The position numbers and the translations under genes were made by a program. From Corallochytrium limacisporum Hawaii (lineage: Eukaryota; Protista; Pluriformea), in the NCBI GenBank assembly GCA_002811645.1, contig PDIP01000022.1, forward strand, positions 289,509 to 353,508: 64,000 bases of DNA, written 5' to 3'. The first letter of the stretch is position 1. Each line of letters begins with the position of its first letter. This document shows, piece by piece, positions 1 through 64,000 of this stretch. The notes below the pieces were generated by a model that saw only the letters and a program-made list of their open reading frames with translations, was not told the origin of the DNA and made no database searches.

Positions 1-918
1 ACCTCGCCCCGGGTCCGATTTAACAACAGAACCAAAAACAGTCACAGCCGGTCAGGAACACACGTCGTAGCACCACACATTCATTACGCAAAGGCAAAAC
101 AAAAACCGAGCGGACAGAAAGAGAGAGGCGAAAGTCCGAGGAGGGACTAAAAAACCTTTACGGTTGTGCAGCAGCCCTGCGCCACGGAACGACCCGCCTG
201 GACCGGGCGGTGGGTGCAATGAGCACACAGCCGAATCAGAAGAAATCTGTACAAAAAGGCCTTAAAAAAATCATGGCGCATCGTTTGGGTCTTGCGCGGG
301 CCCCAGAGCGAACGGCCGTGCCATCTTCGGGTGATCGCGGTGTGGGGAGATGGGGAAATGGAGCCTGCGCTCTCCTGTCAAACGGACCGTCCACCGCCTG
401 CAGTACTGAATGGACTGTGATTTCCCATACGTCCTACACACACTTGTCGTCGTGTCTTGGCCGTTAGAGGACAAGAGAGAGCACAGAGGGGCCAAACTAT
501 CGGACGGCTGGTGGTGAGACCCACAGTCCAATGCCCCCGTTTTTGGGGGGGGGGGCTTTGTAGCGGGGAGGGAGAGACCCATTCCGACGGGCGGGCGGAC
601 GGACTGGGTTTTGTGTTTTGCTTTCTTGTCCTGTGCAAGTCTCAGTTGGTAGACTTGGGATATCAGGTGACACTCAGTAATACGACACAATTGCACAGAA
701 CCACAGAGCAGGTTCAAAAGAGGGTGCAGTGATTGTATGCTGCAAGTTAATCGCGACTGTCGAAGTTGACATCGAGACCCGACAGACCGACTTTGGAATT
801 TAGTTCGTTGAAAGTCTGTAGTAGTCTACGATAAAGGATGAACCAAACTCTTGAGCCCGAACAGTTTTAGGAGCGGTAGGGATTTATTTTGACTGGAGTA
901 ACACCAAGAAACGAGACC

Positions 919-3900
919 ATGGTTGTGGCTCGCATCTTGGTGCTTATGTTTGTCGGTTTTGCGACTCTGGCATCCTCACTTGAACATAGGGATGCGGGCG
1001 TAAGTCCATACCTAGAGGACGCAGACCACGAAAGTGTGCTTGACATGGCACCATTGACCACTGGCGCGGTTTGCAAAGATAACGGAACCTGTTATAACGG
1101 TGGTCTGTGTGTTCACGAGGCTACAGACTCAACACCAGATAAGACCTGTCATTGTCCGCTGGAGTACCAAGGAGGGGAATGCAAAGATCTGCTATGCTCA
1201 CACGCGCTGGGCAAGAAGCCAGAAGAGCATATCGATCCTACTACGCTGCTTTGCAGGTGTCAAGACGGATGGTTGGGTCCCACTTGCGGTGTCTGCACGG
1301 ATGACCACCTCTGCGAGATTGACCATGGTGGTGACTACAAAACAACTTGCAATAAGTCATTCCAGACCTACAGCTACCGGACTGCATTTTGTAATGTGAC
1401 TACGGAGGGTGTGGCCGATGCTACCCATACTCAGACGCGCGTGCAATTGTCGTATGATTGGCGTAACAATACGTCCACCTACAAGACGGGACATTTTACC
1501 TTTTTCGCATATGATGAGAACAAATGGAAGTCTTTATTTGCGTGCGGCTACGAGCAATGCGAGCAACAACGCGATGAGAACAAGAAGGAAGATGTTATAT
1601 ACAACTGCCACAACGCGCAGTGCAAACTGAACTGTGAAGTCGGCAGCTTCCGACAGTGTACCTTCCTCCTTTCGGCAATTGTTAAACAGGTTAAGGGAGA
1701 TATGAATATGGTCTGCAACGACAAGACTTTTGAATGTGATATTCATGCCAAAATTTTAGACAAATTCTTCAATGGCGTGAAATTAGATTGCAGCCCCGAA
1801 GGCAAGGACAGCCCGTTCGGTACTGGTGAATGCGTGGACGATACTTCCCAAAAGCTGCGGTTCAAGAACCTCGAACATCCTGACGTTTTTATGCTACTAG
1901 CAGCCATCGTAACCTGTTTGGTCCTTGGTGGCACGCTGGCCATATTGGTTGGTCTGTACTTCTATAGCCGAGAACTGAAGAACACTATCCTGTCCGTTGA
2001 GTACAATGATCTCGCCATGCACGCCGAGGCCCATTCCAATGAAGTCTACCGGGTTAATCTTAGTTTCGAGAATGTCAACTACGCAATTAGTCGACGTAAT
2101 ATTCTGCGCAGCGTCACGGGTGTCTGTAAGAGTGGAGAAATCATGGCCATCATGGGTGCATCAGGTGCGGGCAAGAGTACTTTTATGGATATCATGGCCA
2201 TGAAGTCAAAGCGCGGAAAGGTTGGCGGTGAAATTCTAGCCAATGGCTTGCCCAGAGATCGTACATTCAAGCGTCTCATTGGATTTGTGGACCAGAGTGA
2301 TTCTCTGATGGGAACCCTCACGGTGCGGGAGTCCCTCACATACTCGGCGATGTTGCGTCTCCCAGCTGTGTGGCCAACCGGACTGAAATTGAGCAGGGTT
2401 GAATGGGTCATGGAACAACTTAAGATAAGCCATATTGCGGAGTCCTACATCGGTACCACCTTCCGCAGGGGTATTAGCGGTGGTGAGAAGCGTCGTGTAT
2501 CGATCGGCATGGAGCTTGTCATTCAGCCCAGTGTTCTGTTTTGCGACGAGCCTACCTCAGGTCTTGATTCTTACAATGCTTTCGTCGTCATGGAATGTCT
2601 TCAGACTCTGGCTCGTCGCTGCGGTACCTCTGTCATTGTCACTATCCACCAGCCCCGGTCTAATATTTATCAATTGTTTGACCGGCTTATGATTCTGGCC
2701 GACGGGGATCAAGTGTATAACGGCCTCGCGGCTGACGCCCTTGATTACTTCACAAGCATTGGCCACGAATGTCCAAGCGGGTACAATCCTGCTGATTTCT
2801 TCATCGACCTGGTAACGATGTACTCATCTGGACACGGTGTCAACGGCTTCACAACCGCGATCAGTGAGCCCTCGACACCCACCAGCCGCTTCAGCGCTGA
2901 GGATAGCTCCGATGTTGCATTGAACTCCCTGTGGCCTGGTGCCGCTACGGTGGCTAGCAGCCGTCGCATCAATGATTTACGAGATAGTTTCGTTCAGTCG
3001 CAGGCTTATCAGCAGCTCGTTGCAGAGGTGCACATGGCCAAGGGCCAGCGTGAGTTCCGGGATCCTATGGAGCCTATTGCTCCGGCAACCAAGAACATTC
3101 GCTTCGGACGGCAGTGTATCATTCTGTGCTACCGTGCTTTGCTGAATATTGTGAGGAACCCGTTCCTGCTCGTGGGCCATTTGTCTTTGAGCATTATTCT
3201 GGGCTTGGTTGTTGGTGGTTTCTACTATCAATTGCAGCTGGAGAACCTTGAAGCAATTCAGAACCGCATGGGCGCGTTGCTGATTATTTGTGCTTTCCTT
3301 GGCTTCGGGTCCATGAGTTCTCTGGAGATGTTCCACAGCGAGCGCGGCTTGTACATGCACGAGCGTAGCAACCGGTTCTATGGACCAAGTGCCTTCTTTG
3401 TGTCGAAGATGTTCTTTGACCTCGTGCCGTTGAGGATGGTGCCGCCCCTCATTATGGGCACGATCTGCTACTGGATGATTGGTTTCCGACATGATACCAT
3501 TGATCACTTCTTCTACTTCCTGCTCATCCTTATGCTGGTGAACGTTGCCGCAACATCGTTGTGTATGGTTATTGGTGTATCAGCAAAGCGGATGAGCATG
3601 GCGATTGAAGTTGCTGCCTTGTCATTGCTCTTCAGCCTTATGTTGACGGGCATCTTTAACAACCACAAGACCATGAATCCCTATGTAGCATGGCTGCGCT
3701 ACCTCTCGTTCTTCAACTACGGCTATGAAGCCTTGTGTGTGAATGAATTGGATGGTGTGGAGCTTAAGGGGTCAATTCTCAAGTCTGCATCTTTCCATGT
3801 CAATGCACGACTCATTCTGGACCAACTTGGTCTTGAGGCAGACAATTTCTTCAAGGATCTGGCTGTCCTTGTTCTATACTCCTTTATCATGCTAACGGTT

Positions 3901-3942
3901 GCCTTCTTGGCACTGAAATATTATGTGAGAGAGAGGCGGTAG
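919..3942 (+). CDS. ADP1-like ABCG half-transporter with N-terminal EGF-like luminal domain
   Basis: First ATG at 919 is followed by a signal peptide, Cys-rich EGF-like repeats (CHCPLEYQGGEC, CRCQDGWLGPTC) and a TM segment. Then Walker A GASGAGKS, signature ISGGEKRR, Walker B FCDEPTSGLD, H-loop TIHQP and a C-terminal ABC2 membrane domain. This is the yeast Adp1 architecture. Confidence 0.93.
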   Translation: MVVARILVLMFVGFATLASSLEHRDAGVSPYLEDADHESVLDMAPLTTGAVCKDNGTCYNGGLCVHEATDSTPDKTCHCPLEYQGGECKDLLCSHALGKKPEEHIDPTTLLCRCQDGWLGPTCGVCTDDHLCEIDHGGDYKTTCNKSFQTYSYRTAFCNVTTEGVADATHTQTRVQLSYDWRNNTSTYKTGHFTFFAYDENKWKSLFACGYEQCEQQRDENKKEDVIYNCHNAQCKLNCEVGSFRQCTFLLSAIVKQVKGDMNMVCNDKTFECDIHAKILDKFFNGVKLDCSPEGKDSPFGTGECVDDTSQKLRFKNLEHPDVFMLLAAIVTCLVLGGTLAILVGLYFYSRELKNTILSVEYNDLAMHAEAHSNEVYRVNLSFENVNYAISRRNILRSVTGVCKSGEIMAIMGASGAGKSTFMDIMAMKSKRGKVGGEILANGLPRDRTFKRLIGFVDQSDSLMGTLTVRESLTYSAMLRLPAVWPTGLKLSRVEWVMEQLKISHIAESYIGTTFRRGISGGEKRRVSIGMELVIQPSVLFCDEPTSGLDSYNAFVVMECLQTLARRCGTSVIVTIHQPRSNIYQLFDRLMILADGDQVYNGLAADALDYFTSIGHECPSGYNPADFFIDLVTMYSSGHGVNGFTTAISEPSTPTSRFSAEDSSDVALNSLWPGAATVASSRRINDLRDSFVQSQAYQQLVAEVHMAKGQREFRDPMEPIAPATKNIRFGRQCIILCYRALLNIVRNPFLLVGHLSLSIILGLVVGGFYYQLQLENLEAIQNRMGALLIICAFLGFGSMSSLEMFHSERGLYMHERSNRFYGPSAFFVSKMFFDLVPLRMVPPLIMGTICYWMIGFRHDTIDHFFYFLLILMLVNVAATSLCMVIGVSAKRMSMAIEVAALSLLFSLMLTGIFNNHKTMNPYVAWLRYLSFFNYGYEALCVNELDGVELKGSILKSASFHVNARLILDQLGLEADNFFKDLAVLVLYSFIMLTVAFLALKYYVRERR

Positions 3943-4133
3943 TGCTAATTCAACCCAAGCTTGATCGAAGACCGGCTGGATCGGTACCACAAAGCAAGAA
4001 TGTATCTCAAGTTTACAAATTGACAGAGCTGTCCTGAATAAAAGCGCAACGACCCACTTCATGGGTTACGTACAACATCCCTCCCAAAAGGATTTTCATA
4101 CGAAGTCTCAGCTGGTTTGGGTTAACGGCTGAC

Positions 4134-5249
4134 TTATTTCTTCTTCTTGTTCTTGTTGTTAGTTACCGGGTTCAGTACCTTGCGCTTAGCTCCAGCAGCA
4201 GGGGCCGCCTTTGGTTTGAAAAAGGAATCCAGACGTCCCTGTGTAGCCGTTCCCGCCGCCTTTGCTAGCTTCTTGGCACCGTTGCGGATACGGTCCTCGT
4301 TGAAGCCTTTCTGCTTGACCATATAATTCACCAGCCCTTCCTCATCCGGCGGGTTCCACTTGACCTCCACTGTCTTTGGGTCGGTCACCTCAGGCTCTTT
4401 GAACAAACGCCGAGCCTCATCGTACGGATAATCCTCTGGAATCTTGTACTTGTTCGTGTCCAGGTTTGCAAGCACCTTGTCAAGCGATTTGTGTTCCCGA
4501 AGCATGTTCAGCGCCCGGTGAGGCCCAATGCCCTTGATCGTGTCGCAGTAGTCACAGCCCAGCAGTATACACAGGTCTACGAATTGATCCATGTCCATAT
4601 CGAGCTCTCTAAGCGCCACATCGAGTTTGAATTCCTTAATCGGCATCTTGCGCTGTTCACTAAAGGTCAGATGACGGAGCAGAACAGAAGTACCAAAAGT
4701 TAGGGCGTCCATATCCTCCGATCCCGTCGCAAAGACTTTGCCTTCCTTGGCTAGAACGGCACACTGCGCCTCAGCCTCACAAGGGGCCACCATGAAGGGA
4801 ATGCCCATGAGCTTTAACAGCTCCTGGCATTCCGTACTGTGCTCCTTAGTGGCGCGCACTAACCGCCGCTGGAACTTCTCAACATCCTCCGCCGTACCAG
4901 CCTCGCGGGCCTCGTTTAGCTTTTCCTTTGCTTCGTTTCGGCGCGCACTCCGCTTAGCCAATTCCCCGGATTTCAAACGAGGCGGACTGCCGTCAAATAC
5001 ATAAAATGGTTTGATACCGTTCTCAACCATACGAATCGTTCTGTAAAACATACCCATCAGATGGCTGGTGGTTTCACCGGCGTCGTTGGTGAGCACATTA
5101 CCATCCGATCGTACAGCTATTAAGAACTGGTAGATGCTCATACTGGCATCTATGGCCACTTTGCGGCCAAAGAAGTTCTTGATCATGCTCTCACTGACGC
5201 TACCCGGAGCATTGTCACCGAGTAGCTTGGCAAGGCCGTGGATTCCCAT
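4134..5249 (-). CDS. FEN1: Flap endonuclease 1
   Basis: MGIHGLAKL start, [53 protein letters not shown]-terminal PIP box QGRLDSFF and basic tail. Confidence 0.98.
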
Positions 5250-5688
5250 GGCTATTTTCCTCTTGTGAAAAAGTCTAGTCAACTGCTCTCACAGCTCTGA
5301 ACACGTAACGGGATTACCCCCAAGGAGTTTGAGACCCAATCAAATAGCTCACTAGGTGTCTCAGCCCAGGATCTCTTTTCTTGCTTTCCGTGGCCCGTCT
5401 GTGTGCTAAGGACGCGGGAGACACACTTGACCAGGAACAGTGCGGGGGTCCCTTCGGGCAAAAAGCCACGGCGAAAAGAAAGAGATGGCGCGAAAACTCT
5501 CTCTTCCCCCCCCCCCTCCCCTTCCCATGGTAAGCAATAAATGGGGGATCCATTTCCGAGGCTAGGCTTTGCACTGCTTCTAATCTCCATCCTCTTCGTG
5601 GTATCGGTGTACCAACTTACTAGTGATATCTATTAAAATACAAGGCGTTGAGCATGCCGCTACAAATACTTAATAAACTTCGACGACT

Positions 5689-7542
5689 TTACCATGCGTC
5701 TTGGACGTAGATGGGTTTGATGTCTTTAGCAGTCAAGACATGCTCGTCTGGGTTGGGCACCGTCTTCTGGTCAAGCGGCGTCAGTTCAGGGATGATGGTC
5801 GGCAGGCTAACAGTGCGTAAGTCCACAACCTCATTCTTGCCGGCGACACCGCGGTCATAGAAACCATCCCACTTATACAAGGGTAGCTCACGGGCCCAGA
5901 AATTAATCAAAAGCGTAATGCGCTGACCACGAACACCCTGGCCACCTTCCTCAAGATCCTCTGGGAAGCCTGGCAGGACACCATGATACAAAGAACCGCG
6001 GAAAAGCACAAACCGATTGTCCTGAGCACTTACCATGTATGCCCCGTGCGGGGTTTCTGCCTCATTTTTAAAATCCCGATGGCTGTCCCACTCGGTAACA
6101 ATGGTTTGACCGCCAACGTCACCTTCTACGAAGGTTACACTGCTCCAGATTGGATGGTACGTAGTGCCCCCATCGTTGGTCTCCTCATCGACGTCAAAGT
6201 GAAGAGGATGACCAGACATAACCTTCATCTTGCGATGGCGCGGACGCTTGTGTACCCACCACTCAATACCCATGATTTTGTCCCGCACATCGGGTTCCAT
6301 GTACGCCATCATCTGCTCGGCCAGCTGGTGCACGAGGTTTCGACCCTTTTCACCAGGCTTCGGGAACGGCTTGTGAGCGTAGAAGGCTGTTGCACCACCA
6401 TTGCGCTGGTAGTACCGTGTTACATTCCAGAAGCTGCTGTCATCTCCGAAGGCTTTGAGCATCCCGTGGGCCAATGTCTCCGGCTGCGCACCGTCAAAAA
6501 TACGAACGGGGTCATTGCCTTCACCGTAGCGCTTGGCTGGTGTCCTATGCGGTCCAATGACTTCATTGCTTGGTTCGTTATAGCCGTACTTCGCAACAGA
6601 GGCTTTGAAGGGCTGGTTAATGTGAGAATAGAATCCGAAAATTACCATGGCTTCCTCGCGCTTGCCCATAGCAGCGAGTACAGCAGCAAAGTCGTAGAGC
6701 ATCATTATGTATGGTTGCGAGGACCGCTTGGGGTCGTTGGAGTCCGTGTTCTGTACAATGTTCACGTAGTGTTTGTAACTGTTCTCGAAGTCGCCAAGCC
6801 ACAGTCCGTAGATCTCCGCAGCCAATCTGTTCAGCTTGTATGAGTTCTGCTGGCCCCGAGCGCTCATGGCCTGAAACAAAGGGCGGATGGTATGGGCAAG
6901 ATCGTCAGGGTGACTTGCAATGACCATGTTGATCCACTCTGCCACATCGTTCTCGTTCTCAGGGTTCCGCTTGGCAAGATCTGCCAAGATAGCCTCATGA
7001 TCCTCAATCCGCCCCTCGTGTTCCGCAATCGTTGCCAACAAGTAACGCTTAACTCGGTCATCCTCACTATCCTCGGCAAGCAAGTGTCCTGCAATACCCT
7101 TGGCCTTGCGGATGGCCTCCTCCGGTGTCTGCTCGAACACTTCTGCCAAGTACAATTCGTAGGCAGCTTCTGCGATAGTCATACCATCAGATATGTACTG
7201 ACGATCAGAATCTTGCAACACCGCAGCCTCTGGGCTGGACAGAGCTAGATCATGCTTTTGTTGAATCTTCTTGTACTGCCTACCCTCCCAACCCTTATCC
7301 AGACCGCGGAGGAGCTCCATGCTCTCACCACGCTGTTTGGCATAGTACACAATCCCAAAGATGGCCAAACCAGCTAGGAACGAGAACATCAGCATCAAGG
7401 TGCCTGTACGATCAGTACGAGGCGGTGGCCCTGCATCATCTTTTGCCTTGCTGGATCCGTTAGAAGTTGCTCTGTTGCCACCGTCTTGCGCACCGTACAG
7501 GGCCGAACCCTTGCCTGGTCTACGCACGGCTGTAGTGACCAT
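5689..7542 (-). CDS. Membrane-anchored protein with TPR-like helical region and C-terminal 2OG-Fe(II) oxygenase-like domain
   Basis: N-terminal TM (LMLMFSFLAGLAIFGIVYY) and TPR-like helices (LYDFAAVLAAMGKREEAM). HxD motif HFD, distal His LYHGV and the 2OG-binding Arg in RITLLINFW. Confidence 0.75.
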   Translation of the reverse strand: MVTTAVRRPGKGSALYGAQDGGNRATSNGSSKAKDDAGPPPRTDRTGTLMLMFSFLAGLAIFGIVYYAKQRGESMELLRGLDKGWEGRQYKKIQQKHDLALSSPEAAVLQDSDRQYISDGMTIAEAAYELYLAEVFEQTPEEAIRKAKGIAGHLLAEDSEDDRVKRYLLATIAEHEGRIEDHEAILADLAKRNPENENDVAEWINMVIASHPDDLAHTIRPLFQAMSARGQQNSYKLNRLAAEIYGLWLGDFENSYKHYVNIVQNTDSNDPKRSSQPYIMMLYDFAAVLAAMGKREEAMVIFGFYSHINQPFKASVAKYGYNEPSNEVIGPHRTPAKRYGEGNDPVRIFDGAQPETLAHGMLKAFGDDSSFWNVTRYYQRNGGATAFYAHKPFPKPGEKGRNLVHQLAEQMMAYMEPDVRDKIMGIEWWVHKRPRHRKMKVMSGHPLHFDVDEETNDGGTTYHPIWSSVTFVEGDVGGQTIVTEWDSHRDFKNEAETPHGAYMVSAQDNRFVLFRGSLYHGVLPGFPEDLEEGGQGVRGQRITLLINFWARELPLYKWDGFYDRGVAGKNEVVDLRTVSLPTIIPELTPLDQKTVPNPDEHVLTAKDIKPIYVQDAW

Positions 7543-8183
7543 GATCAAAACCCAAACTATGCTTCTGATACGACTTCATTGGTTAGTTCACCACTGGGTC
7601 AAGGACTAGTTGGCGTGATCCCACAGTTGCTTCATTCATCAGGTTTGGCGATGGGTCTCATGTACCTCTCCATGGATCTCTCAGATCCCCAGCAGTGTCC
7701 CATCAGCAGACCCCTTCTCACCTCGTCATCCCCGTCCAAGGTCTGGTCGGTGGACCCGCCTGTGTTATCTTCGGCCCTTCAAACATTCCGAAGCGCAGTA
7801 CATTTTCTGGGGGAAATCAGTCCCTGAGTCTCCCGAAACCCATCCGTTTGTTGTTGCGCTCGAATGAGTTCCCGCAGGCTCCTCCACTATGCCCCCATTG
7901 TTTCACTATGAAATGAGCTTTCCCTACGATGGACCATTTTGGGATGGACAGCTTTCCAGGCCATCACCCAAGGATGGACGTAACGGGGCCTATTTTCAAA
8001 CCCGTCCCGCTTCGTTGCTCAGTCTCCCAGTCGGAGATGGCTCCCCTTGCTTTATACACTCCGTGGTAGTACTGGGCCCATCCGCAGCACACTGTCGACC
8101 CTACGCGCCGACAATGCAGATTGTTATCGTATTTTAGAGATTTCAGTAACCAATACGGCAGCCGGCCAAGTACGATCAACACA

Positions 8184-8272
8184 ATGGGACGTTAGAAGGA
8201 CTCAATACCTACATGTGACAAGATGAATAACATAAAGTAGATCATTTAGACGGCAACGAATTCATGGAGTAA
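8184..8272 (+). promoter_or_regulatory. Cluster of four minimal uORFs upstream of the SLC5 start codon
   Basis: ATG GGA CGT TAG (8184-8195), ATG TGA (8213-8218), ATG AAT AAC ATA AAG TAG (8223-8240), ATG GAG TAA (8264-8272). Main ATG at 8282. The TSS is unknown. Confidence 0.4.
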
Positions 8273-8281
8273 GCACTTACT

Positions 8282-10498
8282 ATGGCAGCTGGAATGGGTG
8301 GACAGACCCTGTCCGGATTCGACCTCATAATACTGGGTGCATACTTCGCATTGATCTTTAGCATAGGATTATGGGGTAGTCTCAAGGAATACTTCCGGCC
8401 AATGGGTCCCTTGGCTAGGAGCAAGAATAGTATCGAAGAGCCTGAACAGTTCCAGAGCCTGGCTCGATCTGGTAGGCGTTTGCGTATGAGCGAAGATCAC
8501 CAGGCCACTAAACAAGTCGGAGAGGCCGAATCATACTTCCTTGCGGGCAGGGATAGTGCGTGGTGGGTAGTTGGTCTGAGTCTATTCGCATCAAATATTG
8601 GATCGGAACACTTCGTTGGGATTGCGGGCACCGCTGCTGCTTCGGGCTTCGCAGTGGTCATTTTCGAGTGGTTGAGTGGGCCAATTATCATTCTATTGGG
8701 GTGGGTATTTGCACCAATTTATATGAGTGCTAACGTGTACACATTGCCGGAATACTTGGAAAGACGGTTTAAAAGCTCGAGTTTGCGGTATTTTCTGACC
8801 GCATTCTATCTTGTACTATATATCCTCACAAAGATCAGCGTCGACTTGTATGCGGGTACCATCATCTTGGGTGGTGCTTTTGGCGTGCAGGATCCCTTCT
8901 TGGGCACGGTCCTCCTCCTAATCTTTACAGGAATATATACAGTGGTGGGGGGGTTGACTGCTGTGGTGTACACGGAAGTCCTGCAGTCCGGAATCATGAT
9001 CGGTGGGGCCCTAATCACATGTTTCTATGGTCTCTACCAGGTTGGTGGCTTAGGTGGCCTGCGACAGATGTATGAAGATCAGTGGGAGTCGGGCACACTG
9101 CCCAACCCGGATGCATTTCACATCTTTCGTTCACTCGATGACCCTGAGTTCCCCTGGGCGGCTGTGCTGCTGGGGCAACCGGTCCAGGCAATCTTCTACT
9201 GGTGTGCAGATCAAAACATTGTACAAAGAGCCTTGAGCGGGCTTGATCAGAGCCACGTCAAGGCAGGATCGTTGCTTACAGCCTTCCTTAAAATTTTGCC
9301 CTTCTTCATGATGATTTTGCCAGGTATGATCTCACGAGCGTTGTTTCCGGACTTTGTGGGATGCCAAACTGAAGAAGAGTGTCTCGAAATGTGCGACATG
9401 GCTGCCGGGTGTACCGACTATGCATACCTGAAGCTGGTCACGGTTATGCTGCCCATTGGACTGAAGGGTCTGATTGTGGCGGCAATGATGAGTGCTCTCA
9501 TGAGCTCGCTTGCTTCTGTCTTCAACTCCGCCGCAACAGTGTTCGCCTTCAATGTATGGCGAGGCATCCGGGGGGACAAAGCGAGCCAATCAGAGCTTGT
9601 CACCTCCGGGAGGATTGCCTCTGTGTTCATGATGGGTATCTCATTGTTGTGGTTGCCAGTGATCCGCAATTCTGGCAGTGGACAAGTGTTCATCTATGTC
9701 CAGAGTGTGAGCGCATTCTTCATGCCTCCGCTGACTGCGATGTTCATACTCGCGGTCTTCTTTCCTCCAACTACTGCCATTGCGTGTATGATTGGTCTCG
9801 CATGTGGCTTTGTGCTGGGGCTTGTGCGTCTTATTATGCAGATCATCGTCACTGAGACCGCGACTGACACCAGTGCCCTGACCGATGCGTTCGTTGGAAT
9901 TCCTTTCTTGTGGTTCTCCATGATTAGCTTTAGCGTTTCCATCAGTATCATGTTGATCGCAACAGTCTGTACCTGGCATAAGAGAATCCCGGAGCATATG
10001 ATTCCACAGCTGACCTTCCAGACACGAAACAAGACGGACAACGTCCAGTACCAACTAGTCAGCAACCCTACAGATAACAACAGGCTCTCAATCGATGATG
10101 AAGAGGGAGTAGCTAGGAGCACTGCCTCCAAAGTACACGCTCTCAAGGTGCACGTTCGCCAGCGCAAGGAAACAGATGAGCAAAATGGCAGCTTTTCGGA
10201 ACCAAACACGCCTATTGACGTGGGCGCGAATGAAGCAGGTCCAAGCACGTCTGCGGGCCCAAGCACGTCAGCAGGCCCAAGCACTGCGAGATCTGCTGCA
10301 GCCGTGAGTGCGGAACGCAACAAGGAGTTCATGGAAGCGTGGCTGTCATATTATCCAGATGACGTCCGCCTAGATCCGCTCGTCTACGAACACAGTGGCA
10401 AGGCTCATCCGAGCTTCTTCACCAAACCCTGGGTAATGAAGGCCGGTCTGTTCATCTACTTTGGATTCTTCCTCTGCATGATAATCTGGTTTGCTTAA
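8282..10498 (+). CDS. Sodium:solute symporter, SLC5A (SGLT/SMIT sugar or myo-inositol) family
   Basis: YFLAGR, SLFASNIGSEHFVGIAG, TLPEYLERRF, GGLTAVVYT, YWCADQNIVQR, ALMSSLASVFNS, many TM segments. Confidence 0.96.
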   Translation: MAAGMGGQTLSGFDLIILGAYFALIFSIGLWGSLKEYFRPMGPLARSKNSIEEPEQFQSLARSGRRLRMSEDHQATKQVGEAESYFLAGRDSAWWVVGLSLFASNIGSEHFVGIAGTAAASGFAVVIFEWLSGPIIILLGWVFAPIYMSANVYTLPEYLERRFKSSSLRYFLTAFYLVLYILTKISVDLYAGTIILGGAFGVQDPFLGTVLLLIFTGIYTVVGGLTAVVYTEVLQSGIMIGGALITCFYGLYQVGGLGGLRQMYEDQWESGTLPNPDAFHIFRSLDDPEFPWAAVLLGQPVQAIFYWCADQNIVQRALSGLDQSHVKAGSLLTAFLKILPFFMMILPGMISRALFPDFVGCQTEEECLEMCDMAAGCTDYAYLKLVTVMLPIGLKGLIVAAMMSALMSSLASVFNSAATVFAFNVWRGIRGDKASQSELVTSGRIASVFMMGISLLWLPVIRNSGSGQVFIYVQSVSAFFMPPLTAMFILAVFFPPTTAIACMIGLACGFVLGLVRLIMQIIVTETATDTSALTDAFVGIPFLWFSMISFSVSISIMLIATVCTWHKRIPEHMIPQLTFQTRNKTDNVQYQLVSNPTDNNRLSIDDEEGVARSTASKVHALKVHVRQRKETDEQNGSFSEPNTPIDVGANEAGPSTSAGPSTSAGPSTARSAAAVSAERNKEFMEAWLSYYPDDVRLDPLVYEHSGKAHPSFFTKPWVMKAGLFIYFGFFLCMIIWFA
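10235..10288 (+). repeat. 3 x 18-bp coding tandem repeat (AGPSTS)
   Basis: gcaggtccaagcacgtct / gcgggcccaagcacgtca / gcaggcccaagcactgcg in the SLC5 C-terminal loop. Confidence 0.9.
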
Positions 10499-10908
10499 GC
10501 GAAGGTAAAGAAATATACATATGTACACTTAGTCCGCAACAGCCGTGCACGGGCCCCGCGATATGAGACTTGCCCCCTCCCTCTTCTTGTGCTAGTGGGT
10601 CAGCTGATCTCCCCTCCAACAGACTCAGACTGTCCAGAATTCAAGCTTCGTTGCTCTAAAAATAAATCTCGAGCCGCCTTACCTTGCGCATATCGAATAC
10701 ACGTCGCGGATCTCCTCGGCAGAGGGACAGGGGCCCTTCCTCACTGCGCATTATCCGGTACGGTATCAAATAAGACTCTATCAAAGTAGCACAACACCAG
10801 TGCGTTTCATGCACGAATCATATTTCAAGGAATTACTCCGGAGACTATCAACTGTATTCTTTAGTTGGATCCATATGAGGCGGGTTGGTCTTCTGATTTC
10901 ACAGCACC

Positions 10909-12063
10909 ATGGCACCCAACAGTCGGGCACCGCTTGAAGCCAGAGACTTCTGGCGCAGCATGGACCCACCATCTGACATTCCGGGGTTGCGGCTTCGGTT
11001 CGTGCGCATTCCTAAGACAGACGAGGAATACCAGCGTCGGAAAGCGAAAGGCGAGGCGGACTGCGTCATACCTTACACCGGAGCCACCATTCGCGTCGCG
11101 GAATGTGGTGATCCTCGGGATCCCTTGCTTTTATTTGTACATGGCTGGCCCGAGGGTTGGTTCAGTTGGCGCCACCAGCTCAACCACTACGCCCGCACCG
11201 GTCGCTACCACTGTGTAGCAGTTGACGTTCGCGGTTTTGGTATGAGCGAACCCTGGACTGGGGATGACCACGATTATGACCTCGATCATGTGCGTCTCGA
11301 CTTGCTCGGTGTGGTAAGGGCTCTGGGCCATCGGCGCGCTTGCTACGTTGGCCATGACTTTGGTGCTCTGCTCGGATGGTGGGTGTGTCTGCGCCACAGC
11401 GACGTCTTTCCTGCGATGATCATGATCTCCATCCCGCACGTAGGCCATGAGAAGGTCAATCCGAAGGACCGCTACGAGAAAGTCTGGGGGGAGAATTTCT
11501 TTTACATTAACTACCACAACGAAGATGGTGGCAAAACGGCCGCGGCAGAGTATCAATCAGACACTAGACACTTCCTAATCAATTATGTCAATGAAATGCC
11601 TATTTACGGCTCAAAAGATGGTATCAGTCCGAAGATCACTGACACACGAAGGTCAGCAGGTGGCATCCTAGACCGCTATCCCCGTCTCACCAAACTACCG
11701 GATTGGATCACAGCTCAGGAGTTTGACTACATGGTCAAGGAACATGAGATGGCCGGCTGGCGGGCCTGTACAGGCCTATACCGCAACTTTGAGCGCAACT
11801 GGTACCAAACGGCTGAACTTAAGGGGCAGAAACTAACACAGGAATGTTTGTTTGTCTGTGGAGACAATGACCCGGCACTTGCACTATTTCCTTCAAAGGA
11901 GGCGATCCGCAAGATCCTCACTCGCGAAGTACCGAAAGTACAAATTGAGTTCGTGCCTGCCACAGGCCATCTAGTTTACCAAGAAGCCCACACCACAGTC
12001 AACGGCATGATGGATGCATACTTGAAGCGAAACTGGCCAGGAGGAAACACTAGTCGATTGTAA
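10909..12063 (+). CDS. Soluble epoxide hydrolase (alpha/beta hydrolase), probably peroxisomal
   Basis: HGWPE oxyanion motif, GHDFG nucleophile Asp, Tyr residues in FFYINY and LYRN, acid in GDND, His in TGHL. C-terminal SRL is a PTS1 signal. Confidence 0.92.
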   Translation: MAPNSRAPLEARDFWRSMDPPSDIPGLRLRFVRIPKTDEEYQRRKAKGEADCVIPYTGATIRVAECGDPRDPLLLFVHGWPEGWFSWRHQLNHYARTGRYHCVAVDVRGFGMSEPWTGDDHDYDLDHVRLDLLGVVRALGHRRACYVGHDFGALLGWWVCLRHSDVFPAMIMISIPHVGHEKVNPKDRYEKVWGENFFYINYHNEDGGKTAAAEYQSDTRHFLINYVNEMPIYGSKDGISPKITDTRRSAGGILDRYPRLTKLPDWITAQEFDYMVKEHEMAGWRACTGLYRNFERNWYQTAELKGQKLTQECLFVCGDNDPALALFPSKEAIRKILTREVPKVQIEFVPATGHLVYQEAHTTVNGMMDAYLKRNWPGGNTSRL

Positions 12064-12097
12064 TTGAATATAAAGTTATGAGTACTCACGCACAATC

Positions 12098-14149
12098 TCA
12101 CTGCACCACCCGATCAAGCATGAACTTGATGTGCTCCGGCTGACGGAGGACGCGAGGAAGCTTGACCTGCTGGGGAGCACCCCCGGCAAGGATGAGCTCT
12201 CGGCGGAAATCGCTAAACATGTTCGGCTTCACCACGAACACATTAACCCTGTCAAGCATCCCCTTGCTACGAAACAATCCATAGAGTTCGTTGCGGGATC
12301 GTAGCTCATGGTCAATCGATTCAATTTCTGCTGAAGATAGGCCATCGTCCGGGGCCCGTGCAGCCGTGGACGCTTTACCACTGCCCCACAGCCAGCCAAA
12401 CCAGCTGCCAGAGTTAGTAGTGGGAGTAGCGCGAGCGCCGGTCCCTTCGAGGGACGAAGCCTCTTCAAGTTCGACAAAGATGTGGTACGCAGGTGCAGCT
12501 CGAGTCACTCCAAAAGCAGTCAATGATGGCTCCTCAGCGACGGTGAATCCCTTAAGAATTCGACCATTGCACCACTGGACCTGCATGAGAGAATCGGAGA
12601 GTACAGCTTCGCTGGTCTTCTCTCCCCGGAGGTTGATAAGCTGACCGCGTCGGTAGCAAAATTGCACGATCGGCGCGCGCTTGTAGCAGCCTGTGATACG
12701 CACCACGTCACCGAAGCGATAGCGGAAGAGGCCGCACTTCGTAGTGATGACTAACTCGTAGTCCTTACCGACTTCGCCCTTGTGTGAGGGAATGATCGCT
12801 TCACCCACTCGCTCATCGGGAGTGCCGACAGGGATCAGTTCGTAGTACATTGCCGATGGTGCAAGTACGTAAGTCACTTTCTTTGGATCCGCGTCACCGA
12901 ACGGTCCCTTGTTTGGCTTACCATCCATGATATTCACAGCCACCAGTCCTTCCGATGCTGCATACAGAGGGCTGTAGATGGGCATCTTGCCGTAATCCTG
13001 GCACAATCGCTCCCAGTAGAACTCAAACGCCCCAGTATTTACAGACAGGAGCATGTTCATCTTGGGCCAGAGAGCGCGAAAGACGTTTGGTTTGTTCTGT
13101 TCGCTTTGCCTCTGTTCATCCTTGGAAAACAGTTCATGACACACAAGACTCAATTCCTTCGCCCGCTCCAGGCTCGCGCTGCCACCACCCGGAATGCGGT
13201 GTAGTAGCTGGTTCAGCTCATGCTTTCCCTGTGTCGAAACAGACGGAAGTAGATCCTTCTGTGCTCCTTCATTCATGGATGGCGTCACACTGCATTGTGC
13301 AAGACAGGCTAATAGTTCTGGCCAACGCGTGCGAATGGTCTCCATAAATCCGTAGATTCCAGGCACAAAATTACTCTCCAAGTGGCCCAGTGACCGGTCC
13401 CGCAGTGCAAATAAAGCATGGATGAAGATCATGTCCCGCTCATCCTCCGTGATGTAGGCCTGCATCGGAGTGCTATAGAGGTTTGCTTGTGCTTTGGAGT
13501 CGTCTGGGGTACTGCTGTTGGGACCAATCCGGAGACCATCCGATTCATTAACACTGTAGGAGGGCACGTAGGTTAGTTTGGTTGACCGCTGCAAGCTCCA
13601 GCACTGGGGAAATGCCTTAAACATTTGATCAAAGATCACAGCAATGCCGTGCAGGAAGAATATTTTCTGCTGATCCTCCGTGATTGGCAGCAACTTCCGG
13701 CTACCACTTGTTCCGCTGGTCTCAGCCCACATTTTCAGGCGCTTGGCCAGCAGGTGCCCGGTGGTGCCTTGGTCCTTCATTACCTTGAACCACTTCTTGT
13801 AATGATCATACTCGGTGACGGGATGTCTCTGGCGAAATCGCTCTACGACAGCATGAGGATTCTTTGTGTTGACCACCTGTGGAAACCCATACTCCTTTCC
13901 GTACACTGTGTATGCATTGGGCTTTATTGCTTCTTGCAGGAACTTTGCTTGGTGGTCCCGATAGGTCTCGCATTCTTTGTCAAAAGCTTTCCGCCTCATG
14001 TGGCCGATCAGGGACATAACCCGATATTGAATGTACTGATCTGCTGCTGAAAAGAAGGTATGGGTATCTGACTTTTGCATGGTGAAGCCATCGTAGATAG
14101 GAAAGGCCAGAAAGACACCCAAGCCAAAGCTGGTGACACGCCCAATCAT
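12098..14149 (-). CDS. GH3-family acyl acid-amido synthetase-like protein (GHDC-like)
   Basis: TSGTSG P-loop, YAASEG, YELVITT..GLFRYRFGDVV, GEKTSE and C-terminal QVKLPRVL are GH3 family motifs. Confidence 0.93.
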   Translation of the reverse strand: MIGRVTSFGLGVFLAFPIYDGFTMQKSDTHTFFSAADQYIQYRVMSLIGHMRRKAFDKECETYRDHQAKFLQEAIKPNAYTVYGKEYGFPQVVNTKNPHAVVERFRQRHPVTEYDHYKKWFKVMKDQGTTGHLLAKRLKMWAETSGTSGSRKLLPITEDQQKIFFLHGIAVIFDQMFKAFPQCWSLQRSTKLTYVPSYSVNESDGLRIGPNSSTPDDSKAQANLYSTPMQAYITEDERDMIFIHALFALRDRSLGHLESNFVPGIYGFMETIRTRWPELLACLAQCSVTPSMNEGAQKDLLPSVSTQGKHELNQLLHRIPGGGSASLERAKELSLVCHELFSKDEQRQSEQNKPNVFRALWPKMNMLLSVNTGAFEFYWERLCQDYGKMPIYSPLYAASEGLVAVNIMDGKPNKGPFGDADPKKVTYVLAPSAMYYELIPVGTPDERVGEAIIPSHKGEVGKDYELVITTKCGLFRYRFGDVVRITGCYKRAPIVQFCYRRGQLINLRGEKTSEAVLSDSLMQVQWCNGRILKGFTVAEEPSLTAFGVTRAAPAYHIFVELEEASSLEGTGARATPTTNSGSWFGWLWGSGKASTAARAPDDGLSSAEIESIDHELRSRNELYGLFRSKGMLDRVNVFVVKPNMFSDFRRELILAGGAPQQVKLPRVLRQPEHIKFMLDRVVQ

Positions 14150-14626
14150 GATTCATTCAGACAAAGGCTGTCCATGCGAGTTTGACATATGCGTTCACAT
14201 CGCGACTAGCACTCATTCACAATCGGGCTATAGGTTCCGATAGCAGTATCTGTATGATTCCCAGCGTGATCTACCGTAGGCCTGAAACAGCTGCTTGAGG
14301 ATAAGCTGTCATTCGTGTCGCGGTGGAGACAAGCTGTGACACAATAGTCCCCTCCGGGGCCAGGGCGGGGAAAGGAATTGCATAAGTATCCGCTGACGCA
14401 GGTTCAGAACGTGGGCTGACAAGGCTTCTTAGGGCTACAGGGAGTTAAGAATAAACCAAGGACGTGTATTTTGGCTGATGATGTAAGATCCGTGTTTGAA
14501 GGTTTTCCCGGAGAATTCATATGATCTTGCTTCATCCTGCTTTTTTTTTTGTTTGTTTCTTTGGTACAGATATTGACATGATGCCGAAAGAGAGAAGTCA
14601 AGTTTCAGAATGAGATGATGAATAGT

Positions 14627-16678
14627 TTACTGTCCCTGACGGAGACCACCCCGGCCAGCAATCTTTGTCTTAGAGTACAGGTCGTCGATCTGCTTCTGGT
14701 AGCGCTCCTTAGCTTGAGGACGGCGCAATTTGAAGGTAGGGGTCATGACGCTCTGTTCCTCTTCGGGGGTCCACGGGTTCACCTCAATGTGCACTCCCTT
14801 GGGGATCTCGAAACCATGTAGCTTGTTCTCCTTACCGACACGGGTCAACTCGTTGAGAACGGCCTTTCGAGTCGCTTCGCTGTTTGGCTGCTGCGCGTCG
14901 ACTCCGTTGGCAGAGCACCACTTAGGGAAGGCTTCGGGGTCGACAACAATGATGGCAACCAAATGGGGCTGAAGGGAATCACCGTAAACAAAGTTCTGGG
15001 CAACGATTGGGGCCTTAATGAACACGTTCTCAATCTTCTCGGCTGCAACATACTCACCCTGAGCCAGCTTGAAGATGTTCTTCTTGCGATCAATGATCTT
15101 AACAGAACCGTTGGGGCGCAGTTCACCAATGTCACCAGAGTGCAACCAGCCGTCCTTGTCGATTGTCTCTGCGGTCTTTTCGGGCATCTTGTAGTATCCC
15201 TTGAAGATGTTAGCTCCGCGGTAACAGACCTCACCCCGAGGGTATGGTTTGTCCGTGGCGGTGTAGTTCATTTCAGGCACGTCCTCAAGCTTGAGCTCCA
15301 TGCATGGCAGAGGTCCACCAACATGACCAATGGTGGTGTCCTCTGGGAGAGTCACACAAGCGCCAGCGGAGCACTCCGTCTGGCCATATCCCTCAACGAC
15401 CGGGCAGCAGAAGACAATACGCAAGAACTCCATGACATGGGGAGCAATAGGAGCAGCACCGGTAACCATGACCCTGACTCGGTCCAGACCCACGCGACTG
15501 CCGACCTTCTTGAACACAAGTGCATCCCAAATACTGTGAGTGTAGTATCCGTACTCGAGCCAGTACTTCTTGGACTCGTACGCAGTCATGAAGAGCTGTT
15601 TCTTGATGCCACCCTGCTCTTCAACGCCACCCATAACCTTGTCGTAAATGCGGTTCCAAAGACGAGGAACAGAAGGGAAGAGCGTGGGACGAAGGGACGC
15701 AATGTCCTCCAACAGCTTAAGGGCATCTCCACGATAGAAACCGATTCGGGAGCCGAAGGCAATCAGACCTGCAACGATGGCCTGCTCAAAAATGTGGGCC
15801 AGGGGCAAGTAGCTCAGATGCACATCCTCAGTGTTGAACTGGATGTAGTCGCCGGACAGAAGGGCAGAGGTGTCGGCAATGATGCAGGAGTGGGCAAGTA
15901 GCACACCCTTGGGCATTCCGGTGGTACCAGAGGTGTAAGACAGAATTGCAATGTCCTCGGGTTTGGCGGGGACCAGAGTAGGCTTGGTCAACTTCTCTCC
16001 GGCCTCGTAGATCTGTTCCATGGTAAATACCTTGAAACCATCCAGGCTACCCTTGCATTTTTCTCCATCCAGAGGTAGCTCAATGATGTTCTTGAGCGTG
16101 GGGCACTTCTTGTCCAGACCACTCAGGACCTGGAACTTGTCAGTGGAAGCCAGGATCGTAGACATCTTGGTCTGGTTCACAACGTACTCGATGGTGTCGT
16201 AGCCAAGGGTGTCGTACAGTGGAACGACGGTGACGTTCGTGCAGTGGCAGGCCATTTGAGCAACGAACCACTCCATGCGATTCTTGCAGTAGAAACCGAT
16301 CTTCCGGGGAAGAATGTCACCAGGTTCCTCTACAGGAACCAGATTCAGGGCCTCGATGCCCTTGCCGAACTTTTGCACGAGCTCGTTCGTCTCACCGTAG
16401 GTCAGGAATTCGAAGTCACCGTAGGTCTTACGGTCGGCCTGCAGATAGCGCTTTCCAATGCATGGGTAGTCCTTATAGCGGCGGGTAGAACCCAGCCAGG
16501 TCTCAGCCAGTGTCTTGGGAGAGCTACCATCGGACAGGGTGCCGCTAGTGGTGAGAGCATCCTGATGCTTGACGTTGCGGTAAGTGTCAGATTCGCCATC
16601 CTTGCCCTTAGACACGGGCACGGCGTAGACGGGCGATTCCATCTTTTCCGCGGTTACGTAAGAGGTGACGTTACCCAT
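14627..16678 (-). CDS. Long-chain fatty acyl-CoA synthetase (ACSL)
   Basis: YTSGTTGMPKG, SYLPLAHIFE, EGYGQTE, GWLHSGDIG, IIDRKKNIFKLAQGEYVA. First ATG at 16678 gives MGNVTS (N-myristoylation-type MGxxxS). Strong codon bias. Confidence 0.97.
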   Translation of the reverse strand: MGNVTSYVTAEKMESPVYAVPVSKGKDGESDTYRNVKHQDALTTSGTLSDGSSPKTLAETWLGSTRRYKDYPCIGKRYLQADRKTYGDFEFLTYGETNELVQKFGKGIEALNLVPVEEPGDILPRKIGFYCKNRMEWFVAQMACHCTNVTVVPLYDTLGYDTIEYVVNQTKMSTILASTDKFQVLSGLDKKCPTLKNIIELPLDGEKCKGSLDGFKVFTMEQIYEAGEKLTKPTLVPAKPEDIAILSYTSGTTGMPKGVLLAHSCIIADTSALLSGDYIQFNTEDVHLSYLPLAHIFEQAIVAGLIAFGSRIGFYRGDALKLLEDIASLRPTLFPSVPRLWNRIYDKVMGGVEEQGGIKKQLFMTAYESKKYWLEYGYYTHSIWDALVFKKVGSRVGLDRVRVMVTGAAPIAPHVMEFLRIVFCCPVVEGYGQTECSAGACVTLPEDTTIGHVGGPLPCMELKLEDVPEMNYTATDKPYPRGEVCYRGANIFKGYYKMPEKTAETIDKDGWLHSGDIGELRPNGSVKIIDRKKNIFKLAQGEYVAAEKIENVFIKAPIVAQNFVYGDSLQPHLVAIIVVDPEAFPKWCSANGVDAQQPNSEATRKAVLNELTRVGKENKLHGFEIPKGVHIEVNPWTPEEEQSVMTPTFKLRRPQAKERYQKQIDDLYSKTKIAGRGGLRQGQ

Positions 16679-18080
16679 GATGTATTTGTTTGGCTTTTTC
16701 ACAGGTCGGTACGGAACTTTGATACCAACTATACTGACGTCCGCAAGAACTCCGTACTGGGAGTTGTCGTGATTCTTTAGTAGGAGGAGCGCGACAGAGG
16801 CTGATCGATCGTACTCATGCCAAGACAAAAGAGGGCTCCAAACAATCACAAATCTACCCTCCCACAGGAAGTAACAGACAAAGAACAGTCACACCGCACC
16901 ACGATCCACAACGCCTTGTTGTCATCGGTACGTGCTACCTACTGGAAGCGTACCCCCCCTCCTCCCCTTCACATCCCTCCCCAACACCCGCGGCGATTCC
17001 TACTCCGTCAGCCAGTTCGGATTCCAATACCCAAGCCATAAGCATCGCACCGACGGCACTGCCGCAAACAGCTACACATCACTCACCCACACAGGCACGA
17101 ATAAGATCCACGTACGCCCCATTACTCCTTGCGCGACAGCCAACCAAACCCTTCAATGACACCTCACCCATCCCCCACATTTCGGAAGAAAACAAACACC
17201 CATCTCCCTCCCCACCTCACTTACTTCCCGGCCTGCCCCGAACCAGGGAAGCAAAACAAAAAACCAAAAGAAAAAGGAAAAAAAAAAAAGAGAACAGAGA
17301 AAAGAGAAAAAAAAGCAGGGGAAGAATACTGGCCAACAGAGAATGATTTTGGAAATTAAAACCTGGCCAAAGTCAAAAAGACTGAATATCCCATACCACC
17401 GCATTATTTGCCCTTCGGGACTTTGGGCCATGATCGCGATATGAGCGAGAAAAAGGCGATGCGCAAGCACCGAAGCGTAAAGATTGACACCCCTCTCTCC
17501 TCCTCCGGCAAACAAAATAAATAAAACAAAAAAAAGGGGGAATGCTTGCTTGGTATGCGATGGATCATTCCACTGCAGCACGAAACGGGAGGCGGGTTTG
17601 TGGGGGGGGGGGAGGAGGAGGAGAGAATGGGGAAAGCATCGCTCGGCGGTCATTGGCTACCCCGCACCGAGGGAACCCCGAACTGGAGAATCACCAAAAA
17701 CAATTTACCTGCAAAACATATGAGGGAGAAGAGGTCCCCCGCCCCCACAGTAGGTACTAGACTTGGATGCTTAGCACAAAACGCCGGCAGAAACTATGAA
17801 AAATAGGGGGAGGAGGGGAGGGGCGGTTTAAGTTTTTGGTTGATTGTGTAGGCTCGGGTTTTTGCGATAGGTAGGAAGCGACCAATAACGAAGAGATCAG
17901 CGGCATTTTTTAGCCAGGCCAGAGGAAAGTACGGACATAATTCCAACGCCTGTCTGCGCGGTGATTGATGCGCGACCCAACAACAAACGAACCAAAGAGA
18001 GTCCAAATGAAATTAATCAAAAGAGAGAGAGAGGGAGAGAGAGAGAGAGAGAACACGAGAGACAGCAGACAGGCAAGCCA

Positions 18081-18176
18081 AGGGGGGAACATACCCCCCC
18101 CCCCCCGGGGGGCGCCCGACGGGGCGACAGGGGGAACCTCCCCCCCCCCCCCCGGGGGGCGCCTGACGGGTCGACA
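18081..18176. repeat. Two tandem copies of a 47-48 bp GC-rich unit, each with a C13-14/G6 palindromic core
   Basis: G(5-6)AAC..C(13-14)G6CGCCYGACGGGKCGACA occurs twice in direct succession. Confidence 0.85.
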
Positions 18177-20066
18177 CTGATACTCTTCGCCCTGGTGCCG
18201 AGTTTCTGAACAGTGACACACACAGTCCGGACGGACGCTCTGCCAGTTAGTGATGAACACCACCAGCACGCAGAGTGCACACATATACAATGGACAATGA
18301 GAAGACAATTTAATTTGATCTACGCTTCTCATCAACATGGAATCCGCACCCAGCCGGCATTTAGGGTACGCGGGAATAATGTCATAATCGTCCAGCATTT
18401 CCGACCAACCGCAGCACAGTACGGGGACATGCCCCATTCGCCAACACACCCTCCACACGCTAGCTGGCGTGCCCCTTAGATGCTCAGTCGCTGGCACGGT
18501 ACTGTATGCCCGGGTGGACGCGACTTTAGGTTTCGATTTTTTTTTGGTTTGCCAGCGGGTAGTGCGCAAGGCTGACACTTTGCACTTGTACGTGGTTGTA
18601 GCGGTGAAGTTTTGAAGGGCGGGGAGTGATTATGCTGCGTATCATTCTCAATCCATCCCGTTTTGTTCATGATCAGTGAATAACCCATATTCATTATTTA
18701 TATGCATGAATGCAAGCAATTATGAGAGAGAGTGTGTCTGTGGCAGGTTGCGGATGTGTGTACACAAGACCGATGATCGATGCTGGTATTGAACTCGCAG
18801 AGCAAGCATGCGTTTTTCTGGAGCACGCTACTACCATGCATGCATGCACACCGAAGTTGTTACACCGACAAGGACACGATGATGGCTAAGGTGATGATGG
18901 CTGGGAAGGAAACGAATGAGAGGACTAGGCCATCATTGCATATCAAACGTGGATTCGTTCTAACTCCGTGTCTACCGGAGTGAGGTGTTTACTCTAGCGT
19001 GTTCCTCCAACCAGGATCCCGTGCCGAGCACAGTTTGTGATTTCCACATCGACTATCAAGACAACTGCACATTGAGGTAAAAAGGTTAGAAATCTTCTGA
19101 ACGCAAGTTTAGAAATGACTTCAGGTTGAAACCACTTCACTTCGCCACTGCTAAAATACTGGAAAGGTAACAAAACACGGAACACAACTAGGTTCTTGGC
19201 TTGGCCATTGAATGCACGACTGCGCAGGCACCAGCCATTCTAAGCGTCACCCCAGAGCCCCCCTCGACAGTCATCGGAAAAAGCCAGCGCAGTTCACTCT
19301 GGCGAAATCTGCTTGGGGGTACAATTAGTATTGGACACAAACGGGAGGGAGGCGACGAGTGACAACACGGTGTGTTGTTCAGACCTTTAAGTGTACCGGT
19401 GGTACTAACTAACTAGTACGGGAGGGTGACCCTTTCAACATCAGAGACACGCAGACCCATTGTTTCTGGTGACACTGGTCAGCATAAGGAGCTTAATTTC
19501 GTTAACGATGTACTAGTAGGGTTCAGTTTCATTGTGAGGAGGCGGGACATTCGGGTTTTGCCTGTTCTGAACTGCCCAAGCGGGGGCTTGAGTGAGCACG
19601 GTGGGCGCTGGGTTCAGTAGTTCTCCAATACTACATCTCATTCACCCGGTGGCACATTCCTTTGGCTCCAAGTCCCGTGAATGGGATACCGCATAGTCCT
19701 ATGGTTTCAGCGAGCCAGCGGATTTGAACAAGAAAACAGTTAATGTCCTTATGTGTGCATTGGAGTGCTCTGTGTGGTTTTGGGTGATAGCCCATGACTC
19801 GTAATCTCGTCCAACGCAAGACTGCGGAAGACATGGAATGTCAGGCGGAGGGGACCCAGCCATAAACGATACCAGACCGTTGCAATATTATCGTCCCCTC
19901 AGTCTCTTGCATAAGCCCGCCTGGAATTCTCTCTATTTGTCTCCCTGCCATGGTGGTAGCGTTGAGCAACAAGCGTTTGTCACGGTCCAGAATGTCTATA
20001 TCATGATTAAGTGGGCAGTGATGATGTTAAAAAAATGTTGATGAAACCGAATAATCTAGAAGATGC

Positions 20067-21584
20067 TTACACTTGGTCCTGGCGGGCCTTGTCTTCGCGC
20101 TCCTTGAAGGACAGCTCCATGTCGTTGGGAAGTCCGAAGGTGGCACCCATGGTGATGAGACCGAAGACAGTCATCATAATCCAGGGCACCCAGCGTGCAG
20201 CCGGGAAGTCAGCGAACTGAGTGCTAGACCAAATGATACCAGCCAAAGCAGGGCCAGCAGCGCGTGCACCGGAGGCAAAGGTCTGGCCAATACCGTTGGC
20301 ATATCCTAGATCCTCAGGGGCCACAGCGTTGTTGGACAGAATGATGATACCCGTGAAAGCAGTCAAGTTGAACACACCACGCATGCACATGATAGCAAGC
20401 ATGTATACCCAAGTGAGCCAAGTCTTGTCGTACTCAGCAATGTCATGCATAGATGGGTACAACCAGAAGAGAGCAATCGAGGCGAGCATACCCCAACGGG
20501 CAGCCAACAGGTTGGAGTAAAGCTTAGACTGGCGAGGGAACACGAAGAAAGCGTAGAAGCTCACGAATGCACCCATAGCGGACAGAGCCAATCCGATCTG
20601 GTCAGAGTTGAATCCCAGACCATTGTGTGCCAACTCAGTCTTGGCGAACAGGGGGTAGGTCTCATCAAGCATGATGTAGGTGAAGCACATGAGACCGTAG
20701 CTGGCAAGACCCCACCACATGGGAGCCTTGGAGTACTCGCGCTTCTGGACAGGGCCAGCACCGTCTGCCTTCTTTTCAACCTTCTCCTGCATAACCCAGT
20801 AAATGATGGGCAGGTTCAGCGCCAGCATGCAAGCAGAGACCAGAGAGGGGGCCAGGTAAGGGAAGCGATCGAAGAGAGAACCCGGAGGGAACGCATTGGG
20901 GTACTTTTCGGCGGGGTTGGACAAGAAACCACCAAGGGCGGGAGCCAGGATAGTACCAATGTTCCAGGCAACAGACAGAGCACCGAAGGCAGCCTTAGAG
21001 TTGGTGGAATCCGTGTTCTTGGCGAGGTAAGCCTTCATGGCACCCAGGTTACCGTTCATCAAACCGGTGGCGAAACGAGCAGCCAGTGCAACACTGTAGA
21101 CAGGTGCGGTACCTACAACCAGATGCAGACACATAGCGCTAGTGACAGCGGTCATAGAGACAACCTTGGATCCGTAGCGGTCAGCAACACGACCCCAAAC
21201 AAAGGACAGCAGGAACTGACCAAGAGGGAAGGCAGCGGTCAACAGACCAGCGTAGGTACCGACCTGCTCTTTGGAAATACCCGGGAAAGATTCCACCATG
21301 AAAGGAGCATAGGGGAACAAAATGGAGATCTGGAACGCCTCGCACAACTGCAGCAGAGAGACAACAATGATGGGGCGCCAGGGGAAGGGAGTTTCCTTAG
21401 GGCGCTCGCCCAGCAGAGGGACGTCTTCAGCCTCTTCGGGGATGCGCTCTGCGCCGAGACCGCCGTGGTGTTGCGCACCCTCAAGAGTGCGGCGGGAGCT
21501 CTCTAGGAAGTCCCGGGCGACGGACACGTCGGAGGTGGAGGCATTGTTGAGCTCAAGAGCCCGAGATTCGGGAAGGGAAGTCAT
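20067..21584 (-). CDS. MFS transporter, ZIFL/YCR023C-like (DHA1)
   Basis: 12-TM pattern, motif A WGRVADRYGSK, ARFATGLMNGN, GPA/APALGGFLSNPA, GYANGIGQT..RAAGPA. Confidence 0.93.
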   Translation of the reverse strand: MTSLPESRALELNNASTSDVSVARDFLESSRRTLEGAQHHGGLGAERIPEEAEDVPLLGERPKETPFPWRPIIVVSLLQLCEAFQISILFPYAPFMVESFPGISKEQVGTYAGLLTAAFPLGQFLLSFVWGRVADRYGSKVVSMTAVTSAMCLHLVVGTAPVYSVALAARFATGLMNGNLGAMKAYLAKNTDSTNSKAAFGALSVAWNIGTILAPALGGFLSNPAEKYPNAFPPGSLFDRFPYLAPSLVSACMLALNLPIIYWVMQEKVEKKADGAGPVQKREYSKAPMWWGLASYGLMCFTYIMLDETYPLFAKTELAHNGLGFNSDQIGLALSAMGAFVSFYAFFVFPRQSKLYSNLLAARWGMLASIALFWLYPSMHDIAEYDKTWLTWVYMLAIMCMRGVFNLTAFTGIIILSNNAVAPEDLGYANGIGQTFASGARAAGPALAGIIWSSTQFADFPAARWVPWIMMTVFGLITMGATFGLPNDMELSFKEREDKARQDQV

Positions 21585-24312
21585 TGTTGCTTATGTGTTG
21601 ATTACGCAACTTCACGAACTATTTGTACAACCTTTAACAAGACTAACATACAACATTTACATGAATCCCATGACTGTCCCCTTGAATACCTCGCATCTCA
21701 CTGAACTGCGTTCTTGTGAAACACTTGCGACTGTAGCGTGGAGCAAAGCGAGAACCACCCGAGAGAAAAAGAACGAGGACAGTCAATGTCTTATCTGTTT
21801 CCGATTTCTTTCTGCCGTCGACTTTTTCCCTCAGTGCCCTGAGTGGGGGCGTAAAAGCGGCGGGTGTGTAAGTGTTTACACTGCGTCCTTGGACCCACGG
21901 TGGCTAAATGCCTGTGTTTGTCTTTCTGTCAACGCGACCATTTTTTTCAATTTCTTTTCTTTTTCTCTGTCTGTTTGGGAGTGAGAGGTCCTCTCCATGC
22001 TCCATCACGTTCATCTCCTCCCTCGGCCCTGTTGGGCATTTACTGGGTGGTAGCTCCACCACGCACCGGGGTGCTGGTGCTGAGGGGACGGGATCGCAGG
22101 AGCAGTGCGTGTGTGGAAGAAAAAGCTTGGTGCAGTGGTGCGGTATTTGCATTGATGGAGAGTGTGGGTCGCGATTTCGTAGGCAGACTGTGTGAGAGCG
22201 AAGGGCGAGGGGCAGGGGCGGTGGAGGGTGAGACCCACTTTCGCGTACCGCCAAAAGCTTTTACACACAAACACGCAATCGTAGGGTTAGCGAAAAGGGA
22301 AGAGCAAAGAGAGGGGGGGGGGGATAGAGAAGGAGGGCTTTTGCGGGAGGAGCGCAGCAAACAAAAAAAGAAAAAAAAAACAAAGAAAAGAAAGGAAACC
22401 AAACAGACCCCAGGGATATTTGTCCCCCCTCCCCCCCCTCTTGCTCCACGGTGTGACGAGAACACTTTTGCCCAAAGGGAAAACACAGGGACCACCAACG
22501 GGAACCAAGGGAGGGGAGAATAGGAGCGGGTCTCCAAAACACTTTCGCTTTGCCCCGTTAGTGCCGATAGTTTGGCGCGAGATCTAGCTGCTGTCGCGTG
22601 GGCCACAGAAAAAGGGGAGGGGTCAGGGGCAGGCCATGTTTTGATACGGACGGACGGATTCGTCCAGCTCGGAAGGAGTGGCGAAATTAGGGGTACCAAA
22701 TTGTAAGCGAAGCGATATTCCCTTACTGACTGTACTAGAGAAACAAATGGCGGGTCTCACGGGAAACAGAGAGCAAAAGGGGGGGAGCTGAGACAGCCAG
22801 AGGCTGTCCACCAACCTTTCGGCAGCAAGGCGAGTTTTTGCCGCACACCGTACGCCTCGTTAGTTTTTTGATTATCGGCGCAGGTCTCCACGGGTCGGTA
22901 CTTACTGCACTGGGTGATACTCGCCGCGGGTGAACACGAAGGAAGGAAAAACTAAGGACGGCGAAAAAAAAAACTCTCAGCTGGCTGAAGGACACGAATC
23001 ATCCATGCTCCTATATACTCCCACCACAGCCAGCCCTTGGACCCAGCATAAGGTGCCGCACACGAACACTTGCGTCTGAACAGGTGAACACACACACGCA
23101 GCAAGGCAAAGATCGTAAAACATTTACCCAGTGCTCTCCCCTCCTCCCGACTCCCCCCCCCCTTGGCTGTTGACATTACGGTGTGGTGGGAGACTGAAAC
23201 CGACGGGCGAAAAAAAAAAATAGGTGCAGTCAGATTTGCCCACAGAGCTGGCATGATGTGATTTGGGACATCACAACCGTTTGGGGCCAGCGGGAGGAGA
23301 GTCTAGCACCCCGGAGCTTGTAATTGTTTTGTGGATCGGCCCGTGCCAGTGGTGCTACACAATTGTGTTTGTATCTTACCTATGTAAGTGCGCGTCGTCA
23401 CAAGGCAGGAAAGAGTCCCATTCCCATCGGGGTCCTCATCTGTACAAACATCCAACCACATCTAAGCGATACTTTGTCGTGCTGCCATGAATGGAAGGTG
23501 GCTGTCGATGATCAACCATTTAGGCACTTTCAAAGACGGACAAGATCTGGATTCGAGCTGTGTACGGACTTATACACAAGGTACACCAATTCAACTGAAT
23601 GACTGCATACCTTCACCCAGCCATCTGCTTCCTTTCGATCGATGGCTGTCAGGGTCCGAGTCTACTTCGCTGCAATAGTTTCTCGCATATTCGCGCCACT
23701 GGCGTGGAGACGGGCATGGAATATGCGTCATGGATTCTCCAAATATGCAAAAGTATGCGCACAGCCCTGTACCCGAACGACAAATGCACGGTCAACTGGC
23801 AGGCAGACATGAAAACCTGACGCACAAGTCCGAATGGAGGCGCATGTTTCAGACATCTACTCGAGCACAATCGGACACGACACTCCCTGGTAAGAATCTG
23901 CATGTGAATGATGTCCGTCAGTCCCCGTGTCTTTTGTTCTGCACCGAATATGCAAAGGGCGAACCGCAGGCCCCAATTAATGTTAGCAATGACTAACGCC
24001 AGGCATCCGGAGGGCTGCCCCCTTCGAGTATCTAATATAGCCCACAAGAACCTACCTACCTTTCGTCACCACCGCTGTCTGCCGAGTTTTCGATCGAAGC
24101 AAAAATTACAATTTTCCCATGGGGAATCAAGCCCTTTACAATACCGTGGTACAAATGATAGTATATTACATATTGAACTTCGCATTATTTCACGAAACGG
24201 GCCTATCAGACCATCGTCATCGACGAAGATGAGGCTCGTGAGAACGCGGATCAATTTGACACTTTTTGAGTCTAACAGAGATAACGGACAGTCCAGAGGG
24301 AGGGGGAGGGGG

Positions 24313-24487
24313 NNNNNNNNNNNNNNNNNNNNNNNNNNNNNNNNNNNNNNNNNNNNNNNNNNNNNNNNNNNNNNNNNNNNNNNNNNNNNNNNNNNNNNNN
24401 NNNNNNNNNNNNNNNNNNNNNNNNNNNNNNNNNNNNNNNNNNNNNNNNNNNNNNNNNNNNNNNNNNNNNNNNNNNNNNNNNNNNNNN
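24313..24487. other. Assembly gap (N run) flanked by G homopolymers
   Basis: Ns in the sequence. Confidence 0.99.
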
Positions 24488-25511
24488 GGGGGGGGGGGGG
24501 GCTGCCATAACAAGAGAACGTGCACCCTGGGGCAACACGATTAAAATTGGAAGAGGACCGAGGATACGGAGGGCAAAGCTGAGTAGAATTTTCGACACAT
24601 CGTCAATTTCAACGGAAAACTGAGGGGCCACCGCAACAGCACAGTCGCACGCAGCAGAGAAAATACTATACGTTCTCTTCTTCTCCCCCTCCCTCCCTGC
24701 CCCCCTTCCATCCCCCCTTCCCCCACCATCAAACGCACCGGGCAGACCGGAGGAGCCATGCGATTGAAGGGAAGGCTTTCGTGCTGGTTGGAGAGGATAG
24801 CTGTAGAGGATCCGCGTGTGTGACTGTGCGCACTGGGCGTGCTCCGACATCATTAACAAAGCCGACACACTCGTACAACACACTGCGACAAAATTGATGG
24901 GGAAAGAATAGAGTTATTCAGCTGCGCGGTGGGTTTGAGGTATGCTCTTTGATGGGCGACATCCAAGTGCAATGACACTGCTTACCTACTTACCCGACCC
25001 TTTGGAGCGGAGAGACAGTTGTAGATTGCGAGCATGCCTTCATACGAAGTAAGAGTCATCATCTCAGGAACACCAGAAGCGAGACTTGAAAATTGCAAAG
25101 CACGATCATCAACAATTGCGGACAAACCTTTTCAATTTGCAAAGACGATGGCGATGTTTTAGATGGAGTAAAGACGGCGCAGCCACCAACCCTTGAACCA
25201 CACAGGGAGCGGGTATATATGCCAGTCACAAACAAGATTTGTCCTGTTCAACATATACTATTTGCGAGGGACAGGCTTGTCTTACAGGTGGTGCCTCATA
25301 TCCTGCTCTCTGAGGCCCAAGTCCCTAACCGGCGTATGCTTTCAGGCAGTGTACATATCTCCGATACCATCAAAGTTGTCCTGAGGATTTTCTCCGCGAT
25401 TCTTTTGGTATGCAGTTGTGGTAGATTTGGCGACTATAAACAAATAACATGTGGGTCTTCGGACTCAAAGTGGTAACTGTGGTAGCGAATCAAGATGCTT
25501 CATGATGGCCG

Positions 25512-26787
25512 ATGAATAAGGATGTGGAGATCCAATCATGGGCGGTAAGTGCTCTCTTTTCAGGTACTGTGGTCACAGTAAACAACAAAGATATGCGATT
25601 CAGTTAAGCGCCCGAATTCGCGTCGAGCGACAGCCTTGAAGGACGCGCTGAGTTGTAACACCGGGCCACCAGATTCTTACCACGCTCTTTGTGATGGGAG
25701 CAACCACTCTAGTCAACTGTGGAGTCCGAGAGCAACGCAATCACCAGAGAAGACTTAGGCTCTGGCAGTCAGAGTCTCTTAAGGTGTACCAAATGCCGCA
25801 GTCTGATTACCACTCATGCAATAGAACGCATACGAACGAGACACACGGTGGTACCTTGTACACAGGAGTAGGCTCGTCAAAGTCGGAACGCGGGAACCAT
25901 TATGTAGATTGGATGCCGAATGACCGTCACTTGCTCCGCTCCTAAATCATTGACAATGACAACAGCTACGAATTCGGCCAGCTGTGGCCTCCATACACAC
26001 CATGTCGGCACACACTTGAGCCTGTGAGTGTTGGTTTCGTTTTCCCTTTTGGATGGGATTTGTTCACGCACTTCCAGCTTGATCGGTACAGGTACGAATT
26101 CTTGGTTGTAGTGGCTATGAGCGTTGGCCTTGGACGTGCACAGAGTGAGACGAACAAAACAAAACTGCTTTGGCGGGCCCTAAGGGCTGACCCAATTGGC
26201 GCAGCCATCCCCAGCAACACCCATCTCGGGCTGACGACAGAGTCGTGGAGAGCTGAACTACACTGAACGAAGAACCCATCGGCTGGTGGGGGAAAATAAT
26301 AGCTGATGTCCTATTTATCCCTATTGCATCCCACACCAAGGGCAACACTGAATATACTCATCCTAGGCATCAGTGAAAATTTTGCCACAGAGCGGAACGG
26401 CAAGGAAACTGGATGGTACGTCAGAGTTAGGTACGGGGCGACGGACACACGGAGATTGGCTCGCCCCGCACCGGCCAGGTACACTCAGCGACGGAGCTGC
26501 GCATTGGCGAGGAGTCGCCGTTTGAAATCGTTCCGTCCGACGGTCTTCTTCACGGCGACTGGACCCTTCCATCGGGCGCGGCCAGCTCTCGCGCCACCAT
26601 CGCCACGAGTCTGGCGGACTTCCGACCCCAGTTTGACGATGGCCATGTGACGGACTACGTCGATATTGTAGGGCTGGGCATGTCTGTGCCCTTTCGGCTT
26701 TCTGGTCGGGGAACTTACGATGAGAAGCACAGAGGCCATTCCGATGCTTTAAAAATAAAAGATCATGAGCAAGTTTATAAGACGTGA
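25512..26787 (+). pseudogene. Degenerate DLEC1/CFAP81-like (ASH/Hydin Ig-like domain) flagellar central-apparatus gene remnant
   Basis: Stop-free frame 26431-26787 reads ..SPFEIVPSDGLLHGDW..ADFRPQF..VGLGMSVPFRLSGRGTYDEKH.., resembling the DLEC1 C-terminus as recalled (FRVSPNSGLL..VFF..LRLRGQGSYDERY). Upstream frames carry further ASH-like pieces (YEFGQLWPPYTPCRHTL..FPFGW; IIADVLFIP) interrupted by stops (25943, 26264, 26374, 26428) and frame changes. The 5' boundary is approximate. Confidence 0.55.
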
Positions 26788-26965
26788 GCAATGGACCTAG
26801 TGACACTGATAGACCAATACGGTGGTGTTTCGTAAGACAATTTACAATTCTATATCAAAACATGTGAGATGCTCAAATCACAGGGTAATACACACGAGGC
26901 TTTGTGATTTGCGTGGGGCAAACAGAAACAAAGAAATCGTTGGACCTGCAACGCGTTCAGAAAGT

Positions 26966-29900
26966 TTACAATGTGATTGGTTCACCGTCGGGACCGTCAA
27001 TGGTTGCACCGGCGGCAAGAGCAATGAACAGCGCACCGACCGCGACACCTAGGACCACAACAAGCACACCGACGGCACGCAGGCGTGCCAGCACACCTGT
27101 ATCAACCGGCTTGGTGGGTCCTATGGCAAACAAGAAGTGCGTGTACACCAAGAGACTTACTACCATGCTCACCGCAATGGACAGCATAACAATGTTGCCG
27201 ACTTGCTGGATGATCACGAGCTCGGCTGCCACTAAGGTAGCTAGCGAAACGACGGTGGTAATGGCACTGCCAATAATGGAGGAACCGATGTGACCAAGTG
27301 TGGACTGCATCAGTTGCACACGACCCTCATGGTCACTCCATGGCACACCCCCGACCGTGTTGAGCGCGTCAATGTACGCCACAGATATGTGAATCAGGTA
27401 GTCCACACTCAGACCCAGCAACAGGGACATGGCCACCGCCTCGACAACGCCCAGTTCCCAACCAGCGAGGTACAGAATGCCCATGACCAAGGGAATATTG
27501 GCGCACATGCAGATGCCGGCCAAGACTGCAATGTGGAGAGAAGCTGTGAAAAGATACAGTGAGCTAGCGCTGATAATCCAGGCCAGTGCAAGAGCCCATC
27601 CGAGGCCAGCGACGGCGCCGTGTTCCGTGGCTGCGTCGATCCAATCTTCAGTTAAAGCTGATGCGAGGGAGTCCTCTGGCAGGGTGTTCTCGCGCAGCGT
27701 CTCAGTCCAAATCTTGTAGGTATCGTAAATCTCCGATGAGGGGTCAGCACTGCTCTGCTGGGTGAAGTAAGTGTTGCGAACCCAAACGATGCGGGCATCA
27801 TCTAGCGCATCCTGGCGTGTCTGCTGGTCCAGGGAACCCACCTCATCGGGCTCATCGGCGGTGTCTGGGTCGTCTCCAGGGGCGTTCAGGATTGCGCCCA
27901 CGTTGGCCCCCGGCAGCCAACCGACAGATACACGGTACTCGGTCACTTCGTTGGTAAAGTCGAAGACCATGCGGTTCACTTGTTGACGAGTGTAGGTGCT
28001 AGGATCGAGGGGCAAGCTCAAGTTTTGTGTTTCTTGGAGCCAAGTCTGGAATGCACCCATCATGCAGCGGGTAGCATCGGTGCGGTTCTGGACCAGTCCT
28101 TCGTAAGAGCTTGGGTCGTCACAGGCGTCGACCAGCTGCTGCTGCGTCTCGGCGCTGTAGAAGTCAAAGTTTTCGTTCAATTCTGGTGTGTAGCTATTGC
28201 GGTTGATCTGCCCACGATCGACTAGTAGGACTGAGCCCTCTACGCCCCACATGAGGTCGACAATTATGTTGTCCAGATTTAGACGGGCCGCTTCAGTGCA
28301 GGCCTCTGTGTCACTGGGGTCTCGACAGAGCCCGCACTCGTTGAAGCGCAGCGGAGAACCTGCCACGCTGTCACAGCCAACGCATGTGCTATCGTCATTG
28401 GAATCTGCGCACGCAGTTACTGTTACTGGTGCCGAAGCGCTGAACATCGAATCGGCCTCCCCATTGCACGCTATCGTGCTCAGTTCGGATTTGGCGCCGA
28501 GACATGTCTCCAAAGAACGGTTATAGAGCACAAAGACCCGCAAGGTACCCTCCACGACTTCGGTGGGATCTACACCGCTTGCAAAAGTGGGATATGGCAC
28601 CACAAGGCCGGACCCAAAGGTGGCTTGACCATTGATCACAGCAGCGACATCGTTCGGATTCGATGTGATTGACGCTAAGGGACCCAGGCAAACTGCGACG
28701 CCGGCACAACCCTGCACCTCAGTGTCAATGTTGCCAGAGGCTGCATCACGGAACTCTAACTGTATGGGCTCCGCGCTGGGAAGGGTGTAGACGAAACTGA
28801 TGGTCTGAGGAACCACTTCGACTGTGCCGTCGAAATCAGGTATCAGATCGCTGGGGTCAATCCCTGTCTCCGACGGGTCAGCGGGGGTCGTCGGAGTATT
28901 TGGTTCCTCAGTGGTCGTTGGGCCCGCAGGGTCAGTCGGATTCTCTGGGTCAGTCGGATTCTCTGGGTCAGGAATGCCAATTACAGGATCATCTCCGGCA
29001 TCACAGGTGGATCCATCACCACCGCAGACACCACAAGCATCGCGGGTACGTCCGCTGCCAGGAATGCCGTCGCATCCGACCGGTTCTACCTCATCGACCG
29101 AGCAGTCTCTGCAGGCCTCGTTAGGGGAGCCGTATACACTGACAAAAGTAATCGCACGCTGATAGTTAGTGTCTTCCTCAAGGAACTGGGGCAGCTCGTC
29201 GGAGGTCGGGAAGATGGCGCTAAGATATATGGCAATGGCAACAAAGATCGCAAAGATGACGCTTACAGCAATGCTGCACTTCTTGCTGCGAAAGTAGAAG
29301 GGGACAAACTTATTGGCGAAAAAGCGATCCAGATGGTTGCTGCCACGTTCACCACCAGCCACAGTGCTGTCGTGTGGAGGAGATGCACCCATCTTCTTCG
29401 CTCCTTTGCCAGACTTGCGGCCATTGTAGCCTCCTATTGTTGGCGTCGATGAGCGGAGAAGAGTAAAGACTTGCGAGTCCTGCCGGCTTTTCGGGTTCTC
29501 AAAGGCCGAATCTACGCCAGTCGGGGTCACAGAAGCGGCGGATTCCCGTACAGCGAAGATGCCAACGTCGGACGCACGTCCTATCTCAGGCAGCTCACTG
29601 ATTTCGGATTGGCGACTGTCGCTGCTACTGGTATCCGACTTTTTGCTGCTGCTGCTTCCGCAACCGCTGCAATTTGACGTCATCTTATTCCACAAGCGCT
29701 GTGCAAACAGTTCCTGCAGCACAATTACTGCAGGCCACATGGTAATAACCATCACGAAGGTAACCATAACCTGTGTCGCCACAAAGATGCCAAACTGTTG
29801 CACGGCCGGAACTGGTGAGGCAGCGTTCACTACCATGGCTGCAGCAGTGGTGAAAGACGTTACCAGTACTGCCCAACCACTGCGGCGCAAAGTGCCTCCT

Positions 29901-31366
29901 AAGCGGTAGGCCAAGCGGGCCTTTCGCTCGGAGCCGAAGAGTTTCTTCTCCTTGGCGGGATTCTTGACGATAATCAGTTCCTCCGCGGTCTGGTTGAAAG
30001 TGAAAGCCATGACCAAGAGATCATCCACAGCAATACCCAAAGTGATAAACAAACCCAGGACATTGATGCCGATGAAATCAGAAAAACCGAAGACACCAAC
30101 AAAGAAGAACATGGTTACAGGAATGGAAATCAGGATAATGGCCACACCTGTTACGGCCAGGAAGAGCGACCGCAGAGCAACAATTAAGATAATACCAACA
30201 ATACCTGCTGCCACAAGAGAAAGATATGCGTCGTGGATAATGGCCGATTCGAGGTCATCTTCCGTGAACGTCTGGTCGTACCAGAAGGAAATAAAGTCAT
30301 CGTTCTCTGCCATTTCTCGCAACATGGGTGACAGAGTATCGTCAACGAACGCACGTGCCATGCTGCGCTGCGTTTCACGCCGGTCCAGGCAGTCGGTAAA
30401 GCCCTGGAACGGACAACCGATTTGGAGGGCACTGATGAGGTAGTTAGTGGCCGGTTCGGCCGGGCTGGCAGTGGCATTGACGATTTGCAGAACCTCAGGG
30501 ACGGTCGACAGGCTAGTGAACTGGCGAGTGACATCGTTCACAATGTTGCCATCGTAGCTGTAGGCACCACTGGTATCTGTGTAGAAGAAGGGAACCAGAC
30601 TAGTAAGTTCCTGGCATGCATTGTTGCCACCGCGTGGCCGACGACATACAGCTTGATAGCCCTCAGAGTCTATGATTGCTGTTTCGGCATCGCGCAACGT
30701 ATTCAGCAGCTCCGGCTCAATAATCGTACGGTTCCGGTCTCGCATCTCGTAAATGATCTGGAGCGTGAAGAACCGGTCCAACATTGTGTCATTCACAGGC
30801 GAGCCGTCGAACTGTCTCCGCTGAACCCCTATTGATTCATCGTTGTAGAGACTTCTCATAATTGTCCAGTTACCACCTGCGGTCTGGTCCACGGCCTGCA
30901 GGGTCTCGTAGTTATTATATGCTGTGGTATCCGTGGCTCGGAATTGCTCCTCATCTACGTCAATGTTGAAAGTGAACATGGTCAGCAACATCGCAATCAA
31001 GCCGCCCGCGATGCCCAAGCATATGAGCAAGTGTGTGAGCGGATACCGAACAACCCAGTCGGTAAACATATTCCGCTTGTTTAGTTTCTTTCCACACTGT
31101 GCCTCTGTCACACTGGGAGAAGAACTACGTCCATTCTCTATGTTGTCAGCCGACTCTGTAATGCTGGATCTTGTGCTCCCGTCCTCGACCAGCGGTGAGG
31201 ATGACATACGAAGATCTTCAGGTACTGAAGCGTACATCCGAGTATTGCTACGTCTTGGCTCCGCTACAGACGACGACATGTACCCATAGGCGTGCGCACT
31301 ACTCCCTCCGATGCTCTCCTGACGGAAAGTCCGGTCATTCTGGATGTCACTTTGGTGGTAAGCCAT
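26966..31366 (-). CDS. Dispatched-like (Patched/RND sterol-sensing domain) 12-TM protein
   Basis: 1+5+1+5 TM layout with two large luminal loops. RND motifs GIAVDD (TM4) and GLSVDY (TM10), TSFTTAAA, SAITT. First ATG at 31366. Confidence 0.92.
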   Translation of the reverse strand: MAYHQSDIQNDRTFRQESIGGSSAHAYGYMSSSVAEPRRSNTRMYASVPEDLRMSSSPLVEDGSTRSSITESADNIENGRSSSPSVTEAQCGKKLNKRNMFTDWVVRYPLTHLLICLGIAGGLIAMLLTMFTFNIDVDEEQFRATDTTAYNNYETLQAVDQTAGGNWTIMRSLYNDESIGVQRRQFDGSPVNDTMLDRFFTLQIIYEMRDRNRTIIEPELLNTLRDAETAIIDSEGYQAVCRRPRGGNNACQELTSLVPFFYTDTSGAYSYDGNIVNDVTRQFTSLSTVPEVLQIVNATASPAEPATNYLISALQIGCPFQGFTDCLDRRETQRSMARAFVDDTLSPMLREMAENDDFISFWYDQTFTEDDLESAIIHDAYLSLVAAGIVGIILIVALRSLFLAVTGVAIILISIPVTMFFFVGVFGFSDFIGINVLGLFITLGIAVDDLLVMAFTFNQTAEELIIVKNPAKEKKLFGSERKARLAYRLGGTLRRSGWAVLVTSFTTAAAMVVNAASPVPAVQQFGIFVATQVMVTFVMVITMWPAVIVLQELFAQRLWNKMTSNCSGCGSSSSKKSDTSSSDSRQSEISELPEIGRASDVGIFAVRESAASVTPTGVDSAFENPKSRQDSQVFTLLRSSTPTIGGYNGRKSGKGAKKMGASPPHDSTVAGGERGSNHLDRFFANKFVPFYFRSKKCSIAVSVIFAIFVAIAIYLSAIFPTSDELPQFLEEDTNYQRAITFVSVYGSPNEACRDCSVDEVEPVGCDGIPGSGRTRDACGVCGGDGSTCDAGDDPVIGIPDPENPTDPENPTDPAGPTTTEEPNTPTTPADPSETGIDPSDLIPDFDGTVEVVPQTISFVYTLPSAEPIQLEFRDAASGNIDTEVQGCAGVAVCLGPLASITSNPNDVAAVINGQATFGSGLVVPYPTFASGVDPTEVVEGTLRVFVLYNRSLETCLGAKSELSTIACNGEADSMFSASAPVTVTACADSNDDSTCVGCDSVAGSPLRFNECGLCRDPSDTEACTEAARLNLDNIIVDLMWGVEGSVLLVDRGQINRNSYTPELNENFDFYSAETQQQLVDACDDPSSYEGLVQNRTDATRCMMGAFQTWLQETQNLSLPLDPSTYTRQQVNRMVFDFTNEVTEYRVSVGWLPGANVGAILNAPGDDPDTADEPDEVGSLDQQTRQDALDDARIVWVRNTYFTQQSSADPSSEIYDTYKIWTETLRENTLPEDSLASALTEDWIDAATEHGAVAGLGWALALAWIISASSLYLFTASLHIAVLAGICMCANIPLVMGILYLAGWELGVVEAVAMSLLLGLSVDYLIHISVAYIDALNTVGGVPWSDHEGRVQLMQSTLGHIGSSIIGSAITTVVSLATLVAAELVIIQQVGNIVMLSIAVSMVVSLLVYTHFLFAIGPTKPVDTGVLARLRAVGVLVVVLGVAVGALFIALAAGATIDGPDGEPITL
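28930..28970 (-). repeat. 18-bp coding tandem repeat (DPENPT x2) in a Pro/Thr linker
   Basis: gggtcagtcggattctct occurs twice on the + strand, followed by gggtca. Confidence 0.85.
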
Positions 31367-32611
31367 ACTAGCAGTGTCCCACCGGTAGATCAAATTCTTA
31401 TGCAACGGGACGCTACACGAAGATTGGGACACGAGCCAAACGTTTAAAACCGGTATGTACGTGTGTTGCCCCAAAAGTTTCTAAGTCCTATACTGATTCT
31501 ATACTGCTAGACATTGGCGTACAATTCGACCAACTTGCCCGCAAATGGCCTGTGGAATAGATCAGGAAAGTAGGGCTTCGAAGGTCGTGATCACTGGTCT
31601 CCTGAATACCAGCCCGAGTGATCGAATCTGGACTGTTACCCTCATGACAGCTATATGATATAACCCAAATTCCGTTCGTAGTTTTGCGTTCATGTTTCTT
31701 TCGAAACCAAAGGACTCGTTGCTATCGCACCGTACAAGGACGTTCGACCTCTTTGTATTTGGGAAGCACAATGCGATCCAAAAGGGAACCCAACCAACTC
31801 TCTCCTGCCCAATAGCCACAAGCGCAAAACGGGAGCACCGGTGCTTCCCCACCCCAACCAACCGTTTCGTTCAGTCTCTGTTCCACTGCCTGAGTTCTTT
31901 GCATTGAATTTATATGGATTTGCCAACATACGTTTCGCGCAGGTCTCGTTGGCAGGAGTACCCGGGTGCCTCAGCACAGCGCGATCGCAAGCCCAAAGCC
32001 CCCCCCCCTGCGCTTCTTTCCTCGGGCGCACGGAAGACTCGGCGAGTCCACAAAAAAAAAGGGCTGAGCGAGAGAGGGGGTATTCCTTCAGCGTATCTTG
32101 TTGACGTAGAAACTATTCTTGCCATATTAAATGTACGTAATAATGATATGAGTTTGTGTCCTGCAGGTCTCTGAACCTCGGTTTCCATTGGCTTTTGGCT
32201 CGCTGCTTGCTGCTCGGGAAAATTAAAGTCTGCTCTCGGACACCAGTGATCCAGCGCACGACACAAATTAAGAGTAGAGGGTTCGTCATCCAAAAATTGC
32301 CCTCCGGAGGAATCCTTCCACATGCCACAGAGTTCCATAGTGAAACATAGGGCTTGCGTTTCGCTCTGGTGTCAAAAATGCACCCACCGGCCATCCGAGA
32401 GCGGGGGGGGGAAGGGGTTCTGATCGAAAAGGGATAAAAAGCGGAGAACGAGAGAGAGGGCCGAGGGGGGGGGGAAGAACGCTTTGTCTCGGAGCCCAAG
32501 GGAGTCTCTCTCCCTCTCTGTGTGTGTGTGTCTCTCTCTCTTTGTCTCTCTGTGTCTCTCTCTCTTGCGCGCGCTCGCAGTACAGATACTACCACGACCA
32601 TGCCCCCCCCC

Positions 32612-32830
32612 NNNNNNNNNNNNNNNNNNNNNNNNNNNNNNNNNNNNNNNNNNNNNNNNNNNNNNNNNNNNNNNNNNNNNNNNNNNNNNNNNNNNNNNNN
32701 NNNNNNNNNNNNNNNNNNNNNNNNNNNNNNNNNNNNNNNNNNNNNNNNNNNNNNNNNNNNNNNNNNNNNNNNNNNNNNNNNNNNNNNNNNNNNNNNNNNN
32801 NNNNNNNNNNNNNNNNNNNNNNNNNNNNNN
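32612..32830. other. Assembly gap between a C homopolymer and a (CA)n run
   Basis: Ns in the sequence. Confidence 0.99.
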
Positions 32831-34592
32831 ACACACCCGATCCATCGTTGTTTGCCTCCCCCTTTCCCCCCTTTTTTTGAACGCCCCCCCGTGGAGTCTG
32901 CCTGATGTTCTCCCCTTTGTTTCTTGGGTCGACTCTCTGTTTACCGGCATTGACCCCGTGGGGTCAATGACTGAGACACAGCGTTGATCCCTACCAATGA
33001 TATTTCTGCGCACTCTAAGTATCCGCTATCGGCGTATCAGAAACTGAAGATGTTGCCAGGAGGTGTGTATTATCATCTCACAAAGATGGAACCATCGGAA
33101 GACTTGAAAAGGCAACTCCTTTCGACCAGCCCGCCGTTCATCCTACCGAAGTATCTCCTCTCTCTGTTATCATCATTCTATATTCCATAGGTTCTGTACC
33201 GCGTATTCGGGCCAGTGATCAGCACTGCGGATACCGTGCCTGTACAGTGCACGGCGAAAGAGACGAGGCAGACGTTGTTATCCTCCCTCCCAATCTAAGC
33301 GCCGCTCCCCTAATTTTCAAGTTTCAACGTCAGAAGTCTCTTTAATTTACGTCCAAAGCTTTCCATTGCTCAGTTACCGAGAAGTGAGATTTTGTTTGCT
33401 GCACCGCACACAACAACCGAGAAAAAAAACAAGGGAAATTTAATACCGCGAGTAGGGACTCGAAGGCCGAAGGACCACTTACACGGAGGAAGCAAACAAA
33501 CCAAGAAAACCGGGAAATGAGAGAAGACAGTGTAAAAAGCTGACTCAAACGTTGGGAGTGGAGAGGAAAGAGCAAAGGAACACCGAGAGAGACACACGAA
33601 GCGAGAGAGAGAGAGAGGGGTGTGTGTGATATCCGTCGCACGTTGACCTCCCCCATCTCCGAGTGTCTCATGCGCGCAGAGGCAGGACATGAAGAACGGG
33701 GAAGGGTGTAGGTGGAAAGTGGGGCAGTAGTAGTGTGGGGGCTGGGGCAGGGATCCATGTCCAAGTGTGTTTCGAAGAGATCTGCGCATAGACTTTGTAT
33801 GGCCCCACCACATCTGAATACGTAGGTCATCACTCGCTTCTCTCGAACTTTCGAGCATCGGAGGTGAAGGAGGGAGGGGATGCTTGGCGAGACAACGCCC
33901 ACCCCCCCCCAAACCTGCTGACTTCCCCGGGCCACCCTTCCGGCCTTCGGTCTGTCTGTAGGGACTTTCTACTTGGCTTTATTTTCTTTGTTTCGTTCGG
34001 TTCCCGTGCAACGCCGGGTTTAGCTCTGTTTGGTTGCTCGCCGTTTCTCTCTCCCTCATCTCGCGCATTATTTCAACCTCTTCTCATTTGTCTCCCAGTT
34101 CCGAACCTAAACTCGCCCTCCCCTCATTCCTTCCCCTTTTTTTTTACTCCTTCTCTCTGCTCGACCAGCCCTGCCCTCGCAACCAAGGGATACCCTTCCC
34201 ACTGCAAAGATTATTGAAAACTCAACTTTCCACCTTTTTTTTCCCTTTTTTTTCATCGCATTTCGTTCTCTCCGGTTCGCTCGTGTCCTCCGGTTCCTTC
34301 CCTGAACGGATAGCGTCCTTCCTTCGCGGGAGGTGGGGTGGACCCCCCCCCCGGCGGGGGTTGTACGCTAGCTATAGAAATACAACCCTGCTCTTGTAGT
34401 CGTGCTGTTTGAACAGTCGACGACCGCAAGAAAAAAGGGTTTCTATGGAGAGCAGCGGGGGGGGGGGGCTTTGGGACCGCCAACAGACAAGGACGACAAA
34501 CACAACAAAACGTAAACGGAAGAACGGACGAGTATGTTGGTACAAAGGACCCAGTCGCTGCATGTGTCCCAGCACACACTACAAGACACAAA

Positions 34593-34615
34593 ACACACAC
34601 ACACACACACACACG
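34593..34615. repeat. (CA)n microsatellite
   Basis: Direct read. Similar tracts at 37499-37521, (GA)n near 18022-18050 and 63025-63042, and (TCAC)n near 63708-63730. Confidence 0.9.
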
Positions 34616-37600
34616 CACATGCACACCCGCATGCACAAAGTACCCCAGCTGAAGCGAAAGTCACACGAAGAAAGAAACTTCGGACGATCGATACCCATGT
34701 CGTCGCGACACAGTGACCAAATTGTCGGCGGAACGTGTCATCACGCCATGATAACGCCCCCGGATTCTCCTCTATATTCATAGGTGTCTCGCTAATCAGC
34801 GCTAACGGTTATTATTAGAAATCTACTAAATAAACATTGATATAATCGATACCTTTCTGGGGGTCCTCGGGCAAGAGTGAAATTCCCAAGCTGCAGAAGT
34901 GTTCGCAATTTTGCCTGCAGCGAACCGTGACCAATTTTGGATGAGGGTGGATTGGGTCAGATGGGGGTCCACATGTCGGAAGAGAAGAAACCTCACCCTG
35001 GGTGGTAGTTACCGCGGATGGGCACTCACCGTGTTGCCTGTGCGAGAGAGTATGGATAGGTCCGTCGCATGATCGGCTGGCTGATTTCAATACTGTGTTC
35101 ATAGATCATGTACGAGCACCAATGGATAGTTTGTACAAAACAGTTTAGGTGGGAGAGCAAAGGAAGGCTGTGGTGCCATATAAAGTAGCGAACATGAGAA
35201 TGGGACGAAATGATATAATCCCCTTGACATTTTGCTTGCGTCAATATCCGGTACTTTCACTATGTGATATTGGGGGTCTATTTTGGAATCCATGGACCCA
35301 CGAAAACCGTGGAAGAAAGATACATCGGCAGGTTGGGTGGGTATTCTCTACTAATCTTTGCTCTGATGTGCTTCGCTTGGGGCACATTGATCCATAATAG
35401 CTCTCGATTCGGCGTTCACACGGTACAAAGTGTGATGCCTTGCACCAGTGATGCTATTCTTGTTGGAGCTGGGCACCCGCCATGAGCATGTAAACAAGAG
35501 TGCCGTCACAATGAGCTCGCAGCTCTCGGTTGGTGCCCGTCCACGGGCAAGGCTGTGCTTCGTCGCCATCAGCCATAACTTGTATGCTGGTTTCGTTCTC
35601 GTCACCATATTGCACGAACCATGGCAAATTGGTTGAAAGACCGTGAACAACACTGGGTGATCATGGCAAGTGTGCAATGTGTGGATGTGAGGCTCTGAGC
35701 AGTTTAGTGATGAGAAGTGTTTGTGTACGATGGGGAAGGGTGATCCTGTGCCTATTCACTCTGTGCAGGGACATCGTTAATCATAATGGGTGCCTTCATG
35801 CTGGGACAATGACTTCCGAGCGCCGGAGATGTACGGAGATCCTGGCTGTGCGTAGACCTAGTTGGGCCCAATGAAATATGAGTATGTGCGGACACGGGAT
35901 CAGCACCTTTACGCATGTAGACTGAGCCGACATCACTACAGAAGACTCCCTGCGAAGTCACCGGTCTCAATTGGGGTAGGATCAGCTAGAATCATGGTCG
36001 AGCACGGTGTGATTTGTGGTGTTGACACGGTGATGATCGCAGGGGAAGGAAGCGGTATGCCCGAAGTAACCGGTGAGTTGCTGGGTATCCCAAGGACTGA
36101 AACCCTCCTGCCCCGCGCGCCAGCAACGTCGCCAACAACCCCCGATTTCGCTCCATTTATATATTATGTCCGTATATCTAATAATGCCAACCCATAACTA
36201 TAGTAATATTCATGAACTAGAGTTGAGATTATATTTCAAGGACTTAGAAAAGCCATGCAAACTACAAAATTTTTGGCCGTATAAAGAAATAGTTCCGATC
36301 CCATCCGTCGGAGACACCTTGGGTCCCAAAATAAAACCCCACTGTGCTGCGATAGTGACGCGGCAGGAATGACGAACCGCCCCCCCCCCCGGGGGGGGGG
36401 AGAGCAACGGCCCGCAGGAGCTATATCTTTTTGCTATAGTTTCAACATGGAGACGGCCACGGGGTCTCCAACGCAGCAGGATAACCAGTTTGAGCACGTT
36501 TACCCCGTGCCTCCCCCAAAACTTAGATGCCGTTGTCAGATGGTCTTTCTCAAAATTATAAAATATTCCGTATATTGTATATCATATAAATATCGTACAC
36601 AAGGCCATATATAGATATGTCCGGATAAACTAATTCCGCCTGATGTTTGTTACGTTCCAATACTCTAGGCCTTGTTTTGGCTTCTTTGCTATTTTTCTTT
36701 GGTTTGAATGGATATTACATTTTTTACTTTTCGGAACGGTTCCTGTTTTCCTACGGTTGTAAACACACCACCCAATTTTGTGTGGTTCCCATTGTGACGA
36801 CAGTTTTTTTGGAAAAATAGTAAAGACGGGGGAGGTGGGTTGACTATTGGTTCTGGTTAGCCTCCCCCCCCCCCCCCCCCCGGCCCCGGGGGCGGGGGCA
36901 ACAACAACTTCGGCAGATGGTCCCGGTCCCCATCGTTCGGAGACACGCCAACGGTTAACTATTTTTTTGTCCGTCGGGACCACAGCGATCCCGCGGAAAT
37001 TTACAGGACCAAAGCAAAGAAGAGAATATAAAACTCCCCCCCCTCCCCAAAATTTGGGTTGCAGGGGCCATGAACACAGATGGCATAGAAAAGAAAGGAG
37101 AAAAAATAGAGAAACTATGAGGAGCAGAGGAAATCTTTCTCTATTTGTTCTTTTGCTTTTTTTCTTGTTTTATTTATGCGTCGAAATTTATGTTTTCTGC
37201 AGTGGTGGTGCCCCCCATCGCGCACCCAAAAACCCCCACTCCCTGCCCGGCTTTTGCTCCTTCTCCGGCGGTCGGCTTTGGCTTCCCTTCGGAAGAAACA
37301 AAAAGGAAAAAAACTGCAAGGCTAAGCTGAGCGGGCCTTCACTCCCTCCCAAGCGAGCAAGGACGCGTCCCGCTCCCTACCCCCCCTCCCTCCTTCGGGG
37401 TCACAATCCGCGGCTGATCTCCGAAAGAGAGTTGCTTGCTCGTATGTGCGGTTTGGAGCTATATACACCGGGGTCTGCTGATGTTGTGCATGACTGACGA
37501 CACACACACACACACACACACGCCCTTGCCGCCCTTAGTTTTTTTGCTTGGGGCCCGAATACACAGACACTGGCCAAGGGGCCCCTCCCGGGCCCCCGGA

Positions 37601-37899
37601 GAGTTGGTTGGGTTTGGGAGCCGTGCCAGGTACCTGCGGAAAGTGGAAATGAAAAAAAAAAACAAAAAAAAAATGGAGGAGAGGACGAGAGTCTCCCCTT
37701 TCTTTTTGCCATTTGGGCGGATCTTTGGAGGTTTCTTGGTCATTTTTGGGCCACAGTGACACGACGGCGGGTGGTGCGGTGGACGCGGTTAGGGCCAAAA
37801 ATGTAAAGGCAATTGAGCAAGGAGACCCTCCCGGGGAGGGGGGGCATGCAAGCTTGGCCATCGTCGTGTCACAAATTTATCAGATGCCTTTGGGAGCGA

Positions 37900-37937
37900 G
37901 GGGTAGGGGTAAAGGAGGGGGGGTAGGGGGTAGGGGA
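37900..37937 (+). promoter_or_regulatory. G-quadruplex-competent G-tract upstream of SAR1
   Basis: At least five runs of GGGG separated by short linkers, about 375 bp before the SAR1 ATG, on the sense strand. Confidence 0.5.
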
Positions 37938-38309
37938 GAAATAGTGCAGTGGTTGGGGCACTCTCGGACGGCAGTCGCAGGAGGACCCATGGGAGTTGTT
38001 TCTGCACACCCAAACGAACATGTTCTTGCTGGTGTTGCTGGTACTGCGTTTGTGTTGGGTGTCGTCAGTGTTGTGTATTGACTGCACTTGTGAATAAGGC
38101 ACTTCATAATCCACGTGAATGGAAAAAATACTGGAGCATAACGTATTTTGGAGAACTCGTGGGGGCTAATCGAAGATACAAACGAATGCAACCGTGATAT
38201 ATTCGCGACCTACTTTAGATCGGGTTAATAACCTTTCGTTCATTTTCCGGCGGGTTTTGCAAATACGTAGATAAACACCCACGAAACAAATCAAAAAAGC
38301 CAAGCAAAC

Positions 38310-38885
38310 ATGTCTTACCTCTTTGACTGGTTCTGGAATGTCCTCAATGCCCTGGGTCTGGGTAATAAGTCGGCCAAGATTGTGTTCCTCGGCCTGGACA
38401 ATGCCGGTAAGACCACTCTTTTGCACGTTCTGAAGGACGATCGTGTCGCGGCCCACAACCCGACCCTCCACCCGACCATGGAGGAGCTGGCCATTGGCAA
38501 CATCCGCTTCAAGACCTTTGACCTGGGTGGTCACTCTCAGGCACGGAAAGTTTGGCGGTCATATTATCCGACAGTGGATGCTATTGTGTATCTAATCGAT
38601 GCCAACGACCGCGAGCGTTTCACCGAAGCGAAGGCAGAGTTGAACAAGCTGTTGCAGGAGGAGTCCTTGTCTCACGTTCCGTTCCTGATCCTGGGCAACA
38701 AGATTGACAACCCAAGCGCCGCCTCCGAGGACGAGCTGCGCCAGGCCATTGGTCTCATGGGAATGACCACCGGTAAGGGCAAGGTTCCTCTGCAGGGAGT
38801 ACGCGCCTTGGAGCTGTACATGTGCACTGTGATCAAACGTCAGGGTTACGGTGATGGTTTCCGCTGGCTGTCTCAGTACCTGTAA
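38310..38885 (+). CDS. SAR1: COPII small GTPase Sar1
   Basis: [40 protein letters not shown]. Confidence 0.99.
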
Positions 38886-39450
38886 ATAATTGCGCATTTG
38901 GATGATCACTTGGTCCACGGGACAGCCAAACTGGTCTCTCCATTGGTCTTTTGGCAATCTACATAATCCACCGGGACTCAGCGTTTTCAATATGCACAAA
39001 AACACACACAAATATTTGCACTAGCTTTCACACATCATTTGAACTCGGTATGTGACATGACAACAAGTATGGGATGCACTCTTGGCAGTGGCAACGGTTG
39101 TTTTGGGAGATGGGAGGCAGGAACCTGATTGGTGTCCCATTTGTATAGAATCTTTCTGGTCATCACCGGATTGTGTGTTCTCGGACAAGAATAGCAATGG
39201 TTGGATTAGTATCAGTTCTTGTCATTCAGCATCTCAAACCAATTCGACTCTACTGTCATGTCCTACCAGTCTCCCACGATTCTGCAGAAACTTTTATTTT
39301 CATAAGTTAACGTAATAAGATTTAAGAAATTCTCTCAAAGCAAGCGGGTTTTGTTTAATGAACACTTGATCCTACACGAGTCCTCCAAAAGAATTTAATA
39401 TTGTACAAAAAGCAGGTTCACCGATCGGAACCAAGCCAGCGGGTAAAGCA

Positions 39451-41352
39451 TCACAACTTCAAGCCGACCTGACCGCCAGATCCGTTCACCAGACGGCTCC
39501 GCAGGTCCTCAAGGGTTTGTTCCTGGCCCTGTTCACGAGGACTGATGATGCCGTGTTTGTGCCGTGGTGTGATGATACCTGCGCTGACACCTTGCCGAAG
39601 CGAAGCGTCCTTCACATTACTTGAGAGCATCCTTTGTGCCCATGCCTTGACATCAAATCCAACGGTGAAACCTGAGCCACTGATGGCCGCAGTCTGGTCT
39701 TTGGGATGAAAACGCATCGCTGCCGAAGAGGAAGCTGTGATCAGGCTGAGTGGGCTTTTGAGGTCTGAATCGCCAATTGACGACGTTTTCGATTTGCAGT
39801 GTCGGCTCACTGCCTCGGCGCCTGCCATGGACAGCAGCCCGAAATAACTGGCCTGAGGACGGTCAGAGTCGTGCGTTGCCTGTGCTGTGGTTGCTGGATG
39901 GTCACGCGGGCTCGCAGGCTCGGTCTCAATAATGTGCACAACAGGCACGACTACAGCTGGTGCGGGGCTAGCAGGATGGACGTGTTCACAGTCACGGTTA
40001 CCGTCGCAGCCTCGGAGATAGCTTGGACGAGAACCGAGGCTATGAAGTTTTTCAACTTTTGACCGTCCGTTTCGCTTCCGCTTCTCTTTCGCCGCGAGGG
40101 CATATCTGGTGACGTGCTTGGGCTTACCACATTTCTGTGCGTTTCTGAGCTTGAGGACCGTGGTCCCGGTTGCGTTGCGTGTGGCGTGAGTAGTCATACG
40201 AATTTGTGGATTAAGCGATCGGTTGCGTACGTGCCTGTGTTTCCGTAGATCACTCGGACCGTGTTTAAAGAGAATGTTGTTAATTACTTGGGCTTCCCTC
40301 CAATTCTTGTTTTTGTGTGTCCGGACACTGCATGGTGAAGGTGGGTAGAGAGTGCTGCTGTTGTGGTGTTCTTGTTCCCGCTGTTCCTCATGCAGATTAT
40401 CATAAAATCCTCTTAGCAGACTCTGCGCCCGAGGCAGGACAGATGTACCGTCGTCCTGGTACTGCCATCCAGGCCCTAAGCTTTCCCTCGAGGCGAAGGA
40501 CTCCAGCATAATTGACTGCAGCTCCAAGTCCAGTTGAGTGGGATCATACATGCGGCTGAGATTGTCGCCACCGTGTGGCCACTCTCCATGTTCCAATTGC
40601 TCCTGCTGTAGATTATCATAAAGACCTCTCAGCAGACTCTGCGCCCGAGGCAGGACAGANNNNNNNNNNNNNNNNNNNNNNNNNNNNNNNNNNNNNNNNN
40701 NNNNNNNNNNNNNNNNNNNNNNNNNNNNNNNNNNNNNNNNNNNNNNNNNNNNGTGTGGCCACTCTCCATGTTCCAATTGCTCCTGCTGTAGATTATCATA
40801 AAGACCTCTCAGCAGACTCTGCGCCCGAGGCAGGACAGATGTACCGTCGTCCTGGTACTGCCATCCAGGCCCTAAACTTTCCCTTGAGGCCAAGGACTCC
40901 AGCACAATCGAGCGCAGCTCCCGGTCCAGTTGGCTGGGATCATACATGCGGCTGAGATTGTCGCCGCCGTGTGGCCACTCTCCATGTTCCAATTGCTCCT
41001 GCTGTAGATTATCATAAAGACCTCTCAGCAGACTCTGCGCCCGAGGCAGGACAGATGTGCCGTCGTCCTGGTACTGCCATCCAGGCCCTAAGCTTTCCCT
41101 CGAGGCGAAGGACTCGAGCACAATCGAGCGCAGCTCCCGATCTAATTCGCTAGGATCATACCCGACAGTTTCCGGGAGTTCTAGCTCCCCCCCAGCAACC
41201 GCGGCCAAAGCGATGAATTGTAATGTGCTCTGATCCTGGATTGCAGTGAGGTCTTCCCAGCTCCCGGTCTCTGCCAGTCTGCGCAGGAGGCTAAGCGTCG
41301 CCTCTGCCGGACTTCCACAGACCCGCTTTGTGAAGAGTGTGCTGCCTAACAT
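39451..41352 (-). CDS. Hypothetical protein with at least four 72-aa tandem repeats (spans an assembly gap)
   Basis: Frame is open on both sides of the gap at 40660-40752; first ATG at 41352. No recognisable family. Confidence 0.7.
   Translation of the reverse strand: MLGSTLFTKRVCGSPAEATLSLLRRLAETGSWEDLTAIQDQSTLQFIALAAVAGGELELPETVGYDPSELDRELRSIVLESFASRESLGPGWQYQDDGTSVLPRAQSLLRGLYDNLQQEQLEHGEWPHGGDNLSRMYDPSQLDRELRSIVLESLASRESLGPGWQYQDDGTSVLPRAQSLLRGLYDNLQQEQLEHGEWPHXXXXXXXXXXXXXXXXXXXXXXXXXXXXXXXSVLPRAQSLLRGLYDNLQQEQLEHGEWPHGGDNLSRMYDPTQLDLELQSIMLESFASRESLGPGWQYQDDGTSVLPRAQSLLRGFYDNLHEEQREQEHHNSSTLYPPSPCSVRTHKNKNWREAQVINNILFKHGPSDLRKHRHVRNRSLNPQIRMTTHATRNATGTTVLKLRNAQKCGKPKHVTRYALAAKEKRKRNGRSKVEKLHSLGSRPSYLRGCDGNRDCEHVHPASPAPAVVVPVVHIIETEPASPRDHPATTAQATHDSDRPQASYFGLLSMAGAEAVSRHCKSKTSSIGDSDLKSPLSLITASSSAAMRFHPKDQTAAISGSGFTVGFDVKAWAQRMLSSNVKDASLRQGVSAGIITPRHKHGIISPREQGQEQTLEDLRSRLVNGSGGQVGLKL
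40385..41160 (-). repeat. 216-bp coding tandem repeat array
   Basis: gtgtggccactctccatg occurs at 40572, 40753 and 40969 (period 216 between the last two). Unit YDPS(E/Q)LDRELRSIVLES(F/L)ASRESLGPGWQYQDDGTSVLPRAQSLLRGLYDNLQQEQLEHGEWPHGGDNLSRM. Confidence 0.95.
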
Positions 41353-42231
41353 AGTTCTCGACAAGTTGATTGATTCATTGCATGTCAGCTGCCAATTCTT
41401 TCCGGTCCGCAGTAGAATTATTTATCCGTATGTAGTGCTGTTCTATTCCATGCTGTAGGAACTGGTGATCTCCTTTGAACACCTTGGATATGAAGGCCCT
41501 GGCCTTTTTTTCAATACAACTGAATGTCGCCAATGAAGTATCATCTAGTCGCTTGCAAAGACCTCACATTCCAAAGATGTGGAATATCGTTCTCAACCAC
41601 CATCGTTCCAATGACCTATTACATCACCCACTATTCAAAGAACACGCAAGTACCACTTGTATCGGAACGATAAGATCTTGCTAACCCGGGACTTTTGGTG
41701 TCCTTCCCCCTTCCCCTCTTCATTTGCCGGGTCTCGCAGGAGGCAAAAATTTTTTATTGGGCCGGGGGTGTGTATAAGACAGTGGGGTGGCAAAGTGTTC
41801 CTTCTAGTCCGGGAACGGCGAGGTTTTCCACAGCCAAAGGGTCCGAAAGGGGCGCGTCTGCGGGTTCCCCACCTCTACTCTGGCCCGAACTCCCCCTCTC
41901 CGTAGCCCCCGCGATACAAAAGGGCTGGGACTCCCCCCGGGGGGGGGGGTCTCAGGCGCAAAGAGCGGCCGAGGACGAAGGGGGAAGAAAAAGAAAAAAG
42001 GGAAAGTGCGGAAGAGAAAAGGGGAGAGGGGAAGAGAGGGTTAGGGCTTCCGTTGCCATAGAGCAGCGACTGAATCCGGGGCCTATTTTACGGGACACTC
42101 AGTCCCGGATCCGAACGAGGGGACGAGAAAAAAAGCGACCCGCGATCAAAAACTACGCAGACCCCGTTTGGTGGAAAGGTGCATACCGTCCGGTATCAAG
42201 GCCCGGCTCATCCGAAGCCCTCGGTGAGTCA

Positions 42232-43680
42232 TTAGCCAGAGGTACATGCTAGAAATTCTTGCATGTTGCGATGCAAAACATTGCATGCCTCCCTGCGCTT
42301 TTTCCCGGCTACAATATACGATCCAGCGGCGGAGTTGGCAAAGTATTTGTCGAACGTACCGCTCGGCTGGTTCTGAACAGCAGCTGTGGCCGCGTCGGCA
42401 AAGTTGGACCAGAAGTCTGGACCATCGTCGTCCAAACCGGAACCAACTCCGTATGTCTGCCGAAAACTCGCGTAGAGAGTCGTCCACGGACGCTTCTCAG
42501 CCTCGGCCAACAGTCCTAGATGCAGAACGTGCTGCGACCAGTCTTGGATGTGTCCCCCAAATGAGGGGCGCCTGTGCGGCCGGTGTATGGGCTTTGGCTC
42601 CTCGCCGGAGAAGGACATGAAGCGATCTGCGGGCGCTGGTGCAACCGTTTTAGTGTCAATGTTGGCAATACTGAATGATGGGTTGCAACCATAGACCGGA
42701 GAAACGGAACTGTGAAGCCACATCGGAGAATATGACGTCGTCGACAGTGGTTTACCTCCATGGATCTCCCTCAGTCGTATCAGCTCTGCGTGTTCATGTC
42801 CGAACACTTCTGCAGCAAGGAGACCACTGTCCAGAAAGGGCTGGGTTATGCTTAGATATGCGTCGATCAGTTCAGGCCACCAGAGTGGTTGGCTGCTGTA
42901 GTGGTCAACTACTGGTGCGATGTGGCCGTAGATATGGACCCTCTGTTCGTGTCCCGTAGAGTCTGTGCTGAGCCGTGTAAGCGTGTCGTTCAACCACTGC
43001 AGCTGTGCCCAGCTCTCCTCCATTTTAACTATATGATTATTCGGAGACATCATGTTTGTATTGAGGACCAAGGCGGTCAAGGTCTGGTTCCGATGAACCG
43101 TACGACACCGCCATAGATCCGCACGGTAGAATCCACCGTGCTTCATAAATTCCTTTTTGCTAGTTTCGTCAGGGAAGGATCTCTGCCAAATGTCGAGCAT
43201 CTTGGAGAAGAACTCTTGCTCATTCCAACTCTGTTGGTAGTCCACATTGGCGTCATTGTTGCCAAGGACCAACAATGGACGGCCGTCGGGTAGGGTAGGT
43301 CCGCATTCATGAGCACTTTTCCGCAACTCCCTGTTCGTCTGCGGGTAAAGGTCAAAGAGATCACTTACCACCCGTTCCGTATCCCAGAATTTGACCCTGT
43401 CACTCATTTGGTCCAGGCCGTGCTTAACATTGTCCCCGAGATAGATGACAACTGCACCGTCAGGATCATCCTTCTCACTTTCACGGAGTGCCGTAAGTCC
43501 AGATGTGATTGCCGATAGGACCAGATCTTTGGGACTGTCAGCAAAGTACCGCGCTCTCCAGCTATTGTCCGGAACCAGGTGAAAATCCGACAAATTGAGT
43601 GCCTGCAAGCTGTCCACCGTCCCTAATAGTCCGATAAGGAGAGTCAGGGCGACTATTCCTCTGAGACCCTTCGTTTTCAT
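42232..43680 (-). CDS. Secreted calcineurin-like metallophosphoesterase, acid sphingomyelinase-like (SMPDL3)/PPN1-like
   Basis: Signal peptide, then LSDFH, LGDNVKH, LGNND, LNTN, QLQWL, GHIAP, FGHEH and SVSPVYGCNPSF. Confidence 0.88.
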   Translation of the reverse strand: MKTKGLRGIVALTLLIGLLGTVDSLQALNLSDFHLVPDNSWRARYFADSPKDLVLSAITSGLTALRESEKDDPDGAVVIYLGDNVKHGLDQMSDRVKFWDTERVVSDLFDLYPQTNRELRKSAHECGPTLPDGRPLLVLGNNDANVDYQQSWNEQEFFSKMLDIWQRSFPDETSKKEFMKHGGFYRADLWRCRTVHRNQTLTALVLNTNMMSPNNHIVKMEESWAQLQWLNDTLTRLSTDSTGHEQRVHIYGHIAPVVDHYSSQPLWWPELIDAYLSITQPFLDSGLLAAEVFGHEHAELIRLREIHGGKPLSTTSYSPMWLHSSVSPVYGCNPSFSIANIDTKTVAPAPADRFMSFSGEEPKPIHRPHRRPSFGGHIQDWSQHVLHLGLLAEAEKRPWTTLYASFRQTYGVGSGLDDDGPDFWSNFADAATAAVQNQPSGTFDKYFANSAAGSYIVAGKKRREACNVLHRNMQEFLACTSG

Positions 43681-43859
43681 TGTGATCCCGATAAACAACT
43701 ACTGTTCACTGCTTGCGTATAAATTCCATAACAGGGTTATTGATTTCGATTCGCCACTCAAATAACAGCATGGTACAAATGTTTTTCAATGAAAGGGCGT
43801 ATAATATTAGGATTAAATTTGTGAACTGTACGACCGCGAGGTCCAGTGTGTCTATTTGT

Positions 43860-44909
43860 CTATTTCTTCTTCTTTCCTGAGGCGGCGAGGGCGGCCAGGT
43901 TCGCGGGTCCACCCCACAGTGACGCAAAGGTATCCCTTTCCACTGCCAGGGCACGTTCGTGCTCCAGTTCGTCCGCTGCCGCGACCATCCGCTTAATTCC
44001 ACGAATTGCGGCCACAGCTCCGCCACCGTCGAAGTAGTTGGCAGCCAAGAAGCCGCGGGCATGGCTGACGGCTTCTCCGGGAGGTGCGATCTCATCGCAA
44101 AGGCCCCAGGCTAGTGCCTCCTGCGCATTGATCGGACGGCAGGAGCCCAATGCTAGTAAAGCACGCTGGCGCCCCAGAACAGATACAAAACGGCTGCCAC
44201 CACCCCAACCTGGGCAAGTGCCAATTTTTGCATGCACGGAGCGGATGATAGCATGCTCACTGGCCATGATCCGATGGTCAGGAGTCAAAGCAAGTTCCGA
44301 CCCACCCCCAACGGCAGGCGCATCAATTGCTGCCACGGATATCAAAGGCAGTCGACGAAAGCGTGTGAGTAACGACTGCATAAAGCGGCACATCCGCAAA
44401 CCTTCAGATGGAGCAGCTAGGTGTTCACGCGCTGCTCTGAGATCGGATCCTGCTGAAAAGGCTTCCTTTCCGGCCCCGCGTAGGATCACCGCCATTCCTT
44501 GGTCCCACTTCTCCAATTTATCTACAATATCTGAGAATTGGGACATCATGACGCCACTCATGGCGTTTCTCGCCTTCGGGTTGTCCAGAGTTATGATCGC
44601 AGGACTGACGGCACCGAGCCCACTGTCGGAAGCGCTCGGGTCGGCCGCATCGTCGGGCAGCTCCAGGCGTACCTCTCCCTCACCGCCAATTGAACGAAGC
44701 CATTCTTTGGACTCATTGTATTCCTCTGCACTGATGAGTGGCACCGTGCCAGGTACGGCAAAGGTCTTTGCGTGAGCTTCATCTTCGTTCTCCGGATACT
44801 GGGTGGCAACGAAACGCCGTCCGCGGATCAAGGCAGGTACCGCGGGCCCACCCACGGGCAAAACTGCATTCTTGTGACCCAAACGTCGGGTTAGTTGTGC
44901 TAGTGCCAT
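43860..44909 (-). CDS. Crotonase-family protein, ethylmalonyl-CoA decarboxylase (ECHDC1)-like, with probable mitochondrial presequence
   Basis: NPKARNAMSGVMM, AFSAGSDL, AVGGGSEL, PGWGGGSR, ERDTFASLWGGPAN. Arg-rich MALAQLTRRL start; alternative ATG at 44972. Confidence 0.88.
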   Translation of the reverse strand: MALAQLTRRLGHKNAVLPVGGPAVPALIRGRRFVATQYPENEDEAHAKTFAVPGTVPLISAEEYNESKEWLRSIGGEGEVRLELPDDAADPSASDSGLGAVSPAIITLDNPKARNAMSGVMMSQFSDIVDKLEKWDQGMAVILRGAGKEAFSAGSDLRAAREHLAAPSEGLRMCRFMQSLLTRFRRLPLISVAAIDAPAVGGGSELALTPDHRIMASEHAIIRSVHAKIGTCPGWGGGSRFVSVLGRQRALLALGSCRPINAQEALAWGLCDEIAPPGEAVSHARGFLAANYFDGGGAVAAIRGIKRMVAAADELEHERALAVERDTFASLWGGPANLAALAASGKKKK

Positions 44910-45827
44910 GGTGTTTCGAATGGCACAGCACTGTACCGGTTCAATTGTTGTGAATTCTGCGGTGACCAGCATAGCTTTCGATCGCCAATCCGATCGAATA
45001 GCTGCCCACAACAAATGAGTGAGCTGGCACAGGTCTCACTTCCCCCTCCCGGTCCTCCCTGATCACTACTGGGGTGGGTCAGCAACAGCCACTGACAATG
45101 CGATTGACTACGATTCTAATCAATGTGCCCTTCGGACTGGCTTGAAGATGGTATTTTCATACATAATGAACCATTAACCAACATTTCGCGCCAGTCTACC
45201 TCAGACCCCATTATTATTCGCCCGATTTTCTATACAAATATATATAAATATTCCTAGATTCAAGATTGTATAGGTCCAAATGCGTGGACTCCTCCCGAGC
45301 CCGGTGAGGCTTGTGTGCCAGCGAAAAAAGCGACGCAGCTGGCCCAGAACTAAACTGCGATGGAACCAACCGGGGGGGAGAGAGCAAACGGTCTCAAAGC
45401 GTGGAACCCGGTACGCCAGCCACACAGCGAGGCAAGAAAACTGCAGGTTGTTCTTGTTAGGCCACGGCCCCTTCGGTTTTCGAGTATGTCGCCTGCGCCG
45501 GTTAACACTGCAATGTCCTCGGCGGCAGCCATTCTGTAAGCAATTGTGCCGGTCTCAGCATGAGTCGATGTGACAAGAGATGTTGAAAGTGAGTGCTTGC
45601 GAGGATGTGCAATTGAGGAGAATGTTGTTCTATTTCAAAGCACAAACTTGGAAGAATCGTACGGTTAATCGAACTGCCAACTGATCACACGGGTCGGACC
45701 TTCTGGGCAAAGAAATACACAAAGTGTTCCTACGACTGTTATTGTTCGTGAGAGACCGAAAGGTCAAAAGCTATCAGAAAGATACAATTTGGCTACAGAC
45801 AAGACCGGGCGGCAAACGAATATCGCC

Positions 45828-48800
45828 ATGGTCGACATTAACGGCGATGCGTTTTGTAGACGCATTGCAAAACTTTATACAAGCTGGCAGGTCCCAGAAT
45901 CTGTAGATACAAAGGATGTCGGAAGGGACCCGTTGTTTGTTCCGGACGCAAAAGTGTTATTCCAGAATGCAGATGCCCTTGTATTCAATGTCGGAAAAAC
46001 AGAAGAAGCGATCCTTTACCAGAAGTCAACCGCTCTGCAGGCATGGCTGCTGGGATACGAATTTCCGGACACGCTAATGGTATTCACAAGGCAGTCTGTG
46101 ATATTCATGACCGGTAATTCAAGATTGAAGCATTTGGATCCCCTCAAGGAAGCGCGCGAGAGATATCTCCGGGACCATTCGGCTCAGGCCAACGGAGGTA
46201 ATGACGCTAATAACATTAGCCCCAAGGCGCTGGTCGATCCAACAATGTGCCCTGAACTGAAGCTTTTGGTGCGCAACAATGATGTGGAAAATAACAACAC
46301 CCAGTTCGAGATAATTTTGGGCGAAATCGCCAAGAGTGGTTCAGGCAGCGTTGTTGGCATTCCTGCTAAGGACAAGTTTATGGAAAACAGTAATGCTGCT
46401 TACCACGCTTTCCAGGCCAAGCTCGCTGATCGCAAGCCAGGCTTCTCTCAGGTTGACATTAGCCCTGGTCTCGCTCGAGTATTGGCCGTGAAGGATCTCG
46501 AGGAGGTGGGAACCATGCAAAAGGCCAGCACGTACTCTGCTGCGATTATGGACCGCTATATTACTCGGAAGCTTGAAGTGGTTGCTGATCAGAAGAAGAA
46601 AATGAGCCACTTACAGCTTGCTGAACAGTGTGAGGCTGCTATTGCCGATCCCAAGCGTCTAAAATTCAGCATCAATGCGGATCTGGTAGACAGCTGCTTC
46701 CTTCCGATTATCCAGAGCGGTGGCAAATATGATTTGAGGGTCAGTGCCATGAGCAATGAGGATCAGGTGAAGACATCCGGAGTTGTAACCGCATCACTAG
46801 GTGCTCGCTACCGTTCCTACTGTAGTAATGTGGGTCGGACTTTCATGTTTAACGTTTCTAATGAGGTCAAGCGCAATTATCGCTTCCTTCTCAAGTGCCA
46901 GGAATATCTCATTAAGGAATTGCAGCCTGGTGTAGTTATGGGCGATGTCTTTCGCAAGTTTATCAACTATGTCCAGGATAACAATCCGGACCTTTTGCCA
47001 TACTGTGTGAAGAATGTCGGTTTCGTAACTGGTCTGGAATTCCGTGAGGGTTCCTTGGTATTTAATAACAAAAACCAGCAAGTTCTGCTGCCTAACATGA
47101 TGGTGGTGCTCAGTGTGGGCTTCCAAAACGTTCCCGCCCACCTTGGTGCGGATGACGACAAGAAGGAGAATGAGCAACCTGGCGTCTCCAAGCAGAGCTA
47201 CGCTCTTTTCGTGGCTGATACGGTTCAGATTAACAAACCCGGTCTCCAGGCTCGCGTCCTCACTCAGGAGTCTGTTAAAGACGCTGAGAAGATGCAATGG
47301 ACCATTGATGACTCCAAGCCGGCCGTGGATGAGAAGAAAGCTGCTCGCAACGGCGACGTTCTCGGTATGGCCGGAGTCGATGGACCCCGTACACGTGGTG
47401 CTCGCAATCGTCTGCTGGAGGAGCGCACGCGCGGTGCTGGTGCCGGCACACATGACGAAGAGAAGATGAAAGCACGAGAAGAGCACCAGATCCAGTTGAA
47501 GAAACGAATGCACGAACAGGGTGAACGTCGTTACCAACAGGATGCTGAAGGCGACAAGGAGAAGACCATGAAGGTCTATAATTCTTATCGCACAGAGGAT
47601 GACTTTCCGGCTGACGAAAGGGAGATCCGCGAGCTGCGTATCTTCGTAGATCGCAAGCGTGAGACCTTTATTCTGCCCATTTACGGTGTGCCGGTGCCCT
47701 TCCACGTTAGCACGCTCAAGAACGTGAACAAAACCGAGCAGGGAGAATACCATTATCTGCGCATCATCTTCAAGACACCCATTAGCGATCCGGCAAAGGC
47801 TGGTCAACCCCAGTACGCCCATCCGTATGCCCACTATGTAAGAGAGATGACATACCGCACCATGGATGCTGGTGCTGCCGGGTCGGCCAACCGCATTCTC
47901 AATGAGGCCCTGAAGCGCTTCAAGGAACGTGAAAAGGCCATCAAGGAACTAGAGGATGTCATTGAGCAGGATGCCCTGCAATTGGCCAAGGGTAACGTGC
48001 CCCGTCTAAACAACTTGAGCATCCGCCCCACCATTGGCCGCAAGATTCATGGCTATCTGGAAGTCCACACCAACGGTTTCCGGTATGTCAGTATCCGCAA
48101 TCAGAAGGTTGATGTCTTGTTCAACAATATCAAGCATGCCTTCTTCCAGCCCTGTGACCACGAAATGATCACCCTGATCCACTTCCATCTCAAGAATCCC
48201 ATCATCATTGAGAAGAAAAAAACCCGCGACATTCAGTTCTACGCCGAAGTTGCCGAGACCTCCACCGCTCTAGGCCGTCGCAACAACATGTATGACCGAG
48301 ACGAAATCGAGAGCGAAGAGCGCGAACGGCAACACCGTGCCCGCCTGAACAAGGCGTTCAAGAAGTTTTGCGAGCGAGCAGACGACTCCATGCGCGAGGC
48401 CGGCATGGACATTGAATTCGAGGTACCCATTCGTGAGCTGGGATTCATGGGTGTGCCAAACCGTTCCAACGTCTTTGTAATGCCGACCGTTAATGCTCTG
48501 GTATCCCTGGTTGAACAGCCAGCGTTCGTGCTCAGTCTGTCGGACATTGAGCTGGTGCACCTTGAGCGTGTAGAATTCCATCTGAAGAACTTTGATATGG
48601 TCTTTATCTTCAAGGACTACATGAAGAATCCAATCAAGATTGACTCTGTGCCCTCCAAGAACATTGAAACCATTAAGGACTGGCTTGACAGTGTGGATAT
48701 TCCGTTCTATGCGGGCCCCAAATCGCTGCAATGGGCAAATATCATGAAGCTTATTCGTCAGGACATTCCCGGATTCTTCCAGGAGGGAGAAGGTTGGAGC

Positions 48801-49166
48801 TTCCTCGAGGCGGAAGGCGACGAAAGTGAAGAAGAGGAGGTCCAGGAGGAAGAGTCCGATCTCGACACCGAGGAGAAGAAGGCGCGTAAGAAGAGGCGCC
48901 GGGCCGGCCTCGGCGGTGATGACGACTGGGCACCGGACTCAACAGATGAAGAGGTCTTCGAGGAGTCCGAGTCCGACTTTGACGAGAGCGATGCCGTTGA
49001 CTCCGAGGATGCTTCTGAGTTTGAAGCCGACTCAGAGGAGGACGAGGAAGAGGGTATGGATTGGGATGAGCTCGAGGAAGAGGCCCGAAGGGCCGATCGT
49101 AAGCACGCTGGCTATGACTCTGAAGAGGAGGATGATCGTCCTACTAAAAAGAAGCGCAGGCGGTGA
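45828..49166 (+). CDS. SPT16: FACT complex subunit Spt16
   Basis: KSTALQAWLLGYEFPDT, PIIQSGGKYDL, SLGARYRSYCSN, PVPFHVSTLKN, LEVHTNGFRY, acidic tail with DWDELEEEA. First ATG at 45828. Confidence 0.99.
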   Translation: MVDINGDAFCRRIAKLYTSWQVPESVDTKDVGRDPLFVPDAKVLFQNADALVFNVGKTEEAILYQKSTALQAWLLGYEFPDTLMVFTRQSVIFMTGNSRLKHLDPLKEARERYLRDHSAQANGGNDANNISPKALVDPTMCPELKLLVRNNDVENNNTQFEIILGEIAKSGSGSVVGIPAKDKFMENSNAAYHAFQAKLADRKPGFSQVDISPGLARVLAVKDLEEVGTMQKASTYSAAIMDRYITRKLEVVADQKKKMSHLQLAEQCEAAIADPKRLKFSINADLVDSCFLPIIQSGGKYDLRVSAMSNEDQVKTSGVVTASLGARYRSYCSNVGRTFMFNVSNEVKRNYRFLLKCQEYLIKELQPGVVMGDVFRKFINYVQDNNPDLLPYCVKNVGFVTGLEFREGSLVFNNKNQQVLLPNMMVVLSVGFQNVPAHLGADDDKKENEQPGVSKQSYALFVADTVQINKPGLQARVLTQESVKDAEKMQWTIDDSKPAVDEKKAARNGDVLGMAGVDGPRTRGARNRLLEERTRGAGAGTHDEEKMKAREEHQIQLKKRMHEQGERRYQQDAEGDKEKTMKVYNSYRTEDDFPADEREIRELRIFVDRKRETFILPIYGVPVPFHVSTLKNVNKTEQGEYHYLRIIFKTPISDPAKAGQPQYAHPYAHYVREMTYRTMDAGAAGSANRILNEALKRFKEREKAIKELEDVIEQDALQLAKGNVPRLNNLSIRPTIGRKIHGYLEVHTNGFRYVSIRNQKVDVLFNNIKHAFFQPCDHEMITLIHFHLKNPIIIEKKKTRDIQFYAEVAETSTALGRRNNMYDRDEIESEERERQHRARLNKAFKKFCERADDSMREAGMDIEFEVPIRELGFMGVPNRSNVFVMPTVNALVSLVEQPAFVLSLSDIELVHLERVEFHLKNFDMVFIFKDYMKNPIKIDSVPSKNIETIKDWLDSVDIPFYAGPKSLQWANIMKLIRQDIPGFFQEGEGWSFLEAEGDESEEEEVQEEESDLDTEEKKARKKRRRAGLGGDDDWAPDSTDEEVFEESESDFDESDAVDSEDASEFEADSEEDEEEGMDWDELEEEARRADRKHAGYDSEEEDDRPTKKKRRR

Positions 49167-49390
49167 AAGGCCAGTTCAAAGCCCACGCAAATGGACCCTG
49201 ATTTCCGTTCTATTTAACACAATACATCATCCAACAGCCAAAAGTAAGGTTGTTCACATGTTCCAAACTACGCAAAACACGTTTTATACAGAGCAAGTCC
49301 CAAAGGCAAAATGCATAGGGTTTCGAACCGTTCAAACACTTCCTAGAGTGAAGTGGGGTGCATGATGGCACGCACAATATTGCGTATCAT

Positions 49391-49774
49391 CTACCGTCGA
49401 AGGACTGCTCCCGCAGCTAGACACAGCCATCCGCCCATCAGCATGAGCCCGCCCCATGGTGCTGGTTGAGCATGCACCCTATTTTCAGTGAGAGTATAGG
49501 TGTAGCAGGCACCGCAGAAGAGAGTAGTGCCGGCCATGAACAACAGGGAGGCTAAATTGCCAGTGCGAGTGCCAAGGGTTGCCGCGTGAAGGGCAGCGAG
49601 AGAGTGGAAAAGTTGGTAGGTAGATGCCGTCTTAAAGATCTGAACTAATTCTTCACGCTTGCCGCGTAGACCGTGAGCCCCAACAGCGCCGGTTGCAACA
49701 CCCACAAAGCCGCTCACTGCGGCTACGGCATAGATCTGCCGGGAGAACGCGTGGCTATCCAGGAATCCAAGCAT
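49391..49774 (-). CDS. TMEM256/DUF423 small membrane protein
   Basis: GAVGAHG, TASTYQLFHSLA, GTTLFCG, APWGG. Confidence 0.92.
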   Translation of the reverse strand: MLGFLDSHAFSRQIYAVAAVSGFVGVATGAVGAHGLRGKREELVQIFKTASTYQLFHSLAALHAATLGTRTGNLASLLFMAGTTLFCGACYTYTLTENRVHAQPAPWGGLMLMGGWLCLAAGAVLRR

Positions 49775-50061
49775 CTTTGAGTTCTTTCCTTGGTTTGTGT
49801 ACGTTGGATAGTTGTGTGTATTTGATGAGGTGTTGACGTTTGAAATAAGCAATCCTTCCTAGTTCTACAGCACCAAAGATCCTGGTCAGCCAAATACCAC
49901 CCAACAGTTCCGCTACCACCCACTCCGTGACATCCCGTCAACCGCTGTCGTCACTCGGAGCCGCCCTTCCCCGGGGCGGGGAGAGGCAGGCGAAACTCAA
50001 CCTATCCCCCCATCAAAAACCGTTGCGTGGCTTGGCTTAGTACCACTGCCCTCCCCCCCCC

Positions 50062-50237
50062 NNNNNNNNNNNNNNNNNNNNNNNNNNNNNNNNNNNNNNN
50101 NNNNNNNNNNNNNNNNNNNNNNNNNNNNNNNNNNNNNNNNNNNNNNNNNNNNNNNNNNNNNNNNNNNNNNNNNNNNNNNNNNNNNNNNNNNNNNNNNNNN
50201 NNNNNNNNNNNNNNNNNNNNNNNNNNNNNNNNNNNNN
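50062..50237. other. Assembly gap within a C-rich tract between divergent genes
   Basis: Ns in the sequence. Confidence 0.99.
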
Positions 50238-50710
50238 NCCCTTCCCTCGATGGGTTCGGACGGAGCCGGCGCGCGCCACACTCTTCCCCATTTTATAATC
50301 GGCCCCCGATTAGTCTACAATACGCCCGGGCCTGCGGGTCTCACAGATAGTTTGGGGAGCCAGGGGGAGGTGCGGCGGGGCGGGGCGGTGGATGGGGGTA
50401 CGAGGCGGTCCTCGCCAATTACAAAGTGATGTTTAAGAACTTGGAAAGTGTGGTCCAAGCGTGTATTTAAGTACGGAATGATAGCTACATGAAAACGATT
50501 GGTAAGAATGAAAACATAGTCTCAACCTTGTTTGCGATCATCTTGAGAGCATAGAATACGGAAAGGCATTTACCTGCAAACCAAAAACAGTAGCGCTGCC
50601 TGACAGTATGCGGGATTCAACGTGAATTGTACATCACAAGCCCTACCAGGCGATACTAACAGGCATATTGGGATTAATTCAGACAGCAATAAGCTGCGAA
50701 AGTAAAAATC

Positions 50711-51286
50711 ATGTCCGATACAGGAAAGAAGCATGGCGAGGAGCTCGACAGCGTCATTGTAAACGCAGTCAAGGCGGCCATGCAAAGTACCTCGACCACA
50801 AAGTCAACAGAACATAGCAGTAGTCCTTGCTCGACATCAAACAGTGAGAAAAAACCACGAAAATCTTCTGCATCGACGTCAGTAGTGACTGCTTCTGGAA
50901 AATCACCGAGTAATGCGCTGAGCTTCCTCAGTAATCTTCCAAGTAGAGATCCGCAGGCTTTCGGATCCATGGGACAATTTACAGGGCGAAGCGGGTTTCA
51001 GCAAGGCACTCGACGTCAGAATGACGACGGACCTCACCATTCAGGACCAAGGGGACTTATTCTTACCAAGGACACCACGGATCCAAAGCCAGTACAGGTC
51101 GTGAACGAGAAACCAAATCTGCTGATTCGCACCTTCTACCAGGACACTGAAGGTCGAAGAAATAGGAACAGTCGGACCCGCCGTAACTCCAGCGAAATGG
51201 TAAAGGACAGTAAGAAACGGGGCCGAGATGAGGATGAAGAAGATAAGGAAGCACAGTCAGTGCCGAGTGAGAAAAGAAAGGCATGA
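50711..51286 (+). CDS. DDA1: DET1- and DDB1-associated protein 1-like
   Basis: Two DDA1 blocks: FLSNLPSRDPQAF (cf. plant LGDLPSFDPHNF, recalled) and VVNEKPNLLIRTFYQ (cf. TEVKNILIRSFYQ), followed by a basic KKR tail. Confidence 0.75.
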   Translation: MSDTGKKHGEELDSVIVNAVKAAMQSTSTTKSTEHSSSPCSTSNSEKKPRKSSASTSVVTASGKSPSNALSFLSNLPSRDPQAFGSMGQFTGRSGFQQGTRRQNDDGPHHSGPRGLILTKDTTDPKPVQVVNEKPNLLIRTFYQDTEGRRNRNSRTRRNSSEMVKDSKKRGRDEDEEDKEAQSVPSEKRKA

Positions 51287-51401
51287 ATCTGAATGCCCTT
51301 GAGGCATGTTTGCTTTGTCCACTCTTGCAGGTTCATCACTCTCCCAAGTAATATAGAATGTGGAAGAAAATCAGTAGCAACATGGATATCTTATGTCTGT
51401 A

Positions 51402-52883
51402 TTAGTCATCCTTCTTCTCTGTAGCAGTTTTGGTCGCAGGCTGACTGCTGTTGTCATCAGTTTGTGGGGCGTCAGACTTTTCATTGTCAGAGACTCCCTG
51501 CTCAATGGCAGTAATCTTAGCCAGCTGTTGCTCGTACTTGCGACTGAAAAATTCCATGTAGAAGTTTGCTCCATTCCACATGCTCCACATCAACACAAAA
51601 GCCAGGAACGATGTGTGTAGCACGAACGATTGCCACATGAAACCAGCTAAAGTGCAAGTGACCAAGGTCAGCGCTATGTGAAGGGTCATGTACATCTTGT
51701 ATTTATGGTAATCTCCGAACATCATCAGGTAACTCCGGAAGTATGGCATATTTTTCCAGACCAGGTCAAAAAGCGTCTCTCGTTCCTTCCTTTCCACCTT
51801 GCTCCGTCCCCATACAAACACGCGGTAGTAGTAAGCCCCAACCCATACAGAATACAAAAGGACTGTGGAAGACAGCACACCGCCCCAATCCCATCTGCAC
51901 TCATCATTGCTGCAGATTGCAAATTTTCCGTTCTCACCATTAGGGCCATGGTGCCATCGCAGACTCCAAACACTCAACGCCGGCGCCAAGTGGATGAAGA
52001 CTGATGTCATTTTGTCCACACTGTGTAGGACCATGGAGTTCCGAAATAACCCAATGCTCCAGCTCAACGGGCCGACAGTGAAGGCAAACAAAGCCTGGAA
52101 CAGCCTCGGATGGCTCCAAAGGACATAACTGTAAGCAATCAGCAGCACATTCACGTAGTAGCAGAAATCAAAAAGATAGTAATGGGCTGACATCTTGTGA
52201 TATGTGTAAAAGCGAACAGCCAGCAATGTGACAAACTGGAGGGCATGTAGCATCCAGTAGTCCAAGGGGAAGGCACCGAGGAGGTAGGAATTAGCAACCA
52301 AATTGAACATGCCCAGCGTGAACGTAACCTTGTCTCTTGTCCGAACGAATGGCGCAGATTTCATACGCTTCTCAACTTTGGTCCGCATGATCCGAGCCTG
52401 GGTCTTGATTTCGTCTGTTTTGCGCCTCAGGCGCTCTAGATTGCCCCCAGGTATACTCCGACTGGCCTTGTCCAAATGGAAATCATCCATGAAGCCAGCA
52501 AAGGGATCGCCGAAGCTCGGGAACTCTGGACTCATTGTCTGATCCCAGAAATCCTCGCTACTGGTTACGGAAGCACTGTCAATAGTATCTGTGTCCGGTA
52601 TGTCAGATAACCGCGCGGCTATGTGGTCCAGGGAGCCGGTGCCACCCATAGCACTAAGGCCTTTCATCGCCAACTCATACATGCTCTGTTTCCGGGGCGT
52701 GTATACTGGGGCTTCCGATAGACCCAGGCCTTGAGGGCTGTCTCCAGGCTGTGCCTCTGGCGGTGAGTCCACTGGAGTCTGGTTGAGTTCTGACTGAGTC
52801 AGATAGTCTGTCTTGTTCTCCTCATAGTTATTGCTCGCCTGACTGTAAGACTCGTCGCGAGCTGTCTCTGTATGCGATTCCAT
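51402..52883 (-). CDS. GPC1: Glycerophosphocholine acyltransferase (GPC1/DUF2838)
   Basis: DKVTFTLG, HYYLFDFCYYVN, FRNSMVLHSVDKMTSVFIHLAP, WNGANFYMEFFS. Confidence 0.92.
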   Translation of the reverse strand: MESHTETARDESYSQASNNYEENKTDYLTQSELNQTPVDSPPEAQPGDSPQGLGLSEAPVYTPRKQSMYELAMKGLSAMGGTGSLDHIAARLSDIPDTDTIDSASVTSSEDFWDQTMSPEFPSFGDPFAGFMDDFHLDKASRSIPGGNLERLRRKTDEIKTQARIMRTKVEKRMKSAPFVRTRDKVTFTLGMFNLVANSYLLGAFPLDYWMLHALQFVTLLAVRFYTYHKMSAHYYLFDFCYYVNVLLIAYSYVLWSHPRLFQALFAFTVGPLSWSIGLFRNSMVLHSVDKMTSVFIHLAPALSVWSLRWHHGPNGENGKFAICSNDECRWDWGGVLSSTVLLYSVWVGAYYYRVFVWGRSKVERKERETLFDLVWKNMPYFRSYLMMFGDYHKYKMYMTLHIALTLVTCTLAGFMWQSFVLHTSFLAFVLMWSMWNGANFYMEFFSRKYEQQLAKITAIEQGVSDNEKSDAPQTDDNSSQPATKTATEKKDD

Positions 52884-54028
52884 GGCTATGACCGAGTTCC
52901 TGTGCAATGATCAGGGGCTTTACAGTTGATAAACTCCATATGCCAATCTCATTTCTCCGAAAAGGGAACCGTCACTTAATCTAACACCCACTATGGCGTC
53001 GTGCGCTTGAACCTGAATACCATATTGCACCACTGAGTGAGTGATTCCCCGGGGTTGTCAACAACTGTGCGGGGATTCTATGCGTTTGTCTGCACAGGTG
53101 CTCACACACTGGAACCCTGGAACCCTGGAACTCAAAGAGCCACCTTGCGACCAACGCGGAACCGGGCCCGGCGGGTGGCAAGGGAACTGACGTTGGGTTC
53201 CGCCCGAAACGGGTGCCGCAGACAAGGGCAAAAACCGCCTTTGGCCCGGCGCGTTTTCGTAGCCGTCACACCGGGCGTTCCACGGGAGCGAGTCACCCGC
53301 TGCTGCCTTGAAAACGGATTCATTTTTTTTGAGCGCCAACTTTTCTTTTTTTCTCTTTCTCTTCATTTTTTTCTTTTTTTTTTCTTTTTGGTTCGGCCGG
53401 TCGGGCGGGTCGGTGGACAAGGCCCCCTTCTCCCCCGCCGCCCGCGGGGGAAAGAGAGAGGAAAGGGGACAGGGGACGTGGGGTATTACCCTGGTACTTT
53501 AACTATGCACCAAAGACAGGAGGGACCAACCCGGTGCTGCCCACACTGAGAAAACGGGGCACGCGAAATAGACCAAAATCAACAGCGTGTGCGTACGCGA
53601 GGGGAGGGGGGGGCCGGAATTCGGTCGCAAGTACCCCCCGTGCTTGAAAGGGTTACGGGACGAAAAGGGTTAGGGTGATGCTGATGGTGACCAATAGCAC
53701 AGGAGGGGAATCGCAAACGCCATATATTGGGTATGCCGTTGCGGCGTGTTGATTCCATCTCGTCGGCAGTGCGCAGGCCCAGCTTTTTTTTTTTGGGTGT
53801 CCATACTGGCATCACGGAAACTGGCTAGCTGATTGTTTTGAAGCGCTCTATCGCATGTGCACACGGTTTTAGTGCACTTCGGCAAGGATCAGACATGGTT
53901 GCCGTTTGTAGACTTGGTGACAGTCATGGTGTTTTGGTGTTGTCTCCATTGAGGTACTAGGGAGTGGACAACAAATCACGACAAGTAAAACAATCTCCGC
54001 ATCAAAATGGGATTGAGAAACTGTAATC

Positions 54029-55417
54029 ATGTCGGTTCGGTTGTATTTAGGCCTTTTCTGTGCGGCCATAGCCACTTTGATCGGCTACATCATTGATGAT
54101 CTTCGCCACATTGATCCCAACATTAGCACTGTAGTGACATGTAGACGATTCCCAGGGCTTTGTACAGTTGATCCTCCGATCAGCCTGGAAGAAAGCCCCG
54201 GCAGCGGAATTTTGCAGCGCATCATGGGAACACACAAGATTGGCCGTGCACGTAGACCCATCATGGACATCACCATGTACAGCGAGACCGGAGGCTGGCG
54301 CAAGAAACTCTGGAGGTTTGCGAAACTCAAACACTGGAATTATTGTAGTATCACCACCGAAGAATATTTTGTGGGAATGGCTTGGGTGAACTTTAATTAC
54401 CTTGGCGATGTCTTTGTGTACGTTGTTCCTTTGAAGGAAGACAGCCAGATGGGATATCTCAAGAAGTACGAGTACACGGGCAGGGTCCCCTTGGCGCGAG
54501 GCATAAGCAGCGCCCCGTCGTCTGGCGCTGGCTGTACGATCTGGCAGAGCGGAACAGATGAAAAGGCCCAGAACTACGCCTACATGAGCCACTGCCATAA
54601 TCAAACGTTGTACAGTGACCAAGGGGGCTGGGACATCAGTCTAAGCGTGCCCTTGGCACAACCGGATGAGAACCCGCAAGACAGCGGGCCAATACGTTTG
54701 GATCTGAGCGCTCAGGTTCGGCAAGAAGAAGGTCTGGTACTCATGTACCCCGTGCTAGGATCACAATGGTCGCCTGCGTACGTGCACAAGGCTGCAGGCA
54801 TGACCACAGGGGGTACCATGTCACTTACAGGCGTGCCCAAATACTGGTTCAAAAAGTCAACGAGTGCTATGGACTGGACTAAGGCTCATGCGGGCTACGA
54901 CACGCGCTGGCGTTGGGCTTCAGGCAACTTCTTCGGAGTTGCCGTGGAGGTGGCAAGCCCTAAAATTGATAAATCGAGGCAGGAGGTGTACAACGTCGGC
55001 ATCAACTTTTCCTCTCTAGTGTACGATATTGTCGCACCCACCGAGCAAGATGGGAGCCACTACAATGACAAAGCCGTGTCCGCGGAAAACGCTGTTTGGG
55101 TAGATCAGAAGATGATTCCACTGCGAAGGCAACTGGATTTTATTCTGCCAGAGAATGCGGAGCGAAGAGCGAAGGATCCGTGGCAGTTGCGCACCACGCA
55201 TCCTGACCCGAACATCGAAGCCATCGACCTAAACTTCCACCCGCATGGTCTCCGGGAGGACCACATAGATGCGATTGTCCTCAAGAGCGATTTTGTCCAG
55301 CCCTACGGCTATTTTGAGGGTAAAATCACAGTCACGGACGCACGTAATGGCATCACGTACACCATAACCGTCGATCAGCGCTTTGGCGTAGTCGAGGATC
55401 ATTGGGCCCGCTGGTGA
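54029..55417 (+). CDS. DUF2804-family protein with N-terminal signal/anchor
   Basis: LKHWNY, MDWT..RWRWASG, ENAVWVD, LNFHP, SDFVQPYGYFEG and terminal GVVEDHWARW. Confidence 0.85.
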   Translation: MSVRLYLGLFCAAIATLIGYIIDDLRHIDPNISTVVTCRRFPGLCTVDPPISLEESPGSGILQRIMGTHKIGRARRPIMDITMYSETGGWRKKLWRFAKLKHWNYCSITTEEYFVGMAWVNFNYLGDVFVYVVPLKEDSQMGYLKKYEYTGRVPLARGISSAPSSGAGCTIWQSGTDEKAQNYAYMSHCHNQTLYSDQGGWDISLSVPLAQPDENPQDSGPIRLDLSAQVRQEEGLVLMYPVLGSQWSPAYVHKAAGMTTGGTMSLTGVPKYWFKKSTSAMDWTKAHAGYDTRWRWASGNFFGVAVEVASPKIDKSRQEVYNVGINFSSLVYDIVAPTEQDGSHYNDKAVSAENAVWVDQKMIPLRRQLDFILPENAERRAKDPWQLRTTHPDPNIEAIDLNFHPHGLREDHIDAIVLKSDFVQPYGYFEGKITVTDARNGITYTITVDQRFGVVEDHWARW

Positions 55418-55575
55418 AGCGACCGGGGTGAGCAGCGGGGCCGATCAAGAGCGGGTCCGATCCCAATGATATACTTCATGGGAGAAATCACGAAATATGA
55501 AAAATTAAATAGATCCCCATTTTCGTGTCCAGCTGAATTAGCCCCGTTGGTAGCATGAGGGTATCACACAAGGGG

Positions 55576-55610
55576 GGGCCGGGATGGTCCCATCCCGGCC
55601 CTGTATTTTC
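55576..55610 (+). other. Perfect GC-rich hairpin followed by a T-rich tract
   Basis: gggccgggatgg-tc-ccatcccggccc, then tgtattttc. Confidence 0.7.
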
Positions 55611-56507
55611 ATATACCTACGTATTCCAATTCCAATTCCGCATAGCCGGAGTACTGCGCACAGCGTCGGCGTAGATGGGACCCGACTTCCTCAGTGCGCA
55701 GGCCATCCCCCCCCCCCTCCCCTCCCCTCCCTTTTTCCCTGACCCTCCCTAATGAAACCTCCCATGCTCGGTCCCCGAAAATTCCCTCCCCCCCCACAAT
55801 TCAACCCGGTGGTTTTCATACATTCACTACTGGCAGAGAGAAGCCAAAGTGGTGCTGACTCACACACTCTTCGTATTTTTTTTCTAAAGGGTTCCCTCTC
55901 TCCAGCCCCACACTACCCCTGGCTCACCCTCGTCTCTCTCTCTCTCTCTCTACTTCTCCCATTTTTTTTTTTCCTTCCCTCTTCTGTCCCTTTCGCCAGT
56001 GACAGGGAATGACGGCGGGTAGGAAATATGTTCGCTTCATTCCTGACCGGCCAGGAGTGTCAGTGCGTTCGGAACGAGGTTTGATCGCGGTGCCCAAATG
56101 CACGAGAAATCGCCAAAGATTTGACGTCGCTTTGTACGTCAGAGGGGATACCAAGCGAGGGTAAGGGGGGAAAAGGGGAGAGGGAAGGGGCGAGGGAGGA
56201 GGGCTTCCTTTTGCCTTTGCCAAATCCGTCTTTTGAACCTTACTGCTGCTGAGAATCATTCATTGCCGCACGCACCGAGGGAGAGTTGGTCTGGGGTTTG
56301 CTGAATCTTTTCATGAGAAAGCACATTGAAGAGATTGCTCACTCGTGTGAGCAGGGTGTCTTTGGATGGATAATATCAGGAGTGCTGGCCTGACGCTCCC
56401 ATATCGGTGGAGTGACTGGCCAAATCGCGCAAGTACGGGTACTTAAGTCTGGGCAGGGTAATCATAAGGGCGAAATTGTCAGGTACTTAGTATCTGCCTT
56501 CAAAGCA

Positions 56508-57641
56508 ATGTCCCTGTCGGTGTCTTGGTTGGCAAGAACTTTTCGGACATTAAATACTTCGACTACTACCATCCCTAGGAAACAAATCACTGCTGTGTTC
56601 TGGCTAAACTACACAACAAGTGCAATCATGAGCAAACCCGTAGGCGCCGACCATAAGGGAACCTGGCAGACTTCCATCGCTAAGGACGGTTCCTTCAAGC
56701 GCAGGGAAAGTCAATTCCGCAGGAAGGTTGGTCAAGATGTTCCTGCGGAGGCCGGCCGGTACCACCTGTACGTAAGCTATGCGTGCCCTTGGGCCCACCG
56801 CACGCTGATCACCCGCGCTCTCAAGGGCCTTGAAGACACTATCACCTTCAATGCAGTGCATTGGCACCTGACCAAGGGTGGATGGCACTTTAGCAACCCT
56901 GAGGAGTGCCCTGGTGCCGAACCCGACCCGATTAACAATTTTGACTACCTACGCAAAGTATATCTACAGTCCCAAGAGGACTACAGCGCAAATGTCACCG
57001 TGCCCATCTTCTACGATAAGAAGGAGAAGCGGATCGTTAACAACGAAAGCGCTGAGATTATTCGGTTCATGAACACGGAGTTCAATGAATTCTCCAAGAC
57101 GCCTGAGCAGGCTGCTCTGGACCTCTATCCCGAGGGTCTACGGGATAAGATTGACGAGCTTAACGCCTGGATTTACCCCAACATCAACAACGGTGTCTAC
57201 CGCTGTGGTTTTGCTCGCACCCAGGAGGCATACGACACTGCGTTCCAGGAGCTGTTCCAGCATCTGGATAAAGTCGAGGAAATCCTCAGCCAGCAGCGGT
57301 ACCTAACTGGTGACAAACTGACCGAGGCGGACGTCCGTCTGTTTACTACCCTGATTCGGTTCGACATTGTCTACGTTTGCCACTTTAAGACGAACAAGAA
57401 GCGCATCATTGACTACCCGAACATCCACAACTATATGTTGGAAATCTACCAGATGCCAGCCGTCAAGGAGACCTGCAATCTAGAGCACATCAAGAAGCAC
57501 TACTTTATCAGTCACGAGTCCATCAACCCTACCGCCATCGTCCCCAACGGTCCGGAGGTCGATTTTGAAGCCAAACACGACCGCGCGGAAAAGTTTCCGA
57601 CCAAGGAGATCTTTGTACACAACAGGGCGGTATCGGGCTGA
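56508..57641 (+). CDS. Glutathionyl-hydroquinone reductase (Xi-class GST, Ecm4/YqjG-like)
   Basis: [61 protein letters not shown]. In-frame ATGs at 56508 and 56628. Confidence 0.96.
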
Positions 57642-57763
57642 GGCACAAATAATGCCATGCACTGTAGGACTAGGTTTGTAATCGTAAAGTTTGCTAATAC
57701 ATTTTTCAAAGGTTTGTAAGCCATCGTTGTTGACAATGTAGGAAATGCTACGGGATCGGATAT

Positions 57764-58740
57764 CTAGACTTGGGCATCCAAACGACCCCAGAGCAAATCG
57801 CTGGACCCGCCAGCGAAATGCATCCCACGCTCATCGGAACTGTCGCTGTCATGGTCTGAGTGCCTCTTTGGCGTCTTCGCCATGCCTTCTCTTCCCTTCT
57901 GCCGATGCCCATAGTCAGAAGAACGAGAGTGCGTTGGTTTGCCATTGTCAGTGTTGGCTATTCTTGCTTTGTGGCGGTGGAAGGCGACATTTTGAGGGCA
58001 CACCGGATTTGGCAGTTTGGGGGCCTGACCGGATGTTTGAGGGGAGAAAATAGCATCCTTCTTTGCTTGAGCGCTACCTGACAGCTGCTGCTGGTGCTGG
58101 CTCTGGAGCTGGGCCGTTCGCAACTGACTTCCACGTCTCAGGTTCTCGACGGCGCGCCCTAGTCCCCTGAGAACCTTGCCACGATGATCGTACTTGTTTT
58201 GCAATTCACCGTACGCCGAGGATAGTTCTTCCTGTGCCTTTCGCAACAGCTCCATTTCCCTGTACATACAAGATACCTTGTCCGCCAAGCGGTCTTTCTC
58301 CTTCTGCACCGACTGCAGATCGCTCCTGGTCAAAGTCCGCTGCAGAGACATTTGGTAGGCCCAGAAATTGAGAGCTTTGGTCGCAAGCTCCATGATCTCC
58401 TCTGGATTCAAGCCTACCAAAGCAAAGGCACGCTGAGACTCTGTCAGTTCGGAGAGATTCATGGACTGAACTGCTTTGCGGTCCCTCAGATCGTCTTTGC
58501 ATAGCACACACACCCTACCGTATCTGCCCTTTGAAACCGGCGGGTGGTCGGAGCAGAAAATGTCTGCAGGTCATTGATGGTTAGCTCACGAACCCCACCA
58601 CTTATTCAGGTTTAGATCTTTTGCAATAAAACATACTTACGGGAGCATTGAGTAATATAGACGTTGTCAAGCAGTCGTCTTCCGCATTCAGGGTTGTTGC
58701 AGATGAGACCCGAATCGGAGGTCGCGATCGGCAAACTCAT
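57764..58740 (-). CDS. HEI10: Meiotic RING E3 ligase HEI10/CCNB1IP1; two exons, 58740-58641 and 58563-57764 (299 aa)
   Basis: Splicing joins CNNPEC..TQCS|HIFCSDH..CVLC into the HEI10-type RING. This is followed by LVGLNPEEIMELATKALNFWAYQ and a coiled coil. Exon lengths 100+800 nt keep the frame. Confidence 0.92.
58564..58640 (-). other. 77-nt spliceosomal intron in HEI10
   Basis: Donor GTAAGT, branch point GCTAAC (58585-58580), acceptor CTGCAG. Confidence 0.92.
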
Positions 58741-59231
58741 GGTCTCCAAACTGTATCCGTCCAAGACTGTGGTGAGTGTATATTCCGTATATTTCAAAAA
58801 TTGAAAATGTGCACGTGTTTTGGCCGCTACACCATGATCTACAGGGAATGGCACAAGCGGTACCCACACCGCTTGAATACGTGCTCACAGCCCCCAGCGA
58901 GACCCGCTCGCCGAGGATTGATAGTCTTGAGACCTCCCCCCCCCCCACCTTCCCCCTTCCCGAAAGTGGGGAGAGGCCCTAGTGGCCCGAGATCGGATGC
59001 TGAGAAAGGCTTGTCCTTCAGGGATTTGATGACCCAAGTTAGCAACCAATTTGAAGTGTACAGATGGCCCGTCTTCGCATAAGTTAAACCGCAGAGTGTA
59101 TTCTTGGCAGTACGGCTGTGCTGTGGATAAATGCATGATGGGCGCAAAAACACGGAAAAAAAGTACGTTGTTAGATTGTACGTTGTTAGATAGTGTGGTA
59201 GTAATTGAGTTTGATAAATATCTGTGCTTCC

Positions 59232-61799
59232 TCAGGCTCCCGAGGCGGATACGTCTCCTTCGGCAGCAGTGTCGCTGTCACCTGCGGCTTCACCGTCAGT
59301 TTCGGAGCTTTCCGGCGATTTCCGAATCGTTTCCAGGGCAGGCACGGTCCGACCTGCCGTCAAGTCAACGCGCTGGAAGCGGACAGCACCGATCAGCTGC
59401 TCAGGCAATTCGGCCGCGGCCTGGGCTTCGATGAGGAAGGCAAGGTCAAGAACCATGCTCTTGGTCACACCCAGGACTTGGCCCGTAACCCGGCGAGCGT
59501 GCGGGTCGCTGTTCACATCCACGTCCACTTCAAACCAATTTTTGCCGTTGTAGTAAGGAATGCGCAATCCCTTGGTACCAATGATAACGGGTTGGCTCCG
59601 CACCAGGTTTTTGATCAGGAAGTTGCCCTCTACCATGCTCGGGATCAGTTTGAAGCGCGTATTCCGGAAGTCGACATCGCCCTCGATGAAATCGGTGAGA
59701 AGTTCATTAAACTTGGAGTCCTTCTTATTCCATTCACTATCCGACGGTTGGAAGTAGAGTACCACACAAAGGTTTTTGGAATGGGGCAGGACAAGGTTCA
59801 CAATGAAAGTAAACTTGGAGGGATCCTTACGTTCCGCATCCGTCATGCGGTCATTCAGCATGCAATAAGGATGGTTGCCGATCCCGTAGCGTTCGTCTGG
59901 CTTTTCAAAACTGAACAAGTCCAGGGCCACACAGTGGAACGCGGAGTCCGATGCGGTGATCTTGACCCGGTCTTCGAGATAGTTGGGTCCACGAACCTTG
60001 AATTTGGATGCGTGCGGCTCTCCCCACATTTCGTCCGGACAGGTCGAAGGATACGTCTTTACACCGACCACCAGGCCACGATGGTCCACGCCGACCTCCG
60101 TTTGAGCACTGTCTGGTGTTTCGAAGTCCAATGTCGGGTCAACGTAGTTGATGCGCTGGATCTCATCACTGATGGCCAGCAAGGCCTTGAGCATAGGCTT
60201 CACGAACGGTGTGCCCTTCTGACCCAACTTGCTAAAGTATGTCGACAATCCCGACGGGTCGTAACGAATGTGATAGGTCACGAGACAGCTCAGTGTATCG
60301 CTGGATACACCGGCAGCCTTGTGCTGGCGGTAGATCTCGGGCTTCAGAGGACTGAGGAAGAACGCGCTGCCACCCATGTTAGCGCGAACGTAGCGTTTGT
60401 TAGGGGGGTAGTCCGGGTGCAGGGTGGACTGATACAGAACAATGTATGTACCGTTCTCCTCACGCAACCAGTACCGAATCAACACCATGTCACGTGGCTT
60501 CTGCCACAGAGGCCAGATCCACACCGGCCGCTGACGCACGTAGAGAATATCCGTGTGCTCGTCCTTATCTTCGATGACCTTCACTTCACTCACGCTGGGG
60601 TCCCACAAACGCCATGCATCCTTATCCATAATCAGACGGAAGACATCCCGAGGCGATCCGATAACCGTTTTGGAGGCGACCAAGGGAGGGATGAACTCCT
60701 GCATCTCCCGAGTGTCCCCCTTATCGACGAAAATATGGTAGAGGAGGTAGTGGCAGGCATAAGCACCGATGGCCACACCAAGGAAAACGGCCATGAGGAT
60801 GTTTATGTCCAGAATCCAGTGCAGGACAATAACGACAATCAAGCCGACACCCACGGCGCCCAAGATCGCTTGATTGTACTGCTCGGCAGAGCGATTGAAA
60901 AAGCGTTGGTAGCTTTCGTCACTATCATCCTCAACCTCAGCTTCCCGTAAGACGGTAATGCCGTCCATTACCTCGTATACGGTCATACGGTTCTTTTCTG
61001 AAATTTTGGCAAAGCTGGCCCCCAGCTGCGACTCCCCACTTTCCAATTTGGATCCATTTTGACCTGGAATGACGAACATGCCACCGTCACTTGCGCTGCG
61101 CGTGTGGGACCTTGTGCGGGTGCGCGTCTTGGTGTCCGCCCGTTCGGCCTTGAGCAGACCCTGGATGGCTGCCGGCGTCACACCAATATCTGCGTCCTTC
61201 TCAGAGTAGGAAAGGCGCTTGGTCATTGGGAGCTCCTGCTCGATGGCCTCCTTTATGGAACTGATCCACTTCTCCAGTTCTTCCTCCACGTCCAGAGCGA
61301 ATTCAATGGTAGATGTGCCGTGGGTATCGAGGGCCTGAAAAGCCAGGTACGAGTCGCCGCGGGTGGTCCTCTGATCTGCTCGCGAACGGGAGCTAATCTC
61401 ACTCAAATGGTCGTGCAATTCGCTGCGGTCCACGTCAAGACTGGCCGCACTGGAACTGTCCGAGGGCTTGGCCAGGGCAGACTGGCTTCGGTTGACCTTC
61501 CTGTTTTTGTTATACACGGACGAAGTCCGCTTGTGTTTCTTGTTGGACTTGTTCGGTACCGTTACCTTGAAGGCCGGGTAGTCCACACCCTGGACCTTCT
61601 GCACCTGGCAGCGACCGTCCAAGAAGATTGTGCGGCGAGGTTGCGTATCCTTCTCATCGCCCAAGATCACCAGCAGCTTGTCGTAGAGCTTCAGGTAGCG
61701 TGGAGTCCAAACAAAGGTCAGATTCTCCCTACGTCGCTTGACCCAACCCTCCATGGTAGCGTGCAGCTGCGGTGTCTGTTCGCCCGATGCTACAGACAT
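59232..61799 (-). CDS. EDR2-like protein (PH - TM hairpin - START - DUF1336/EDR2_C)
   Basis: PH domain (MEGWV..PRYLKL..WISSI), START domain (WDPSV, KPRDMVLIRYW..GTYIVLYQS..RYVRA), EDR2_C domain (FKVRGPNYLEDRVK, RFKLIP, FEVDVDV, ELPEQLIG). Confidence 0.92.
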   Translation of the reverse strand: MSVASGEQTPQLHATMEGWVKRRRENLTFVWTPRYLKLYDKLLVILGDEKDTQPRRTIFLDGRCQVQKVQGVDYPAFKVTVPNKSNKKHKRTSSVYNKNRKVNRSQSALAKPSDSSSAASLDVDRSELHDHLSEISSRSRADQRTTRGDSYLAFQALDTHGTSTIEFALDVEEELEKWISSIKEAIEQELPMTKRLSYSEKDADIGVTPAAIQGLLKAERADTKTRTRTRSHTRSASDGGMFVIPGQNGSKLESGESQLGASFAKISEKNRMTVYEVMDGITVLREAEVEDDSDESYQRFFNRSAEQYNQAILGAVGVGLIVVIVLHWILDINILMAVFLGVAIGAYACHYLLYHIFVDKGDTREMQEFIPPLVASKTVIGSPRDVFRLIMDKDAWRLWDPSVSEVKVIEDKDEHTDILYVRQRPVWIWPLWQKPRDMVLIRYWLREENGTYIVLYQSTLHPDYPPNKRYVRANMGGSAFFLSPLKPEIYRQHKAAGVSSDTLSCLVTYHIRYDPSGLSTYFSKLGQKGTPFVKPMLKALLAISDEIQRINYVDPTLDFETPDSAQTEVGVDHRGLVVGVKTYPSTCPDEMWGEPHASKFKVRGPNYLEDRVKITASDSAFHCVALDLFSFEKPDERYGIGNHPYCMLNDRMTDAERKDPSKFTFIVNLVLPHSKNLCVVLYFQPSDSEWNKKDSKFNELLTDFIEGDVDFRNTRFKLIPSMVEGNFLIKNLVRSQPVIIGTKGLRIPYYNGKNWFEVDVDVNSDPHARRVTGQVLGVTKSMVLDLAFLIEAQAAAELPEQLIGAVRFQRVDLTAGRTVPALETIRKSPESSETDGEAAGDSDTAAEGDVSASGA

Positions 61800-64000
61800 G
61801 GGTTGGCTCAACTTAAGTTCCCCGTTTTACTATATAGAATTCTCCGGTCAAAGTCTCACTCTTTCAGTCACGGTGTCTCGCTTAGCCGACGAAGAGGAGG
61901 CCAAACGTTAGGTGGTATGTTGCGCACTATTGAACCAAGCAAGCAAACAATATTGACCGTCTGTGCGTTGACAGTGTAAAGAGCACATTCCACCGATTAC
62001 GTTGCACTGTCGCCATAAAATAGCACTGATCCTAGATTCCGATCCTGTTCTGCCAGTTCCTGAGGCTCAGGTAAGATACCGAACGCACATATGCTTCTTC
62101 GTACGTGAGCCTTGAGCAAATTAGCAGGCCGCTGATACACATGAAAACCTACAGCAAATAAGAACAGCGAGTTCGACCCGTCCCGTGATCCAAAGGGGCT
62201 TTACCTTTTTGTTTCAGCGGAAGAAACCACAAACCATCGTCTCCAATTTCTGTGGTCAAAAAAAGCAAACCGAACCGCCCCACACAACCCCCCCCCCCCG
62301 CCGGCGGGCCTTGGGGATCTCATCATCACCAAGGCGGGAACGGGAAGGAAAGAGAGCGGCAAAGAAAAACCTCCCCCTCTCTCCTCCTCGTCTCCTCGCG
62401 GCCCCGAAGGGAGAAGGAAGAAAAGGAAGGGAGGAGGAGAAGAAGAGAGGAAAAGGAGGGAGGGTTGGGCTAATGGGGGGGGGGGGAGACGGGAGAGAGC
62501 ACAGGAGGGGCTGCGGCACATACCAATCAGTCACCAACTTTCTATTTTAAAAAAATGAAAAATGTGGAAACGAAACGATACTTAAAAAAACAGACCGGGA
62601 AGTGTTAAGAGAAGAGAGAGAGAAAAGGGGGGCCACCGGCCCCTACACAGGACACAAAAGGTTGAAAGCACGTACGAGTCCGACCGAAAATAATTCTGCG
62701 GGTGTGTGTGTGTCATTTTTCACCGGCTCGCTCACCGGAATTGATGAGATTACCTCAGCACAGCAAAGCAAGCAGCAAACCCTCCTCCTCGCTCTGAGAG
62801 AGAGAAGCCACCCCCCCCCTCCACCCTTCCCTGCGGTGCGGTGCTGCGGTGGTGGTGGGGCAGGCGGTGCGGGCGACGGGTCCAGGAAGGGAGGAGAAAC
62901 ACGCCCCGTCCCCGGCTCACCACGCTGGGTTAGGCAAGAGATAAAATAGAAAAAAAAAAGACAGGGAGAGAGGACCACGTAAAAATTGCGCTAATTTGAC
63001 ACACCGGTCCGGTCAGGAAAGGGGAGAGAGAGAGAGAGAGAGACCCCTCCCTCTCCTCCACTTTCTCTTGTCTGCCTGCCCAACCGTCGTCGACACTCAC
63101 ACAACGCAAACAGGAGAAATACTTAAAAAAGGAAAGTAAAAGGAAAAAAATGGGCAAAGATTAAAAAATAATCGAATCGGAAAAACTCGCAAGGATTGAA
63201 GATAATAAACGAAGAAAAAATACAAACCCCAAGGCCGGCAGGAACGGTGGTGTCTTCAGGACACACTTACAAAACTACGACACATTTCCCACTTTTCTCT
63301 CATTCCTCCCCACTCCCCAACCGAACCCCAAAAACTCCTCTACAACGATCGGTACTAAATAATAGGGAATTCTAATCACCAAGGGAAAAATACCAATGAT
63401 TTCTTGTCTTTGGACGCGCGGGAAGCGAGGGCCCGGGTAGAGAACACCTGGGAATTGGGCGGGTGATGCCCGGATCAAGCTCTCGGATCAGAAGAACATC
63501 ACCCAAAAAGTAAGAGAGAGAAGAGAGAGAACAAAGATAGATTAAAAAAAAATAGAAACCCCCAGGGAACGAAATACACCAGAAAAAAGCAATGAAATCA
63601 AGCAAAAGCGAAGGAAGGTGATGAGACCACCGGTCCCACCAGCTCGGGCCGCGTTGGGACCCGTCCGGACACTGCGACAATCCACCCATCCACCCGTGCG
63701 GGGCCCAGTCACTCACTCACTCACTCACTCACACAGACAGACAGCCAACACAGCGCTGTTTATTGTTCGGTCCTCCCAGTCAGTCACAGTCCGAGCTATC
63801 CTTCCTTCAAAGCAATACACCGGGCCAAGATTAGTGAGAGAAACAAAAGACTGGCCAATGCAGCCAATGGGAGAAAATCCTCCCGAAGCCATCGACCGAA
63901 GACGGCGCATAAAAAGAGAAACGGAAAATTGGGTGGTACTACTACCCCCGGGGGGGGGGGGGGGTTGGGAGAGATGATAGAGAGAGTGGAGGGTTTGGCT

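Follow-up and report, generated by a model that had tools for sequence, protein, structure and literature searches.

A probable 3' remnant of the central-apparatus gene DLEC1/CFAP81 in Corallochytrium limacisporum

Introduction

Loss of an organelle or a trait leaves unitary pseudogenes behind. DLEC1/CFAP81/FAP81 is the ten-ASH-domain base of the C1e projection in the central apparatus of the flagellum (PMC12297659, PMC7999657). Corallochytrium limacisporum is a transfectable unicellular relative of animals, for which a cryptic flagellated stage has been claimed from the detection of flagellar genes (Torruella et al. 2015, as cited in PMC7147346 and PMC12731214), and this stage is still cited. 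The published genome of this organism, 24.1 Mb in size, has an intron density of about 0.0 per kb of coding sequence and encodes long-branched proteins (PMC5560861), and centrioles are present in TEM (PMC11153136). Our literature searches turned up no account of pseudogenised flagellar genes in C. limacisporum.

In this study, we analysed positions 25512-26787 of a 64,000-nucleotide stretch of the C. limacisporum genome, hereafter the window. From the letters alone, a sequence-only reading had described these positions as an internally deleted DLEC1 of about 1.3 kb and a record of ongoing flagellum loss. Like DLEC1, the locus has the sequence pattern of the last ASH domain, including the terminal G-x-G-[ST]-Y-D-E motif with a stop soon after. 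Unlike DLEC1, which has about 1,700 codons (median of 144 orthologs), its open frame has 118 codons and no start codon, lacks Ig_Dlec1_1 and Ig_DLEC1_6th, and has about 16 residues fewer in the first half of the domain, and no transcript was seen. The closest counterparts in the same genome are broken p28/DNALI1 and IFT57 genes. The locus resembles them in being a single-copy sequence with a gene-like codon signal, apparently from a flagellum-specific family, between intact intronless genes. However, p28 and IFT57 are nearly full-length with one to three frameshifts and strong profile matches, whereas the DLEC1-like sequence is a weakly scoring terminal piece.

Results

The locus is part of a 5.4-kb interval poor in ORFs, flanked by an MFS gene (20067-21584, minus strand) and a convergent, expressed Patched/Dispatched-like gene (26819-31474, minus strand; ORF 26966-31474; Pfam PF02460, E=8e-11). 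The RNA contigs of the latter end at 26819 and 26866, 32-79 nt past the stop codon of the frame under study. This assembly comprises 286 contigs with 24,109,830 bases in total, and its genes take the form of long single ORFs. The published assembly is 83% BUSCO-complete, a figure that is relevant here if the two are the same. An assembly error as the cause of the broken appearance was rejected, the neighbours being intact and one RNA contig agreeing with the assembly at every position of a 2,135-nt stretch. The two 2015 runs that contain the region differ by about 0.5%, which fits two nearly identical strains (10.1101/2020.11.12.379420). Polymorphism of this kind is also seen in the Patched-like gene, where the second run lacks 18 nt of a repeat-rich linker at 28929 and shows 10 single-base differences in 2.2 kb.

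An assembly gap of 175 N is located at 24313-24487. Before it lies a second ORF-poor complex block (23230-24312), in which a frame at 23679-23993 (plus strand) has a slightly positive coding score and no Pfam or DLEC1 match. Directly after the gap, poly-G and C-rich tracts at 24488-24770 resemble those upstream of the MFS gene, and an ATG near 24760 has a typical start context yet opens only a 21-codon frame. These tracts and the ATG are possibly a former promoter and start.

On the plus strand, frame 1 is open for 118 codons at 26431-26787, between a preceding stop at 26428 and the stop codon at 26785-26787. This tail frame has no start codon of its own, its sole Met being residue 85, and it is clearly coding-derived. 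Its coding log-likelihood is 25.8 bits, as compared to 28.6 ± 12.8 bits for 118-codon pieces of the intact genes in the window, and by coding score it ranks 5th among 308 open intergenic frames, in the company of frames resembling small real genes. Per codon, the signal amounts to 0.20 bits, as compared to 0.25 for the broken p28, 0.29 for IFT57, and -0.15 to 0.0 for the upstream block. It climbs only over about 26490-26735, which is the part aligned to DLEC1, and a GC change point at ~26434, from 49% to 63%, coincides with the start of the frame. The stretch is single-copy in the genome, and neither an Rfam match nor a notable repeat was found in it. The ATG-less, coding-like frame pointed out by the sequence-only reading is real, with a coding score on par with that of intact genes.

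For comparison with DLEC1, a degenerate pattern describing its first Ig domain was run over metagenome contigs and picked up 68 loci including full-length ORFs, and two homolog searches added more than 130 further orthologs, mostly labelled DLEC1 by their sources. The metagenome ORFs contain PF23277 and PF23316, and one of them, searched against the PDB, matched mouse DLEC1 (E=4e-236) and FAP81 (E=5e-61). In the PDB, the family is represented by mouse DLEC1 (9ijj_O) and Chlamydomonas FAP81 (7n6g_4C). With a full-length DLEC1 profile, 26431-26784 was the top hit among 2,243 six-frame pieces of the window, aligned at the last domain (E 0.025-0.038). With a C-terminal profile, the tail frame came first among 9,018 six-frame pieces from 264 kb of this genome (hmmsearch, 18.1 bits, E=0.001), the runner-up scoring 7.0 bits. 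Extrapolated to the 24-Mb genome, E becomes more than 10 for the full-length profile and about 0.1 for the C-terminal profile, so that descent is unproven by score alone. Comparison by hhalign gave a probability of 93.5% (P=2.3e-7), and frameshift-aware alignment at the tail gave 32.9 bits as compared to a shuffled maximum of 25.9. Two profiles made independently, one from animal and one from non-animal orthologs, scored the tail frame at 13.5 and 14.1 bits, the most divergent true orthologs scoring 12-16.

In the hmmsearch, hhalign and frameshift-aware alignments, the core of the frame (26509-26733, plus strand) corresponds to the second half of DLEC1's last (10th) ASH domain, running from F-x-V-x-P-x-x-G-x-L to the terminal G-x-G-[ST]-Y-D-E, with 17-27% identity to DLEC1 orthologs over 70 aligned residues. 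The terminal motif is located at 26686 and the stop follows 20 residues past it, as compared to up to about 17 residues past a slightly longer motif match in orthologs. A D-F-G-T-C-x-V-G block at 26437-26487 (plus strand) was placed by MAFFT on the first strands of the same domain (ungapped test, p=0.06), about 16 residues nearer the core than in DLEC1 orthologs, an assignment that is no more than suggestive. As the sequence-only reading had it, the tail frame thus resembles DLEC1/FAP81 in its C-terminal ASH domain, terminal motif near the stop included, with moderate significance. The match is not decisive by itself, but weight also comes from the terminal position, the distance from motif to stop, the first-strand match and the coding signal, and it is quite likely that the tail frame descends from DLEC1.

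The frame could instead be a remnant of some other ASH/Ig-domain gene, or an unrelated small gene, whose terminal motif is coincidental. The genome-scaled E of at least 0.1 leaves room for this reading, and the last-domain profile also matches HYDIN, CFAP65, CFAP74, and CFAP47. Searched directly, the 118-codon frame brought up no DLEC1 in Pfam, in the PDB by phmmer, or by word search, and phmmer against 1.84 billion representatives returned four matches, none of them DLEC1 and all sums of weak ones in repeat proteins. Recognition by the ESM Atlas was low (0.84), and the tail frame was not ranked by tblastn with 144 DLEC1 orthologs. AlphaFold, which the sequence-only reading had proposed as a check, failed when given the single sequence (pLDDT 40), and Foldseek on that model was empty. 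Guided by an alignment, it did produce a low-confidence Ig-like sandwich (pLDDT 59) with 9ijj_P as the top Foldseek match (E=0.018; VIA Z=5.0), a result that is circular because the alignment is itself DLEC1. Against another origin, both ends of the domain and the position of the stop fit the terminus of DLEC1, and in the PDB search with the last-domain profile, position 122 of 125 was reached only in DLEC1 and FAP81, the other families ending at or before 113. The coding-derived nature of the frame also speaks against this reading. An origin outside DLEC1 seems unlikely.

The upstream block (25512-26430) had been read as holding N-terminal ASH domains. The letters on which this was based do exist: a frame-2 stretch at 25652-26263 (plus strand), interrupted by one stop at 25943, carries the quoted motifs at 25706, 25856, 25967, and 26042. 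However, it shows no significant coding signal (p=0.12 for 25650-26270; p=0.6-0.7 for the remainder of the block), and over the upstream block DLEC1 likeness does not exceed that of shuffled DNA (p=0.44-0.97). Sliding domain profiles, frameshift-aware alignment and hhalign gave no significant DLEC1 match upstream of 26430, and none of 23 stop-free upstream pieces, taken from both strands, matched Pfam. As a positive control, the N-terminal part of a DLEC1 from outside the training set scored 262 bits undamaged and still 111-140 bits with 10% substitutions and 1% indels introduced, as compared to 14 bits for the upstream block, and the simulated signal vanished only at 20-30% substitutions with 2-3% indels. 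The N-terminal Ig_Dlec1_1 domain (PF23277) and its surrounding conserved blocks, which were detectable in the positive control, were not found at the locus, and neither was Ig_DLEC1_6th (PF23316) or an array of about 10 tandem ASH domains. DLEC1-like motifs picked by eye at 25060, 25426, and 26135-26440 were rejected, as none beats shuffled nulls. With no profile test beating its null, the recognisable N-terminal ASH domains of the sequence-only reading are not supported, and hence neither is the 1.3-kb internally deleted gene. Either the DLEC1 body upstream is missing, or it has eroded far more than the tail, deletion being the simpler reading.

The same idea would survive if one internally deleted DLEC1 pseudogene extended from ~24760 or ~25500 to 26787, with an upstream part too eroded for the present profiles. 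In the narrowest test of the proposed motif order, 25949-26068 aligns where predicted (profile 554-593), at p=0.10-0.12; a loose alignment puts the motif at 25060 onto the conserved F-L-R-N-P-R block; by coding score, the two pieces of frame 2 come 13th and 17th among the 308 intergenic frames; and Corallochytrium proteins are long-branched (PMC5560861). Yet none of these tests is significant, and the upstream DNA aligns equally well to alternative parts of DLEC1. Moreover, this reading requires a 5' part far more decayed than the tail, p28 or IFT57, given the level of damage at which the simulated signal disappears. We regard it as improbable.

Could the last ASH domain survive as a small protein with a role at the centriole? 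At 26413 there is an in-frame ATG, and directly after it a 15-nt GT...AG stretch (26413-26430 in all, plus strand) that holds an in-frame stop and whose removal takes out exactly that stop, and the IFT57 frameshift also has a frame-restoring 13-nt GT...AG. The gene-like coding score, the presence of centrioles and the Ig-like sandwich of the circular model would agree with a retained domain, made by way of a micro-intron or readthrough or as the 3'-most exon of a spliced gene. Against it, the context of the ATG is atypical, with T at -3 shared by 2 of 53 genes, G at -2 by 4, and G at -1 by 5, and a 15-nt intron would be about as short as spliceosomal introns are known to get. The near-zero intron density of the genome is also unfavourable, and none of the three p28 frameshifts comes with additional sequence that splicing could remove. 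No RNA contig of the two runs falls within 24500-26818, though the neighbour is covered at depths of 370 and 102; as these are filtered contigs, the absence is no proof. An open run of 118 codons is expected in the absence of selection with a probability of about 0.4, at the four lesions per about 555 codons of p28 and IFT57 together. A micro-intron or readthrough after the 26413 ATG is thus unlikely, and the suggestion that the last domain is still maintained is not supported; a surviving small protein of any kind is very unlikely. An intron-rich functional gene was rejected, as the neighbours are single long ORFs and the filtered contigs of the two runs contain no RNA joint of the sort that a spliced mRNA restoring a long ORF, the outcome named by the sequence-only reading as speaking against a fossil, would leave. 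Least of all do we expect a 119-124-residue protein, expressed by micro-intron or readthrough and co-opted, for example at the centriole, with similar 13-15-nt GT...AG stretches rescuing other seemingly broken flagellar genes such as IFT57.

Elsewhere in the genome, flagellar genes are being lost, in agreement with the wider decay that the sequence-only reading had proposed. p28/DNALI1 (contig C231:108020-108448, minus strand, and downstream) is highly conserved, with a Pfam match of 226 bits, yet its last 60 codons contain three small frameshifts. IFT57 (contig C143:188800-189850, minus strand; profile 159+72 bits) is intact except for one frameshift in an acidic linker, at the 13-nt GT...AG stretch. 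In a search with two dynein domains, only one dynein heavy chain was found, as an intact frame of 4,907 codons. The look at central-pair genes that had been suggested was taken for HYDIN, and neither a Hydin_ADK domain nor HYDIN was found, nor was a second copy of DLEC1; these genome-wide searches used a prefilter that also missed the tail frame, so that their negatives are limited in sensitivity and their counts are lower bounds. Five tubulins, all intact, resemble alpha, beta, gamma, delta, and epsilon by their N-termini, consistent with the centrioles seen in TEM. An intact 3,111-codon ORF (contig C25:153781-163114, plus strand) contains several divergent ASH domains (Cep192_D4, E=1e-16; DLEC1 profile, E=5e-24) and has no sequence match in the PDB; it is a candidate for a divergent CEP192/SPD-2 or CFAP47 kept with the centriole.

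Discussion

We consider it probable, if by no means certain, that the tail frame is a dead, untranslated 3' stub of a single DLEC1/CFAP81 gene that has lost its 5' ~93%. In this scenario, DLEC1/CFAP81 would have become dispensable once the motile flagellum was no longer needed, and one or more large deletions would have removed about 93% of a ~5.1-kb coding sequence. The stop codon and the greater part of the last ASH domain would have been left, next to the 3' end of the expressed convergent gene, and, having no start codon, the stub would make no protein. We infer deletion as the mechanism, a junction near 26380-26450, and the lack of function of the stub; that nearness to the 3' end of the neighbour protected it is speculative. 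The locus holds no full-length, expressed ORF of ~1,700 codons with a start codon. With no start codon, about 93% of the coding sequence missing and no other copy or DLEC1 body found by searches of limited sensitivity, the stub is most likely the remnant of a unitary pseudogene.

The proposal of a cryptic flagellated stage agrees with our results in that homologs of flagellar genes are indeed detectable in the genome. In contrast, the homologs tested here prove broken or missing, a state that favours loss over a hidden stage. C. limacisporum seems to have lost its flagellum, and the stub is probably the last surviving 7% of its DLEC1.

A stub of 350 bp is minor alone and is one of the weaker single pieces of evidence for this loss; its value is that of one point in a wider picture. 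If the flagellar genes of C. limacisporum are fossils in different states, some with one or several frameshifts, some reduced to stubs and some without trace, the genome would offer a snapshot of flagellum loss. Retention of delta- and epsilon-type tubulins and of centrioles despite that loss would then allow cilium-only genes to be separated from centriole genes, and would caution against scoring the presence or absence of genes by homology match. The locus studied here contributes a central-pair gene to this picture, and it suggests that loss of large genes proceeds by deletion rather than by slow decay.
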